In this document: positions 1-64,000 of the stretch, in pieces
Layout: each line of letters opens with the position of its first letter
Position numbering within the stretch: the stretch's first letter is position 1
DNA from: an uncultured bacterium
GTDB lineage: Bacteria; Planctomycetota; UBA1135; GCA-002686595
DNA length: 64,000 nucleotides
Assembly (NCBI GenBank): GCA_943787795.1
Contig: CALSNU010000001.1
Coordinates: forward strand, 736,001-800,000
Direction: 5' to 3'
Notes under the pieces: generated by a model
Told to the model about the DNA's origin: nothing
The model's database searches: none
Seen by the model: the letters and a program-made list of their open reading frames with translations, nothing else
Made by a program: the position numbers and the translations under genes

Positions 1-11
1 CCAACCCAAGG

Positions 12-45
12 CGAGGGCCGGCATCCGAGAGGAGGCCGGCCCTCG
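12..45. terminator. GC-rich hairpin with GAGA tetraloop (terminator- or REP-like)
   Basis: cgagggccggc(12-22) pairs with gccggccctcg(35-45); inner tcc/gga; loop gaga(27-30); no strong U tract. Confidence 0.45.
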
Positions 46-113
46 GTCGTTATGGGATTCGACCCGCCGCGGGAGAGCTCGTCGGGGAGCAACCTCGCTA
101 TCCTCTCCGGCCC

Positions 114-1736
114 ATGATCGCCCTATCCAACGTCTCCAAGCACTTCGGTCGCCAGGCTCTCCTCACGAGTGCCTCCTGCCAACTCGACCCCGGTGACAAG
201 GTCGGGCTTGTCGGCCCCAACGGGTCGGGGAAATCGACGATGTTCCGGCTCATCGTGGGGGAGGAGCGGCCGGACGCAGGGGAGGTGACGGTCCCCAAGC
301 ACCTGAGCATTGGCTACTTCAGGCAGGACGCGGCGGAGGCGACTGACCGTACGGTGCTCGACGAGGCCATCACTGGGAGCGGCCGTCTCGGCGCCTTGCA
401 CGCCGAGGTCGGGGCCCTCGAGGAGGCGATGGCGGACCCTGATCAGGCGGAGCGCATGGACGAGATCCTCGAGCGCTTCGGGGAGATACAGGGCGAGTAT
501 GCCCAGCTCGGCGGGTACGAGCTGGAATCCACGGCGCAGGAGGTCTTGAACGGCCTTGGGTTTCGGCCCGAGCAGATCTCCGGTCCCTTCGCTGCGCTCT
601 CCGGGGGCTGGCGCATGCGCGTGTCCATCGCGCAGGTGCTGATCGGCAAGCCCGATGTGCTGCTGCTGGACGAGCCCACCAACCACCTCGACATCGAGTC
701 GATCCTCTGGCTCGAGAGGTTCCTGCAGGCCAGCGATGCGACGCTCTTGATGACCTGCCACGACCGCGACTTCATGAACCGGGTCGTCGGCCGGATCATT
801 GAGATCGACGCCGGCGAGCTCGTCCAGTACTCGGGGAACTACGACTTCTACGACCGCGAGAGGCTCGTTCGAGCGCAGCAGCAGGACGCGGCGTTCAGCC
901 GGCAGCAGGCCATGCTGAAGAAGGAGGAGCGCTTCATCGAGCGCTTCGATAAGAACGCCGCGAAGGCGGCGCAGGTGCAGTCGCGGGTCAAGAAGCTGGA
1001 GAAGATCGAGAAGCTCGAGCCGCCCAAGAAGAGAGTCCTGGTCCCCTTCCGCGTGGGCACGCCGCCGCGCTCAGGCAATGACGTGGCGACCCTGCAAGGC
1101 GTGCACAAGAGCTACGGCGACCACACGGTCTACGACGGCCTGGATCTCGAGGTGAAGCGCGGGGAGCGCTGGTGCGTGATGGGCGCCAACGGCGCCGGGA
1201 AGTCCACGCTCCTCAAGCTCCTGGCGCGGGTCATCGAGGCCGAGGCCGGGAGCGTGCGTCTGGGCGCGTCGCTGAAGATGGGCTACTTCGCTCAATCCGC
1301 GCTGGAGGTCCTGGATCCGGCGCTCACGGTCTGGGAGCAGATCGACGGGGCCTTTCCGGCGGCGACGACGCCGTCGAAGCGCAACCTCCTGGGGTGCTTT
1401 GACTTCCCTGGGGACGAGATCGAGAAGCCCATTCGCGTGCTCTCGGGCGGCGAGCGTTCCCGGCTCGTGCTGGCGCAGATGCTCTTCGACCCGCCCAACT
1501 TCCTCGTGTTGGACGAGCCCACCAACCACCTCGACCTCGCGACCAAGGAGATGCTGGTGGAGACGCTCTCCAAGTTTGACGGCACGATGATCTTCGTCAG
1601 CCACGACCGGACCTTCTTGCGTGGGCTGGCCAACCGGGTGCTCGACCTCTCCGACGGCCACGCCAAGGTGTACCCCGGCGACTACGCGGAATGGGTCGAG
1701 CGTACCGGGGAAGAGGCGCCTGGTGTCCACGCCTGA
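114..1736 (+). CDS. ABC-F family ATP-binding protein
   Basis: Two ABC cassettes (GPNGSGKS/LSGGW/LLLDEPTNHLD; GANGAGKS/LSGGE/LVLDEPTNHLD), helical linker, no TM segments. Confidence 0.95.
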   Translation: MIALSNVSKHFGRQALLTSASCQLDPGDKVGLVGPNGSGKSTMFRLIVGEERPDAGEVTVPKHLSIGYFRQDAAEATDRTVLDEAITGSGRLGALHAEVGALEEAMADPDQAERMDEILERFGEIQGEYAQLGGYELESTAQEVLNGLGFRPEQISGPFAALSGGWRMRVSIAQVLIGKPDVLLLDEPTNHLDIESILWLERFLQASDATLLMTCHDRDFMNRVVGRIIEIDAGELVQYSGNYDFYDRERLVRAQQQDAAFSRQQAMLKKEERFIERFDKNAAKAAQVQSRVKKLEKIEKLEPPKKRVLVPFRVGTPPRSGNDVATLQGVHKSYGDHTVYDGLDLEVKRGERWCVMGANGAGKSTLLKLLARVIEAEAGSVRLGASLKMGYFAQSALEVLDPALTVWEQIDGAFPAATTPSKRNLLGCFDFPGDEIEKPIRVLSGGERSRLVLAQMLFDPPNFLVLDEPTNHLDLATKEMLVETLSKFDGTMIFVSHDRTFLRGLANRVLDLSDGHAKVYPGDYAEWVERTGEEAPGVHA

Positions 1737-1753
1737 GCGGTTGCAGGGATACC

Positions 1754-2704
1754 ATGCCAGCCGTGAAACCCTCGGTCTTCGAAGCCCCCGCCCTCGCTGA
1801 CTACGCGCTGATGGACAGCGGTGAGGGGGAGAAGTTGGAGCGCTTCGGTCCGGTCGTCCTCCGTCGCCCCGACCCGCAGGCGCTCTGGCGCCGTCGACGT
1901 GGAGAGGACCTCTGGTCAGCGGCGGACCTGACGTTCGTCCGGGAGTCGGACCGTGGGGGACGCTGGGAAGCGCGTCGCGGGGCGCCCAAGGAGGCGCGCG
2001 GAGAGCAGCCCCAGTGGCAGGTATCCCACGGCGGGGCGCAGCTCGTGATTCGTCCCACCCCCTTCAAGCACGTGGGGCTCTTTCCCGAGCAGGCCGCGAA
2101 CTGGGCGGCGGTGGAGCGTCTCGGCGCCGAGCTCGACGGCGGGGCGCCGCGGCTCCTCAATCTCTTCGGGTACTCCGGCGCGGCCAGCGTCTTGGCGGCG
2201 AAGGCCGGTTGGGAGGTGACCCACGTGGACGCCTCCAAGGCGTCCATCACCTGGGCCGTGGACAACGCGGAGGCCAGCGGCCTGGGCCGAGGCGGCATGC
2301 GGGTGGTCTGCGAAGACGCGCTCCGCTTTGCCCGACGGGAGGCGCGCCGCGGGTCGACCTATGACGCGATCCTGATGGACCCGCCGCACTACGGCCGTGG
2401 CCCCAAGGGGGAGGTGTGGCGATTGGAGGAACACCTCGCTGAGCTGGTGGAGCTGGCCGGGCAGCTGGCCAACCCCGCCGCCCTGGTGATCCTCAGCACC
2501 TACGCGGTGGGCTACTCACCGCTCGCCTTCGTCAACCTGTTCGGAGGCCTCGATGGTGGCTCTGTCCAGGCGGGAGAGCTCGCGATCCCCGAGGCCACAG
2601 ATGGCTCGGAGCAGAGGCAGGCCACGAGGTGGCTCCCGGCTGGGTTCTGTGCCCGTTGGGCCCGCGGCTGCGCCCACGACCGTGACTCGGCGCGGAGCAC
2701 GTGA
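1754..2704 (+). CDS. Class I SAM-dependent methyltransferase (RlmI/RlmK-like); start may be GTG at 1763
   Basis: YALMDSGEGEKLERFG, FKHVGLFPEQ, LNLFGYSG and DPPHYGRG motifs. Confidence 0.85.
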   Translation: MPAVKPSVFEAPALADYALMDSGEGEKLERFGPVVLRRPDPQALWRRRRGEDLWSAADLTFVRESDRGGRWEARRGAPKEARGEQPQWQVSHGGAQLVIRPTPFKHVGLFPEQAANWAAVERLGAELDGGAPRLLNLFGYSGAASVLAAKAGWEVTHVDASKASITWAVDNAEASGLGRGGMRVVCEDALRFARREARRGSTYDAILMDPPHYGRGPKGEVWRLEEHLAELVELAGQLANPAALVILSTYAVGYSPLAFVNLFGGLDGGSVQAGELAIPEATDGSEQRQATRWLPAGFCARWARGCAHDRDSARST

Positions 2705-3381
2705 TGGACCTCGAGGTCCTTCACTGCTGCAACCACGTGCTCGGCGTCTCCAAGCCTGCGGGGCTCCCGGTGGTCCCTGACGAGAGCGGGGATCCGAGCC
2801 TCTTTGACGGCGCCAAAGCCTACCTCAAGCGCACGTTCGAGAAGCCCGGGGACGTCTTCCTCGGCGTGGTCCATCGCCTCGATCGACCCGTCAGCGGCGT
2901 GGTGTGCTTCGGCCGGACGAGCAAGGGGGCGGCGAGGCTCTCCGAGAGCTTCCGCGCGGGAGTGGCCCACAAGACGTACCTCGCGGTGACCTCCAGGCCG
3001 GTCGGGGCCCACGAGGGCGTCATCGATCACTGGCTCCTGAAGGACACGACCCGCAACACCGTGCGGGTCGTGGAGCCTGGGACGCCCGGCGCGAAGCGGG
3101 CAGAGACGCGCTTCCAGCGGCTGGAAGACAGGCGAGGAGAGAGCCTCGTGCGCCTCACCCCGATCACGGGGCGCTCTCACCAGCTACGGGTGGCCATGGC
3201 CTCCCTTGGAGCCCCCTTGTGCGGGGACCTGCGGTACGGCGCGGCGGAGCCGTTACCGGACCGCAGCGTGGCGTTGCACGCCCTCTCCCTCGAGCTTCCG
3301 CATCCCACGCGTCCCGAGACCGTGGCGCTTCGTGTCGCGCCCCCGCCACTCGATATCTGGCGAGGGTGGCGGGAGCTCTGA
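2701..3381 (+). CDS. RluA-family RNA pseudouridine synthase
   Basis: KPAGL, HRLDRPVSG (catalytic Asp), TGRSHQLR, GDLRYG; overlaps the upstream stop. Confidence 0.93.
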   Translation: MMDLEVLHCCNHVLGVSKPAGLPVVPDESGDPSLFDGAKAYLKRTFEKPGDVFLGVVHRLDRPVSGVVCFGRTSKGAARLSESFRAGVAHKTYLAVTSRPVGAHEGVIDHWLLKDTTRNTVRVVEPGTPGAKRAETRFQRLEDRRGESLVRLTPITGRSHQLRVAMASLGAPLCGDLRYGAAEPLPDRSVALHALSLELPHPTRPETVALRVAPPPLDIWRGWREL

Positions 3382-3948
3382 TCAGCGCCCTGCGAGCTCG
3401 ACGGTCTGCGTGACCACCTGCTGAAGCATGGCCCTGGAGCGTTCGTCCTTCAGGCTCCCATCCTCCTCGAAGGCCTCGTGCGCGCGGCCGAGGCCGAACT
3501 GCGCGGGGACCACCAGGACGCTGATGTTGGAGAGCAGTAGCCTTAGCTGGGGCAGCATGCGGATGCCGCCGAGGGCTCCGGGCGAGGCGGCCAGGAGGCC
3601 GCAGGCCTTGCCGGAGAACGCGGCCAACATGGCCTCGCCTGCAGCTGGCCGCGTCGCCCAATCAATGACGTTCTTTACGAGGGCCGGATACGAGGAGTTG
3701 TACTCGGGTGACGCGATCAGGATTCCGTCGGCGGCCTTGAGGCGCTCCTTGAAGGCGGTCACGTTGTCGGGCGTGCCCTGGGCTTCGAGGTCCTCGTCGA
3801 AAATCGGCATGGGGAGCTCGGCGAGCTCGATGACATCGACCTCCGCACCGGCCTCCTGGGCCATGGCGACCGCCGCGGCGAGGAGCTTGCGGTTCAGCGA
3901 GGCGGAGCGACAGGAGCCGGCGAAGGCGGCGATGCGGGGGGATGACAT
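3382..3948 (-). CDS. NADPH-dependent FMN reductase
   Basis: GSCRSASLN, SPEYNSSYPALVKNVIDW, ASPGALGG. Confidence 0.92.
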   Translation of the reverse strand: MSSPRIAAFAGSCRSASLNRKLLAAAVAMAQEAGAEVDVIELAELPMPIFDEDLEAQGTPDNVTAFKERLKAADGILIASPEYNSSYPALVKNVIDWATRPAAGEAMLAAFSGKACGLLAASPGALGGIRMLPQLRLLLSNISVLVVPAQFGLGRAHEAFEEDGSLKDERSRAMLQQVVTQTVELAGR

Positions 3949-3975
3949 GGGGGATAGGAGGTTGCGTGCCTGGAC

Positions 3976-5331
3976 TCAGTCCTTGGTGATCACGGGGCGC
4001 CGAGCGCGGTCCGGCGGGTCCCAGCGGGGCATGCTATCGAGAACGGCCTGGAGCCGTTGTCGCGAACCGTCTCCATCGCCGTCGATCGGGTGAGTGCCGA
4101 GGGGATCGCGCTCGACATCGACCAGGCGCCCGTCGTGGTGGAGTCGGTAGGTGCCGTCCTGGGCGAAGCGGCCGGGCCGGCCGGGGACGTTCCAGCGCGG
4201 GTCGTAGTGGCAGAAGATCCACTCGCGCGGTTCGTGTGGCTGCCCCAGGAGCCGTGGGAGGAAGCTCACCCCGTCGATCTTCGGAGTCTCTGGGACCGCG
4301 ATTCCTGCGGCCTCACAAAGGGTCGGGAGGAAGTCGGTGAAGTCCACGAGGTCCTTACAGACGGCTGGGGCGGCGCGCTCAGGCCACCACGCGATCATCG
4401 GCACGTGGGTCCCGTGGGTATTCATGCGGGACTTGCCGCCCACGACGTCGAGCCCTTCCGAACCGGCGCCCTCCCAGCGGGTCGTGATCCGACGATCCGT
4501 GCCGTTGTCTCCGACGAAGATCACGAGCGTCTCTCGTCTTCGGCCCTCGCTGGCGGCGGCGTCGAGGACCCGTCCGACGAGCGAGTCCATGTGGCGCACC
4601 ATGGCCGCGAATCTGGCCTGGGCGCCCTCGACGGTCCCATCGACTCCTGGAGGCAGCACGAAGGGCGAGTGGGGCAGGACCATGGGGTAGTAGAGAAAGA
4701 GGGGAGCCTCTCTCTCTTCCTCGAGCAGGGCGACGGCGCGGTCACAGAGGACGTCGGGACCGAAGGTTCCGGGGCGCACCTGAATCTCGCCTCCGCTATC
4801 CAGCTGCGGGTCCGCATAGCGGGAGCCGGGGGGCGAGTCGGTGTTCCACAGGCACCACTCGTCGAAGCCGAGCTGGGCGGGGCGCTGCGGGTCGACGTCG
4901 CCGTAAGTGAGCTGCCACTTGCCCACGATCGCGGTGTCGTAGTCCGCTTCCTGAAAGCGCCTCGCAAACGTGACCTCCGCTGGGTCGAGGAAGCCGAAGC
5001 GCACGTAGTTGCGGAACGAGTAGCGCCCGGTCATGAGCTGGACCCGAGACGGTGTGCACAGGGGCGTGCTATGGCAGCGGGTGAAGCGCACGCCCTCCGC
5101 CGCCATTCGGTCGAGGCGGGGCGTCTCGTACGACTCGCCGCCGTTCACGGCGAGGCACTCAAAGCCCAGGTCGTCCGCGAGGATGAGGACGATGTTGGGG
5201 CGCTCGTCTGTCCCCGAGTCGACGAGCGGCGCCGACGGTGTGGATGTGGGGGCGGATGCGGGGCCCGTCAGCGTGACGCTGGGGGGGAGCGGGGGTGCCT
5301 GGACGGAGAGCCCGATGAGGAGCGCGATCAT
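3976..5331 (-). CDS. Exported sulfatase (formylglycine, Cys-type)
   Basis: RPNIVLILADDLG, CTPSR, GKWQL, GDNG; hydrophobic N-terminus. Confidence 0.92.
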   Translation of the reverse strand: MIALLIGLSVQAPPLPPSVTLTGPASAPTSTPSAPLVDSGTDERPNIVLILADDLGFECLAVNGGESYETPRLDRMAAEGVRFTRCHSTPLCTPSRVQLMTGRYSFRNYVRFGFLDPAEVTFARRFQEADYDTAIVGKWQLTYGDVDPQRPAQLGFDEWCLWNTDSPPGSRYADPQLDSGGEIQVRPGTFGPDVLCDRAVALLEEEREAPLFLYYPMVLPHSPFVLPPGVDGTVEGAQARFAAMVRHMDSLVGRVLDAAASEGRRRETLVIFVGDNGTDRRITTRWEGAGSEGLDVVGGKSRMNTHGTHVPMIAWWPERAAPAVCKDLVDFTDFLPTLCEAAGIAVPETPKIDGVSFLPRLLGQPHEPREWIFCHYDPRWNVPGRPGRFAQDGTYRLHHDGRLVDVERDPLGTHPIDGDGDGSRQRLQAVLDSMPRWDPPDRARRPVITKD

Positions 5332-5348
5332 GTTTGGCCGGGGAAGGC

Positions 5349-6764
5349 TCAGCGCCCCATGGCCTCGAGGTTCTCGCCCACGGGCCGGAAGAAGATCCGG
5401 CCCCGCTCCACTTCGCTCTCGGAGATCTGCTTCACCTCACCCGACAGGGGGTAGAGCGGGCCCCCGTCGAGGACAGCAAGGGCCGCCTCTGCGGTCCTCC
5501 GGGAACGATCCTCGACATCGGCCTTGAGCACCGCCTCCACGAGGCCGCGCTGATCCCTCGCACGCCCCATGGCGAGGGCGAGCACCGCGGCGTCTCGCTC
5601 CTCGGCGAGCGGCCCGGCCAGCGCGACCTTCAGCGCCTTCAGCGCGTCCTTGTTGGGGAGGGTGTACCCGAGGCCGAGCAGGGCGCTGCGCCGGACCAGG
5701 GGGTTGTCGTCCTTGGCGGCGGCCTTGATCACGGTGCGGATGCTCCCCTTGTCGGACCGCCCGCACGCGGCGAGAGCGCGGATCCACTCGGGGCGTGCGC
5801 TCTCATCCTTCTCCGACTTCCAGCCCTTCTTCGCCAGGGTAAGGCCCGCGGCGCTCCCGATCTGTTCGAGAGCCACGGCCGTCCGCAGGCGGCGCGAGGC
5901 GCTCGGGCTACGCGCGGTCTCCATGAGGACCTCGATGAAGTTGGCCGGCGAGATCGTGCCCAGGAGCTCGATCGTGCCATCCACGATCGCACCACCGCCA
6001 CCCCGGCCGCCGCCGAAGTCCCAGAGGCCAATTTGCTTGGTGAGGAAGTCCGAGGCGTCGGGCTCGTCGGTGAACATGATCTGGATCACGTCGGCCTGGT
6101 CGCCCATCCCGATGAAGCGCTTGTTCAGCTTGCCGAGCTTCTCTTCCAGCTCATCCTCCTCGAGCCCCCTCCCGAGCTCATCCTCGTCGATCACCCTGAA
6201 GGACTCGCCCACCAGGAGGCGCCGCGGCGGGTAGGCCTCATTGGGGAGCTCGGGCCGCTCCTCCACCCCCGAACGTCGCAGGGCCTCATCTGTACACCAC
6301 GCCAACTCCTCCGCGGTGAGCTCCCACGGGCAAGACAGGAGCAGCGAGCCATTGGGCCCGAGCCACAGGTGGTGGGGGAGCGCAATGACCCCGTTCGCGT
6401 TCGGTGTGATCCAACGCTCCGTCACCGTCGCGAGGTTGTTCCGGTGGTTGCGCGGCTCGACGCCCTTCATCTTCGGGAGCTTCCTGGACTCGTCCTCGGT
6501 GAACGACCAGGCGGGTACGTTGATCGTCGCCGCGGCGGCCTTCGCGGCGACCTTGTCGGTGTAGACGTCCTCGACGTGCCTGCGGGTTCGGCCCTCCTGG
6601 GCCTCGCCGAGCGCGACCAGGACCACCCGCTGCTCGGCCTCGGCCAGCCCGAGGGCCTTGTCGATCTGGGAGGTCCACTCGACCTTGGAGCCGACGGCGG
6701 GTGACTCGAGCGGTGGAAGCGGCGCGAGATGACCCGACAGGAAGAGGAGGGTGGTCGTGAGCAT
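5349..6764 (-). CDS. Exported HEAT-repeat protein with thioredoxin-like N-terminal region (no CxxC)
   Basis: Signal-like N-terminus, W..IDKALGLAEAEQRVVLV start, C-terminal HEAT-like repeats (DNPLVRRSALLGLG). Confidence 0.6.
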   Translation of the reverse strand: MLTTTLLFLSGHLAPLPPLESPAVGSKVEWTSQIDKALGLAEAEQRVVLVALGEAQEGRTRRHVEDVYTDKVAAKAAAATINVPAWSFTEDESRKLPKMKGVEPRNHRNNLATVTERWITPNANGVIALPHHLWLGPNGSLLLSCPWELTAEELAWCTDEALRRSGVEERPELPNEAYPPRRLLVGESFRVIDEDELGRGLEEDELEEKLGKLNKRFIGMGDQADVIQIMFTDEPDASDFLTKQIGLWDFGGGRGGGGAIVDGTIELLGTISPANFIEVLMETARSPSASRRLRTAVALEQIGSAAGLTLAKKGWKSEKDESARPEWIRALAACGRSDKGSIRTVIKAAAKDDNPLVRRSALLGLGYTLPNKDALKALKVALAGPLAEERDAAVLALAMGRARDQRGLVEAVLKADVEDRSRRTAEAALAVLDGGPLYPLSGEVKQISESEVERGRIFFRPVGENLEAMGR

Positions 6765-6975
6765 GGTGGGTTCGGTCGAGGGCTGGAGTGCTTGTCAGCC
6801 TAGGGCACGGGGCGCGCCGGACGATCACCTCCTCTGGATGCTGAACAGAGGCTCAACAGATGGAGCCCCGGACCGCGTCTGTGAGCCCTGCTGAGGGCAA
6901 TCCCGGGGTCGGGATGTGAGGGCTCAACGCGTCCGGCAATGGTGGGGAGAGGAGAGGGGGGCTACGATCGGACCG

Positions 6976-8184
6976 ATGACGCGGATCCTCGGACTTTGCT
7001 CGGGCGACCCCACCAGTCGCAGGAGCTTCTCCGGGTCGGCGCGCCAACTGTTTCGCGCGCTGGAGCGCCGTGACGTCCTCGAGGGCGCGGTCGACGTGGA
7101 CCTCTCCAGGCTCGGCAGGTTGCTCACCCGCACCGTCGAGGTCGCGCGCTCCCGCCGGATCGCGGCGCATCGGCTCCGGGCACGCTGGGCCCCGATCGAC
7201 ATGGCGCTTCGTTCACGCCGTGCCAGCCGGTGCCTCGAGCGGTCCGGTGCTGACGCCGCGCTGATGTACGGGACCGACTTCTTCCCCGCCACAGGGGGCG
7301 GGCGCGCGGCTGTGCCGGTGGGAGCGGCGCTCGATGCGACCTTCGCGCAGATCGCCCGCGCCGGGGAGCACGACTTCGGGTCCCTCACCCCCCTCGAGGT
7401 GGAGGCGTGCGTGGCGCGGCAACGGAGCGTCTTCGATCGCTGCGAGGTCCTCTTCCCAAGAACGGAGTGGTGCGCGGCCTCCCTCGAGGAGGACTATGGC
7501 ATCGGCGAAGAGCGGCTGGTGGTGACGGGTGCGGGGACGAACTTTGACGGGGACTTGCCGAGCCGAGGGCCGTACGACGGCCGCACCCTGCTGTTCGTCG
7601 GTCGAGATTGGCGGCGCAAGAATGGTCCCCTCGTCCTCGATGCCTTTCGTCTCGCGCGCGAGCGGCGCCCCGAGCTTCGACTGGTCATCATTGGCCCGCC
7701 CGATGTGGGCCAGCGTGAGCCGGGGGTCGAGTGGGTTGGCGCCCTCGACGGAGACCGGCGCGAGGAGCTGGTGGCGCGCTACCGCGAAGCCTCTCTCTAC
7801 CTCTGCCCTTCGCGCTTCGAGCCCTTCGGGGTCGCGTTCCTCGAGGCCATGTCGGCGGGGTGCCCGGTCGTGGCGCTGGACCGCGGCGCGGCGCGTGAGA
7901 TCATCGAGGATGGCGTCACGGGTTCGCTGCTCCGAGACGACGAGCCGGCGGCGCTTGCTGAGGTGATCCTCCGGTGGACCTCCGACCTTGATCGACTCAC
8001 CGCTGCGGGGACCCAGGCCAGGAGGACCGTCGAGAAGAGCTGGGGGTGGGACCGCGCGGCTCGCCGGGTGGAGGAGGGGCTGCTCTCGGTGGGACCCGGG
8101 TTATTGCTCAGGCCGCGGGGGACCGGGATTCGAGGCGGGTCGGCTCCGGTGGAACGACCGGCCTCGGCGGCGCGCGTGCGCTGA
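6976..8184 (+). CDS. Glycosyltransferase family 4
   Basis: LLFVGRDWRRKNG, PSRFEPFGVAFLEAMSAGCPVV; ATG 6976 preceded by TACGAT. Confidence 0.9.
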   Translation: MTRILGLCSGDPTSRRSFSGSARQLFRALERRDVLEGAVDVDLSRLGRLLTRTVEVARSRRIAAHRLRARWAPIDMALRSRRASRCLERSGADAALMYGTDFFPATGGGRAAVPVGAALDATFAQIARAGEHDFGSLTPLEVEACVARQRSVFDRCEVLFPRTEWCAASLEEDYGIGEERLVVTGAGTNFDGDLPSRGPYDGRTLLFVGRDWRRKNGPLVLDAFRLARERRPELRLVIIGPPDVGQREPGVEWVGALDGDRREELVARYREASLYLCPSRFEPFGVAFLEAMSAGCPVVALDRGAAREIIEDGVTGSLLRDDEPAALAEVILRWTSDLDRLTAAGTQARRTVEKSWGWDRAARRVEEGLLSVGPGLLLRPRGTGIRGGSAPVERPASAARVR

Positions 8185-8282
8185 TTACCCCTCGGTAGCG
8201 CGGTGCACGCATGGGAATTCGAGCGCGCAAGAAATAGTCGGGAGCCCCCTTCGATAGCGATGGAGAAGCCCCTGGCTCCCTC

Positions 8283-8345
8283 AGTCTCCTGCTCCCATGA
8301 CACTGTCTCCCGCTCCCACGACACCGTCTCCTGCTCTGATGAAGT
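8283..8345 (+). repeat. 21-bp tandem repeat x3 (degenerate) spanning a gene start
   Basis: agtctcctgctcccatgacac / tgtctcccgctcccacgacac / cgtctcctgctctgatgaagt. Confidence 0.85.
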
Positions 8346-8935
8346 CGCCCTCGCTCTTCCTCCGCCTGCCGGTTGCCCTCGGTCTGTCCGTCCCGCTCCT
8401 CAGCGGCAGCTGCGGGTCGGCGCCCGAGATCGAGCCCGTCCCCAACGGCGCATTCACCTTCGTGGATGGCGGAGAGGCGTCGGGGTTCGAGCGCTACCGG
8501 CTCACGCTGCCTGTTCCCCTCGACCTCGATCGAGCTCAGGTGGTCCGGCATGAGCTGGCGTGGTGTCCCGGCACCGCGATGGTGGGCTACCTGGACCTTG
8601 ACCTTCCGCTGTCCCCCCCCGGTGCGCCGGGGAAGGCGTCGTACCCCTGGGCAGCCACCACCTTCGAGCTTCGGCTCGAGGACGCGACCGGGCGAGCGAT
8701 CTTCAGGGAGAGGGCGCCCCTTGGGGAGTGGACCTGGTCCGGGGCCGTCGGCGGCGCGACAACCTCGCTCTACACCGAGGAGACCTGCTTCGAGCCCACG
8801 GGGGAGGGCCCCTTCACCCTCGTGGCCGAGGTGGTCCCTGCAGCCGAGGGTGCGCCCGCTGGGGTGCTCGGGCTCCGGGGCGGTGGCTGGAAGACGGAGG
8901 GCAAGCCGATGCCCGTGTCCGCGATCTTCCGCTAG
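8339..8935 (+). CDS. Hypothetical lipoprotein (alternative start 8297)
   Basis: Signal peptide ending LLSGSC, coding-like codon bias. Confidence 0.6.
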   Translation: MKSPSLFLRLPVALGLSVPLLSGSCGSAPEIEPVPNGAFTFVDGGEASGFERYRLTLPVPLDLDRAQVVRHELAWCPGTAMVGYLDLDLPLSPPGAPGKASYPWAATTFELRLEDATGRAIFRERAPLGEWTWSGAVGGATTSLYTEETCFEPTGEGPFTLVAEVVPAAEGAPAGVLGLRGGGWKTEGKPMPVSAIFR

Positions 8936-9006
8936 CGGGCCCCCGCCGGAGAATCGGTGCCCCGGGGGAGGTGAGGCGGAGGATCCGGTGTGGGTAGACT
9001 CCAACC

Positions 9007-10479
9007 ATGATCCTCGAGAGCCTCCTCCTCGCTGCGGCGAGCCTCCAGGTTGCGGACGACGGCGCTATCACGATCGGCCAGGCCCGGCAACTCTTCGTGG
9101 ACCGTCACCTGATCGAGTCCACCGAGGGCTGCGAACTCCGGCTCGCGGCCCCCAGGGATGAGGGCCCGGTGTTCGAGTTCGACGCGCCCTGGGAGGGGCG
9201 CTTCTCCGCCTACTCGACGGTGATCGCCCACGAGGGGAGCTTCCTCCTGTACTACCGCGGTCTCGCGACAGCGGGGGCTGACGGTTCGGATCTTGAGCGG
9301 ACGTGCGTGGCGATGAGCGACGACGGTCTCAAGTGGCGCCGGCCTTCGGTCGGCCTCTTCGAGGTTGGGGGCAGCCGGGATAACAACGTGGTGCTCGCGG
9401 AGGAGCCGCCGTTCTCCCACAACTTCAGCCCCTTCCTGGATACCCGGCCCGGCGTCCCCGCGGGCGAGCGCTTCAAGGCGCTGAGCGGCATCGAGGCCTC
9501 GGGCCTCGTGGGCTGGAGGTCCGCCGACGGGCTGCGGTGGGAGCGCGTGAGGGAAGCGCCGCTCATGACGGACGGGATGTTCGACTCCCAGAACGTGGCC
9601 TTCTGGTCGGAGGCCGAGGGCTGCTACGTCTGCTACATGCGGACCTGGACGGGGGAGAACTACACCGGCTTCCGCTCGGTGAGTCGAGCGACGTCCACGG
9701 ACTTCCTGACCTGGACGGAGTCGCGGCCCATGACCTTCACGGGGGAAGGCCTGGAGCACATCTACACCAACCAGACCCACCCGTACTTCCGCGCTCCTCA
9801 GATCTACGTCGCCGTCGCCGCCCGCTTCATGCCTGGCCGGGCGGTGCTCGACGCGGAGAGTGCGGCGCGGCTCGGCGTGGATCCCGCGTACTTCCGCGAC
9901 TGCTCCGACGCGGTCCTGCTCACCTCCCGCGGTGGGTCGACCTACGACCGGACCTTCCGGGAGGCCTTCCTGCGGCCGGGCGTTGGCCTGGAGAACTGGG
10001 TCTCTCGCTCCAATTATCCGGCCTTGAACGTGGTCCAGACCGGTCCGGCGGAGATGTCGCTGTACGTCAACCAGAACTATGCGCAGCCGACCGCGGCGCT
10101 GCACCGCTACTCCCTGAGGCTCGACGGCTTCGCGAGCCTCCACGCGGGGTTCGCGGGCGGAGCGCTGACCACGCGACCGCTCCGCTTCGAGGGAGACGCC
10201 CTCGAGGTCAACTACGCGACGTCGGCGGCGGGAGGGCTACGGGTGGAGGTCCTCGGGAAGGACGGCGAGGCGATCCCTGGCTTCGGCCTCGAGGAGGCCG
10301 CGGAGCTCATCGGCAACGAGGTGGATGGGGCGGTCCAGTGGACGGGCGGCGCTGACCTCGGGGCGCTCGCGGGGCAGCCAGTTCGCCTCCGGTTTCACCT
10401 GAGCGATGGGGACCTGTATTCGTGGCGCTTTCACCAGGCGCCGGTCAGGGTCGAGCTAGACGAATCGCGAGGCGGCTGA
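9007..10479 (+). CDS. Exported glycoside-hydrolase-like beta-propeller protein
   Basis: RQLFVD, Asp-box-like SDDGLKW/SADGLRW/STDFLTW repeats, FDSQN, LRLDGFASL. Confidence 0.7.
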   Translation: MILESLLLAAASLQVADDGAITIGQARQLFVDRHLIESTEGCELRLAAPRDEGPVFEFDAPWEGRFSAYSTVIAHEGSFLLYYRGLATAGADGSDLERTCVAMSDDGLKWRRPSVGLFEVGGSRDNNVVLAEEPPFSHNFSPFLDTRPGVPAGERFKALSGIEASGLVGWRSADGLRWERVREAPLMTDGMFDSQNVAFWSEAEGCYVCYMRTWTGENYTGFRSVSRATSTDFLTWTESRPMTFTGEGLEHIYTNQTHPYFRAPQIYVAVAARFMPGRAVLDAESAARLGVDPAYFRDCSDAVLLTSRGGSTYDRTFREAFLRPGVGLENWVSRSNYPALNVVQTGPAEMSLYVNQNYAQPTAALHRYSLRLDGFASLHAGFAGGALTTRPLRFEGDALEVNYATSAAGGLRVEVLGKDGEAIPGFGLEEAAELIGNEVDGAVQWTGGADLGALAGQPVRLRFHLSDGDLYSWRFHQAPVRVELDESRGG

Positions 10480-10513
10480 GTTCATCGGTGCACCTCTCAC
10501 CCTTCACGCTCCC

Positions 10514-12586
10514 ATGCTTCAAGCGCTGCTGCTCTGTCTCGTCGGCCCCTCTGTCTCCCAGGACCTGACGCCGGACGTGGTGATTTACGGGGGGACGAGC
10601 GCCGGAGTGATCGCCGCCTGTCAGGTCCAGCGCATGGGGGGCAGCGTCTTGCTCGTTGACCCCGACGGCCGGCTCGGGGGGCTCTCCAGCGGCGGGCTGG
10701 GGGCCACCGACATCGGGCACAAGGACGCGGTCGGGGGACTCTCTCGCGAGTTCTACCGGCGCGTATCGCGCCACTACGACCGGCCCGAGGCCTGGCGCCA
10801 GGAGCGCGCCGAGGAGTACCAGGGGGGAGCCCGCGCCAGCGATGGCGAGGTCATGTGGGCCTTCGAGCCGCACGTGGCCGAGCAGATCTTCGAGGGGTTG
10901 ATCGAGGAGTACGGCGTCACGGTCCTCCGGGGCGAGCGACTCGACCGGTCCCCCGGCGGCATCGGGCTTGCGACGGCAGAGGGCGGCGACGGCCCCACGA
11001 TCCAGTGGATCAAGACCGAGTCCGGGCGCCGGATCGAGGGGCGAGTGTTCATGGACGCGACCTACGAGGGAGACCTCATGGCCCTCGCGGGGATCAGCTA
11101 CACGGTGGGGCGCGAGGGGGAGGCGGAGTTCGGTGAGTCCCTGGCGGGCGTCCGCACGGCCCTCGCCCGCTACCACCAGTTCGCCCCCGACGTCGATCCC
11201 TGGGTCCGCCCCGGCGACCCCACCAGCGGACTCCTGCCGGAGGTGGGGCAGGAGGGGCCGCGGAGAGACGGCGAGGGAGACCGCAACGTGCAGGCCTACT
11301 GCCTGCGGCTCTGCTTCACGGATGACCCGGAGAACCGGCGGCCCATCGTCGCGCCCGAGGGCTACGACGCCGCGCGCTACGAGCTCCTGCTGCGCGACTT
11401 CGAGGCGGGCGCGGACCGCGCGCCCTGGAGTCCGATCGGGATGCCGAACCGCAAGACCGACACCAACAACAACCGCGGCGTGTCCCTCGACTGGATCGGC
11501 CACAGCGAACCCTGGGCCGAGGCCAGCTACGCGGAGCGCGCGGACCTCTACCAGGCCCACCGGCGCTGGACCGAGGGGCTGCTCTGGACGCTGGTGTCGA
11601 GCGACCGGGTGCCCGAGGAGATCCGCGCGGAGATCAGGCGGTGGGGGCCAGCGAGGGACGAGTTCGTGGAGACGGGCGGGTACTCCCCTCAGCTCTACGT
11701 GCGCGAGGCGCGGCGCATGCGGGGGGCGCTGGTGATGACCGAGCACCACTGCCGGAGCGTCGAGACCGCGACCGCGCCGGTGGGACTGGCGGCGTACACG
11801 ATGGACTCCCACAACGTGCGGCGCTACGTGGACGCGTCAGGGCACGTGCGCAACGAGGGGGACGTGCAGGTGCGCGTCCCGCGGCCGTTCCGCATCGGGT
11901 ATGACGCGCTGACCCCGGTCCGCGCCGAGTGCGAGAACCTGCTCGTGGTCTGCTGCCCCTCCGCGACCCACGTGGCCTTCGGTTCGATCCGGATGGAGCC
12001 CGTGTTCATGATTCTCGCCCAGTCGGCGGCCACCGCCGCCGTGCACGCCGTCCGTTCGGCCTGCAGCGTCCAGGCGGTGGATCGGGACCGGCTCGAGGAG
12101 CGGCTGCTGGCCGACGGCCAGGTCCTCGCTCCCCCGCCGGCCAAGGAGGCGCAGACGGGCCGCCCCCTCGGGAGCCTCGGGACCATCGTGGTGGATGAGG
12201 ATGCGGCCGAGCGCGACGGCTTCGAGATCCTCAGCCAGTCGGCGGCCGGGTGGTTCGGGGCGGGGTACCGGCACGACGGCAATGATCGCAAGGGGGCACA
12301 GCGGGTGCGCTACCGGCTCCAGGTCCCCGAGGCGGGGCGTTACGAGGTGCGCGTCGCCTGGACGGCGAGCGGGAACCGTGCTTCCGCGGTGCCCGTCGAG
12401 GTCCGGACCGGCGGGCGGTTCGAGCGCTTCGAGCTGGACCAGCGACAGCCCCCGAGCCAGGGCGCGTTCCAGATCCTCGGGTCCTGGGAGCTCGAGCCGG
12501 GAGAGCTGGTCGTGGAGATCTCGAATCGCGGGACGGACGGCTATGTCATCGCTGATGCCGTGGCGCTCCAGCCCGTGACGGACTGA
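10514..12586 (+). CDS. Exported FAD-dependent oxidoreductase with C-terminal xanthan-lyase/golvesin-like beta-sandwich
   Basis: DVVIYGGTSAG, DATYEGDL, YVREARRM, SIRMEPVFM; C-terminus GTDGYVIADAV. Confidence 0.85.
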   Translation: MLQALLLCLVGPSVSQDLTPDVVIYGGTSAGVIAACQVQRMGGSVLLVDPDGRLGGLSSGGLGATDIGHKDAVGGLSREFYRRVSRHYDRPEAWRQERAEEYQGGARASDGEVMWAFEPHVAEQIFEGLIEEYGVTVLRGERLDRSPGGIGLATAEGGDGPTIQWIKTESGRRIEGRVFMDATYEGDLMALAGISYTVGREGEAEFGESLAGVRTALARYHQFAPDVDPWVRPGDPTSGLLPEVGQEGPRRDGEGDRNVQAYCLRLCFTDDPENRRPIVAPEGYDAARYELLLRDFEAGADRAPWSPIGMPNRKTDTNNNRGVSLDWIGHSEPWAEASYAERADLYQAHRRWTEGLLWTLVSSDRVPEEIRAEIRRWGPARDEFVETGGYSPQLYVREARRMRGALVMTEHHCRSVETATAPVGLAAYTMDSHNVRRYVDASGHVRNEGDVQVRVPRPFRIGYDALTPVRAECENLLVVCCPSATHVAFGSIRMEPVFMILAQSAATAAVHAVRSACSVQAVDRDRLEERLLADGQVLAPPPAKEAQTGRPLGSLGTIVVDEDAAERDGFEILSQSAAGWFGAGYRHDGNDRKGAQRVRYRLQVPEAGRYEVRVAWTASGNRASAVPVEVRTGGRFERFELDQRQPPSQGAFQILGSWELEPGELVVEISNRGTDGYVIADAVALQPVTD

Positions 12587-12610
12587 CGGTCCCGGACCCG
12601 CGCTCGGCCG

Positions 12611-14230
12611 TCAGCGCCCCGAGCCGGATGCGTCTGGGGCGACCTTCGAAGCAGCCGCCATTCCACGCGGGGGCCGCGAGAGCGGAGCGGTTCGCCCGCC
12701 CTCCGGGGCGGTCAGGCGGGCGAGGAGCGCTCTCATCTCGTCGCGCTTCTCGGGCTCGGTGGCGAACAGGTTGGTCGCCTCTCCCGGATCCCGGCCGAGG
12801 TGGTAGAGCTGGCCCGCGGGCGGCTCCCCCTCGCCCTCGGGGAGCGCGTACTCCTTCATCCAGCCCTTCGAGTAGTTGTTGCCGCCCGAGCCGGCGTGGT
12901 CCAGGTACTTCCACGGGCCCACCCGCAGCTGGAACTGACCGCGGAAGCTCTGGGTGATCATGTAAGGCCGGATAGTCTCGGCGTCGTCCTGCAGGCCGAG
13001 CATCGCCGGGAGCATGTCGAAGCTGTCCACGGCGACCTCGGCGGGGAGCTCGTATCCCGCGACGGACGCGACGGTCGCGAAGAGGTCGGTGGTGTTCGTG
13101 AGCTGGCTGGAGACCTGACCGGCGGGGATGTGACCGGGCCAGCGAGCGATGAACGGGACGCGGTGCCCGCCCTCCCAGCCGTCGCGCTTCATGCCGCGCA
13201 GCCCGCCCGCGGCGTCGTGCTCGTGGTCCTCGCGCATCCAGCGCGTGTGCAGCGTCTCGGGACCGTTGTCCGAGTTGAACATCACAAGCGTGTCCCCACC
13301 GATCTCCAGCTCAGCCAAGGCGTCGAGCAGCCGGCCCGTGATCTGGTCGAGCTCCCGCACGAAGTCCCCGCGCGGCCCGGCGCCGGAGGTCCCCGCGAAC
13401 TCAGGCGAGGGGAGCACGGGCGCGTGGGAGATCTGGGTCGACAGCACCAGGAAGAAGGGCTCGTCCGGGCGCTGCTCCCGGTGGGACCGGATGAAGGTGA
13501 GGGCCTTCTCCAGGAAGAGCTGGTCCGCGCCCACGAAGCGATACCCCGGCGCCATCCAGCCCTCGTCATTGTCCCAGCGCCACTTGCCGCCCGGGTTCGG
13601 CAGGCGGTCTCGCTTGTGGCGGACGCTCGCGGGCGTCACGACCATGCCGTCCTGGAGGTAGAGGTAGAGGGGGTCGGTGGTGGGGCAGTTGGGCGTCACG
13701 AAGGACACGTCGAAGCCCCGGGCGTTCGGCCCATCCACGAGCGGGGTGCTCTTCTCGTAGTCGATCTTGAGGGAGTTCTCGAAGCCGCCGCCCAGGCGCT
13801 TCCCCTCGCTATCGAACCATGTCAGCCCCACGTGCCACTTGCCGAACACCGCGGTGCGGTAGCCCGCCGAGCGGGCCATGTCCGCGATCGACACCATCCC
13901 CGGCTCGAGGTAGCTCGGCCCCCCCGGCCCCTCGAAGGCCCGGGACCCGCGACCCGTCCGGCAGATCAGCTGGCCCGCGTAGAGCCCCGCCCGGGAGGGG
14001 GAGCAGATGGTCGAGGGGCTGTGGGCGTCCGTGAAGCGGATGCCCTCTGCCGCCATCTGATCCAGCCGCGGCGTCTCGTAGGCCGACTCAGGGTTGTAGG
14101 CCGAGAGGTCCCCGTAGCCGAGGTCGTCCGCGTAGACGATCACGACGTTCGGGAGATCCTGAGCCGCCGAGGTCAGCGGGCTCAGGGAGGCGAACAGAGC
14201 GAGCAAGGACAGCCGAATGGGGGAGGGCAT
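12611..14230 (-). CDS. Arylsulfatase (Cys-type)
   Basis: PNVVIVYADDLGYGD, CSPSR, GKWHVG, SDNG, EGGHRVPFI. Confidence 0.93.
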   Translation of the reverse strand: MPSPIRLSLLALFASLSPLTSAAQDLPNVVIVYADDLGYGDLSAYNPESAYETPRLDQMAAEGIRFTDAHSPSTICSPSRAGLYAGQLICRTGRGSRAFEGPGGPSYLEPGMVSIADMARSAGYRTAVFGKWHVGLTWFDSEGKRLGGGFENSLKIDYEKSTPLVDGPNARGFDVSFVTPNCPTTDPLYLYLQDGMVVTPASVRHKRDRLPNPGGKWRWDNDEGWMAPGYRFVGADQLFLEKALTFIRSHREQRPDEPFFLVLSTQISHAPVLPSPEFAGTSGAGPRGDFVRELDQITGRLLDALAELEIGGDTLVMFNSDNGPETLHTRWMREDHEHDAAGGLRGMKRDGWEGGHRVPFIARWPGHIPAGQVSSQLTNTTDLFATVASVAGYELPAEVAVDSFDMLPAMLGLQDDAETIRPYMITQSFRGQFQLRVGPWKYLDHAGSGGNNYSKGWMKEYALPEGEGEPPAGQLYHLGRDPGEATNLFATEPEKRDEMRALLARLTAPEGGRTAPLSRPPRGMAAASKVAPDASGSGR

Positions 14231-14267
14231 GGCCCCATGGTACGGACCGCTCCCCTGCGCCAGCCTC

Positions 14268-15419
14268 TCAGACCGTCGCGACCGGCGCGGTCTCGCCCAC
14301 GGGGGCGAGGGCCTCGTCGGCGCTCCAGAGGACGTTGTAGATGGTGTCGCGCTCGACCGGGATGCGGCCCGCGTCGCGGATCCACTGGACGAGCTCGGCG
14401 CGCAGGACCTTCTGGGGGGTGGTGGCGCCCGCCTCGTGGTAGATCTTCTCCTCGACCACGGTGCCGTCCACGTCGTCCGCCCCGTAGGCCAGCGCCATCT
14501 GGGCGACCGGGATCGAGAGCATGATCCAGTAGGCCTTGATGTGGGGGATGTTGTCGAGCAGCAGGCGGCTCACGGCGATCTCCCGCAGCTCCTCCAGGGC
14601 TGTGGGCCCGGGGAGGTGGCTCCACTCGGTGTTGTCCGGGTGGAAGCTGAGGGGGATGTAGGTCTGGAAGCCGCCGGTCTCGTCCTGCAGGAGGCGCAGG
14701 CGGTCCAGGTGGTCGACCCGCTCCTCCACGGTCTCGATGTGGCCGTGGAGCATGGTGCAGTTGGAGTGCAGGCCCGCCTGGTGCACGGTGCGCGCCGTGT
14801 CGATCCACTCGTCGCCGGTATTCTTCTTGTCGTAGCCCTCGTCGCGCACGCGGTCCGCGAAGACCTCGGCGCCGCCGCCGGGGCACGAGCCGAGCCCGGC
14901 TTCCACGAGCTCCGGCAGCACCTCCGCCAGGGGCTTCTTGGCCCGGCGCGCGATCTGCATCAGCTCGATCATGGTGAACGCCTTGATGTGGATGCCCGGT
15001 CGGACCTCCTTCACGGCGCGCAGGATGTCGAGGTAGTACTCGTAGGGGAGCTTGGGGTAGATCCCCGCCACCATGTGCACCTCGGTCACCGGCTCGTCGA
15101 GCTGGGCGCGGATCTTCTCGGCGACCTCCTCCGGCTTCATCACGTAGGCGCCCTCCTGGCCGGGGAGGCGCTGGAACGCGCAGAAGCGGCAGAGCTTGTT
15201 GCAGACGTTCGTGTAGTTGACGTGCTGATTGACGTTGAAGTACGTCAGGTCGCCGTGCTTGCGCTCGCGGACCCAGTTGGCCAGCGCGCCGACTGCGTGC
15301 AGGTCGGCGCCGTAGAGGCGGACGCCGTCCTCTCGGGAGAGGCGCTCGCCGGCGAACACGCGCTCCGCGATGTCCCCGATCCCGGCGGCCGCGGCCTGGG
15401 TTTGGATGGCGCTGCTCAT
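14268..15419 (-). CDS. mqnE: Aminofutalosine synthase (radical SAM)
   Basis: NYTNVCNKLCRFCAF, PGGGAE, LDNIPHIKAYW, GADDVDGTVVEEKIYH; adjacent to mqnC. Confidence 0.9.
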   Translation of the reverse strand: MSSAIQTQAAAAGIGDIAERVFAGERLSREDGVRLYGADLHAVGALANWVRERKHGDLTYFNVNQHVNYTNVCNKLCRFCAFQRLPGQEGAYVMKPEEVAEKIRAQLDEPVTEVHMVAGIYPKLPYEYYLDILRAVKEVRPGIHIKAFTMIELMQIARRAKKPLAEVLPELVEAGLGSCPGGGAEVFADRVRDEGYDKKNTGDEWIDTARTVHQAGLHSNCTMLHGHIETVEERVDHLDRLRLLQDETGGFQTYIPLSFHPDNTEWSHLPGPTALEELREIAVSRLLLDNIPHIKAYWIMLSIPVAQMALAYGADDVDGTVVEEKIYHEAGATTPQKVLRAELVQWIRDAGRIPVERDTIYNVLWSADEALAPVGETAPVATV

Positions 15420-16661
15420 GCCCGAACCCCGGGCGCGGCGTCTTCACGGTTGGCGGGGAACACGGGCTCGTCGTGGCGTTCGTCCACGAGCCCGTACCAG
15501 GAGTTGCGCTGGCGCGGCGTGAAGCCCGCCGACTGGATCAGGTGCTCCACGGTCTGGACCGAGGAGAGGTGGAAGCAGCCTGCGGCGGAGACGACGTTCT
15601 CCTCCAGCATGGTGCCCCCGAAGTCGTTGGCGCCGAACTGCAGGCTCATCTGGCCCATCTTCATGCCCTGGGTCACGTAGCTGGTCTGGATGTTGTCGAC
15701 GTTGTCGAGGAAGATCCGGCTCAGGGCCTGCACCCGCAGGTAGACGGCCGGCGTGGCCTTCTCCGGGTAGTCCTGCTCCTCGGGGACGCCATCGGGCTGG
15801 CAGGTCCAAGAGATGAAGGCCGTGAAGCCGCCGGTCTCGTCCTGCAGGTCGCGGACACGCTGGAAGTGCTCGACCCGCTCGGCCGCCGTCTCCACGTGGC
15901 CGAACATCATCGTCGCGCTCGAGCGCAGGCCGCCCTCGTGGATCTTGCGGTGCACGTCGAGCCAGCGGTCGGTGGTGGTCTTCTTCGGCGCGATGATCTT
16001 GCGTACGCGCTCCACGAGCATCTCGGCGCCGGCGCCCGGGACGCTTCCGAGGCCCGCCGCCTTGAGGTCACGGATGACCTCCTCGATGGGCCGCTTCTCG
16101 TACTGGGCGAAGTGGTCCAGCTCGGGGGCGGACAGCGCGTGACTGTTCACGTCCGGGAAGCGCTCGCGCAGGTCACTGATCAGCTCGCCCCACCACTCTG
16201 ACAGGATGCGCGGATGGTGCCCGCCCTGCATGAGCACCTGCCGGCCGCCCAGGCGCGCGAGCTCGCTGACCTTGTCGTAGATCTCTGTGCGCGAGAGGAC
16301 ATAGGCCTCCGGATCACCGGGGGACCGGTAGAAGGCGCAGAACCCGCAGTCGGTCAGGCAGACGTTCGTCGGGTTGATGTTCCGGTCGACGATGTACGTC
16401 ACCCGGTTCTCGGGGTGCTTGCGACGGCGGACGATGTCGGCGAGCCGCCCGAGGGTCAGGAGGTCCGCGTGGTCGTGGAGGTGGAGGGGCCTCCTCGGCG
16501 CTGATGCGCTGGTCGTCCTCGACCTTGCCCGCGATTCGCGCGACGACCTCGTCGTTCTTGCTCGCGGAGGCGAGGGGAGAGCGCCACTCCTGGGGGCGCC
16601 GCCCGGAAGGGGTCTCGTGGGGGCCTCGGGCGGCCTCGGTGGCAGATGCGACCTCGATCAT
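15416..16661 (-). CDS. mqnC: Cyclic dehypoxanthinyl futalosine synthase (radical SAM); apparent +1 frameshift at 16486-16489
   Basis: VTYIVDRNINPTNVCLTDCGFCAF, LMQGG, FGANDFGGTMLEENVV; N-terminus joins if one base is removed from the gggg run. Confidence 0.88.
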
Positions 16662-16902
16662 GGCGCGGAGATCCTAGGCGATTCCGACGTGCTTCTTACC
16701 CCCCTGAACGCCCCTCTTCGCGGGTATCCCCCTGTGGCGCCCGCAGGGCCCTGGGGCGCGGCGGGAGGCCGCACTAAAGCGGCCCGAAATCGTCACCATG
16801 GCGCTACCTTGTGTCTCGGCGGTGCCCATGGGCGGCGCTGCCGCGGCCGGAGCCCTGCTCGGCCCAACCCAAGTCACTGCCGCCGAGGCGGAGGAACCCA
16901 GA

Positions 16903-18126
16903 ATGAAGACCAGCTTGATTGCCGTGACGAGCCTGATGGCCCTCGCGGCGCCCCTTCCAGGCGCAGGACCAGGACGCCCAGGCGCTCCTGCAGTCCGTGA
17001 TCGCGCTCGAAGAGGAATACGACGACGCCTACGCCGACTGGCGCGAGGAGCTCACGGCTCGCTCGAGCGCCTGGCGTGCCGCCTACGAGAAGGACCCCGA
17101 CGCGCCCCGCCCGGAGCGCCTGCCCCAGGTGGAGCCGGACTTCTGGCCGCGCTTCAACGAGGCGGCCGCGCAGGGGTCGGCCATGGCCCAGCTGTGGTGC
17201 ATCGAGCACTACGTCCCGGGCGACGTGGTCCCCAAGGCCCAGCAGGAGTCGGACTTCACCCGCCGGATCGTGACGCTCCTCACGGACGCGAGCGCGCCCC
17301 ACGAGAAGCTGCCCCAGCGCGGTCATGACGCGCAGCCGTGGCCACGCCATGGCCCAGGAGACCACGGACGCGCTGTTCGTCATGATCGGGCAGCTGGCGT
17401 CCAGCGCGGACGTCGCAGCCGAGGCCGCCTACAACCGGGCTTCCCTCGTGGACGACCGGCGCGGGACCCTCGAGGAGCGCAAGCCCGCCCTCGACCGCTA
17501 CCGCGCGGTCGCCGCCTCCTTCCCCGTCGACCAAGTACGGCCAGCGTGCGAACGGTCAGGTCTTCAAGGTCGAGCGCCTGCAGCTCGGCATGAAGGCCCC
17601 GGAGATCGTCGGCAAGGACATCGACGGCAACGACATGAAGCTCTCCGACTTCAAGGGCAAGGTCACCGTCCTGGACTTCTGGGGCTTCTGGTGAGGCCCC
17701 TGCGTTGCGATGATCCCGCACGAAAAGACGCTCGTGAAGCGTCTGGAGGATCAGCCCTTTGCTCTCGTTGGCATCAACAGCGACAACGAGAAGCGTTACC
17801 GAGAGCGTCGGCCCGAGATGGGCGTGACCTGGCGTAGCTTCTTCGACGGTGGCTCCACCGGCGGCCCGATCGCCAGCCAGTGGGGCGTCACCGGCTGGCC
17901 CACGATCTACGTCCTCGATGCCGAGGGCAAGATCCGCTACCAGGGGGTCCGCGGTGACGCGATGGACCGCGCCGTGGACACGCTCCTCGTGGAGATGGGG
18001 GTCACGGACTTCGAACGGGGCCATTACGGCGAGGAGAAGCCGGCGGCCAAGCCGACCGGCGGCAAGCGCACGAGGGGCCTCGTCCCGCTGATCCCGGCGC
18101 CCAAGAAGGGCAAGTCCGGCCTCTGA
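16903..18126 (+). CDS. Exported TlpA/peroxiredoxin-like thiol-disulfide oxidoreductase, probable selenoprotein (UGA 17692-17694); about three frameshifts in the N-terminal half
   Basis: GGAGGA RBS before ATG 16903, signal peptide, helical domain, then APEIVGKDIDGNDMKLSDFKGKVTVLDFWGFW*GPCVAMIPHE...WGVTGWPTIYVLDAEGKIR. Confidence 0.8.
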
Positions 18127-18151
18127 GCGGAGGCTGGATGACGGCAACGGC

Positions 18152-18191
18152 GGCGAGGGGCCGGCGCGGGAGACCGCGCCGGCCCCTCGCC
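18152..18191. terminator. Perfect 18-bp GC hairpin with GAGA loop downstream of the TlpA-like gene
   Basis: ggcgaggggccggcgcgg-gaga-ccgcgccggcccctcgcc. Confidence 0.65.
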
Positions 18192-18242
18192 CGTTCATGG
18201 GGGGAGCGCGCGCCGGGCGAGCGTGGTTGGCATACTCCGCCC

Positions 18243-19065
18243 ATGAACTCCCACGCTCGACCCTGCCGGATCGCTCGCGTGCCGCCCTCTGGATCGCCGG
18301 GATGCGGCGCGCCCGCGACGCCCGCGGAGGAGCCCTCGGCCGCGGAGGCGATGCCTCCTTCCGGCAGGCCCTTCCGCCGTGGCCCCTCCCGCCGAGGAGC
18401 CAATCCGTGGGCGACGGGTCCGAAGTCGCACCCGCGTCGGAAGCCGCGGGCCGCTTCGGAGCCCGAGGCTGTGGCGGAGCCCGTCACTGAGGAGCTCTCC
18501 TGGTCCGAGCTCGACCGCCGCGGCGACGGGCACCTCAAGGCCGGGCGCTTCGTCGACGCGATCGCGGACTTCGACGCGGCCGTCGCCCTTCGAGTCCGGG
18601 CCTCGAGGCCCACCACTGGCGGCGGGGGATCGCCCACTACTACGCCGGGCGCTACGCCGACGGCGCGGCGCAGTTCGAGCTGCACCGCACGGTCAACGGC
18701 AACGACGTGGAGAACGCCGCGTGGCACTTCCTCTGCGTCGCCCGCATGGACGGCGTCGACGGCGGCGCGGGCAGCGGCTCCTCCCCGTCGCCCCGGACTC
18801 CCGGGTGCCCATGATGGAGGTCCTTGAGATGTTCGCGGGGCGGTCCACCCCGGAGCAGGTGCTCGAGGTCGCAAGCGCAGCGGACGGCACCGCCCAGAGC
18901 GAGTCAGCTCTCTTCTACGCCTACCTCTACATCGGCCTGTATCACGAGGTGCTCGACCGGCCCGCCGAGGCCCGCGCGGCGATCGGCGTCGCGGCCACCG
19001 AGCACACGAGCCCGTACTACATGGGGGACGTGGCCCGCGTCCACGCCGCGTTGCTCGCCGAGTGA
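18243..19065 (+). CDS. NlpI-like TPR protein, several apparent frameshifts (about 18590-18770)
   Basis: Reconstructed across frames: GRFVDAIADFD...HWRRGIAHYYAGRYADGAAQFELHRTVNGNDVENAAWHFLC...DSRVPMMEV...FYAYLYIGLY...YMGDVARVH. Confidence 0.7.
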
Positions 19066-19084
19066 GCGGGGCCTCCCCCGTGAC

Positions 19085-21001
19085 TCATCTGGGGGTGGTG
19101 CTCATGAGCAGCCCGTCATTCTCGGTGGAGAGCAGCAGCAGGTAGGCGAGGTTCACGATGGCCTCCTCTCCGAGGTAAGGCGCGCCCATGTGGGGCGTCG
19201 AGTAGCGCAGCCCGTAGCCCGGCTCCCACGAGCAGAGGAAGCGCCAGCGCCACTGGGGGAGGATCTCCTCGAAGGCCTTCGGCTTCACCACGGCCAGGGA
19301 GAGCAGCCCGAGGGCGGCGCCCGGCTCGCCGTAGGCGTGGCTGTTCAGCATCCACGGGTGGCGCTCCTCCATCAGGACGCAGAGGAGCGGCGCCATTCGA
19401 GCGCGGTCGTCGCGCAAGACCTCGGCCAGGGCGCACAGCCCGGTGCGTGACCAGAACTCGCCCTTGTCTCGATAGGACGCGTTGTAGCCCATGGCGCCGT
19501 GCCCGCCGTCGTCGGGGTTCGACCAGCTATGGCGCACGTAGGGCTCGATGTGCTCCCAGATCCTCGCCTCCACGCCGGCTCGCCGCGCGAGGGCGTCGAA
19601 GACGAGCAGGTGCGCCGCCGGGGCCATGAGGGCCTTGTTGTCGTAGGGCAGGCCGTCCGGGCCGTGGCCAAACGCCTGCATACCCCACTTGCACTCGTGG
19701 GTGGTGGTGGGGAGCCAGCGGACGGCCTCCTCGATCCAGGGCAGGACGCTCTCGTCGCCCGTCCGCAGGTGGTACTCGCAGAGGAGCATCCCCTGGAAGG
19801 CGATCGACCAGTAGGCGAGCCCCTTCATCTCGGACGGGCTGGGGTTCAGCCTCATCACCCGGTCCATGGAGCGTTTGACGGCGTCCATGTGCTGATCATC
19901 GCCGGTCCCCAGCAGCGCGAGCGCCCCGAGGGCAGGGTTCACGGCGTCGCTCCCTGGCCACGAACCGTTGGGCTTCTGGTGGTCGAGGGTCCAGCTCACG
20001 AGGTCGGCGCGGAAGCGGTCCGCGCCCGGACCGGAGAGCGGGAAGCGGGGGCCAATGGGGCCCTCGAGGGGGAGCGGGATCGACGCTGTGCGGAGGGCGG
20101 GCGCGGCGCCTTCCGACGGGCGGAGGTAGGTGAGCTCCACGGTCTCGCGGCCGTTCTCCAGGGCGCCCTCGATCGCGCGGCCGAGGGCGGCCTCGTGGCT
20201 GCCTTCGAACCAGTCCCAGCCGGGGGCGAGGCTCGACCGCCCGAGGGGCTCGCCCGACACGGCGACCACGAGGTCTCCCCGCTCGAGGCCCGCGGCCGCT
20301 GCCGGTCCGCCGCCCCGGACGTCGATCAGGTTGAACGCGGTGTGCTGGTGCTCCGTGAGGGCCGTGAAGCCGAGCATGCCGCAGCCAATCTGGTCCGGGC
20401 CGAAGGGGCCGTTGGCCTTGCCGCGCATGGCGCGGCCCGGCGCGTCGTGAAAGCGCATGACCCGCGCCGCTCGCACGGCGAGCTTCCTGCCGCGGTTCTC
20501 GAACTCCAGGTCCACCTCCCGCGCGGCTCCATCGGGGAGCGGGATGAGGGCGAGGACGCGGCCAGCGAGCGCGGCCGCCTGGACGCGGCCCGCGAAGGGC
20601 ACGGCGCCGGCTTCTTCGGCTGTGGGTGCCGCAGCGGATGGGTCCTCGTCGAAGCTGCTCCAGTCGATCGCCTTCCACTCGGTGGAGGCGTCCTTCCAGC
20701 GGACCCAGACCTCCGCGTCGGCCTTGGCCTTGCGGAGGTCGGCCTCCACCACGAGGTACCAGCCGTCCGCGGCGAGCTTCTTCTTTCCGTCGGAGTCGGG
20801 CCGCGCCGGGACAGCGACCCGCAGGCCGGCAGACGTGCGCTTGCCGACCGAGAGGACCTCTTCGCCGCGCACCTCCGAGAGGCGCACCGTCTTGCTCCCG
20901 GAGAGCTCGGCCGGGGCCTTCTCCACGAGGAGGTCAGCGCGGCTCGGAGCCGCGAGGACGAGGAGTGCGAGGGGGAGGGCGAGGGGGACGAGCTGGCGCA
21001 T
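19085..21001 (-). CDS. Exported PDZ + DUF6288-like alpha-barrel protein
   Basis: Signal peptide; PDZ-like DVRGGGPAAAAGLERGDLVVAV; QKPNGSW, LCEYHLRTGD barrel motifs. Confidence 0.65.
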   Translation of the reverse strand: MRQLVPLALPLALLVLAAPSRADLLVEKAPAELSGSKTVRLSEVRGEEVLSVGKRTSAGLRVAVPARPDSDGKKKLAADGWYLVVEADLRKAKADAEVWVRWKDASTEWKAIDWSSFDEDPSAAAPTAEEAGAVPFAGRVQAAALAGRVLALIPLPDGAAREVDLEFENRGRKLAVRAARVMRFHDAPGRAMRGKANGPFGPDQIGCGMLGFTALTEHQHTAFNLIDVRGGGPAAAAGLERGDLVVAVSGEPLGRSSLAPGWDWFEGSHEAALGRAIEGALENGRETVELTYLRPSEGAAPALRTASIPLPLEGPIGPRFPLSGPGADRFRADLVSWTLDHQKPNGSWPGSDAVNPALGALALLGTGDDQHMDAVKRSMDRVMRLNPSPSEMKGLAYWSIAFQGMLLCEYHLRTGDESVLPWIEEAVRWLPTTTHECKWGMQAFGHGPDGLPYDNKALMAPAAHLLVFDALARRAGVEARIWEHIEPYVRHSWSNPDDGGHGAMGYNASYRDKGEFWSRTGLCALAEVLRDDRARMAPLLCVLMEERHPWMLNSHAYGEPGAALGLLSLAVVKPKAFEEILPQWRWRFLCSWEPGYGLRYSTPHMGAPYLGEEAIVNLAYLLLLSTENDGLLMSTTPR

Positions 21002-21030
21002 CGCCCGAGGTTAATGGCGATCGTCGGGAC

Positions 21031-21441
21031 TCAGTCCTCGGAGAGCTCGAAGTCATCGAACTCGAACCCGGGCGCCACCACGCAGCCGACCAGGGCGTAG
21101 CCGGCCTCGCCGGGGAGGCACTCGGCGGCCTGCCACACGTCGGGTGGGACCACCGCCTGGAGAGCCGCGGAGCTCCCCTGTCCCAGCCGCACCTCCTCCT
21201 CCCCGATGGTGAGCCGGACGTCGTCTCCCCGCTGGTGGAGCCAGATCTCGTCACTCTTGACCCGGTGTCGGCGGCTCCGGGCGCCCGTGGGCAGGAGGAA
21301 CAGGATGCTGGTGACCGCCCGCCGGGTCCCGCCGTGGGCCGGGACCTCGGCAGACGAGCGGAAGGTCTCCCGGTAGAACCCGCCCTCCGGGTGGGGCTGG
21401 AGCCCAAGGGCTTGAACCAGGTCTCTTGCGGCGTCGTTCAT
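21031..21441 (-). CDS. Cupin domain protein (DUF985-like)
   Basis: LGLQPHPEGGFYRET, HRVKSDEIW, VGCVVAPGFEFDDF. Confidence 0.92.
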   Translation of the reverse strand: MNDAARDLVQALGLQPHPEGGFYRETFRSSAEVPAHGGTRRAVTSILFLLPTGARSRRHRVKSDEIWLHQRGDDVRLTIGEEEVRLGQGSSAALQAVVPPDVWQAAECLPGEAGYALVGCVVAPGFEFDDFELSED

Positions 21442-21545
21442 GGGGCAGAGCTTGCCATCTTCGGGGCAGGGCGCACGATTCCGAGGCGGCTGGCCGATAG
21501 ACTCCCCGGCCCGCTCCCCAGCCCCTCCCCGCGCGTACATCGATC

Positions 21546-22991
21546 ATGGCGAAGCCCAAGCCCAGCTTCATGGACACCATCGTCTCCCTCTGCAAGCGCA
21601 GGGGGTTCGTCTTCCCCGCCTCCGAGATCTACGGCGGCATCGGGAACACGTACGACTACGGCCCGCTCGGGGTGGAGCTGCTGCGCCGGGTCAAGGACGC
21701 CTGGTGGTCCCGCACGGTCACCGCGCGCACCGACGTGGTCGGGCTGGACTCGGCCATCATCCAGAACCCCCAGACCTGGATCACCTCGGGCCACGTGGGC
21801 GGCTTCTCGGACCCGCTGATCGACAACAAGACCTCGAAGCAGCGCTACCGCGCGGACCACCTGATCGAGGGGAAGATCGCCAAGTACGATAAGAAGGGCC
21901 GCACCCAGCAGGCCTCGGACCTGCAGGACAAGCTCAACGCCGCGCTCGGTGACAACGAGGCCATGGGCGCGCTCATCGCCGAGACCGGGATCAAGTGCCC
22001 CATCAGCGGCACCGATGACTGGACGGAGGTGCGCCAGTTCAACCTCATGTTCAAGACGCACATGGGGGCGGTGCAGAGCGACAGCAACGTCGCTTACCTG
22101 CGGCCGGAGACGGCCCAGGGGATCTTCCTGAACTTCAAGAACGTCCTCGAGTCGTCGCGCCAGAAGCCGCCCTTCGGCATCGCGCAGATCGGCAAGAGCT
22201 TCCGCAACGAGATCACGCCCGGCAACTTCGTCTTCCGGACCCGCGAGTTCGAGCAGGCGGAGATGGAGTTCTTCGTGCCGCCCGCCGAGGAGCAGCAGTG
22301 GTACGACTACTGGCGCAAGGCGCGCTTCGACTGGTACACCGAGCTCGGCATCCGCGAGGAGAAGCTGCGCATGCGTGAGCACGAGGCCTCCGAGCTCGCG
22401 CACTACTCCACCGCGACCGCCGACATCGAGTACGAGTACCCGTTCGGCTGGGGTGAGCTCGAGGGCATCGCCTGCCGGACCGACTTCGACCTCAAGCGTC
22501 ACAGCGAGGCGTCGGGCACGGACCTGGTCTTCTTCGACCCGCAGACCAAGGAGCACTACACGCCCTTTGTCATCGAGCCCGCCGGCGGCATCAACCGCAT
22601 GGCGCTCACCTTCCTGATCGACGCCTATGAGGAGGAGGAGCTGGAGAAGGACACCCGCGTCGTCCTGCGCTTCCACCCGGAGATCGCGCCGATCACCTGC
22701 GCCGTGTTCCCCCTCGTGAAGAAGGACGGGATGCCCGAGAAGGCCCGGAAGATCGAGGCGCTCCTGGGCAAGGCGCGCATGAGCACCTTCTACGACGAGA
22801 AGGCCGCCATCGGCCGCCGCTACCGTCGCCAGGACGAGATCGGCACGCCGTTCTGCGTCACCGTGGACGGAGACACGCTCGCCGACGACATCGTCACCGT
22901 GCGCCACCGCGACTCCATGGAGCAGGAGAAGGTCAAGGTCTCCGAGCTCCTGACCTACCTGATCGAGAGCATGTCCGGCTGGAAGCGATAG
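21546..22991 (+). CDS. glyQS: Glycine--tRNA ligase (alpha2 type)
   Basis: LCKRRGFVF, FNLMFKT, LRPETAQG, FRNEITPGNFVFRTREFEQ, IGRRYRRQDEIGTP. Confidence 0.97.
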   Translation: MAKPKPSFMDTIVSLCKRRGFVFPASEIYGGIGNTYDYGPLGVELLRRVKDAWWSRTVTARTDVVGLDSAIIQNPQTWITSGHVGGFSDPLIDNKTSKQRYRADHLIEGKIAKYDKKGRTQQASDLQDKLNAALGDNEAMGALIAETGIKCPISGTDDWTEVRQFNLMFKTHMGAVQSDSNVAYLRPETAQGIFLNFKNVLESSRQKPPFGIAQIGKSFRNEITPGNFVFRTREFEQAEMEFFVPPAEEQQWYDYWRKARFDWYTELGIREEKLRMREHEASELAHYSTATADIEYEYPFGWGELEGIACRTDFDLKRHSEASGTDLVFFDPQTKEHYTPFVIEPAGGINRMALTFLIDAYEEEELEKDTRVVLRFHPEIAPITCAVFPLVKKDGMPEKARKIEALLGKARMSTFYDEKAAIGRRYRRQDEIGTPFCVTVDGDTLADDIVTVRHRDSMEQEKVKVSELLTYLIESMSGWKR

Positions 22992-23112
22992 CTGGCGGCG
23001 GTGTCCCTGGTGGCGAGCTGGGAGCGCGTCGCCTCGCTCACTCTCGAGCGGCTCCGCGCCGTCGGTAGGAGTCGTCGAGGCCGTCCCACCCGGACGCCCG
23101 GCGACTCCCTCC

Positions 23113-23868
23113 TCACCCTGCGTCGCCGCGGATGATCCGCCCGTACCCCAGCGCCTTGTACGTCCGCAGCAGCACGTCGGTGGTCGGCACCGGCACGTCG
23201 AGGGGCACGCGCACGTAGGGATCGTCCGCGCGGAAGGGCGGCGAGGCCTTGGCACGGAAGAGGTCCGGCAGGAGGCGTCTGGGGGCGGAGATGAAGAGGG
23301 CCTCCGGCGCGCCGTACTCGTCCCACCAGGCGCGCAGCTTGGCATTGGTGTCCTCGAGCAGATCGCGAGCGTTCTGCAGCCGTAGCCGCGATCCGTAGCG
23401 GGACTTGCCCTTGGAGGCGAGGAACGCCGGCTGGGCGCGCCCCTTGCCCCGGACGACGTAGCGCTTGAGGCTCTTGGTTGCGAGCGCGGTCCCCCCCTCG
23501 AACACGCCCATGGACACCGCGCCGGCCTGCATCAGGAGGAGCACGTGCCGCGGCAGGACCGCCGGGATCGAGGCGAGGTAGGCGTCGACCGGGTCCACGG
23601 AGCCGAGGGACTCGGCGGCCCTGAGGCGTGCGGCGCGCTCGGGCATGGTCTCGGTGGCTGGCGCGGGTTGAAGGCCTGGCGGGAGCGAGACCAGGAGCGG
23701 GAGGCGCATGGTCACGCGGCCCCCGACGAACTCGTGTCGGTCGGCGTCCAGGACCAGCGCCGTCTCCCCTCGCAGCTCCGCGAGCCGATCCGTCAGGTCG
23801 GACCAATGGAAGGACTCGGGGTGCGGGGGCGGCGTCTCCCCTCCCCGTGATCTCTCACGACCGGTCAT
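23113..23868 (-). CDS. VLRF1 (Vms1/ANKZF1-like) family protein
   Basis: LLMQAGAVSMGVFEGG...KSLKRYVVRGKGRAQPAFLASKGKSRYGSRLRLQN...IS APR-like segment, PF...DP..RVPLDVPVPT. Confidence 0.75.
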   Translation of the reverse strand: MTGRERSRGGETPPPHPESFHWSDLTDRLAELRGETALVLDADRHEFVGGRVTMRLPLLVSLPPGLQPAPATETMPERAARLRAAESLGSVDPVDAYLASIPAVLPRHVLLLMQAGAVSMGVFEGGTALATKSLKRYVVRGKGRAQPAFLASKGKSRYGSRLRLQNARDLLEDTNAKLRAWWDEYGAPEALFISAPRRLLPDLFRAKASPPFRADDPYVRVPLDVPVPTTDVLLRTYKALGYGRIIRGDAG

Positions 23869-24115
23869 GACCCAACCGCTCGCGAGCGTCCCCTCGTTAC
23901 GCCCGAGGGCCTCGCCTCCGAAGAGAACCGAGGGTGCGCCCGCCAACCCGTCGTGGCGCGGGCGGGTGAGGGGCAGGGTCGACCTCGGCGGTGGCTCAGG
24001 ATCATCTGATGCGGTGGCATGGGGGCGAGCGGAAGCCGCGCTAATGGCTGGTCGGCGGGAGGTCCGGCGGGTGGGTCTGCGGGTCCAGCCGACGGCTGAT
24101 GGCCGCAGAGTCGCG

Positions 24116-24631
24116 CTACCGGTCCCTGCGGAGTTCGAAGACTCCCATCTCGGAGACGTCTCCTCCGATGATCGACGTCCAGTGCTGCTGCACGTGATCT
24201 GCGCTCACGAAGACCAGGGTCATCGCGCCCATGTAGTGCTCGTCGGGATCCTTGAGGTCGCGCACGCTGACCGATTCGAACTCGAGCCGGTCGCCGTCGA
24301 GCCCTCGGGCGCGCATGAAGGGCTGATTCCCCGCGCCGCAGTAGTGCGTCATGGAGAGGCTGTTCCCATCGAGCGTGTACATGTTCGTCATCTCATGCTC
24401 CGTGCCCGGGGCCATGATCTCGCGGATCGCCGAGCCGGCAGAGGTAACCTCGAAGACGTGCACCATCTCGCCGTGGGGGGTCGTGGAGACCCAGCGTCCC
24501 TCCAGCGCGGCGACGGCCTCGAACAAGGGCGCCCGGAGGGCGTCGTCGGCTTCGACGACGGTCAGGGACTCGCCGGTGGATGCGCAGGCGGCGCCCAGGA
24601 TCAGGGCGGGGAGAAGGAGCAGGGTCTTCAT
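24116..24631 (-). CDS. Hypothetical lipoprotein
   Basis: Lipobox LGAAC; LEGRW, MTHYCGAGNQP. Confidence 0.75.
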   Translation of the reverse strand: MKTLLLLPALILGAACASTGESLTVVEADDALRAPLFEAVAALEGRWVSTTPHGEMVHVFEVTSAGSAIREIMAPGTEHEMTNMYTLDGNSLSMTHYCGAGNQPFMRARGLDGDRLEFESVSVRDLKDPDEHYMGAMTLVFVSADHVQQHWTSIIGGDVSEMGVFELRRDR

Positions 24632-24721
24632 GGTCGAGGGGGCACGGGGTGAGCGAGCGGCGCCGCTGCGGAGTCGAGCGCTGGCCTGACGGGCGGCCTG
24701 GCCCGTCGCCTGGCTCGCAGG

Positions 24722-26314
24722 CTAAGTCGTGGGGTGGGCGCCGCCGGGGGAGCGGTCCCGCAGGCGCTGCTTCGAGATCTTGCCGGACCCGGTCTTGGGA
24801 AGTTCGGGCAGAAGCTCGATGTGCTTGGGGACCTTGTAGCTGGCCAGGTGGGCGCGGCAGTGGTCCTTGAGGGCGTCCGCGGTGTCGCCCGCGGTGTCGC
24901 CCGCAGCGGCACCGGCAGAGAGCACGACGGCGGCCCGGACCTCCTCGCCCCATCGCTCGGAGGGGACGCCGTAGGCGGCGCACTCGAGGACGGCGGGGTG
25001 CTCGTAGAGGGCGTTCTCGACCTCGGTGGAGTACACGTTCTCGCCGCCGCTGAGGATCATGTCCTTCTTGCGGTCCACGATGTTGAGCCAGCCTTCCTTG
25101 TCGATCGTGGCGAGGTCCCCCGTGTGGAACCAGCCGCCGCGGAAGGCCTGGGCCGTCTCCTCGGGGCGGTTCCAGTAGCCGGGGGTGACGGTGGACCCTC
25201 GCGCGATGATCTCGCCCACGCTGCGGTCATCCCGGGGGACCGGGCGGCCGTCGCCGTCCACGACCTCGAGCTCCACGGTCTCGAAGGGCCGGCCGGTGCG
25301 CGCTCGGCGGGCGAGCTGCGCCTCCTCGCTCAGCTCGCGGTGCTTGGGCTCGAGCACGGAGAGGGTCAGGTAGGGGCTGGTCTCGGTGAGGCCGTAGGTC
25401 TGCACGTACTCGCAACCGAATGTCTCCAGGACCTCGCGCACCGCGGCGGGGGCGATGGGGGCGCCGCCCGAGAGCACCAGGCGCAGGCTGCCGCCGGTGA
25501 AGCCGCAGGCGGGCGCCGCGGCCAGCATGCGCTGGAGCATGACGGGCACGAGGTTGGAGACCGTCACGCCCCGCTCGGTCATCAGGGCGAGGGCCGCCTC
25601 GGCCTCGAATTCGGGCAAGAAGGCGTGCTGGCCGGCGACAGCGGTGATCGCGAGGCTGGCCCACGCGTCGGCCAGGTGAAACATGGGGGCGATGTGACCC
25701 CACACGTCGTCCTCGGCGAGGTCCAGCTCGCTGGTGGCGGCGAGCGCATGCTGGACGACGTTGCGGTGGGAGAGGGGGACGCCCTTGGGCCGGCCGGTGG
25801 TGCCGCTCGTGTAGTAGAGGTGGCAGACGTCGTCGGGCTCGCAGGGCGCTGGGAGGAAGGCCGGGCCAGGGAGTGGGGCGGGGCGCAGACCCATGGGCGC
25901 GCTCCCCTCGCCCGTGCCGAGCCAGGCCACAGCGGGCGGCGCGTCGAGGCCTTTGATGGCCGCCTCGAGGGCGGGGCGGAAGTCCTCGTGGGCGAGCAGG
26001 AGGCGCGGGGCGGCATCCGCGAGGACCGCGCGGAGCTCCACGGCCGCGAGGCGGTGGTTCAGCGGCACCAAGACGGCGCCGGCTCCTGCGCAGGCGAAGG
26101 TCCAGGTCAGGAAGGCCGGGGTGTTGCGCTCCATCAGGGCCACCCGGTCCCCACGCGCGACGCCGCGGCCCCGCAGGGCGGTGGCGAGGGACGCCGCGGA
26201 GTGGTGGAGCGCCGCGTAGGTGACCGGCGGCCTGCCCGTGACGATGGCCGGTGCCTCGGGGGCGCGCCCGATGGCGTGCTCGAGGAGTCCCCATGTGGTG
26301 TTTGGCTGGCTCAC
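24722..26314 (-). CDS. Long-chain fatty-acid--CoA ligase
   Basis: YTSGTTGRPKG, YGLTET, GWFHTGD, DRKKDMILSGGENVY, PKTGSGKI; GTG start at 26314 chosen. Confidence 0.92.
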   Translation of the reverse strand: MSQPNTTWGLLEHAIGRAPEAPAIVTGRPPVTYAALHHSAASLATALRGRGVARGDRVALMERNTPAFLTWTFACAGAGAVLVPLNHRLAAVELRAVLADAAPRLLLAHEDFRPALEAAIKGLDAPPAVAWLGTGEGSAPMGLRPAPLPGPAFLPAPCEPDDVCHLYYTSGTTGRPKGVPLSHRNVVQHALAATSELDLAEDDVWGHIAPMFHLADAWASLAITAVAGQHAFLPEFEAEAALALMTERGVTVSNLVPVMLQRMLAAAPACGFTGGSLRLVLSGGAPIAPAAVREVLETFGCEYVQTYGLTETSPYLTLSVLEPKHRELSEEAQLARRARTGRPFETVELEVVDGDGRPVPRDDRSVGEIIARGSTVTPGYWNRPEETAQAFRGGWFHTGDLATIDKEGWLNIVDRKKDMILSGGENVYSTEVENALYEHPAVLECAAYGVPSERWGEEVRAAVVLSAGAAAGDTAGDTADALKDHCRAHLASYKVPKHIELLPELPKTGSGKISKQRLRDRSPGGAHPTT

Positions 26315-26356
26315 GTCGCCAGCATCGCCGCTGAGGCCTCCGGGCGCCACCCCGCT

Positions 26357-26857
26357 TCAGTCGGGAGGCTCTGCGGGGGGCTCGTCGCTCCAGTCCCGCT
26401 GCATCTCAAGGAACGTGACCGAGGCGGTCCAGGCCAGGAAGCTGATGCCCACCAGGGCCTCTGTGCCGCAGAGGATCGTGACGGGTCCGTGGGGGAGGTA
26501 GTCCCCGTAGCCGACGGTGGTGAAGGTGATCACCGAGAAGTAGATGTAGTCGAGCGCCCCCTCGCTGAAGCTGCCGGTGATCGAGCCGAGCTCCGGCCAG
26601 GCGTGGAGCAGCCAGTAGAGGAAGCCGAACATCCAGATCTCGACCACGTGGGCGACGATCATGATCAGGATCAGCGCCACGATTCGCATGCGCCTCGAGA
26701 GGCGCGTGCGGGGCAGGACGCGGATCGTGAACGCCATGGCCTCGTAGTGGATGAGGACGGACACGACCACTGCGGTGGCAGAGATCGCCGCCATCACCAG
26801 GTGCGGACCGGTGACGTCGAAGGTCTGGCGAGGGATCTGTTCCGCGAGGGCAAGCAT
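26357..26857 (-). CDS. Small potassium channel (Ion_trans_2 type)
   Basis: YFSVITFTTVGYGD selectivity filter flanked by TM helices. Confidence 0.88.
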   Translation of the reverse strand: MLALAEQIPRQTFDVTGPHLVMAAISATAVVVSVLIHYEAMAFTIRVLPRTRLSRRMRIVALILIMIVAHVVEIWMFGFLYWLLHAWPELGSITGSFSEGALDYIYFSVITFTTVGYGDYLPHGPVTILCGTEALVGISFLAWTASVTFLEMQRDWSDEPPAEPPD

Positions 26858-26889
26858 GCTGGCGAGAATAGCGACTGGGCGCGCCCGAC

Positions 26890-28614
26890 TCAGTAACCGC
26901 TCGCCTGACCGTCCTTGCGCGACTCCGAGGCGCCCGCGTAGACGCCCGTGACCGGGTCCAGGCGTATCGCCTGGTACCCGCCGTACACGCCGACCTTTTG
27001 CTGGAGCACGTGCCCGCGCCTCGCGAGGCCCCGGCGCACCTCCTCGCCGATGCCGCTCTCCAGGTGGAGGAAGCCGCCCTTCTCCATCACCTCGCCAGTG
27101 GGCTGGGAGGAGCCCGTGTGGACGATGCGCGGCGCGTCGCCGGCCTCCTGGGTGTTCATGCCGAAGTCGATCATGTTGACGACGATCTGCACGTGACCCT
27201 GGGGCTGGGTGGCACCGCCCATCACGCCGAAGGCCATCAGCGGCGCGCCGTCCTTGGTGATGAAGGCGGGGATGATCGTATGGAACGGCCGCTTGCCCGG
27301 CGCGTAGCTGTTCGGGCGGCCCTCCCGCATATCAAAGAGCTCGCCGCGATCCTGGAGGCAGAAGCCCAGGCCTGGCGGGGTCATCCCCGAGCCCATGCCG
27401 CGGTAGTTGCTCTGGATGAGGGAGACCATCATGCCGTCGCTGTCGGCGGTGCACAGGTAGATGGTGTCGCCCTCCTCGAGGGCTGGGTTGCCCGGATCCA
27501 CGGAGCGCGCCGCGCGCTCGGTGATCTGGCCGCGGCGCCGGGCCGCGTACTCGCTGGAGATGAGCTGCTCCACCGGGGCCGGGGCGAAGGCGGGGTCCGC
27601 GTAGAAGCGGGCGCGGTCTGCGAAGGCGAGCTTCTTCGCTTCGGTGAACAGGTGCAGGTAGCGCTCGCTGCCGAAGCCCATGGAGGCGAGGTCGTACTCC
27701 TCGAGGATCTGCAGCATCTGGAGCGCCGCGATGCCCTGGCCGTTGGGGGGGAGCTCCCAGACGTCGTGGCCGCGGTAGTTGACGCTCACCGGTTCGACCC
27801 ACTCGCCGCGGTGGGCGCGCAGGTCGTCGGCCGTGAGGAAGCCGCCAGCCTCGGCCATATAGCTGCCGATGGTCTCGGCTACCTCGCCGTCGTAGAAGCC
27901 CGCGCGGCCCTCCGCGGCGATACGCGCGTAGGTGCTCGCGAGGCCCGGGTTCGCGAAGACCTCGCCGGCGCGCGGCGCCTTGCCGTCAATGGTGAACGTC
28001 TCGAGGAAGCCAGGGAACCGTCCGCGCGTGCGCACGCTCAGGCCCCAGTAGTAGGCGATGAGCTCGGTGATCGGCGCGCCCTCTTTGGCGTAGCCGATCG
28101 CCGGCGCGAGCACCTCGCTCAGGGGCAGCTTGCCGAAGCGCTCGTGTAGCGCGCACCAGCCGTCCACCGCGCCGGGCACGCTGACCGGCAGGGGACCGTA
28201 GGCTGGAATCTTCTTGGACGCTCCGCCCAGCGCCTCCTCGAGGCGCTCCGGAGTCAAGCTAATGGGAGAGCGTCCGCTGCCGTTGTAGCCGACCACGTCC
28301 TTGGCCTTGGGGTCCCACACGATGGCGAACAGGTCGCCGCCGATGCCGCAGCCCGTGGGCTCGACGAGGCCGAGCAGGGCGTTGGCGGCGATGGCGGCGT
28401 CGACGGCCGAACCGCCCCTCTTGAGGGTGTCCAGGGCGACCTGGGTGGCGAGGGGCTGGCTGGTGGCGGCCATGCCGTTCCGGGCGTGGACCTCGGAGCG
28501 GGTCGCGAAGGCGCGTCCAGTGATTCGATCTCCCATGGGATGGGCGTGGGGTGCGGGCAGGGTCAGCGCAGCGGCGGACAGCAGGGTCGAGAGGAGCGCG
28601 GTGAGGTGGGGCAT
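26890..28614 (-). CDS. ggt: Gamma-glutamyltransferase
   Basis: GGSAVDAAIA, GIGGDLF, VPGAVDGW, GDTIYL (nucleophile Thr), PGKRPFHTIIP, GVMGG. Confidence 0.95.
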   Translation of the reverse strand: MPHLTALLSTLLSAAALTLPAPHAHPMGDRITGRAFATRSEVHARNGMAATSQPLATQVALDTLKRGGSAVDAAIAANALLGLVEPTGCGIGGDLFAIVWDPKAKDVVGYNGSGRSPISLTPERLEEALGGASKKIPAYGPLPVSVPGAVDGWCALHERFGKLPLSEVLAPAIGYAKEGAPITELIAYYWGLSVRTRGRFPGFLETFTIDGKAPRAGEVFANPGLASTYARIAAEGRAGFYDGEVAETIGSYMAEAGGFLTADDLRAHRGEWVEPVSVNYRGHDVWELPPNGQGIAALQMLQILEEYDLASMGFGSERYLHLFTEAKKLAFADRARFYADPAFAPAPVEQLISSEYAARRRGQITERAARSVDPGNPALEEGDTIYLCTADSDGMMVSLIQSNYRGMGSGMTPPGLGFCLQDRGELFDMREGRPNSYAPGKRPFHTIIPAFITKDGAPLMAFGVMGGATQPQGHVQIVVNMIDFGMNTQEAGDAPRIVHTGSSQPTGEVMEKGGFLHLESGIGEEVRRGLARRGHVLQQKVGVYGGYQAIRLDPVTGVYAGASESRKDGQASGY

Positions 28615-28702
28615 GCTGGGGAGTACCGTTGAATCCGGGGTGGCGAGCCGCTGTCACTCTAGACTGTCCGCCTGCCCCCCGCGCCCGCCGGGGGAGCGCT
28701 CC

Positions 28703-29137
28703 ATGGTGTTCAGGAATCGAAAGCGCGCCTCCGGCCAGGCGGGCTCTCCGGGGGGAGAGCCCGGGGTCCAGCCTGAGGTGATCGAGGTGGAGGTCGAGAG
28801 GCTGGAGCCCGGCCCGGCGGGCCCGACTCGTGGGCAGCGGCTGCGCCGCCGCGCCATGAGGGTCCTGGCGCCGGTCCTCCTGGCGATGCTCATCGACGCC
28901 GGCGACCTCATCACGATCCCCGGCACCTTCCTCGTCTCGCTGCCCTGCGGCATGCTGGCGGGCTACCTCTTCTCGGGGTTCCTACGGGTCGCCGCGCCAT
29001 GGCGGATCATCATCGCCTGCATCACCGGGCTGTACTGGGCGCTGCCCTTCACCGGATTCCTCCCGCTGGCGACGAGCATCACCACGGTCACGGAGTTCTT
29101 CAACGGGGACCGCTCTGACGGTGAGCCTGGGACCTGA
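28703..29137 (+). CDS. Hypothetical membrane protein
   Basis: Several hydrophobic segments; coding-like codon bias. Confidence 0.65.
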   Translation: MVFRNRKRASGQAGSPGGEPGVQPEVIEVEVERLEPGPAGPTRGQRLRRRAMRVLAPVLLAMLIDAGDLITIPGTFLVSLPCGMLAGYLFSGFLRVAAPWRIIIACITGLYWALPFTGFLPLATSITTVTEFFNGDRSDGEPGT

Positions 29138-29164
29138 GGCCCCTCAACCGACCAGGGAGGCCCT

Positions 29165-30487
29165 CTACCCGAGGAGGTCCGGCAGCATGGCCGCCGCCTT
29201 CTCGCGCGCCTTGATGACGCACTGGTCGGAGTTGTCGTACTCGAAGCGGCCGAAGCGGCCGAGGGGGTTCAGGCCCTGCGCCTCCATCCAGTCGAGGACG
29301 AGCCCCCGGCGACGGTGGTACTCGTGGTCGAAGACCACGTACGCGTGGTTCACCTGGCTCCGGTCCGTGAAGAGGATCTCGTCACGCTTGAGGAGCCCGG
29401 CCACCTCGAGGCCCTGGAGCATCTCCTCCTCGAGCTCTTGGCCGGGGAACGGCTGGCCGCCCGGCGTCGTGATCTCGATCAGGAACGACGTCTTGCCCTC
29501 GGGCGCGTTGCCCGGGGAGTAGTTCGACATGTAGGTCACGCGGTTCGCGGGGCCCTGCTTCTTCTGGGGGAGATAGATCCAGGAGAGGTTGGGGTGCTCC
29601 TCGCGGTCCATGGCGACCAGGTACGTGACGAGCCCGTTGAACTCGAGCTCGCGCATCGCGCGCGCCACGTCGTCGGGCAGGCCCTCGATGATCTCGGGCA
29701 GATACGTCAGGGCGATCGTGTTCACGACCACGTCGAAGTCCTCGTCGTTCACCGACCACCCGTCGCCCTTGCGGCGCACGGAGGTCACCGGGGTGTTCAG
29801 GCGAATCTGGCTCTCGAGGGTGCCGGCGAGCCCGTCGGTGATGCCCTGGAAGCCGCCGGTCTTGGGGTAGTAGAAGATCGACTGGTGGGTGTAGCCCTCG
29901 GTGCGGATGCCGACGGCGGCGCGCAGGACGTCCTCGACCGGGGCGTCGGGGACGCGGCCGGCGACCCAGTCGCTGGTGATCTGCTCCAGGGGCCGCTTCC
30001 AGATCTTCTCGTTGTAGGGGTCCATGAAGTGGTCGGCGATGCCGTCGCCGAACCGCCAGCGGATCCAGTTCTTGAAGTCTGCTGGCGCCTCGGAGCCCGT
30101 CATCTTCCGGGCATGCCACGCCTCGACGTAGCCCTTGAGGCAGTCGAAGTTCGCGTCCTTCGGGAGGTCCCCGATCCCGTTCTCGAAGGGGTAGTGCACC
30201 CAGCGATCCTCGAAGCGGATCTTGGTGTGCCGGTCGCGCTCGACGAAGGCGTCGTCGCCCCCCGCCTCGTCCTTCATCCACTGCATGGCGTCGGCGTCCT
30301 TGCTGAAGAGGATGTGCCCGCCCGCCACGTCGTAGGTGAAGCCGTCCACCGTCTTCGAGAGGCACAGGCCGCCCGCGACGGAGCCCGCCTCGAACAGGTG
30401 GAGCGACCCCATGGGGACGCCGCCCTGCTGGAGGAAACGAGCGAGGGCCATGCCGGAGATACCGGCTCCAAGGATCGCGATCTTCAA
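29165..30487 (-). CDS. FAD-dependent oxidoreductase (protoporphyrinogen oxidase/UDP-galactopyranose mutase-like)
   Basis: IAILGAGISG, GGHILFS, PYNEKIW, YPKTGGF, GRFGRFEYDNSDQ; TTG start. Confidence 0.85.
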   Translation of the reverse strand: MKIAILGAGISGMALARFLQQGGVPMGSLHLFEAGSVAGGLCLSKTVDGFTYDVAGGHILFSKDADAMQWMKDEAGGDDAFVERDRHTKIRFEDRWVHYPFENGIGDLPKDANFDCLKGYVEAWHARKMTGSEAPADFKNWIRWRFGDGIADHFMDPYNEKIWKRPLEQITSDWVAGRVPDAPVEDVLRAAVGIRTEGYTHQSIFYYPKTGGFQGITDGLAGTLESQIRLNTPVTSVRRKGDGWSVNDEDFDVVVNTIALTYLPEIIEGLPDDVARAMRELEFNGLVTYLVAMDREEHPNLSWIYLPQKKQGPANRVTYMSNYSPGNAPEGKTSFLIEITTPGGQPFPGQELEEEMLQGLEVAGLLKRDEILFTDRSQVNHAYVVFDHEYHRRRGLVLDWMEAQGLNPLGRFGRFEYDNSDQCVIKAREKAAAMLPDLLG

Positions 30488-30557
30488 AGGGAGGACTCTG
30501 GGAAGGAGAGGAGCGTCTCGCGGGAAGGATACCGGGGTGCGAGGGCGCGTGCGGAAC

Positions 30558-31521
30558 TCACCGGCTCCTGATCAGGGACGAGCGGTCCGGGAGCGCCTCG
30601 GGCCGGGTCCGCTCCATGTCCTCCAGCCAGCGCCGGGCGTCGGTGACGTACCCCGCCGTTGGCCGTACCCCCGGGCAGACGGCCTCGAAGTGTTCGTTGA
30701 AGGCGCCCATGACCAGTTCGCGGGCGTACTTGGCGAAGCAGGAGCCCAGGGCAGTGGGGAGCGAGAGGGTGTCCCCCTTCTGGACAAAGCGAATTCGCAT
30801 GCGCCGATCACCAGAGGTCACGAGGTAGTGGCTCTCCTGACGACTCTCCGAGAGGACCCGGACCGTGGAGAAGGGGACCAGGATCGAGAGGGCCCGGCCG
30901 TAGCGAGCCCTGCCGCCAAGGCGGTCGCAGGTGAAGTCCAGCCCCTCCTCGCCGAAGCGCTCGAAGAGGTCGAGGATGACCCGCGAGTGGTACGACCACA
31001 GGGTAGTGCCCCTTGTTATCGGTTCGTCCAAAGGACTCGTTCAGGGCGCCGGCGGGGACCACGGCGACGCCTGCTGAGACCACCTCGGCATCGGCTGCGG
31101 CGAGGCTGGCCGCGAGTCGGTCGCGGTGCTCGACGAGCTCGAGCGGCGTGCAGTGGAGCGGGAGCTCCGCCGGCAGAGCGGCGTACCAAGGATGAGCCCG
31201 CAGGGTTGCCGCGGTCGGGGCAAGCCCCTCCGGAGCGCTCTCGAGCAGGTCCGTTGCGCCCCGCACCGTCGAGCCTGCCGCGTCAAGGAAGGTGAGCGCT
31301 GTGGCCTCTAGCCGCCGGGCGCCCCGCGGGTTCCTCGTGAAGACCTTCTTCGAGTCAGCGACGACGAGCCGCTCCTTGTCCCGGCCGGGAGCGTCGCTCA
31401 CCGCGTCGGGGAGCGTGCTCCAGTCCAGGGTACCCGCGCGCCGGAACGCCGAGAATCCGATGGTCAGCGGACCCAGCATCGGGCCGTAGCCGGCCTCGTC
31501 GAGGCCCGCGTGGACCGTCAT
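30558..31521 (-). CDS. RNase HII-like protein; apparent +1 frameshift at 31009-31012
   Basis: GLDEAGYGPMLGPL, ADSKKV, CDRLGGR, KGD..LPTALGSCFAKYARE, AGYVTDA. Confidence 0.75.
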
Positions 31522-31535
31522 TGGCGCGGCGCCCT

Positions 31536-32411
31536 TCACGCGCTGGCGGCGTGGTTGTCCACCGGCGCGGGCTCGCGGCGCTTGATGAAGATCAGCAGCA
31601 GGACGAGGGCGAGCGACCCCAGCACGAGGGAGACGAGCTGGGAGGTGGAGAACATCCCGTCGAACCACAGGCCGCGGATCTTGTCCCCGCGGAAGCCCTC
31701 GATGGTGAAGCGTCCGATCGAGTAGAGGACGAGGAGCACGAGGGTGACCTGACCGGCGTACTGCCTGTGCCGGATCATCCACATGCCGAAGAGCCCCAGG
31801 GCCAGGGCGTTGACGCTCATCCAGGGCTGGGTAGCCCAGAGCACCTGACCCGCGTTCTCCGCGCCGAACAGGCTGGCGTCGGGGAGCGGGTCGGGGACCC
31901 GGATCGTCAGGGGGAACGGCAGGTTCTCGGAGCCCTCGGGCACGACCTTCCCGAAGTCGTCACCCACGAGGAGGCAGCCCACTCGTCCGACGGCCAGGCC
32001 GCAAAAGCCTGCGGCGAGCCCCAGGTCCAGGGCATGGGGGAGGTGGAGGCGGTACTTCCTGGCGGCATAGAGCCCGAGGGCGATCCCCCCAAAGGTGCCG
32101 CCGTACATGACGAGGCCGCCCTCCCAGTAGTAGAGGATCGTCATGGGGTCATCGAGGTAGCGCTGTCCGGTGGCGCTGCCGCGGAAGATCTCGACGATGA
32201 CGTACATGGCCCTGGCCCCAAGGAGGATCCCCACGAGGATCCACATGGGGACGGCGGCGAACCCGGGGGCATCGGCCTCTCGGTCGACGGCGTAGCGGTC
32301 GCCGAGCTTGCCGTAGAGGTGGGTGCCGACGAGGAAGCCGAGCACCACCATCAGGCCGAAGGCGCGCAGGGGGACGCCGATCAGCGGGATCTCGAAGAGG
32401 ATCGGGTACAT
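31536..32411 (-). CDS. lgt: Prolipoprotein diacylglyceryl transferase
   Basis: MYPILF, LGARAMYV, WEGGLVMYGG, GRVGCLLVGDDFG, RFTIEGFRGD. Confidence 0.93.
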   Translation of the reverse strand: MYPILFEIPLIGVPLRAFGLMVVLGFLVGTHLYGKLGDRYAVDREADAPGFAAVPMWILVGILLGARAMYVIVEIFRGSATGQRYLDDPMTILYYWEGGLVMYGGTFGGIALGLYAARKYRLHLPHALDLGLAAGFCGLAVGRVGCLLVGDDFGKVVPEGSENLPFPLTIRVPDPLPDASLFGAENAGQVLWATQPWMSVNALALGLFGMWMIRHRQYAGQVTLVLLVLYSIGRFTIEGFRGDKIRGLWFDGMFSTSQLVSLVLGSLALVLLLIFIKRREPAPVDNHAASA

Positions 32412-32584
32412 GGCGGAGCACTGTACGCGGCCCCAGGGCGCAGGCGAAGGGGCGGGGTCGGGAGGATTTGCGGACAGGATTCGGGGAGGGGTGCCGCCGG
32501 GCGGTGCGGTGTGACCAGAGGAGGCCGTATAGTGTCGCGCCGCGAAACCAAGGCGCCGACCCGGGCTCCTCCGCGCTCCACACC

Positions 32585-33424
32585 ATGAACACGCCCCCCA
32601 AGGCCAAGCTCTTCGTCGAGGGGCGCTATCTCAAGCACTCCCGAGACCTCCCCCAGACGGTCTTCTTTTGTCCCGAGTGCAAGGGGCACCCCCGGAGGCG
32701 CCGCAAGTGCGAGAAGTGCGAGGGGTTCGGCAAGCTCACCAAGGACTCGGTCCAGGAGCTCATCGGCTGGGTGCTCGGCAAGGCCGCGGGGACCCGCAAG
32801 CACAAGTTCCACGGCGCCGGCCGCGAGGACGTCGACGTGCGGATGCTCGGTGACGGGCGCCCATTTGTCATGGAGCTGGTGGACCCGCGGGACCACCAGG
32901 TGGACCTGGCGGAGATCGAGGCGACCATCAACTCGCGCAACGAGGGGCGGCTCGAGGTGCGCGGGCTGCACTGGACCCAGAAGGGCAGGGTGCGGTTCCT
33001 CAAGGAGGGCACCTTCGCGAAGGAGTACTGCGCCCGCGTCGAGGTCGACCAGCGGCCGAGCGAGGAGACCGTCGCGGCTCTGATCGGACGCCGCTACGAG
33101 GTCGCCCAGCAGACCCCGAGCCGCGTGGCGCACCGCCGAGCGGACAAGGTCCGTGAGCGCTGGATCGAGGTGCTCGACGTGCAGCTGGATCCCGAGGAGG
33201 ACCTGTTCCTCAGCGTCACCATTCGGACCCAGGCGGGGACCTACGTCAAGGAGGCCATCAGCGGCGAGGGCGGCATGAGCCAGCCGTCCATTGCCGAGCT
33301 CCTCGGGGTCGGCAGCGCCAAGTGCGCGAGCCTCGACGTCCTCGCGATCCTCGATCAGGAGGAGGGCGAGGAGGCCGGTGAATCCAACCCGACCTCATTG
33401 GGGTTCGGGTCAGGGCTCTCCTGA
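32585..33424 (+). CDS. pus10: Pus10-family tRNA pseudouridine(54/55) synthase, catalytic domain only
   Basis: GRYLKHSRDLPQT, CxxC..CxxC, SVQELI, FHGAGREDVDVRMLGDGRPFVME, KEYCA, QQTPSRVAHRRAD, GTYVKEAISG..G...PS, LDV. Confidence 0.88.
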   Translation: MNTPPKAKLFVEGRYLKHSRDLPQTVFFCPECKGHPRRRRKCEKCEGFGKLTKDSVQELIGWVLGKAAGTRKHKFHGAGREDVDVRMLGDGRPFVMELVDPRDHQVDLAEIEATINSRNEGRLEVRGLHWTQKGRVRFLKEGTFAKEYCARVEVDQRPSEETVAALIGRRYEVAQQTPSRVAHRRADKVRERWIEVLDVQLDPEEDLFLSVTIRTQAGTYVKEAISGEGGMSQPSIAELLGVGSAKCASLDVLAILDQEEGEEAGESNPTSLGFGSGLS

Positions 33425-33432
33425 GCAGCGCG

Positions 33433-33530
33433 CTCCTCGGTCAAACCAGTCCGGTCCCGTCAGTCCGGTCGCGCCAGTACGGTCAAGTCCGTCCGGCCAA
33501 GACGGCTCGGCCAAGACGGCTCGGTCACGC
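33433..33530. repeat. Degenerate 14-bp tandem array x7 (core CGGYC)
   Basis: ctcctcggtcaaac/cagtccggtcccgt/cagtccggtcgcgc/cagtacggtcaagt/ccgtccggccaaga/cggctcggccaaga/cggctcggtcacgc. Confidence 0.75.
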
Positions 33531-33880
33531 CTGGCTCGGACTGGGCCAGCGTGACTCGGCAGGGCGGCCGCGCATGCCGGGCCGCTGCCGCGGTGCAGGC
33601 CGTGATTTCGCAGGAGCCCAGTTGGCTCCGGTCGTCCCGTCGACCGGGCGGTTGGCCGTGCGGGTGGTCGTGCGGGTGGAGGGGCGGGTCACGCCGCCCC
33701 ATGCCCGTGGGGCCGATTCGCTCGCTGGTGACGTCGGCGTCGCCGTGACGGCGCGTTCCCGTGACGGGATGCTGACCGGCCGGGGCCGCTGGGGTGACGC
33801 TGCCCGGGACAAGGCCCTGCGTGGGTCGCGACACTGCACGCGTCGCGACATTGCGCGCGGCGGGAGACTGAGTGGTTGGA

Positions 33881-33928
33881 GGCTCTGCTGGGTCGAGAAT
33901 CTGCCGGGTCGAGACTCTGCCGGGAGGT
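33881..33928. repeat. 16-bp tandem repeat x3
   Basis: ggctctgctgggtcga/gaatctgccgggtcga/gactctgccgggaggt. Confidence 0.75.
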
Positions 33929-33934
33929 CTCAGC

Positions 33935-34435
33935 TCAAAAGAGCACGCCCATGACCGTCGCCTCGAAGACCCTCTTGGGCTGCAGCACGCCATCGCGCTC
34001 CACGAAGCCTTCGGCGCTGTACTTGAACATCCGGCTCCCCGCGCGCTCGAGCTTGACCGCGAGGAACATCGTGCAGGGCGGCTCCACAACGCCGCGGAAG
34101 CGGCAATCGTCCACACCTCCGAACCCGACGAAGCGCCCGTCAGACTCCTCCACCCTGTGCTTGGAGTAGTCGAAGGAGGCGATCTGCGCCGCCGTCTCGA
34201 TCATCAGCGCCCCGGGGAACATGGGGCGGCCAGGAATGTGATCCTCGGCCCACCAGTCCTCGCTCCGGATGGCCTTCACGCCAACGGCGATCCCGCCCTC
34301 CGCATCCACGTAGGCGAGGTGATCGAGCACAGCGAAGGTCCCCCGCTGCGCTAGGTATTCGTCCAGCGTCGCGCGGTTCACCGCGACGTGGGTCCGATCG
34401 ATGCTCTCTAGGTCGAGGATGGGTTGGATCGACAT
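33935..34435 (-). CDS. fabZ: 3-hydroxyacyl-ACP dehydratase (FabZ/FabA family)
   Basis: HIPGRPMFPGALMIETAAQ, FGGVDDCRFRGVVEP. Confidence 0.8.
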   Translation of the reverse strand: MSIQPILDLESIDRTHVAVNRATLDEYLAQRGTFAVLDHLAYVDAEGGIAVGVKAIRSEDWWAEDHIPGRPMFPGALMIETAAQIASFDYSKHRVEESDGRFVGFGGVDDCRFRGVVEPPCTMFLAVKLERAGSRMFKYSAEGFVERDGVLQPKRVFEATVMGVLF

Positions 34436-34618
34436 TGGGATGGGGTTCCAGAGGTGGGGAGCGGTCTTCTCTGCCGAACGGAAGCTCGGCCTCCACGACG
34501 ATTTGGGCCACAATGGTACGGAGACAGGGTGCGCGTATCGTTCCAATTCGCCGGGACCGCTGCGTTCCTGGCCTTCACGACGAAGACCTGCACCGGCAGT
34601 GAAACCGACCAGGACCCC

Positions 34619-35806
34619 ATGAGACCCCCCCTTCGCTTCACGACCCTCGCCGTCCACGCCGGGCGGCGCCCCACCCCCCAGGACCCCGACCTCTCGCCCC
34701 CGATTCGCCGGGCGACCACGTTCCTCCAGCACCCCGAAGTGCATGAGCTCACCGACGCAGGGGACTGGTCGACGCCGCTGGTCTACTCGCGCTACGGCTC
34801 GCCGAATGCCTCGGACGCAGAGGAGGTCCTTGCGGCCCTGGAGGGCGCGGAGCGCGGGGTGCTGTTCGCCAGCGGCATGGCCGCCATCCACGCCATGCTC
34901 CTGCACGCCTTCCCCGGCGGGTCCGGGAAGGTCGCCCTGGCGCGTCAGATCTATGGGGGGACCAGCTCACTGCTGTCCAAGGCGCTCGCCTCCCTCGGCT
35001 TCGAGGTGATCCCCTTCGATGTCCAGGACGACGGGGAGCTGGGGGCCGCGCTGGCCGCTGGCGCAGGGCTGGTGCACGTCGAGGGGCTCTCCAATCCGAC
35101 CGCACTCCTCGCCAACATCCCTCGGCTCGCGGAGCAGGCTCACGCCGCGGGGGCGCTCCTGTCCGTGGACTCCACCTTCGCGACGCCGGTGGTCCAGCGC
35201 CCCTTGGAGCTCGGCGCGGACCTCGTGGTGCACTCGGCGACCAAGGCGCTCGCGGGTCACTCGGACGTGACGGCGGGCGTTGTCCTCGGGAGCGCGGCGC
35301 GGATGGAGCAGGTCGCTGGCTACCGAAAGCTCACCGGCGCCATCCTTGACCCGGCGGCGGCATGGCTGCTCCGAAGGAGCCTCTCGACCCTGGGGCTTCG
35401 GGTCGAAGCGCAGTGTCGGGCCGCGTCGGCCCTGGCCCGGTCGCTGGCCGACCGAGAGGATGTGGTCCGCGTCCACTACCCTGGCCTCCCCGGAGACCCC
35501 GGTCACTCGCTCGCGCCTCGCGTCCTGCTCGATGGTCTCCACGGGAGCATGCTCGCCTTCGAGCTCGCGGGGGGAGATGACCTCGCCCGCCCGTTTGTCT
35601 CGCGGTTGCGCCTCGCCGTGGACGCTCCGAGCCTCGGCGGTGTGGAGACCCTTGTGAGCATCCCGCATCTCATGTCGCACCCCGGTCTTTCGGCTGAAGA
35701 GCGCCTCGGGGTTGGCTTCGGACCCGGCTGCATCCGCGTGGCCTGCGGGATCGAGGACCCCGAAGACCTGGTCGCGGACTTCGCCTGCGCCTTCGACGAG
35801 CGTTGA
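34619..35806 (+). CDS. PLP-dependent trans-sulfuration enzyme (cystathionine gamma-lyase/synthase family)
   Basis: YSRYGSP, FASGMAAI, YGGT, DSTFATP, HSATKALAGHSD, SLGGVETL. Confidence 0.92.
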   Translation: MRPPLRFTTLAVHAGRRPTPQDPDLSPPIRRATTFLQHPEVHELTDAGDWSTPLVYSRYGSPNASDAEEVLAALEGAERGVLFASGMAAIHAMLLHAFPGGSGKVALARQIYGGTSSLLSKALASLGFEVIPFDVQDDGELGAALAAGAGLVHVEGLSNPTALLANIPRLAEQAHAAGALLSVDSTFATPVVQRPLELGADLVVHSATKALAGHSDVTAGVVLGSAARMEQVAGYRKLTGAILDPAAAWLLRRSLSTLGLRVEAQCRAASALARSLADREDVVRVHYPGLPGDPGHSLAPRVLLDGLHGSMLAFELAGGDDLARPFVSRLRLAVDAPSLGGVETLVSIPHLMSHPGLSAEERLGVGFGPGCIRVACGIEDPEDLVADFACAFDER

Positions 35807-35810
35807 GCGC

Positions 35811-36989
35811 TCAGCGCATGTTCATCGTCTCGAGCGTGGACTCGCCGGCGAGCAGCTTCACGTCGAGCCGGCAGCTGCGGCCCTCCTCTGCCTGGGTGGC
35901 GTTGACCCGCCACGGGCCGGGAGAGAGGTAGGCGACTCTGGCCCGGCCGAACTCGTTGGTCTCGCGCCGGAACGAGCCGACGCCGCTCCCGCGAAGGTAG
36001 CCCACCAGTTCCACGCCTGGGAACGGGCGGCCGTACTCGTCAGTGGCCTCGATCTCCAGGGTGGCGAGCGGGGGGAGCTGAATCTCGTTGATCGCGACGG
36101 CGGAGAGGGCCACGGCGACCGGCTGCGGAGTAGTGGTGGAGTGCACGGGGTGGCCGGTGCGAAGGATCCAGTTCCCGCTGGTCACGCCAGGGAAGAGGAA
36201 GGCCCCGCTGCTGTCCGTGACGGCCTCGAGCCGGCCTTCAGCGGGCTCCTCCCGGTCGATCAGGTAGACCGGAAGTTGGACGGCCATGTCCCCGTTGGCC
36301 TGCCGGATCCGACCCGCGACGCTGGCCAGCCTGACGAGGCGTGAGGTCACGCTGACGACGTTGACCCCGGGCATGTGTTCGTACCCGGCGAGCTTGAAGA
36401 GGGCGACCTCCTGGGGCCGGGCCACAAGCCCCTCGGCCTCGACGCTGAGGCGGTACGCGGCCATCGGGAGGTCGCTCAGCTGGAAGTCGCGCTGACCAGG
36501 TTCGGAGGTGATCGTTCGCGAGACGGCCTTGTCCCGGCCGGCCGCGACCCTGGAGGGCTCGAGCTTCAGGGTCCATCGCTCGGGGTAGGGGACGCCCTCC
36601 TCGACCCGGACCTCACCGAAGATCATCCCGGTGCCCTCGAAGACGCGGTCCATGGACGCGTACGCGCCCGCCGGGCCGGCCTCCACACCAGACGTCACGC
36701 GGGGCCCGTCGGCCGCCTCGGTCAGGTTGTTGGAGAGCGGCTCCACCGGCGAGTCTTCGAGGGTGCGATCGGCAAGCTCGTAGTCCTCTCCGCCCTGGGT
36801 CCTCACGGAGCCTTGCCAGGTCAAGGCGCCGACCACGAAGAGCACGAGGCCCAGCACCGCGATCCAGGCCAGCCCGGAGGCGCCCCGTCTGCGCCCATGG
36901 GAACTTCTCGTCCCTGGGGTCGACGGCTTGGAACGCCCAATTAAGGTCTCATGGCCCATACGCTTCTCTGTCGACATCGAATCCATCAT
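35811..36989 (-). CDS. Membrane-anchored protein with carboxypeptidase-regulatory-like beta-sandwich repeats; start uncertain
   Basis: One TM helix, then repeats such as TDSSGAFLFPGVTSGNWIL and TNEFGRARVAYLSPGPWRV. Confidence 0.6.
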   Translation of the reverse strand: MMDSMSTEKRMGHETLIGRSKPSTPGTRSSHGRRRGASGLAWIAVLGLVLFVVGALTWQGSVRTQGGEDYELADRTLEDSPVEPLSNNLTEAADGPRVTSGVEAGPAGAYASMDRVFEGTGMIFGEVRVEEGVPYPERWTLKLEPSRVAAGRDKAVSRTITSEPGQRDFQLSDLPMAAYRLSVEAEGLVARPQEVALFKLAGYEHMPGVNVVSVTSRLVRLASVAGRIRQANGDMAVQLPVYLIDREEPAEGRLEAVTDSSGAFLFPGVTSGNWILRTGHPVHSTTTPQPVAVALSAVAINEIQLPPLATLEIEATDEYGRPFPGVELVGYLRGSGVGSFRRETNEFGRARVAYLSPGPWRVNATQAEEGRSCRLDVKLLAGESTLETMNMR

Positions 36990-37089
36990 GGTGGTTTCCG
37001 ACAGGCCACTCTGCGGCCGTCGGGCTACAGACTAGCCTCGGTGCCCATCGAGCGCGCCCTCATCCCAGGTGCCTCAACCCTCCTCGAAC

Positions 37090-39576
37090 ATGTTTGAACT
37101 CGACCCCCTCCGCGCGGCTCCTCGGGGCCTCCGCCTTCGAATGCTCGGCGCCGCCCTCCTGACCCTCCTCGCAGGCACCGCGCCGGCGGTCGACGGCTCG
37201 GCCAGCGACCCCGGCCCCGCGGCCGCGGCGGATGAGGGACGCGTCCTCGTCCTAGGCTTCGACGGCGCGGACTGGCGCACCACGGAGCGCATGATGGACC
37301 GCGGTGAGCTGCCGAACATGGCCCGGCTGCGGGCGATGGGCTCTGCTGGGCCCCTCGTCTCCACGGACCCGGCGGAGTCGGCTGCGGGCTGGGCGGCGAT
37401 CAACACCGGCGCCAACCCGCTCAAGAACGGCGTGCCGAGCTTCATCAAGCGGACGATCAGCGACAGCGGGTTCATCTCGCCTGGGTTCGCCCACGTCGAG
37501 GCAGAGACTCGTTCCGTGGAGGACATGGACGCCACCGGGGTCCAGGCGGCCCTGGGGGGGGAAGACCGCTCGATGATGATCGGCTTCGCGGTCCTCTTCG
37601 TGGCGTTCCTGCTGCTCAAGCTGGTCATCAAGGCCAACGGGACCGTCTCGCTCCTCCTGAGTGTTCTGCTCGGCGGCGCCGCAGGCTTCGCCACTCGCTC
37701 GGCCGAGGAGGGCCTCCCCGAAGAGATCACGGGGGTGGTCGCGAACAAGGTCCAGATGGACGGCTTCTGGGTCGAGGCGGCGCGCGCCGGCTACCCGTCG
37801 GTGGCGCTGCAGGCGCCCCTCGCCTTCGACCGCCCCGGCGCCGAGGGGGCGAGGACGCTCTTCGGGCTCGGGCTGCCGGACGTGCGGACCTCGTACAACG
37901 GCGACTGGTTCATCTACACCACCGACACGCTCGCCTCGGGCCGCGCGCCCAAGGGTGACGCCTCCTCCTCGAATTCGGGGACGGGCATCATCTATCGGGT
38001 GGACTTCAAGAAGCCCAAGGACGGTGGGGCGAAGGCCATCGACACGTCGCTCTACGGGCCGCTGAACTTTGTGGAGATGGACCGGGTCTCCCGCCGGCTC
38101 GCTGAGCTGGAGACCGAGATCGCCGAGGCGCAGGACTACAAGTCCAGTCGAGTGCTCGCCGACGAGCAGGAGGACCTCGAGAAGCTCTACGCCGAGATGG
38201 GGCAAATCCCCGGGCGCCCGGGCAAGGAGTACAAGCACCGCGCCACAGTCCCGCTGCGCGTGGTCGCCGGCGCCCAGGACGGCAGCTGGGACGTCACGAT
38301 CGGCTCCGAGACCCAGACGCTCACGCTCGACGGGTGGAGCGACTTCTTCCAGGTCGAATTCGAGCTGAGCCCCCTGGTGTCGGTCCCGGCGGTCACCCGC
38401 GCGCGGATCCTCGGGGACGACCCGTTCGAGATCTACATCGACACGCTCCAGTTTGACCCCGCCAAGCCGTCCTTCTGGCAGCCGACGAGCAGCCCCCTCG
38501 GGTTCTCGGCGGAGCTCGCCCAGGGGATCGGCTCGACGTTTGAGACCCTCGGCTGGGGCTGCATGACGAACCAGATCAAGGATGAGCTCCTGGACCCCGC
38601 GGTCTTCCTGGAGGACGTCGAGTTCACCATGACCTTCCGCCGCAAGCTCATGCAGCGGATGCTCGAGGACGAGGACTGGCGCGTGCTCTACTCGGTCTTC
38701 AGCACGACGGACCGGGTGCAGCACATGATGTACCGCTTCTACGATCCCGAGCACCCCATGTATGACGCGGAGGAGGCGGCGCGCAAGGTCACCTTCTTCG
38801 GCGAGGAGATCGAGCTGCGCGATGCGATCCCCGCCATCTACCGGCAGATGGACAGCATCGTGGGAGAGGCCATGGAGGCGCTCCGCGACGACGACACGTT
38901 GATGCTCTGCGCGGACCACGGCTTCACGAGCTACCGCCGCGGGATGCACGTGAACAACTGGCTGGCCAGTGAGGGCTTCCTGACCCTGAAGGAAGGTCTG
39001 GACAGCACCGCGGGCGGCTTCGCCGCGATCGACTGGTCCAAGACCCAGGCCTACAGCCTCGGCCTCGGGATGGTCTTCCTCAACCTCGAGGGGCGTGAGC
39101 CGGCGGGCATCGTCAAGCTCGAGGACGCTCGCGGCGTCCTGGAGCAGATCCAGTCGCGCTTCCTCGTCGCGGAGGACGAGGGCCGCAAGGTCGGGTCCAG
39201 CGCGACGATCATCCAGGACGTCTACGAGGGGCCGATCGCCTGGGGGTCCAAGGACTACCCGTGCTCCGACCTGATGCTCGGCTTCGCGGAGTTCTACCGG
39301 GTGTCGTGGTCGACGGTGGGGGGCGGCCTGCCGGTCACCCGAGACGACGCAGACGCGGTCGTGCCCAAGCCGACCTACAGCGACAACTCCAACCTCTGGT
39401 CTGGCGACCACGCGTCCAACGACCCCAACGTGGTGACGGGGATCTTCTTCTGCAGCCGGAAGGTGACGAGCGAGGACGGGACGTTCTCGGTGATGGACAT
39501 CGCGCCGACGGTCCTCTCGAGGCTCGGCGCGCCGCTGCCTGCGGCGCTCGATCGGCCGGCTCTCTCGTTCGACTGA
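37090..39576 (+). CDS. Alkaline-phosphatase-superfamily (type I phosphodiesterase/NPP-like) protein
   Basis: VLVLGFDGAD, STDPAESAAGW..INTG, TDRVQHMMYR, ADHGF, WSGDH. Confidence 0.85.
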   Translation: MFELDPLRAAPRGLRLRMLGAALLTLLAGTAPAVDGSASDPGPAAAADEGRVLVLGFDGADWRTTERMMDRGELPNMARLRAMGSAGPLVSTDPAESAAGWAAINTGANPLKNGVPSFIKRTISDSGFISPGFAHVEAETRSVEDMDATGVQAALGGEDRSMMIGFAVLFVAFLLLKLVIKANGTVSLLLSVLLGGAAGFATRSAEEGLPEEITGVVANKVQMDGFWVEAARAGYPSVALQAPLAFDRPGAEGARTLFGLGLPDVRTSYNGDWFIYTTDTLASGRAPKGDASSSNSGTGIIYRVDFKKPKDGGAKAIDTSLYGPLNFVEMDRVSRRLAELETEIAEAQDYKSSRVLADEQEDLEKLYAEMGQIPGRPGKEYKHRATVPLRVVAGAQDGSWDVTIGSETQTLTLDGWSDFFQVEFELSPLVSVPAVTRARILGDDPFEIYIDTLQFDPAKPSFWQPTSSPLGFSAELAQGIGSTFETLGWGCMTNQIKDELLDPAVFLEDVEFTMTFRRKLMQRMLEDEDWRVLYSVFSTTDRVQHMMYRFYDPEHPMYDAEEAARKVTFFGEEIELRDAIPAIYRQMDSIVGEAMEALRDDDTLMLCADHGFTSYRRGMHVNNWLASEGFLTLKEGLDSTAGGFAAIDWSKTQAYSLGLGMVFLNLEGREPAGIVKLEDARGVLEQIQSRFLVAEDEGRKVGSSATIIQDVYEGPIAWGSKDYPCSDLMLGFAEFYRVSWSTVGGGLPVTRDDADAVVPKPTYSDNSNLWSGDHASNDPNVVTGIFFCSRKVTSEDGTFSVMDIAPTVLSRLGAPLPAALDRPALSFD

Positions 39577-39588
39577 GGGGCTGGGATC

Positions 39589-39918
39589 ATGGACGGAGTT
39601 GTTACGCCGATCTCTGCGGCAGACCTGAAGTCGCGCCTCGACGCGGGAGAGGAGCTGGTGCTCCTCGACGTGCGTGAGGCTGAGGAACTCGCGATCTGCG
39701 CGATCCCTGGCGTGACTCATATCCCGCTCGGGGAGCTCAGTGTCCGGCACCACGAGCTCGACCCCGAGGCGGAGACGGTCTGCATTTGCCACCACGGGAT
39801 CCGCAGCGCCAACGCGGCGGCAGGTCTCTCGGGGCTCGGCTTCGAGCGCCTGCTCAACCTGACGGGCGGTGTCGAGCGTTGGGCACGGGACGTGGACCCG
39901 GCCATGGCGCGCTATTGA
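39589..39918 (+). CDS. Rhodanese-like protein
   Basis: LLDVRE, ICHHGIRS, NLTGGVERW. Confidence 0.92.
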   Translation: MDGVVTPISAADLKSRLDAGEELVLLDVREAEELAICAIPGVTHIPLGELSVRHHELDPEAETVCICHHGIRSANAAAGLSGLGFERLLNLTGGVERWARDVDPAMARY

Positions 39919-39997
39919 GGGTCGCGAGGACCGGGCGCTGAAAGGCGGGGGGCCCGTTTCCCACCAAGGGGACAGACCACAGCCCCATTCACTCCCG

Positions 39998-40315
39998 ATG
40001 CCCAACGCACGCCTCCACCGATCTTCTGCGCCCGCCCCGTCTCCTCGAGAGGGGAACCCGTCGCCTCCACCAGGCGACCCGTCACCTCGTCGGGGAGCCT
40101 CTGGCCAGGCCGTGGCGCCTTCAAGGGCCCCGCGGGACCTTGAATGGACCGATCCTGTGACGGGAGAGCGCCTCGGGATCCGCCTTCGAGCGGGGGAGGG
40201 GCTCCTGGGGCGCCTCCTTGGCGAAGGGTTCGAGGTGGCTGATTTGGCCCGTGAGGAGGCGATTGAGGCGGCGATTGGGTCAGCGACTGGGTCGGGCCCG
40301 GGCGTCGCCGCGTGA
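39998..40315 (+). CDS. Small hypothetical protein
   Basis: Fills the gap between rhodanese and purE; C-terminal WTDPVTGERLGIRL segment looks protein-like. Confidence 0.35.
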   Translation: MPNARLHRSSAPAPSPREGNPSPPPGDPSPRRGASGQAVAPSRAPRDLEWTDPVTGERLGIRLRAGEGLLGRLLGEGFEVADLAREEAIEAAIGSATGSGPGVAA

Positions 40316-40396
40316 CTCGGGGGGACACGGGGGCCCCTGGTCGTTATTCTGTCCGGCTTCCCGGCGCGGCCCGACCGTCCCCACGAGCCCCTCTCG

Positions 40397-40945
40397 ATGT
40401 CCGAAGATCAGTCCACGACCCTCAGTCACCAGCTCCCCGAGGACCTGACCGACGCCCCCTCCGGCGCCGCGAAGGTCAGCGTCGTCTTCGGGAGCGCCTC
40501 CGACTGGCCCACCATGCGCGCCACGGTCGAGGTGCTCGACACCTTCGGTGTGGCCTGCGAGTACGGAGTCGTCTCCGCGCACCGGACGCCTGACCGGCTG
40601 CGCGAGTTCGCCGAGGGCGCCCGCGGGCGCGGGGTCGAGGTGATCATCGCGGCCGCCGGTGGCGCGGCGCACCTCCCGGGGATGATCGCGGCCTGGACCA
40701 CCCTCCCGGTCCTCGGCGTGCCGATTCGCAGTCGAGCGTTGAGCGGCGTGGACTCGCTGCTCTCCATCGTGCAGATGCCCCGGGGTGTCCCCGTGGGAAC
40801 GCTGGCCATCGGTGATGCCGGCGCGAGCAACGCCGCGCTCCTCGCCCTCAGGATGCTCTCGACCCATGACGCTGAGATCGAGCAGCGGCTCAAGGCCCAT
40901 GGTGACACCGCTGCCGCCTCGGCTCTCTCTGCGCCCCTGGACTGA
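40397..40945 (+). CDS. purE: N5-carboxyaminoimidazole ribonucleotide mutase
   Basis: [32 protein letters not shown]. Confidence 0.96.
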
Positions 40946-40948
40946 GCG

Positions 40949-42100
40949 ATGAACCGCGGAGACGCTCGAGTCGAGCCGGGGGGTACCCTCGGCGTCCTTG
41001 GTGGCGGCCAGCTGGGGCGGATGTTCGGCATCGCGGCCCGCCAGATGGGCTACCGCTTTGCGGTCTACTCCGATGACCTGGGCGGCCCGGCGTCCCAGAT
41101 CGCGGACATGGCTGTTCAGGGCGCCTATGACGACGAGGAGGCGGTCGCCGCGTTCGCCCGTGGGGTCGACGCCGTCAGCTTCGAGTTCGAGAACGTCCCG
41201 GCGGTCGCAGGCGAGGCCGCGGCGAGGCACACCCTCGTGCGTCCCGATGGGTCGTTGCTCCACACGGTGCAGGACCGAACCCGAGAGAAGCGCGGCCTGG
41301 TATCCCTCGGCCTGCCGGTGGCCCCGTTCCACGCCATCGCGAGCGCCGCGGACCTCGAGGCTGCGAGGGAGCGGATCCCGGGCGCGGGTGTCCTGAAGAC
41401 GTCGAGCTTCGGATATGACGGCAAGGGCCAGGCTCGGGTCGGGGACGGGGCGGAGCTCGCGGCGGCCTGGAGCCAGCTGGGGGAGGTGCCCTGCGTCCTG
41501 GAGGAGCTCGTGCCCTTTGAGGAGGAGGTCTCTGTCATCGTCGCGCGGGGCGTGGGCGGCGACGTCGCGATCTTTGAGCCGTTCGCCAACGAGCACACCA
41601 ACCACATCCTTGACGTCACGGTCTGTCCAGCGGCCCTCGAGCCTTCGGTGGCCCAGGAGGTCGAGCGGATCGCTCGCGCCGTCGTGGAGGGCTTCGATGT
41701 GATCGGCGTCGTGTGCGTGGAGCTCTTCAGGCTCGGGGACGGGACGATCCTGGTGAACGAGATCGCGCCGCGACCGCACAACTCGGGTCACCTGACCATC
41801 GACGCCCACAGCTGCTCGCAGTTCGAGCAGCAGGTCCGCGCGGTGGCAGGGTTGCCCCTGGGGTCCAGCGAGCGCGTCGGACCGCCTGCCGCGATGTCGA
41901 ACCTGTTGGGGGACCTGTGGTCGAACGGGACCCCGGACTTCGCCGCGGCGCTGGCCGTCCCGGAGGTCTCGCTCCACCTCTACGGCAAGGCCGAGCCGCG
42001 GCCCGGCCGAAAGATGGGCCACATCACGGCCACAGCGCCCACGGTCGAGCAGGCCGCGGTCCGGGTCCGGGCTGCCCGCGCAGCCCTGACCGGGGAGTGA
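40949..42100 (+). CDS. purK: N5-CAIR synthase
   Basis: GGGQLGRM, EFENVP, GYDGKGQ, NEIAPRPHNSGH, SQFEQQVRA, RPGRKMGH. Confidence 0.96.
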   Translation: MNRGDARVEPGGTLGVLGGGQLGRMFGIAARQMGYRFAVYSDDLGGPASQIADMAVQGAYDDEEAVAAFARGVDAVSFEFENVPAVAGEAAARHTLVRPDGSLLHTVQDRTREKRGLVSLGLPVAPFHAIASAADLEAARERIPGAGVLKTSSFGYDGKGQARVGDGAELAAAWSQLGEVPCVLEELVPFEEEVSVIVARGVGGDVAIFEPFANEHTNHILDVTVCPAALEPSVAQEVERIARAVVEGFDVIGVVCVELFRLGDGTILVNEIAPRPHNSGHLTIDAHSCSQFEQQVRAVAGLPLGSSERVGPPAAMSNLLGDLWSNGTPDFAAALAVPEVSLHLYGKAEPRPGRKMGHITATAPTVEQAAVRVRAARAALTGE

Positions 42101-42177
42101 GCCGGGGACCTCGTGGAATCGAGGGTGTGCCCCCTTCCGCGCAGGCGTGGGGGCTGGGGATTGGCTAGGCTGCGCCC

Positions 42178-43749
42178 ATGAGTTTCCACTGGAAGGTCCT
42201 CCTCTGGATGGCGGCCGGCGCTCTCGTCGGCCTCCTGATGCAGACGTTTCTCCCCGCTCCGGCGTACTCCGGTGTAACCGTCGCGGGGGTCGACGGCGGC
42301 GTGGCGGTCACCGCGGTCGCCAGCGGCAGTCCCGGCGCCAAGGCGGGCCTGACGCTCGGGAGCGAATTCGAGGCGGCCGTGGTCTCCAGGGGCTCGGAGG
42401 ACGAGCGTCGCATCGAGCTGGCGAGCGCGACCGATCTGGACGAGGGCGTCGTCAAGGAGCTCTCGAACGGCGAGGTCGTGTGGCTGGTGCCGTCGGGTAA
42501 TGCTGCGACCGCTGCGGCGGGGGACGTGGACGTCATGGGAGGCGCGGTGGCGCTGACGGTGGCCTTCGCGCCGGACAGTCCCCGTGCCAGGGCAGTGGCC
42601 CCGTTCTCCTTCGCCGCGGACATCTTCCTCGCGCTGCTGAAGATGTTGATCGTGCCGATTGTGCTGACGTCGATCATCACCGGGGTGGCGAGCGTTGGCT
42701 CCATGGGCGACCTCAAGCGGCTCGGCGGGAAGACCTTCGCTTACTACGTCGCCACCAGCATGTTGGCGATCATCGTCGGCCAGCTGCTGGTGAACATCAT
42801 CAGGCCCGGGGACGGCGCGACGCTCGGGCTGTCCCCCCTGACGGCGGCGGGGGCGAGCCCGGACGCCAGCTTTATCGAGGTCATCAAGCGGATGATCCCG
42901 AGCAACATCGCCGCGTCGCTGACCGACAACGGCGCGATGCTCTCCATCATCTTCTTCGCGCTGATCTTCGGGTTCTTCATCACCCAGACCGCCGAGCCGC
43001 ACCAGTCGCGGGTCAAGGAGCTGTTCGAGAGCCTCCTCGAGGTGGTCATGACCATGGCGGAGGGGATCCTCAAGCTCCTGCCCTACGGCGTCTTCGCGCT
43101 GCTGGTCAAGGTCGTGGCGAGCACCGGCTTCGCGCCCTTCAAGGCGCTGCTGCTGTACATGATCACCGTCGCCCTGGCGCTGGTGATCCACGCCACGGTG
43201 ACCCTTCCGATCCTGCTACGGTCGATCGGCAAGATCCGCCCGATGGACTGGTTCCGTGCCATGTCGCCGGCGCTGATGACGGCCTTCAGCACCTCGTCGT
43301 CCTCGATGACCTTGCCTGTGACCCTGAGGACCGTCGAGGAGCGCGGCCGGGTCAGCAACCGCGTGACCTCCTTCACGCTGCCGCTTGGAGCGACCATCAA
43401 CATGGACGGCACGGCCCTCTACGAGTGCATCGGGGTCATCTTCCTGGCCCAGTACTACGCGGCAGTTGGAGACTTCGAGCTCACCATGGGCGCCCAGGCG
43501 CTCGTGGTGGTGCTGGCGCTGCTCGCCAGCGTCGGCGCAGCGGGAATTCCCTCTGCGGGGCTCGTGATGATGCTCACGATTCTCTCGGCCCTGGAGCTGC
43601 CGCTCGAGGGGGCGGCGCTGCTCCTCGCGGTGGACCGCCCTCTGGATATGATGCGGACCGTCGTCAACGTGTGGTCGGACTCCTGCGCCGCCGCGGTGGT
43701 CGCGCGCAGCGAGGGAGAGGAAGGTCCGCTGGCTCCCGCCACGGCCTGA
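42178..43749 (+). CDS. Dicarboxylate/amino acid:cation symporter (DAACS) with a soluble insertion after TM1
   Basis: FLALLKMLIVP, AFSTSSSSMTLP, LGATINMDGTAL, GAAGIP, DMMRTVVNV. Confidence 0.92.
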   Translation: MSFHWKVLLWMAAGALVGLLMQTFLPAPAYSGVTVAGVDGGVAVTAVASGSPGAKAGLTLGSEFEAAVVSRGSEDERRIELASATDLDEGVVKELSNGEVVWLVPSGNAATAAAGDVDVMGGAVALTVAFAPDSPRARAVAPFSFAADIFLALLKMLIVPIVLTSIITGVASVGSMGDLKRLGGKTFAYYVATSMLAIIVGQLLVNIIRPGDGATLGLSPLTAAGASPDASFIEVIKRMIPSNIAASLTDNGAMLSIIFFALIFGFFITQTAEPHQSRVKELFESLLEVVMTMAEGILKLLPYGVFALLVKVVASTGFAPFKALLLYMITVALALVIHATVTLPILLRSIGKIRPMDWFRAMSPALMTAFSTSSSSMTLPVTLRTVEERGRVSNRVTSFTLPLGATINMDGTALYECIGVIFLAQYYAAVGDFELTMGAQALVVVLALLASVGAAGIPSAGLVMMLTILSALELPLEGAALLLAVDRPLDMMRTVVNVWSDSCAAAVVARSEGEEGPLAPATA

Positions 43750-43788
43750 CCCGGTTAGACTGTCCGCCCGAACCTGTCGATACCAGCT

Positions 43789-44805
43789 ATGAACACCGGC
43801 TCACTCAACGAACGAATCACGCGCGCTCTCGCCTTCATGCTCCGTCACCAGCCGGAGGAGTTCGACCTCGAACTCGACCGCTTCGGCTGGGGGGACCTCG
43901 AGGACGTGGTCTACGCTCTTCAGGAGCGTACGGGCTCCACGGTGGAGGAGGAGGACGTGGCCGAGGCCATCGAGTCCAGCGATCGACCGCGGTACGAGAT
44001 CAAGGACGGCAAGATCCGCGCCCTGTACGGGCACTCGATCCAGATCGACCCCGGTGAGGCCACCGAGCCGCCGGACGAGCTCTTCATCGGCGTCGGGAGT
44101 CGTGACGCCTCCCGGGCCGAGGACAGCGGCCTGCGGAGCGGCCGACGCGCGTTCCTTCACCTCGCTCGAACCGAGGAGGAGGCGAGGGAGTCGGGGCGCC
44201 GTATCGCCCGCGACTACGCCGTGGTGACGGTCTTCGCCGGCGAGGCTTTCGACGAGGGCACCGAGTTCTATGACCGCGGCGCCCTCTTCCTGGCGGACGA
44301 GATCCCCGGTGAGTTCCTCGAGGTCGGCGAGATTCAGCATGACGGCATCGAGCGCGACGAGAACCGACGTTCGCGCGGCCGCCGCAACGCGGACGGTCCC
44401 CGTGGATCACGCCGCGGCCGAGGTCGCGGGCGCGGTCGAGGTGGACGTGATGACGAGCGGTCGTCGAACTCGGACCGTGACCGGGACCGCAGCGAGCCTC
44501 GTCGCGACCGCGAGGAGCCCCGCCGCGAGGAGCCCCGCCGCGAGGAGCGAGCGCCTCGCGAGGCGGAGGCTGCGCCTGCGGAGTCCGGCTCATTCGGAGT
44601 CGGTCTCGCCGGAGCCGCGGCCCGGCGCGCCGAGGACACGGAGCGATCCAAGCCGGAGCCGAGGAAGGCCCAGGACCAACCGAAGACTGAGCCGAAGACT
44701 GAGCCGAAGACTGAACCGAAGGCCGAGCGTAAGCCTGAGCCTCGCAAGCAGGATCGTGAAGAGGAGCCGGGGTCGGCCCCCTCTGGATTCGGCGCGGGAC
44801 TGTAA
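43789..44805 (+). CDS. kptA: RNA 2'-phosphotransferase (Tpt1/KptA family) with long low-complexity C-terminal tail
   Basis: FMLRHQPEEFDLELDRFGW, IRALYGHS, GRRAFLHLA. Confidence 0.8.
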   Translation: MNTGSLNERITRALAFMLRHQPEEFDLELDRFGWGDLEDVVYALQERTGSTVEEEDVAEAIESSDRPRYEIKDGKIRALYGHSIQIDPGEATEPPDELFIGVGSRDASRAEDSGLRSGRRAFLHLARTEEEARESGRRIARDYAVVTVFAGEAFDEGTEFYDRGALFLADEIPGEFLEVGEIQHDGIERDENRRSRGRRNADGPRGSRRGRGRGRGRGGRDDERSSNSDRDRDRSEPRRDREEPRREEPRREERAPREAEAAPAESGSFGVGLAGAAARRAEDTERSKPEPRKAQDQPKTEPKTEPKTEPKAERKPEPRKQDREEEPGSAPSGFGAGL

Positions 44806-44816
44806 TTCCCCGCACC

Positions 44817-45761
44817 ATGGGGCTCGCCCAGCGCCTCCCCGCGCTCCCCGACGGCTTCAAGGTCGTCGAGGGAGAGCGTGGGGTGATCGCCTGTCGCGCG
44901 GCTCAGCTCGAGGCGCTCCTCGCCGCCGGGTTCTCGCCGGACGGCCGTCACCGGGCCCGCGGGGCTTCGGAGATGGAGGACGCGGCCGAGGCCGGTCGGG
45001 AGCCCCTCGGCAAGCTCGAGGTCGGCGGCGTTCCCTGCCTCGCGCGCCGCTTCAGCCACGGTGGTCTTGCCAGGGCTATCACGGGTCGCAGGTTCAGGGA
45101 CCCGTCGCGCCCCTTCAACGAGCTGATCCTCTCCGAGGCGCTCCGTGAAGCCGGAGTACCGACCCCGCGGGTGCTGGCGGCGCGCGCGGTCCCGGTCTTT
45201 CCCTTCGGCTACGAGCTGACCCTCGTCACGGAGCGTCTTGGGGGGACGCTCGACCTGGGGCACCTCCTCGGCGCGGTGCGTCGGGGGGAGCGGGGCGCAG
45301 GCGATCTCCGGCGCGCGCTGGACTCCGCGGGCGCCCTGGTGCAACTCGTCCACGACGCGGGGTGCCTGCACGCGGACCTGCAGCCAGCGAATATCCTCCT
45401 CCATGAAGGGTGTTGGGCAGAGGCCTGGATCCTCGATCTCGATCGCTCCCGGATCCAAGGCGCCGGAGGCCTCCCCGAGGCCGCGCGAATTCGAAACCTC
45501 GCCCGTCTCTGGAGGCACGTGGCGCGCCGCGAACGCGACCACGGCCCCGTGGTCGGCGCCGGAGGTGCGCTTCGCTTCCTGCGGGCGTACGGCGTTGGGT
45601 CTTCGGATCTTCGGCGCTGGCTCGATGAGATCCGGGAGGGAGCGCGCGAGGGGGGGCTATTGCACGGGGCCGGGTGGTGGCTCGAGCGCACCTTCGGTCG
45701 CTCGGTGGATGCCCGGGCCGCCGCCAGTAGCCGTCAGCCGCCCATGACGCCACGGGGGTAG
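44817..45761 (+). CDS. Kdo/lipopolysaccharide kinase (KdkA/InaA family)
   Basis: RRFSHGG, RPFNEL, GVPTPRVLA, HDAGCLHADLQPANIL, ILDLDR. Confidence 0.82.
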   Translation: MGLAQRLPALPDGFKVVEGERGVIACRAAQLEALLAAGFSPDGRHRARGASEMEDAAEAGREPLGKLEVGGVPCLARRFSHGGLARAITGRRFRDPSRPFNELILSEALREAGVPTPRVLAARAVPVFPFGYELTLVTERLGGTLDLGHLLGAVRRGERGAGDLRRALDSAGALVQLVHDAGCLHADLQPANILLHEGCWAEAWILDLDRSRIQGAGGLPEAARIRNLARLWRHVARRERDHGPVVGAGGALRFLRAYGVGSSDLRRWLDEIREGAREGGLLHGAGWWLERTFGRSVDARAAASSRQPPMTPRG

Positions 45762-48700
45762 AGCGGCCCGTCGGCGGAGAGCGCGCTCTCAAGCAGCGCG
45801 CGGGTCCAGCGCAGGTGGCGCCGCCGCTTGAGCCTTGAGCTGAGACGCTCGTTGTCGTCCTGGATCCGACGTTCGATGCTCCGGCGCACCCGAATCGCGA
45901 GCCTGGTCTTCCCGCGCTCCGTCAGCGCGAGCGAGAGGGTCGCGCTGATGACGATACGATCGGGGAGCTCGGCGCCGTGCTCGTCGGTCAATCGCTGGGC
46001 TTGCTGCGCGAAGCGTAGGGCTTCCCTCCGGTCGCCGCTCTCGCGGGCGAGGCGAGCCTCCACGGCCAGGGTCAGCGCGAGGTGTCGCTGGAGCCCGAGC
46101 GCGGTCGAGAGGCGGTGGGCGCGGCGGACCAGATCGGCGGCGCCGGCGAGCCCCTGCTCCCCGATGAGGATGCCCAGGAAGAGCGAGACGGTGGCCTCTC
46201 CCCGGCGGTCCTCGGTGCGTCGAGCCGCGAAGAGGGCGTCCCGCAGCATGAGCTCGGCCTCCCGCTCTCGCCCCACGTCGGCCAGTAGCCGCCCGTGCCT
46301 GGCGGCGACCTCCACCTCGATCCGCCCCTCGCCACCCCGGAGGGCGAGCTCGCCGGCTCTCTCGAATGCACGGTCGGCCATCCGCTGGCGACCGATGAGT
46401 CGCCATGCGCGGCCTGCGATCAGGCTCGACTCTGCCCTCGCGGCCGTCGCGCCCAGGCTCCGCTCGTTGCGCCGCAGGGAGCGCCGCAGGCGCGTGAGGG
46501 TGACAAGGGCGGCTTCGGGGTCGCCCCCGTGGATGAGGATCAAGGCGTCGAGGAGTTCGGCGTGGGCGCTCGCAACGGGGTCGGGGGCGAGGTCCGCGGC
46601 CTCCTTGGCGCGCCGTCTGGCCTCGGCCAGATCCCCGTGCTCCAGGGCGATTCGCCCGGACAGTCGAGCGATCTCCGAGCGGTCGGCGGCGAGCTGTTGC
46701 CCGCGCACCCCCGCCGCTCTGGGCGGCACGGGTGGCGAGGGCTTCGGCGTTGCGCAAGAGGCCTCGAGCCAGCCCGAACTCTCCGCCGCCGATGGAGAAG
46801 CGCGCGTGCAGGAGGTACACGCGCGCTCCCTCCGCGGGCCGCCGCTCGAGGTCCAGCTCGAGCTCCCCGAGCCCCTCCAGCGCTGCGCGCTGCTCGGCCC
46901 TCTCCCCGAGCCGATCCGCCGCCCCCGCGAGCGCCTCCAGGAAGATCCGTCGTGGGCCGGCGAGGTCTCCCGTGGCGTCGAGGGCCTCGAGGCCCCACCC
47001 CGCCAGCGTGGCGAGGCGGTGGGGGTGACCCGCGCTGGCGAGGCGCTTCAGCATGCCGGGCAGGATCGAGAGGAGCTCCCCGAGGGCCTCACCTTCCCGC
47101 AGGTGGAAGGCGCGGCGGAAGCTCGGTCGCAGGCCGCGCCGTACCTCGAGCTGGCTCAGCGCGCGCGCCACCGCGAGGTGGCCGCGGCGCCGGCGGCCGG
47201 GCGATATCTTCGCGAGGATCTCCTCTCGCTCGATCGGCTCGGCGAAGCGATAGCGTCCTCCAGAGGGCACGATCCATCCGGTGCGTACGAGGTGGCTGAA
47301 GGCGGCCTCGAGGGTGCCGATGGGGACCCCGGCCCAAGCGTGCGAGACCACGGTGGACTCGAAGCGGCTGCCGACGATCGCCAGGCGTTCGAGCCAGATC
47401 CGGGAGCGGCCTTCGAGGGTCGAGAGCCGCTCATCCACCGCCTCAAGGATCCCCTTGGGTCGCGGGAGGTCGTCGGGCGAGATCAGGAGTTCGAGCCCTC
47501 GATCCTGGCCAGCGATGGGGCGGGCCCAGCCCCGCTCTTCCATCAAGCGCAGGACCTCCTCGATGCTCCCTGGGACTCCGCCGGTCCGTTCATGAAGGGC
47601 GCGCGCGAGCCGAAGCCTGGGGACCGAGTGGTGGAAGGTGTGCTCGACGATCCGGAGGACCGCTTCCTCGCTGATCGGCTCCAGCGGGATCGGGACCGTG
47701 AACGGCTGCATGCGCCGCCGCAGTTCGGCGAGCCCTGCCGCCCTCCGGAATCCGGCCCGTTGCCGCTCGCCAAGGACCAGCAGCAGGCGCGTCTCCTGCA
47801 GGCCCCGGGCCACTCGCATGAGCGCGTCGAGGGTCGTGGTGCCGGCGAAGTTGATGTCGTCCAGGAAGAGGATGGTCGGGCGGGACTTCCCCAGCGCCAG
47901 CATCCACTCGCCGAGGGCTGCCGCCTCGGTCACCTCTTGATCCTGCGGCGTGCGCGCGCCCGGGTCGAGGGCGTTGATGAGGGTGCGGGCGATGGGGGGC
48001 GTCACCGCGGCCTCCAACAGGGCCCTGGATCGCGCTCCGGGGGCGACGTCTTGGGGGAGATGAAGCCAGCGCCGAACCAGGGTCAGGAGCGTGGCGCCGG
48101 GGCGCTCCTCGGTCACCCGCTCGCAGCGCCCATAGATGTAGATCGGCGGGGACTCGGAGCGTCGCCGGATGAGGTGCACGAACTCCGTCACCAGCCGGGA
48201 CTTGCCCATGCCGCGCTCCCCGCGCAGGAGCGCCACGGCGCCACCATCGCAGGCCTGACTCCACGCTCCAGAGAGCAAGTCGAGCTCCATCCGGCGGCCT
48301 GCGAGTGGGAGGTCGTGACGGCCAGCCCAGGGGGTCCCCTCCGCCCGGTCGCCGGCCCCCTCCGAGAGGCGGGCCCGCCACCAGGGCGAGGCCTCGCCGT
48401 CCTCGAGCACGCGGGCGACGGTCGCGCAGGTCGGGCGGTCCGCGGGTCGCGGCGCAAGGGACGCGAGCACGATCGCGTCGAGCAGCGGGGACAGCCTCGG
48501 GACCACGTTCGAGGGCGGAGAGACCCTGCCCGATCGAAGGCGCTTGAGGTCGGGAGGGACACCACAGGCCGGGGAGCCCACGGCGATCTCGAAGAGGAGC
48601 GCGCCGAGGGCGAAGGTGTCCGCTGTCGCGGCTGCAGCGGAGCCGCGTGCGCGCTCAGGCGCGACAAAGCGGGGCGTGCCGAGGGCCGCCTCCGCCGCGC

Positions 48701-49358
48701 CCTCGCGCTCGGCGTGACCGAGGTCCACGAGGCTGGCGCGGCCCGCTCGGTCCAGCCGGACGTTGTCTGGCTTGACGTCGCCGTGGACCCAGCCTGCCTG
48801 GTGAAGCGCGGCAAGGGCCGCGGCCAGCCGGGCGCCGATCGCCCGCACCGTGGGTTCAGGGAGGGCACCGGCGACCTCGAGCTCTTCGGACAGTGAGACG
48901 CCGGGGATGAAGTCCTGGAGCAGCCACGGGCGCTTGGCCCCGGCGTCGGAAGCCGCGTCGGAAGCCGCGCCGGAAGCCGAGTTGGACGGGGCGCCAGACG
49001 GGGTGGCAGACGGGGTGGCTTCTGGCGGCGCCACGCCGTCGGCGAGGGGAGGGGTCGGCTCCGTCTCCTCGAGCAGGTAAGTCCGGGCGACCGCGGCATG
49101 GGCGAAGGTGGCCGAGGCGCGTACCTCGCGGCGCAAGGTGCCGAGGGCGTCCGGGTCCCCGGCGAGCTCCGGCCGCAGGATCTTGACCGCGACGTCCGCT
49201 CCCGCGGCAAAAGGACCCCAGGCCCGGATCGCCCGAGCGCGCCAGACCCGGCTGGTGTTTCCCAGCCCATGCAGCTCCAGCAACTCCAGGTCGGGGGTGC
49301 CTGACGAACCGTGCTCGCCGGATTCCTGGCGATCGTGAGCTGGACTGGGCGAGGTCAT
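45734..49358 (-). CDS. Ser/Thr kinase-AAA ATPase-TPR protein (STAND-like); apparent +1 frameshift at 46708-46712
   Basis: VAVK, HGDVKPDN, DLG, GTPRFVAPE; Walker A GERGMGKS, Walker B ILFLDD; TPR-like C-terminus continues in ORF 45734-46729. Confidence 0.82.
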
Positions 49359-49472
49359 CTGGGCGCCGAACCGGTACCTTGTGCGTCCGCGGGGGGTGCT
49401 CCATCCATGGGGCCTGGGCCCGGAGACGCTCCCGGGCCCCGAGTCTACGAAGCCCCGCTTGCTCCACGACCC

Positions 49473-50898
49473 TTGACCTTCCACGTCTACAACTCACTCA
49501 CCCGATCCAAGGCGCCGTTCTCGACCATCGAGGAGGGTGTGGTCCGCATGTACAACTGCGGGCCGACGGTCTATGGCCGTCCGCACATCGGAAATTATCG
49601 GAGCTTTCTCTTCGCGGACATCCTGCGTCGGTGGCTCGAGTACCTCGGCTATGACGTCCAGCAGGTGATGAACATCACCGACGTCGGGCACCTCACCGAC
49701 GATACGGAAGCCGACTCCTCCGGCGAGGACAAGGTCGAGGCCCGCGCGCGGGCTGAGAAGAAGGATCCGTTCGAGATCACCCGCGAGTACACCGCCATGT
49801 TCCTCGAGGACATGGCCGCGCTCGGGGTCAAGGAGCCGATGGCTCGTCCGCGCGCCACGGAGTACATCGATGAGATGGTCGAGATGGTGGAGGCCCTGAT
49901 CGAGAAGGGGCACGCATACAGGGTCGACGACAACGTCTACTTCGACGTCACGAGCTTCTCCGAGTACGGCCGCCTGTCGGGGAATCGGGTGGATGACCTC
50001 GAGGCTGGAAAGCGCGTGGAGGTCAATGAGGACAAGCGGCACCCCGCGGACTTCGCGCTCTGGAAGAGCGACCCCCGCTCACCTGATGAAGTGGGAGACG
50101 GTCTTCGGGTCGGACGGGTTCCCCGGGTGGCATATCGAGTGCTCGGCCATGGCCAAGGCGCTCCTCGGTGAGCAGATTGACATCCACACGGGTGGTGAAG
50201 ACAACGTCTTCCCACACCACGAGTGTGAGATCGCTCAGAGCGCATGCGCCAACGGCGTGCCGTTGGCTGAGGTCTGGATGCACGCCAAGTTCCTGCAGGT
50301 GGACGGCGGCAAGATGAGCAAGAGCCTCGGCAACGTCTACACCCTGCCGGACGTGGTGGCGCGCGGGTTCGAGCCACGCCACCTGCGCTTTGCGCTGGTC
50401 CGGGGTCACTACCGAACCCAGATCAACTTCACATGGGCGATCATGGACGAGATCCGGGCTCGGCTGGAGAACCTCGATGAGATCGCCGTCCTGCTGCACC
50501 GGATCCTCGACGGTGGGGCGGCCGCCAGGGACGGCGCTGGACGCGAGACCCTGACCGCCGCCATCACGGGCTTTGAGGCTGGTATGAACGACGACCTCAA
50601 CATGCCGGTGGCGCTCGCCGCGCTGGAGGGGCTGCGCAAGCCGCTCCTGGAGGTGGCCATCGGCGCGGATGTGGCGCGGGATGCCATGCAGTGGCTGGAG
50701 CGCGCCAACTCGGTCCTGGGCTTCGTCGAGACCGGGGCGCAGAGCGCAGACGAGGAGGTCGAGGCCCTCATCGAGGCCAGGACCGCGGCCAAGGCTGCCA
50801 AGGACTGGCCGGCTGCCGACGCGGCCCGAGACGCCCTGACCGCGCTCGGCATCGAGATCCAGGACACCCCCGAAGGGCTCGTCTGGCGGCGCCGCTGA
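49473..50898 (+). CDS. cysS: Cysteine--tRNA ligase; apparent +1 frameshift at 50072-50076
   Basis: [25 protein letters not shown] | [27 protein letters not shown]. Confidence 0.95.
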
Positions 50899-51012
50899 AG
50901 CTCCGCCGAGTCTTCGCTGAGCGCAGCGGGAGAGCGGGCGTGGGGGCTCAGTCTTCCCCTGGGGGAGCATCATCCTCGCCCGGCACGGCCGCGGCGTTGG
51001 TGATGGGGCGGG

Positions 51013-51417
51013 CTAGCTCGCGGGGCCGTCGGACCCCTCGCTCGGCTCCTCTTGGCCTCGGATCTGCCGGTCCTTCCTGAGCGCCTGGGTGATCATGTCG
51101 TCCATCTGCTCGGCGTCGGACGCGGTGGTATCGGCGAGGAAACGGAGCTGAGGGATCGACCTCGTCTCGAGCACGCGGCCCACCTGCTTGCGGATGAAGC
51201 CTGTGGCATGCTCGAGCATCTGTGACGCCTGGGACCGCTCGGAGCTGCTCCCGAGGACGGAGTAGAAGAGCTTCGCCACGGACAAGTCCGAGTTGAGCTC
51301 CACGCGGACGATCGTGATGAACTGCGCTCGAGGATCAGAGATCTCGTGCTGGAGACAGTGCGCGGCACGGCGCTGAATCGCAGCCTCGATACGGGCAATA
51401 GTACGCGGGTTCGCCAT
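51013..51417 (-). CDS. rbfA: Ribosome-binding factor A
   Basis: EISDPR, VELNSDLSVAK, GFIRKQV, IPQLRF..D; follows infB. Confidence 0.93.
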   Translation of the reverse strand: MANPRTIARIEAAIQRRAAHCLQHEISDPRAQFITIVRVELNSDLSVAKLFYSVLGSSSERSQASQMLEHATGFIRKQVGRVLETRSIPQLRFLADTTASDAEQMDDMITQALRKDRQIRGQEEPSEGSDGPAS

Positions 51418-51459
51418 GGTTCCTTTTCCTCGGGCAGCCCGGTGACGGGCCTCACGAAA

Positions 51460-51484
51460 GGCGGGGCACCGGAGGTGCCCCGCC
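51460..51484 (-). terminator. Hairpin followed by UUU between infB and rbfA
   Basis: 11-bp stem ggcggggcacc/ggtgccccgcc, followed by TTT on the minus strand. Confidence 0.55.
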
Positions 51485-51519
51485 CGGGTCGAGCGCCGCG
51501 CGGCCGCGGCGTCGTTCGA

Positions 51520-54450
51520 TCAGAGCGACCGCTTGATCTCCTTCATGCGGTACGCCTCGACCACGTCTTCCAGGCGGATGTCGCGGAAGTCCTTGAGGAC
51601 GATGCCGCACTCGAAGCCGGAGCGGACCTCGTTGGCCTCCTCCTTCTCCCGTCGGAGCGACCCGATCTGGCCGGTGTACACGACGGTGCCATCGCGGATC
51701 AGGCGCACCTTGTTGCTGCGCTTGACCGTGCCGTCGGTGACCATGCAGCCAGCGATGAGTCCGATCTTGGAGGACTTGAAGAGCCGTCGAATCTCGACGT
51801 GGCCCATGATCTCCTCCTCGTACTCCGGCTTCAGCGCGCCTTCCATGACGCGTCGGAGGTCATCGAGCAGCTCGTAGATGACGCCGTAGCGGCGTACAAC
51901 GAGGCCGCCGCGCTCAGCCGCCTGACGCGCCTTCGGGTTCACCGAGACGTGGAAGGCGATCAGCAGAGCTTCAGAGGTGGAGGCGAGGTCGACATCGCTC
52001 TCCGTGATGGGGCCGACGCCGGCGTGCACCAGCTTGACCTGGACCTCGTCGTGCTCGAGCGCGTCGATCTCCTGGCGGATGACCTCGACCGAGCCCTGGA
52101 CGTCCGCGCGGACAATGACGTTGATGACCTCGCGCTCCGTCTTCGGAGCGGACCCGAGGATCGCCTCGAGCTCGCGGCTCGGCTCGCGCTTGGACGCCAG
52201 CATCTTGGCTCGGCTCGTGCGCTCGCGCTCCTGGGCGATCTCTTTGGCCTGAGCCAGGGTCTCGATGACGTGGAAGGGCTGCCCGACGCCCGGGAGGGCG
52301 TCGAGGCCGGTGACCGACACGGGGGTCGATGGGCCGGCGACCTTCAGGGTCTTGCCTCGGTCATTGATGATCTGGCGGACCTTGCCGTAGCCCTCGCCGG
52401 CGAGGATGACGTCGCCCTTGTTGAGCGTGCCGTCCTGCACGAGAAGGTGGGCGATGATGCCCCTGCCCTGCTGGATCTCGGCCTCGAGGACCACGCCAGC
52501 GGCCGGGCCGTCCGGGTGGGCACGGAGGCCCAACTCGGACTCGCCCATGAGGAAGATGTGCTCGAGGAGCTCCTCGATGCCGTCTCCAGTCATGCCTGAG
52601 GTCTCGAACATGGCGGTCTTGCCGCCGTACTGCTCAGGGACAAGCTCCTGGCCCATCAGCTGCTGGATCACCGAGTTCGCGTTGAACTCGGGGCGGTCCT
52701 TCTTGTTGATGGCGACCACGATAGGGGTGCCGGCCGCGCGGGCGTGTGCGATGGCCTCGACGGTGCTCGGCTTGACGCCGTCATCTCCAGCGACCACGAG
52801 CACGACAATGTCCACGGCCTTGGCGCCTCGGGCGCGCATCGCCGTGAAGGCCTGGTGACCGGGGGTGTCAACGATGGTGACGGTGTGGCCCAGACGGGTC
52901 TGGACCTGGTACGCGCCGACGTGCTGCGTGATGCCGCCCGACTCCTTGTCCGCGACCTTGGTCTCGCGGATCTTGTCGATGAGCGTCGTCTTGCCGTGGT
53001 CGACGTGGCCGAGGAACGCCACGGTGGGGGAGCGCTCGAAGAGCAGCTCCTCCTCGATCTCGCTTCGCTTCTTGGCGACCTCGTCGATCATCAGCTGCTC
53101 GGCGGTGACCTCCTGCTTGACCTCGAGGGTGACCCCGAACTCGGAGGCGAGGAGCGTCGCCGTGTCGCCGTCGATGGTCGCGTTCAGCGTGAACATGCCG
53201 AGCTGCTGCTCGAGGGCCCGCTTCTGGACCACGCTGCTCTTGAGCGAGAGGCCGTCGGCGAGCTTCGCCATCGTGATCGGCTCCTCGATCGCGACGGTGC
53301 TCCCGCGGTAAGGCGACTCGGTGACCTGGTCTCGGCTGCCGCCGCGACCGCCGCTGTTCCGGCGACCCGGAGGCCCGCCAGCAGCTCGGTTGCGCCGCAG
53401 GAAGCGGCCCTGCTCGCGCTCGCGGAGCTCCGCGGCGGTCATCTTGCCTCGCGGCCCGGCGGGGCCAGCCTGGCGGTTGCGGTCACGTCCGAAGGTGGGG
53501 CGGACGTCGGGCGTCGCGTCATCCCTCGACTGGAGCCTGCGAGAATCCGGGCGGCTTCGGCTGGGCGAGGCCTGCTGGAAGCTCGACGGATCGATGAAGC
53601 CGACGACGTTGCCCTTGCGGCCGGCGCCCTCTGTTGCGGCAGGCGCCGCAGTGTCACCTGCTGCTGGAGCCGGCTTGGGAGCGTCGCCAGCCGGAGTCTC
53701 AGGGGCGGGAGCGGCCGGAGACTCAGCCACCGTGCCTTCGGCGGCGGGCGCCGCCGGGCCAGCTTCGGCAGCGGGGGGCGCCTCGATCGGTGCGGAGACC
53801 TCGCTCACTGGCTGGGGAGCCGTCGGCGCTTCAGCCCCGGTAGCGTCAGGCTGGGGAGCCTCCGCAGCGGGAGCCGCAGCGGTCGGAGCCTCGACAGCGG
53901 GAGCAGTAGGGGTCTCGGAGACGGGGGCCTCGGCGACCGGAGCTCCAGCGGCCGGAGCCTCCGCGGCCGGAGCTTCAGCCGCAGGAGCCTCGGCGGCGGG
54001 AGCTTCAGCGGCGGGAGCCTCAGCCGCAGGAGCCTCAGCCGCAGGAGCCTCAGCCGCAGGAGCCTCAGCCGCAGGAGCCTCAGCGGCGGGCGCAGGCGCG
54101 ACCGGAGCCGGAGCAGGGGGAGCCGCGGCGGTGGGAGCCGGGGTCTTCTTCCTGCGCTTCAGGCCGGGGAGGCCGGCGAGTGCGCCGTCGTGGTCTTCCG
54201 CGGCAGCGGCCTTCCTGCGCTTCTTGACGCGCAGTCCGCCGCTCTCGTCAGCGGGGGCCTCTTCAGGCTCGCTGGGCGAGATGCCGTTGGCCTCGAGCAG
54301 TCCCATCGCCTGGACCTGCTCGAACTGGTCCAACGCGGACATGTGGCTCTTCGCCTTGCTGAATCCGAAGTCTCGAAGCTTGGACGCCAGGTCCTTGCCG
54401 GGCATGCCGTACTTCTTCGCGAGATCGTGGATGCGTACCTTGTCGCTCAA
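51520..54450 (-). CDS. infB: Translation initiation factor IF-2 (TTG start inferred)
   Basis: KVRIHDLAK N-terminus, GHVDHGKTT, GGITQH, DTPGHQAF, NKKD, DVQGS, GFECGI. Confidence 0.97.
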   Translation of the reverse strand: MSDKVRIHDLAKKYGMPGKDLASKLRDFGFSKAKSHMSALDQFEQVQAMGLLEANGISPSEPEEAPADESGGLRVKKRRKAAAAEDHDGALAGLPGLKRRKKTPAPTAAAPPAPAPVAPAPAAEAPAAEAPAAEAPAAEAPAAEAPAAEAPAAEAPAAEAPAAEAPAAGAPVAEAPVSETPTAPAVEAPTAAAPAAEAPQPDATGAEAPTAPQPVSEVSAPIEAPPAAEAGPAAPAAEGTVAESPAAPAPETPAGDAPKPAPAAGDTAAPAATEGAGRKGNVVGFIDPSSFQQASPSRSRPDSRRLQSRDDATPDVRPTFGRDRNRQAGPAGPRGKMTAAELREREQGRFLRRNRAAGGPPGRRNSGGRGGSRDQVTESPYRGSTVAIEEPITMAKLADGLSLKSSVVQKRALEQQLGMFTLNATIDGDTATLLASEFGVTLEVKQEVTAEQLMIDEVAKKRSEIEEELLFERSPTVAFLGHVDHGKTTLIDKIRETKVADKESGGITQHVGAYQVQTRLGHTVTIVDTPGHQAFTAMRARGAKAVDIVVLVVAGDDGVKPSTVEAIAHARAAGTPIVVAINKKDRPEFNANSVIQQLMGQELVPEQYGGKTAMFETSGMTGDGIEELLEHIFLMGESELGLRAHPDGPAAGVVLEAEIQQGRGIIAHLLVQDGTLNKGDVILAGEGYGKVRQIINDRGKTLKVAGPSTPVSVTGLDALPGVGQPFHVIETLAQAKEIAQERERTSRAKMLASKREPSRELEAILGSAPKTEREVINVIVRADVQGSVEVIRQEIDALEHDEVQVKLVHAGVGPITESDVDLASTSEALLIAFHVSVNPKARQAAERGGLVVRRYGVIYELLDDLRRVMEGALKPEYEEEIMGHVEIRRLFKSSKIGLIAGCMVTDGTVKRSNKVRLIRDGTVVYTGQIGSLRREKEEANEVRSGFECGIVLKDFRDIRLEDVVEAYRMKEIKRSL
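53924..54090 (-). repeat. 15-bp coding tandem repeat (AEAPA)n in the IF-2 N-terminal linker
   Basis: About 11 units of ggagcctcagccgca-like sequence. Confidence 0.9.
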
Positions 54451-54705
54451 ACTTTGGGTGTTGGGTTCTTGGGGCGCTCGTGGGGGGTGTAGAGCGCCGG
54501 GCTGGCCGTGGTCATCTCCGAGATCGGCCAGCGTGAAGATCACCTGGTTCGAGCGGGGAGATCGTCCTCAAAGCGGACGAAGTGGCGTGTTCTGGGGGGC
54601 GTTGGAAGGCCGGAGGAGTGAGCGCGCTGGAGCGCGCGACCCTCAGGCTTCATGGCGGGAGACAATCACGATGATGTGTTGGGCTCTGGGTACTCGGGGC
54701 TGGCG

Positions 54706-55845
54706 TCAGGACGCCGCCGGGGGGGCCGGCGGTTCCTCGACAGCCGCAGAATCAACCGAGGCGGCCTCGTTGGGAGCCTCCACGGGGACAGTTTCGGCTT
54801 CGGAGTGGTCCCCGGCGGGAGCCTCAGCGGACTCAGCGGGAGCCTCAACGGCACCGTCGATCTCACCCTCTGCGGGGGCAGAGCCAGCGTCTTCGAAGTA
54901 CTCCTCTCGGGTCTTGATGTCGATTTCCCAGCCGCACAGGCGGCTGGCGAGGCGGACGTTCTGGCCGCGCTTGCCGATGGCAAGGGACTGCTGCTCCTCG
55001 TCCACGAGCACCGTCACGGAGTGACGGTCGACGTGGGGGTAGATGTTGTCCAGGTGGATCTTGGCCGGCCCGAGCCCGTTCATGACGAGGGTCTCGAGGG
55101 AGTCGCTCCACCGGATGATGTCGATGCGCTCGCCGCGCAGCTCGTCGATGACGGCCTTGATCCTCGAGCCGCGGACGCCGACGCAGGCGCCAATGGCGTC
55201 GATCTTGGGGTCGCTGGAGAGGACGGCCATCTTCGTGCGATAGCCGGGCTCACGGACGACGCGCTTGATCTCGATGATCTGGTCAGCGATCTCAGGCACC
55301 TCCAGCTCGAAGAGTCGACGCACGAGGTCGGGGTGGGTCCGGCTGACCAGCACCTTGACGCGGCTGCCGTCCTTGCGGACCTCGACGATGATGACGCGGA
55401 TCCGATCGCCGGGGGCATAGGTCTCCCCGCGGACGCGGTCCTCGCGGATCAGGTTCGCCTCAACGTCTCCGAGGCTGACGATGAGGTCCTGCCCTTCGTA
55501 GCGCTGGACCTCGCCGCTGATGAGCTGGCCGACCCGTGCCTCGTACTTGTCATAGAAGACGTCGCGCTCGGCCTCTCGGACGCGCTGTGTGAACCCCTGC
55601 TTGACCGTCTGAGCGACGATCCTGCCGAGATCCTCCATGTCAAACTCGTAGACGCCTTCATCGTCCTCGATCGTGACCTCACCGGACTCCCGGTCGATGG
55701 TGCAGATCAGGTCCTCGCCCTCGCCGAAGCGCTTGCGCACGGCAGCGGCCATCGACTCCTCCAGGGCGCGGAAGATGACTTCCCGAGGGATGTTCTTCAT
55801 CGCGTGGAGCGCGTCGATTGTCTGGAGGAGGGTCTCGGGGTTCAT
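54706..55845 (-). CDS. nusA: Transcription termination/antitermination factor NusA
   Basis: LGRIVAQTVKQ, VSRTHPD, FELEVPEI, REPGYRTK, GACVGVRGSR, AIGKRGQNVRLA. Confidence 0.97.
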   Translation of the reverse strand: MNPETLLQTIDALHAMKNIPREVIFRALEESMAAAVRKRFGEGEDLICTIDRESGEVTIEDDEGVYEFDMEDLGRIVAQTVKQGFTQRVREAERDVFYDKYEARVGQLISGEVQRYEGQDLIVSLGDVEANLIREDRVRGETYAPGDRIRVIIVEVRKDGSRVKVLVSRTHPDLVRRLFELEVPEIADQIIEIKRVVREPGYRTKMAVLSSDPKIDAIGACVGVRGSRIKAVIDELRGERIDIIRWSDSLETLVMNGLGPAKIHLDNIYPHVDRHSVTVLVDEEQQSLAIGKRGQNVRLASRLCGWEIDIKTREEYFEDAGSAPAEGEIDGAVEAPAESAEAPAGDHSEAETVPVEAPNEAASVDSAAVEEPPAPPAAS

Positions 55846-55866
55846 GGCTCGAGGTCGGGGCAATAG

Positions 55867-55894
55867 AAAAGGAGCGGGGGAATCCCCGCTCCTT
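55867..55894 (-). promoter_or_regulatory. rimP-leader-like attenuator hairpin upstream of nusA
   Basis: Minus strand AAGGAGCGGGG-ATTC-CCCCGCTCCTT-TT, ending about 21 nt before the nusA ATG. Confidence 0.65.
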
Positions 55895-56093
55895 CCGCTG
55901 CGCAGGGGCAGTCAGCTCCGTGTTGAGAACGGGGCTGGCAGCGAATGCGCGGTGTCCAGGAGAGTTTGTAGGGTCTTCAGGCGCCGCGTAGTTTGGTCCA
56001 GGGGGTCCGGGGAGTCAACCTCTCCCGGCTCGCTTCCCGGGGCCTTCAATGACGCCTCCTCGACGCGTGTCGGCCCCTGCCCAAGATCCGACG

Positions 56094-57137
56094 ATGAACA
56101 CAGATCCCACCGATCCCCAGGCCCCTCGCGCCGGAGCGCCCGCCAGCCCCAGAGGCGGCGAGGAGAGCGCCTGGGCCTCGTTTGAGGCCGATCTGAATCG
56201 CGTCGCCGCCTCCGGCCTCTCCGCGCCGGCGGTCCCGGCGACGGTCCTGCTCACCGGAGAGAGCGGCTCGGGCAAGAGTCGGGCCGCCCGCCGATTGCAT
56301 GATCGCTCCCCCCGTGCCGAGGGCCCGTTCATCGCGGTACAGCTCGCGGCCCTCTCCTCGACGCTGATCGAGGCCGAGCTCTTCGGGCACGAAGCGGGTG
56401 CGTTCACGGGTGCCTCGGGGGCGCGGCTGGGCCGTTTCGAGCTCGCCACCGGCGGCACGCTGGTCCTCGAGGGTGTGGAGACCCTCGCCCTCGACCTTCA
56501 GGTCAAGCTCCTGCGGGTCCTCCAGGAGCGGGTTGTCGAGCCGCTTGGGTCCGAGTCGGGGCGGCAAGTGGACGTCCGCGTCATCGCCACCTCGGCTCGG
56601 GACCTGCGGGATGCCGTGGAGGAAGGGGCCTTCAGGGAGGACCTCTACTTCCGGCTGGCGGTCGTCCCGCTCTCCGTGCCACCTCTGAGGGCCCGAGCGT
56701 GGGAGGACAGCTTTGAGGAGCTCTGCGGAGACCTCGCGGGCGACGTCGCGGCGCGTCTCGGCGTCCCCACCAGGCGGCTCTCCAAGGGGGGGGTGGACGC
56801 CCTGAGAGCTCACCCGTGGCCCGGGAACTTCAGGGAGCTGGAGAACGCCCTCGAGCGCGCCCTTGTGCTGGGCGGCGCGGCGCTGCCGCCGCAGGCTCCG
56901 TTGGACGGGGTGCACTTTGACTTCCTCCATGAGACCATCCGGGGCCGGGCGAGCGAGCTTGCCCGGCAAGCGCTGGCGTCAGGCGTCGGTCTGGACGAGC
57001 TCGACGCCGCGGTGCTCGCCGAGGCGCTTGAGGAGTCGAGGGGCAACGTGGCTGCGGCAGCGCGCCGCGTCGGGCTCTCCCGTCGAGCCTTCGCCTATCG
57101 CCAGAAGCGAGCTGCGGAGCCCGAGGGACAGGGCTGA
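56094..57137 (+). CDS. Sigma-54-dependent activator (AAA+ and Fis-type HTH, no sensory domain)
   Basis: [64 protein letters not shown]. Confidence 0.9.
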
Positions 57138-57196
57138 GCCGCGTCAGCGCGCGTGCGGGCTCGATGAATGCGGCGCCCTGTTAGAGTCCTCGATAG

Positions 57197-59689
57197 ATGT
57201 CCTCGTTGATCCTCTATGCCCTGGCAGCCCTGACGCTGCCTCCCTCCGGCTCGGTCCTCGTTCCACCCGCAGCGCGGGGAGCAGGCATGGAAGTGGAGGC
57301 TGGGGCCGGGACCCAAGAGGGAGCGGCCGCGCCCTCGGAGGAGCCGCTCGCTGCTGGGCCACTCTTGGTTCAACTCCTGGAAGGCGACCGGCCTGGACGA
57401 GTCCAGATGGCCGAGCGGCTCGCGGACATCCTCCCGACCAGCCAGGTGCTTGAGGCGCTGCCGCTGCTCGCCGACCGGGACCCGGAGATTCGCGTCATCG
57501 CCGCAGGGCTCCTCGCGAGGCCTGACCTTGCAGGGGCGGCGAGGCGTGAGCGCGTGGGCGCCCTGGCTCGGGCCGCCGCGCTGGATGCGGACCGGCGGGT
57601 GGTCATGGCGGCGATCGAGTCGCTCGGCCGGATCGGTGGCCCCCGCGCGACCGCCGAGCTCGCTGCGCTGACCGGGGACGATATGAACGCGGTCGCCGTG
57701 GCCGCGGCGCGAGCGCTCGCGGGAGCCCCCGGGGGGCTCTCGCCACTCTGTGCCCTCGTCCGCCGTTCCACGGCGTCGGAGGGTCGGCCTCGCTCGGCGG
57801 TGCTCGTGGAGCTCCTGCCCCGCTACGGCCAGTGGCTCGCCGACGAGCCGGCGGCCACCGCGGGAGATCACGCGCCCCTCGTCTTTGGACTTCGGCACCC
57901 ATCCTTCGACGTCCGGGCCGCGGCCCGGGTGGCCTTCGACCGACTGATCTCTCGGCTCATCGACTCGGCGGTCCCGGGCCGGGCCTCCTCGCTGCTCGGG
58001 AAGCTCGGCGGCGTGGGGATTGAACGAGATGTGGCGCTCTATCAGCGCGCTCGGATCTGCCTGGCGGCTGAAGGCGACGCGGCTGGTGCCCTGGTGGCGG
58101 CACGAGAGCTGGTTCGGTCCAGGGGGCTGATGCTCCGTCCCAGCGCGCGAACGGACGCCTTCGAGTCGCAGCTCTGGCTGTTTCGAGGCCTCTACCTGCA
58201 GGGGATCGCCGAGATCGCGCTCGGTGATCACGCCGCCGCTTCGGACTCTCTTTCGAGCGCGGCCAGCGCCCTCGACGTCGCCCTCTCCGAGCGGCGGGAC
58301 CTGCTCTCACGCCCTGAACGCGCGCGGCACGTGGACCTGTTGCACCAGCGGGCGGTCACCGAGGTGGCGCGGACCCTGGCGCTCGTGGTCCGCGGCGACT
58401 CGGGGATCGGCGCCCTCGAGCGAGGTCGCTCCGCGCACCTGATTCACCTGGAGGCCCAGGCCGTCTATGCGGAGATCGAGGGCAACGTCACCACCGGCTG
58501 GGACGGCCTCTTGACCGCGGACCTCTCGCCGTACCGGCTGCTCTTCGGCCGCAAGGGGTTCGCGGGGTCGTCGAGCGAGGGTGCGGCGCTCCGCCCGCTG
58601 GACCGCGCGACGATCGTCCGGCTGGAGGGCGCCCTCGGCCGCATCCTCGCGACCGTGTCCCCCGGGGAGCTTCCCGGCTTCGAGCCGCTGGAAGGGTCCG
58701 CAGGGTCTGCGCTCCTCAAGCCGTTGACCGACCCGCTTGAGGATCCTCAGCGGCGTGAGCTCCTGGAGCGAATCAACGCCGCCAGGCTGACCGGGCTGGA
58801 GTCCGCCATCGAGGAGGCCGACGCGGCTTATCTGCGCGCGCAGCGGCGTGCTCCGGGGATGCTCCCCGAGCGCGAGTACGAGGCCCTCCAAAGGCTACAG
58901 GGGATGCGCATGCGCGCCGCCCAGGCCGCCGAGCAGGCCACGCGCGCCGGGGACCGCCGCTGGGTGCGCGACCTCCGCATCCCGGGCAGCGCCGCCCTCT
59001 GGTTCGCACAGGACCTGACGGAGGAGGGGCGCGGGGCCGAGGCGCGCCAGGTGGCGAGGCGCCTGGAGCTGGACATCGAGTCGCGTGGGATCTCCAACTG
59101 GTGGTTCTACGTGGGGCACGAGCGCATCGCGCGGGCGCAGCTGCTCCAGGGCAGCGCGTACACGGACGAGGGGCTCGGAGAGGAGGCGGAGGAGGTCCTC
59201 CTGCGTGCGGTGGAGCGCATCGAGGACATCGAGAAGCAGCTCAAGGAGAACGGCGCCTCCAAGGCGGCGGTGGCGCAGTTCCGAAACATGCGGGCCTCCG
59301 CGCTGGTGAGCCTGGCGGTCAACGCCAACGTCAAGCTGAGGGCGCCGGACCGAGCCCGCAGCTACTACGAGCGGGCCTATGCCCTGCGCAAGGACGAGTT
59401 CATGCGGACGCTCCTCGCCTGCTACCGGGCCCGTAGCGGCGCGGAGCCCGAGGCGCGGGCGCTCCTGCGCACGATCCAGCCCGGGCCAGGCACCTGGTAC
59501 AACCTCGCCTGCACCCACGCACTCCTCGGGGACGTGGACGAGGCCCTGGAGTACCTGCGGTCGGAGCTCGAGCAGAACCACTCGTCGTCCGAGTCACGGG
59601 CCCGCCAGCAGGAATGGGCCGCCGAGGATCCGGATCTGGCCTCGCTCAGGGACGACCCGCGATTCAGGCGCCTCGTCCGGGTCGACTGA
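57197..59689 (+). CDS. Exported HEAT- and TPR-repeat protein
   Basis: Signal peptide; DRDPEIRVIAA HEAT; C-terminal WYNLACTHALLGDVDEALEYL...DPDLASLRDDPRF. Confidence 0.75.
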   Translation: MSSLILYALAALTLPPSGSVLVPPAARGAGMEVEAGAGTQEGAAAPSEEPLAAGPLLVQLLEGDRPGRVQMAERLADILPTSQVLEALPLLADRDPEIRVIAAGLLARPDLAGAARRERVGALARAAALDADRRVVMAAIESLGRIGGPRATAELAALTGDDMNAVAVAAARALAGAPGGLSPLCALVRRSTASEGRPRSAVLVELLPRYGQWLADEPAATAGDHAPLVFGLRHPSFDVRAAARVAFDRLISRLIDSAVPGRASSLLGKLGGVGIERDVALYQRARICLAAEGDAAGALVAARELVRSRGLMLRPSARTDAFESQLWLFRGLYLQGIAEIALGDHAAASDSLSSAASALDVALSERRDLLSRPERARHVDLLHQRAVTEVARTLALVVRGDSGIGALERGRSAHLIHLEAQAVYAEIEGNVTTGWDGLLTADLSPYRLLFGRKGFAGSSSEGAALRPLDRATIVRLEGALGRILATVSPGELPGFEPLEGSAGSALLKPLTDPLEDPQRRELLERINAARLTGLESAIEEADAAYLRAQRRAPGMLPEREYEALQRLQGMRMRAAQAAEQATRAGDRRWVRDLRIPGSAALWFAQDLTEEGRGAEARQVARRLELDIESRGISNWWFYVGHERIARAQLLQGSAYTDEGLGEEAEEVLLRAVERIEDIEKQLKENGASKAAVAQFRNMRASALVSLAVNANVKLRAPDRARSYYERAYALRKDEFMRTLLACYRARSGAEPEARALLRTIQPGPGTWYNLACTHALLGDVDEALEYLRSELEQNHSSSESRARQQEWAAEDPDLASLRDDPRFRRLVRVD

Positions 59690-59789
59690 CGATATCCTCC
59701 CGGGCCCGATCGCTCTCGCGGCGGCTCCCGGTGGGCATGAGGCCCACTCGCGGACGCCGATCGCCTCGCCACGATCGCGGAGCGACTCC

Positions 59790-60968
59790 ATGGGAAAGGT
59801 GACTTTGACGGGTAAAGGGCGCCGGTGGTACCTGCGCGGGCACCCGTGGATCTACAAGGACGACGTGGCCTCAGCCGAGGCCACGCCGGGCGAGCTCGTG
59901 CCGGTCGAGGACCCGAACGGCGCGCCGCTGGGCTGGGGGCTCTTCAGCTCCGAGTCTCGGATCCGGGTCAGGATGGTCACCCGCGAGGCCGAGCAGCCGA
60001 ATCGGGCCTTCTGGGCCGAGCGGCTCCAGCGCGCCGTCCGCCATCGCGAGCGCCTGGGTCTGATGGATCCCGCCGGCGCGTGCCGGCTCGTGGGCGGCGA
60101 CTCGGATGGCTTCCCCGGGTGGATCGTGGACCGCTACGCCAAGACGCTGGTGATCCAGTCCGGCACGCAGGGGTCCGATCGGATGCGCGACTTCCTCATC
60201 GCGTTGCTGCGCGAGGCGATGCCCTTCGAGCCGGAGACGATCATCGATCGTTCCGACACGAGCGTCCGAAAGCTGGAGGGCCTCGAGAAGATCGTCGAGG
60301 TCGTGGACGGGACCATCGATGGGCCGGTCCTCGTCCAAGACCACGGCCTGCAGTACGAGGTCGACGTGTTCCAGGGCCACAAGACGGGGCACTACCTTGA
60401 CCAGTCGAGCAACCGCCTCAAGGCGGCCCAGCTCGCGAGCGGCGGTCGCGTCCTGGACGCCTTCGCCTACGACGGCCTCTTCGGGCTGCACGCGGCGCTG
60501 GCCGGGGCCGAGGAGGTCACGTGCCTCGAGCAGAACCGGGGCGCTTGCGAGCGCATCCTGGCCAACGCCGAGCGCAACGGCCTCCAGGACAAGATCAAGG
60601 TCGAGCGCGTCGACTGCATGAAGGACATGCGCGCGCGCGCCGAGCGGGGCGACCGCCACGACGTCGTCATCGTGGATCCGCCCGCTTTTGCGCGCAGCAA
60701 GAAGGAGATCGCCGGGGCCGAGCGGGGCTACGTCGAGCTGAACCGACGGGCCTTCGACCTCACGCCTGACGGTGGCGCGGTGGTGAGCGCATCGTGCTCC
60801 TACAACGTCAGCCCCAGGGACTTCGTGGAGTACATCGGCAAGGCCGCGAGCATCGCCGGTCGCCACGTCTGGATGGAGGAGCTCACCAGCGCCTCCAGTG
60901 ACCACCCGCACCTGGTGACCCTCCCCGAGACGGACTACCTGAAGTGCGCCTTCCTGCGCGTGCACTGA
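59790..60968 (+). CDS. rlmI: RlmI-family rRNA methyltransferase (PUA + SAM domain)
   Basis: GHPWIY, DSDGFPGWIVDRY, GHKTGHYLDQ, VDPPAFA, SASCS, PETDYLK. Confidence 0.88.
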   Translation: MGKVTLTGKGRRWYLRGHPWIYKDDVASAEATPGELVPVEDPNGAPLGWGLFSSESRIRVRMVTREAEQPNRAFWAERLQRAVRHRERLGLMDPAGACRLVGGDSDGFPGWIVDRYAKTLVIQSGTQGSDRMRDFLIALLREAMPFEPETIIDRSDTSVRKLEGLEKIVEVVDGTIDGPVLVQDHGLQYEVDVFQGHKTGHYLDQSSNRLKAAQLASGGRVLDAFAYDGLFGLHAALAGAEEVTCLEQNRGACERILANAERNGLQDKIKVERVDCMKDMRARAERGDRHDVVIVDPPAFARSKKEIAGAERGYVELNRRAFDLTPDGGAVVSASCSYNVSPRDFVEYIGKAASIAGRHVWMEELTSASSDHPHLVTLPETDYLKCAFLRVH

Positions 60969-60978
60969 GCGAAGGGAC

Positions 60979-61197
60979 ATGGACGCCACCACGACCCGAT
61001 CGATCCGCGTGAACGGAGAGTCCCTGGAGGTCGCCGCCGGCTGGACGGTGGCGGACCTCGTGGCGTCCCGCGGACTGCGGCCGGAGCAGGTCGCCGTCGA
61101 GGTCAACCGGGAGCTTGCGCCACGCGCCACGCACCCCGCGCGGATGCTCGAGGCGGGGGACCAGGTGGAGATCGTGACCCTCGTCGGCGGCGGTTAG
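60979..61197 (+). CDS. thiS: Sulfur carrier protein ThiS
   Basis: IRVNGE, VAVEVN, GDQVEIVTLVGGG. Confidence 0.95.
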   Translation: MDATTTRSIRVNGESLEVAAGWTVADLVASRGLRPEQVAVEVNRELAPRATHPARMLEAGDQVEIVTLVGGG

Positions 61198-61224
61198 CCG
61201 GACCGACTTACAATGGAACCGACC

Positions 61225-62046
61225 ATGAGCCAGACTGATCAATCGCACGTCGCGGACAGCCCCCTCCGGATCGGAGCGGACGTCTCCATGGCCTCTCGCT
61301 TGCTGGTGGGGACCGGCAAGTACGCGAGCTTCGCGGAGACCGCGAGGGCCCTGGAGATCAGCGGCACGGAGATGGTCACGGTCGCCGTTCGTCGCGTGAA
61401 CCTCGACCCCTCCAAGGGCGAGTCGCTGCTCGACCACGTGGACCGCGACCGCTACCACCTGCTCCCGAACACCGCGGGCTGCTACGACGTGGACTCAGCG
61501 CTGCGGACGGCCCGTCTCGCGCGCGAGCTGCTGGACACGCCTCTCGTGAAGCTGGAGGTGCTCGGTGACCCGAAGACCCTGCTCCCCGATCCGATCGGGA
61601 CCCTCGAGGCCACCAAGGTCTTGGTGGAGGAGGGCTTCACGGTGATGGTGTACTGCTCGGACGATCCTCGGATGGGCGTGCGCCTCGCCGAGCTCGGGGC
61701 GGCGGCGGTCATGCCTGCGGGCTCTCCGATCGGGTCGGGGCAAGGGGTGCTCAACCCCAACGCGATCAGGATCCTCATGGAGCTGATCGATGTCCCGGTG
61801 ATTGTGGACGCCGGTGTGGGCACGGCGTCGGACGTGGCGCAGTGCATGGAGCTCGGCGCGGAAGGCGTCCTGCTCAACACTGCGATCGCTGGCGCACGGG
61901 AGCCCCTGCGTATGGCCGCGGCCATGCGGGATGCCTGCGCCGCGGGCCGTCAAGCCCACCTGGCCGGGCGGATTCCCCGGCGGCTCTATGCGAACGCCTC
62001 CTCTCCGGAGGAAGGGCTGATCGAGGAGGCGGGGCCGCGCTCCTAG
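61225..62046 (+). CDS. thiG: Thiazole synthase (alternative start 61213)
   Basis: [42 protein letters not shown]. Confidence 0.96.
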
Positions 62047-62048
62047 GG

Positions 62049-62933
62049 ATGGGGCACCCGCTCCCTCTGGCGATCGCGTCACTCGCGCAGGCATCCGAGG
62101 AGGCCGTCGAGATGACGGCGACCCAGGGCTTCGTCGTGGCAGCGCTGCTGCTGGGGGTCGGGGTCTCCCTGGTCCCGCTCATGCGCAGAGCGAGCGCGTG
62201 GTTGCTGGGCGCGACGCCGGAGCGCGCGGCGGGGTTCCGTCCGACGGACCTCCTGATCGTTGCCCTGGCCTTCATCCTCAGCCAGGTCCTGGTCGTCGAG
62301 ACCTACCGCCTTTGGGTCGGGGTGAAGGAGCTGGACATCGAGTCCCTCGGGGTGATTCCAGCCCTTGGCCTGAGCGTGGCGTCCCAGGGGCTCGCGGCGG
62401 GGGTGGTCCTCGTGCTCGCCCTTCGGCGGGAGGGCGGCGCGGCCACCCTCGGGCTATGCGCCCTGACGCCCGGGGCGCGGGGGGCCTTTGCCGGCGTCTG
62501 CTATCTGCTGTCGATCCCGACGCTCATGGGCCTCGGTGCTCTGACCGCGGCGATCTCTGCCGCCCAGGGGGAGGGGCCCCCGGTCCAGGGCGTCGCTGTC
62601 CTCGTGGGGGAGGGGCTGGCCGAGAATCCGCTGCTGATCGGCGCCATGGTCGCCCTCGTGATCCCGCTCCTCGAGGAGATCCTGTTCCGAGGCTTCCTCC
62701 TGGAGATGCTCGTCTCCAGGGCCGGCGCGGCGGTCGGGGTCGTGGCGTCATCTGCGCTCTTCGCGCTCTTGCACGGCACCTCGGTCTTCCTCCCTATCTT
62801 TGGGCTGGCGCTCGTTCTCGCCTGCGTGAAGCTCCGGACACGAAGCCTGGGCGCCGCCTGGGCGATCCACGCGCTCCACAACGGCGCGACGACGTTCTTC
62901 ATCGTCTCGGGAGGACTCCCGGCTGTAATCCCC
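62049..62933 (+). CDS. CPBP (CAAX/Abi) intramembrane metalloprotease; as written it reads in frame into the next gene
   Basis: Multiple TM helices, EEILFRG, FALLH, HALHN. Confidence 0.85.
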
Positions 62934-63440
62934 ATGGCTGAGTACCCAAGGCAAGGCCTGTTTCGAAGGCTGGAGGGCGGCGGTGCCGCCGCGACCAACG
63001 CGACCCTCACGGGCTTGATTGAGCTGGGTGAGGACGTCAGCGTATGGTTCGGCTGCGTGCTGCGAGGCGACGACGCGCCGATCCGGGTCGGCGCCCGGAC
63101 GAACATCCAGGACCTGACCATGATCCACGCCGACGTGGACGTCCCCAACGTGATCGGTGCGGACGTGACGATCGGCCACCGCTGCGTGCTGCATGGCGCG
63201 CAGGTGGGAGATCGGTGCCTCATCGGCATGGGCGCGATCCTCCTCGGCGGCTCCGTCATTGGCGAGGAGTCCATCATCGGCGCGGGCGCCGTGGTGAAGG
63301 AGGGCATGGTCATCCCGCCCCGCTCCCTGGTGGTCGGCGTCCCCGCCAAGGTCGTGCGGGAGATCGACGAGCAGGCGGTGGCAGCCATCCGCCGCAGCGC
63401 GCAGGGGTACGTGGAGAAGTTCAGCCAATACCTGGGCTGA
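62934..63440 (+). CDS. Gamma carbonic anhydrase family protein
   Basis: SVWFGCVLRGD, TNIQD..IH, TIGHRCVLHG hexapeptide repeats. Confidence 0.92.
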   Translation: MAEYPRQGLFRRLEGGGAAATNATLTGLIELGEDVSVWFGCVLRGDDAPIRVGARTNIQDLTMIHADVDVPNVIGADVTIGHRCVLHGAQVGDRCLIGMGAILLGGSVIGEESIIGAGAVVKEGMVIPPRSLVVGVPAKVVREIDEQAVAAIRRSAQGYVEKFSQYLG

Positions 63441-63449
63441 GGCGGCGCG

Positions 63450-64000
63450 ATGGGGGAGCAAGACATCACCGTATCGGAGCCTTACGAGCGCAAGCTGGAG
63501 GCTCTGGACCGCACGCTCGCGGGCTTCGGTCGCGTGGCCGTCGCGTTCTCCGGCGGCGTGGACTCCACGGTGCTCCTGCACGCGGCGCGCCGTGTCCTGG
63601 GCCGTGAGTGTGGCGTCGCGGTCATCGCCGACTCGCCGTCGCTTCCGCGGGCAGAGCTCGTGGACGCGCGCCAGATCGCGGCGGCGCTGGACGTCTTGCT
63701 GGAGGAGGTCCGCACGGGGGAGGGGGACGACCCGCGCTACCGCGAGAACGCGGGGAACCGGTGCTACTTCTGCAAGGCGGCGCTGTTCGACGCCATGGGA
63801 GAGTTCGCCGCCCGCGAGGGGTTCGAGGTGCTCGCCTTCGGTGAGATCGTAGACGACTGGGGTGACCACCGGCCCGGCGCGATGGCAGCCCGTGAGTACG
63901 GGGTGGTGGCCCCGTTGAGCGGCGCGGGATTCAGCAAGGAGGACGTCCGCCGCTACGCCGCGGAGCACGGGCTAGAGGTCGCGGACAAGCCGGCCTCGGC
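63450..64000 (+). CDS. larE: LarE-family ATP-dependent sulfur transferase (partial, runs off the window)
   Basis: Manual translation: VAFSGGVDS, NRCYFCK, DHRPG, VVAPL, DKPAS; absent from the ORF track because there is no stop. Confidence 0.88.
   Translation, partial: MGEQDITVSEPYERKLEALDRTLAGFGRVAVAFSGGVDSTVLLHAARRVLGRECGVAVIADSPSLPRAELVDARQIAAALDVLLEEVRTGEGDDPRYRENAGNRCYFCKAALFDAMGEFAAREGFEVLAFGEIVDDWGDHRPGAMAAREYGVVAPLSGAGFSKEDVRRYAAEHGLEVADKPAS

Follow-up and report, generated by a model that had tools for sequence, protein, structure and literature searches.

A 279-residue protein of an uncultured planctomycete is a catalytic-domain-only member of the Pus10 family of pseudouridine synthases, and comparative evidence suggests, at a probability of roughly four in five, that it works alone as a tRNA Psi55 synthase and has taken the place of TruB, the usual bacterial enzyme for this site, in the bacterial order of Saltatorellus ferox. 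The gene (pus10, 32585..33424, forward strand), assigned from TIGR01213, Pus10_C, the structural model and the 2v9k fold, lies in the window, that is, the whole stretch of 64,000 nucleotides that was analysed. It represents a known family and no new chemistry; nevertheless, it is a well-supported catalytic-domain-only form, and its presence in bacteria contradicts three reviews (2021, 2023 and 2025). In their available text, the family is described as ‘not in Bacteria’ (PMC7912444), as confined to higher eukaryotes and archaea (PMC9957541) and as ‘absent in bacteria’ (PMC12710931). No published report of a bacterial Pus10 was found in a literature search whose reach excluded most subscription papers. 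The target and activity of the protein, as well as the direction and donor of the transfer discussed below, are what we infer from these comparisons.

The reading frame is intact from the ATG at 32585 to the TGA ending at 33424, and its identity as a Pus10-family catalytic domain is confirmed. The NCBIfam model TIGR01213 scores 256.3 bits (cut-off 200, E 4.4e-76) over profile positions 160-401 of 402, while the second-ranked pseudouridine synthase family, Cbf5, reaches 19.1 bits against a cut-off of 242; TruB, TruD and RluA models are not listed in NCBIfam at E up to 1, and TruA, TruD, RluA and RsuA give no match in NCBIfam (E<=1) or Pfam (E<=0.01). The only Pfam match is Pus10_C (PF21238, 199.5 bits against a cut-off of 27) at residues 10-255, and the only sequence match among solved structures is human PUS10 (2v9k, its residues 288-518, E 4.8e-29). 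The sequence-only reading had listed a series of Pus10 motifs and had assigned the family from them; all are present in the stated order (GRYLKHSRDLPQT at 13-25, C29xxC32...C42xxC45, FHGAGREDVDVRMLGDGRPF with D82, KEY148, QQTPSRVAHRRAD, GTYVKEAISG...PS and LDV), and the profile search yielded no better-matching family. Identity as TruB or Cbf5 was rejected, as no TruB model matches, the HxGxLD motif and the PUA domain are absent and the active-site motif reads GAGRED. The start codon is correctly placed, M1 being kept in at least 90% of the rows of a 60-row alignment; a longer start at the upstream TTG 32468 was rejected since the added segment lacks conservation. Some close relatives of the gene are already named Pus10 in NCBI annotation.

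An AlphaFold2 model built from the 60-row alignment (mean pLDDT 93.4) has the fold of a pseudouridine synthase, including the forefinger and thumb loops, and resembles PUS10 most; its catalytic domain spans residues 8-256 and is followed by an acidic tail (257-279) of low model confidence. The top fold match is human PUS10 2v9k (E 1e-23, rmsd 2.2 A over 257 columns, 30% identity), which nevertheless differs by a 285-aa accessory domain and by the absence of a Cys loop from its forefinger; TruA is the next family (E 3.6e-10), followed by TruB/Cbf5 (E about 1e-7). The window enzyme would act on the same nucleotide and T-loop as bacterial TruB (TIGR00431, PF01509), which forms a separate family.

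The functional residues were mapped to MjPus10 (that of M. jannaschii) by motif and spacing rather than from the Mj sequence itself, and their conservation was counted in 116 Pus10 copies from the planctomycete order. The forefinger loop C29-V56 (32669..32752, forward strand) carries CxxC...CxxC with a 5-residue basic insertion (HPRRRRK region) and corresponds by spacing to ffl1 plus ffl2 of MjPus10, ffl2 (Cys238-Val249) falling on C45-V56. Its four Cys residues occur in 116/116 copies and probably form a zinc site; the loop between the Cys pairs measures 9 aa in 96/116 copies and a short 4 aa in 8/116, as well as 4 aa in 12/12 named Iainarchaeota/Micrarchaeota-labelled proteins. The active-site motif FHGAGREDVD (32807..32836, forward strand) holds the flipping Arg80, the catalytic Asp82 (32828-32830) and Asp84, the equivalents of Mj Arg273, Asp275 and Asp277; R80 and D82 are present in 116/116 copies and D84 in 106/116, with Asn in the other 10. 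Tyr148 (33026..33028, forward strand; Mj Tyr339) is found in 116/116 copies, while the thumb loop QQTPSRVAHRRAD (33107..33145, forward strand) bears His183-Arg184 (Mj His376-Arg377), each in 115/116. GTYVK (33236..33250, forward strand) supplies the hydrophobic Val221 and the salt-bridge Lys222 (Mj Ile412/Lys413), the latter in 115/116 copies with one gap, and LDV (33332..33340, forward strand) supplies the stacking Leu250 (Mj Leu440) in 113/116 with three gaps. Hence, all seven catalytic-core residues (R80, D82, D84, Y148, V221, K222 and L250), whose roles in MjPus10 are described in the available part of the structure-function study (PMC3753934), including the need of Tyr339 for Psi54, are conserved in the order. 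Archaeal Pus10 (TIGR01213, COG1258; MjPus10) therefore shares with the window protein the catalytic domain, GREDxD and these core residues, and MjPus10 also the long Cys-bearing forefinger and the His-Arg thumb. In contrast to archaeal Pus10, the window protein has a bacterial host, no N-terminal zinc region or THUMP domain and a length of 279 aa rather than about 400-470; further, most copies of the order carry the basic forefinger insertion, and a TrmY partner is absent.

That the open reading frame begins at the catalytic domain and lacks the THUMP domain, as had been read from the letters alone, is borne out at the level of protein, locus and genome. Only 7 residues precede the catalytic domain, the N-terminal four-Cys zinc site is absent and Pfam finds no N-terminal accessory domain (PF22023 or PF21237). 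Two N-domain profiles, one built on 102 Pus10s of Iainarchaeota type and the other on 33 Pus10s of other planctomycetes, detected no THUMP-like segment, fused or separate, upstream of the gene, in 96 loci of the order or in the six frames of the genome (best E 0.37), although the two profiles find each other (25/33 planctomycete N-domains matched); neither a split gene nor a separately encoded THUMP domain came to light. In addition, a stop lies fewer than 75 codons before the catalytic domain in 49/94 loci of the order with a closed upstream frame. As the canonical two-domain architecture is lacking, the protein is classed as a THUMP-less variant, which completes a size series of about 400-470 aa (zinc region plus THUMP), about 340 aa (THUMP only) and about 280 aa (catalytic only). 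The Pus10s of 33 sampled planctomycete genomes outside the order have space for an N-domain of 85-110 aa, and three representatives give weak matches to Pus10_THUMP_arc. The idea that the basic forefinger insertion substitutes for THUMP was rejected as a rule, since the loop is short (4 aa) in 8/116 copies that lack THUMP, and basic insertions also turn up in some copies that carry it.

The proposed function draws on the distribution of the two enzymes in the order. The search covered 112 genomes of 72 genera, comprising the window genome and others of roughly 90% completeness or above; 111 yielded Pus10_C and none TruB_N, the TruB search being positive in 14/14 named control genomes. TruB is also absent from the complete chromosome of S. 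ferox Poly30 and from a second single-contig genome of the order, while five TruB/Cbf5 query proteins retrieved nothing better than E 0.06 from the window's own genome (84.9% complete). A single genome of good quality (G377, 94%) has neither enzyme. These 112 genomes represent one lineage and hence one event. The gene is thus a native core gene of a bacterial order, in line with the bacterial context first proposed for it, and is the only Psi55 synthase candidate found there. Replacement of TruB at U55 is what we infer most strongly, given its absence from all 112 genomes, and the tRNA T-loop role suggested by the sequence-only reading gains support from the same counts.

Loss of the THUMP domain is compatible with such a role. 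According to the available part of the MjPus10 study, a 17-mer T stem-loop already suffices as a substrate (PMC3753934), so that an enzyme without THUMP is plausible; binding of MjPus10 is nevertheless stabilised by RNA beyond the T arm (PMC3753934), and efficiency or target may therefore have changed after the loss. Human PUS10 is described as not needing the CCA end, to which THUMP would bind (PMC9957541, available text), and archaeal Pus10 is reported to form Psi55 in E. coli truB-trmA mutants (PMC7912444, available text). Canonical GTTCRANNC T-loops are present in 41/45 ARAGORN tRNA calls, and the other four lack a CCA end and look spurious. Taken together, the retained residues, the canonical T-loops, the 17-mer substrate and the CCA-independence of human PUS10 make T-arm-directed Psi55 formation likeliest. 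The forefinger loop, with its probable zinc, and the His-Arg thumb would hold the T stem-loop (GUUCRANNC) between them, U55 would be flipped out and isomerised with Asp82, and the acceptor-end contact otherwise given by THUMP would be dispensed with.

The enzyme may, in addition, possess the dual specificity of M. jannaschii Pus10 and form both Psi54 and Psi55, with unmethylated Psi54 replacing ribothymidine; judged from gene and residue content, we lean somewhat against this extension. In its favour, the full-length forefinger, Arg80, Tyr148, Leu250 and the thumb His-Arg are kept in 113-116 of 116 copies, and the forefinger loop, Arg, Tyr, Leu and thumb His-Arg are the Psi54 determinants of MjPus10 in the portion of the study available (PMC3753934), where the Psi55-only Pus10 of P. 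furiosus is credited with Asn-Ser in the thumb and a shortened forefinger. Neither of these features occurs in the window protein, which belongs to the same family. Furthermore, TrmA and TrmY are each found in 0/112 and TrmFO in 8/112 genomes of the order, with TrmFO in 0/56 of the other genomes in the window's family. On the other hand, an RlmD-type methyltransferase, present in 102/112 genomes (one copy in the window genome, TIGR00479 273 against 183.6 bits), could methylate U54, as RlmD-like enzymes have turned into tRNA U54 methylases in Thermococcales and Nanoarchaeum (PMC7337903; PMC7912444; available parts), and P. furiosus Pus10, which makes only Psi55 in vivo, coexists with such a methylase, maybe as here. 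Families f3 and f100, which have TrmFO, do not differ in these determinants, so their retention alone gives no Psi54 signal. Psi54 formation is also described as the more fragile Pus10 activity, aided in vitro by N-terminal Cys residues (PMC3753934, available part), whereas the entire N-domain is gone here.

Several observations on the methyltransferases of the order stand beside this question. TrmFO-type genes occur only in f3 and f100 (e.g. G138, G366-G369, G356-G358), and the 9 TrmFO-positive genomes showed no tendency to lose the Psi54 determinants. In family f3, TrmFO is present in 5/5 genomes and RlmD in 0/5, so TrmFO may modify rRNA there, having seemingly taken over from RlmD as the folate enzyme has in Mollicutes; this takes some weight from the argument that these families provide against Psi54. 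In family f2, many genomes have 4-6 RlmD-family matches, and in three cases examined by eye (G044:C21, G376:C247 and G371:C80) such a match lies within about 3-5 kb of pus10.

As to origin, the order's Pus10 probably derives from a DPANN archaeon of Iainarchaeota/Diapherotrites type (Diapherotrites being, as we take it, the same as Iainarchaeota and within DPANN). A FastTree analysis of 187 catalytic domains (134 library representatives, left from 150 once 16 fragments had been dropped, with 52 planctomycete loci and one haloarchaeal protein) places the order as one clade (support 100) inside a short-N-domain group (support 97), and a 71-row tree of a subset picked by the analyst (LG+C20+F+G4) recovers the clade of the order with Iainarchaeota-type rows again (SH-aLRT 97). 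Of the 120 best relatives of the sister group, 15 carry organism names, all of them archaeal (10 Diapherotrites/ainarchaeum, 2 Micrarchaeota and 3 ‘archaeon’), and the nearest cluster in the Atlas is 90% archaeal. The Diapherotrites/Iainarchaeota Pus10s (about 330-350 aa) are the nearest group in all trees at 38-45% identity and also lack the N-terminal CxxC pairs, but differ in retaining a THUMP-like N-domain of about 95 aa and in having K, R or A for the thumb His. Donor assignment draws on about 243 alignment columns, with weakly supported deep branches. The order's families with two or more rows form separate branches in both trees, as expected under vertical descent. Phylogeny with archaeal Pus10 and host-like codon use hence favour the old, ameliorated archaeal acquisition that had been proposed, and the direction from archaeon to bacterium is suggested by how widely Pus10 occurs in archaea and by the absence of THUMP being a derived state. 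On this model, the ancestor of the order would have gained a Pus10 already without the N-terminal zinc region; the THUMP domain would then have been lost, and truB too, in whichever order.

An unlikely alternative is that Pus10 entered the Planctomycetota once, or reached the order from another planctomycete, in which case only THUMP would have been lost and the Iainarchaeota grouping would be an artefact. It draws on the 33 other Pus10-positive genomes from 14 other planctomycete families, on the weakness of the deep branches and on an AU test that fails to reject a clade joining the order to the main 12-row planctomycete group (deltaL 46, p 0.067). The same test, whose p-values are approximate (short searches, 50 iterations, one seed), nevertheless rejects a single clade of all planctomycete rows (deltaL 59, p 0.0135); the order sits with Iainarchaeota-type rows in three analyses, and composition should draw the GC-rich planctomycete rows to one another, not to Lys-rich archaeal rows. 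Acquisition from a DPANN archaeon is therefore preferred, with nesting in and sisterhood to the Iainarchaeota-type rows being indistinguishable (p 0.52). Four outgroup rows could be named via their clusters, three as archaeal and one as bacterial; the latter (P0168) is a full-length 429-aa Pus10 with Ca. Bipolaricaulota/Acetothermia named in 4/5 cluster members, so that bacterial Pus10 extends to a second phylum beyond planctomycetes.

In an even sample of 301 Planctomycetota genomes, Pus10 is present in 49, TruB_N in 148 and both in 2 (family f45), such that TruB accompanies 2/49 Pus10-positive against 146/252 Pus10-negative genomes; family f86 includes a genome with Pus10 alone (G232) and another with TruB alone (G200). 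Neither enzyme is found in 106/301 genomes or, at good quality, in 61/190, and TruB is absent from 61/161 Pus10-negative genomes that are at least 90% complete. TruB has thus often been lost without Pus10 in this phylum, Psi55 may be dispensable here and the tRNAs of planctomycetes with neither enzyme may lack Psi55 or receive it from another enzyme. These losses lend some weight to a rather improbable reading, in which TruB disappeared independently, the tRNAs of the order are without Psi55 and Pus10, after loss of THUMP, was retargeted to an rRNA loop or to the T-loop of tmRNA or RNase P RNA. THUMP is the part that binds the tRNA end (PMC9957541, available text), and U54 methylases are known to shift target after transfer (PMC7912444, available text). 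However, Pus10 and TruB are near-exclusive over many separate families and never coincide in the THUMP-less order, the residues of the thumb and of the forefinger have not changed, and human PUS10 can do without the CCA end. Very improbable indeed is a catalytically idle remnant or a mere tRNA chaperone, a reading prompted by the missing THUMP domain and by the non-catalytic roles given for nuclear human PUS10 (PMC9957541, available text), as the catalytic Asp, Arg and Tyr are invariant in all 116 copies and the gene is kept in 111/112 genomes. Displacement of TruB by a tRNA-directed Pus10 remains the preferred reading.

The phylum sample also held other archaeal-type proteins. Weak extra Pus10_C matches in five genomes (G010, G057, G065, G082 and G241) were excluded from the Pus10 count, and four of them were rejected as Pus10 on being recognised as Cbf5 or Cbf5-like (L165:1264-2292 in G057, L166:282-1511 in G082, L168:1228-2235 in G241 and L167:493-1656 in G065). 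These four Pus10-negative genomes thus have an archaeal-type Cbf5 instead of TruB, three passing both Cbf5 cut-offs and one falling below; two belong to family f52, and with 69-89% completeness and short contigs, contamination is possible. In family f57, where pus10 includes THUMP, it stands divergently to rnpB, the gene for RNase P RNA, in 7/7 loci tested (L019, L024, L025, L028, L111, L116 and L122); the window and six other loci do not show this arrangement. A broader proposal, that the order makes both Psi54 and Psi55 by a single-domain DPANN Pus10, with plain Psi54 and no ribothymidine, and that Planctomycetota swapped TruB for archaeal enzymes several times (THUMP-less and THUMP-bearing Pus10s, possibly Cbf5), is tentative and, taken as a whole, doubtful.

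The locus itself has the character of its host. GC is flat across the window (0.66-0.73), and pus10 lies inside the range of 11 window genes in GC3 (0.93 against 0.81-0.98) and CAI (0.75 against 0.59-0.88), just as its codon usage had been described. The divergent neighbour, an Lgt-like prolipoprotein diacylglyceryl transferase (31536..32411, reverse strand; TIGR00544 82.8 bits, below the 118.9 cut-off), is present in 87/96 pus10 loci of relatives, and the convergent neighbour, a FabZ-like dehydratase (33935..34378, reverse strand; NF000582 62 bits, below cut-off), in 71/96, this set including the window itself and 16 loci that reach only 1.5 kb each side. Beyond lgt, an ORF with a GLDEAG motif (about 30558-31520, reverse strand), presumably RNase HII, adjoins lgt and pus10 in 83/96 loci. 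The close relatives of the gene are Planctomycetota, including a 73%-identical pus10 on the complete chromosome of the cultured S. ferox Poly30. Bacterial flanks in related genomes, proposed at the outset as a check, are accordingly shared, and the suspicion of a chimeric contig did not hold in view of the S. ferox copy, these flanks and the 111/112 genomes. Archaeal contamination, which the metagenome-type assembly (84.9% complete) might suggest, is barely conceivable against a 1.45-Mb contig, 0.57% contamination, flat GC, host-like codons, the recurrent lgt neighbour and the chromosomal copy of a cultured strain.

A mobile origin was rejected, with no match in phages and one weak match on a haloarchaeal megaplasmid; the latter (Natronococcus, L130:2501-3208) is a long-branched Pus10 paralogue with the catalytic motif GQEADD and a degenerate thumb, possibly inactive or retargeted. 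Promoter and terminator scans at pus10 found none, with only short chance-like repeats downstream, and no Rfam family was detected within the window. The stretch between pus10 and the fabZ-like gene (33425-33934) comprises about 500 bases with short degenerate repeats, and an extra 14-base repeat unit is inserted at 33493 in one metatranscriptome contig. Marine metatranscriptomes (four runs of one study) provide short contigs over pus10 and equally over the non-coding stretch behind it, at a depth of about 1-16, so DNA is a possible source. Elsewhere in the window, the product of an ORF at 43789-44805 (forward strand) is Tpt1/KptA-like, resembling an RNA 2'-phosphotransferase (116.9 bits at best, short of the cut-offs), and its C-terminal tail is long and charged.

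In this case, an archaeal non-orthologue would have displaced a near-universal bacterial tRNA enzyme across a whole lineage. Transfers of translation-related machinery from archaea to bacteria are rare, and the source of this one was apparently a DPANN lineage. A natural THUMP deletion kept across 72 genera provides a probe of the role of this domain in Pus10 and of the choice between Psi54 and Psi55, and a protein so small and of a single domain is well suited to supply the Pus10-RNA structure that is still missing. S. ferox Poly30 is a carrier in culture.
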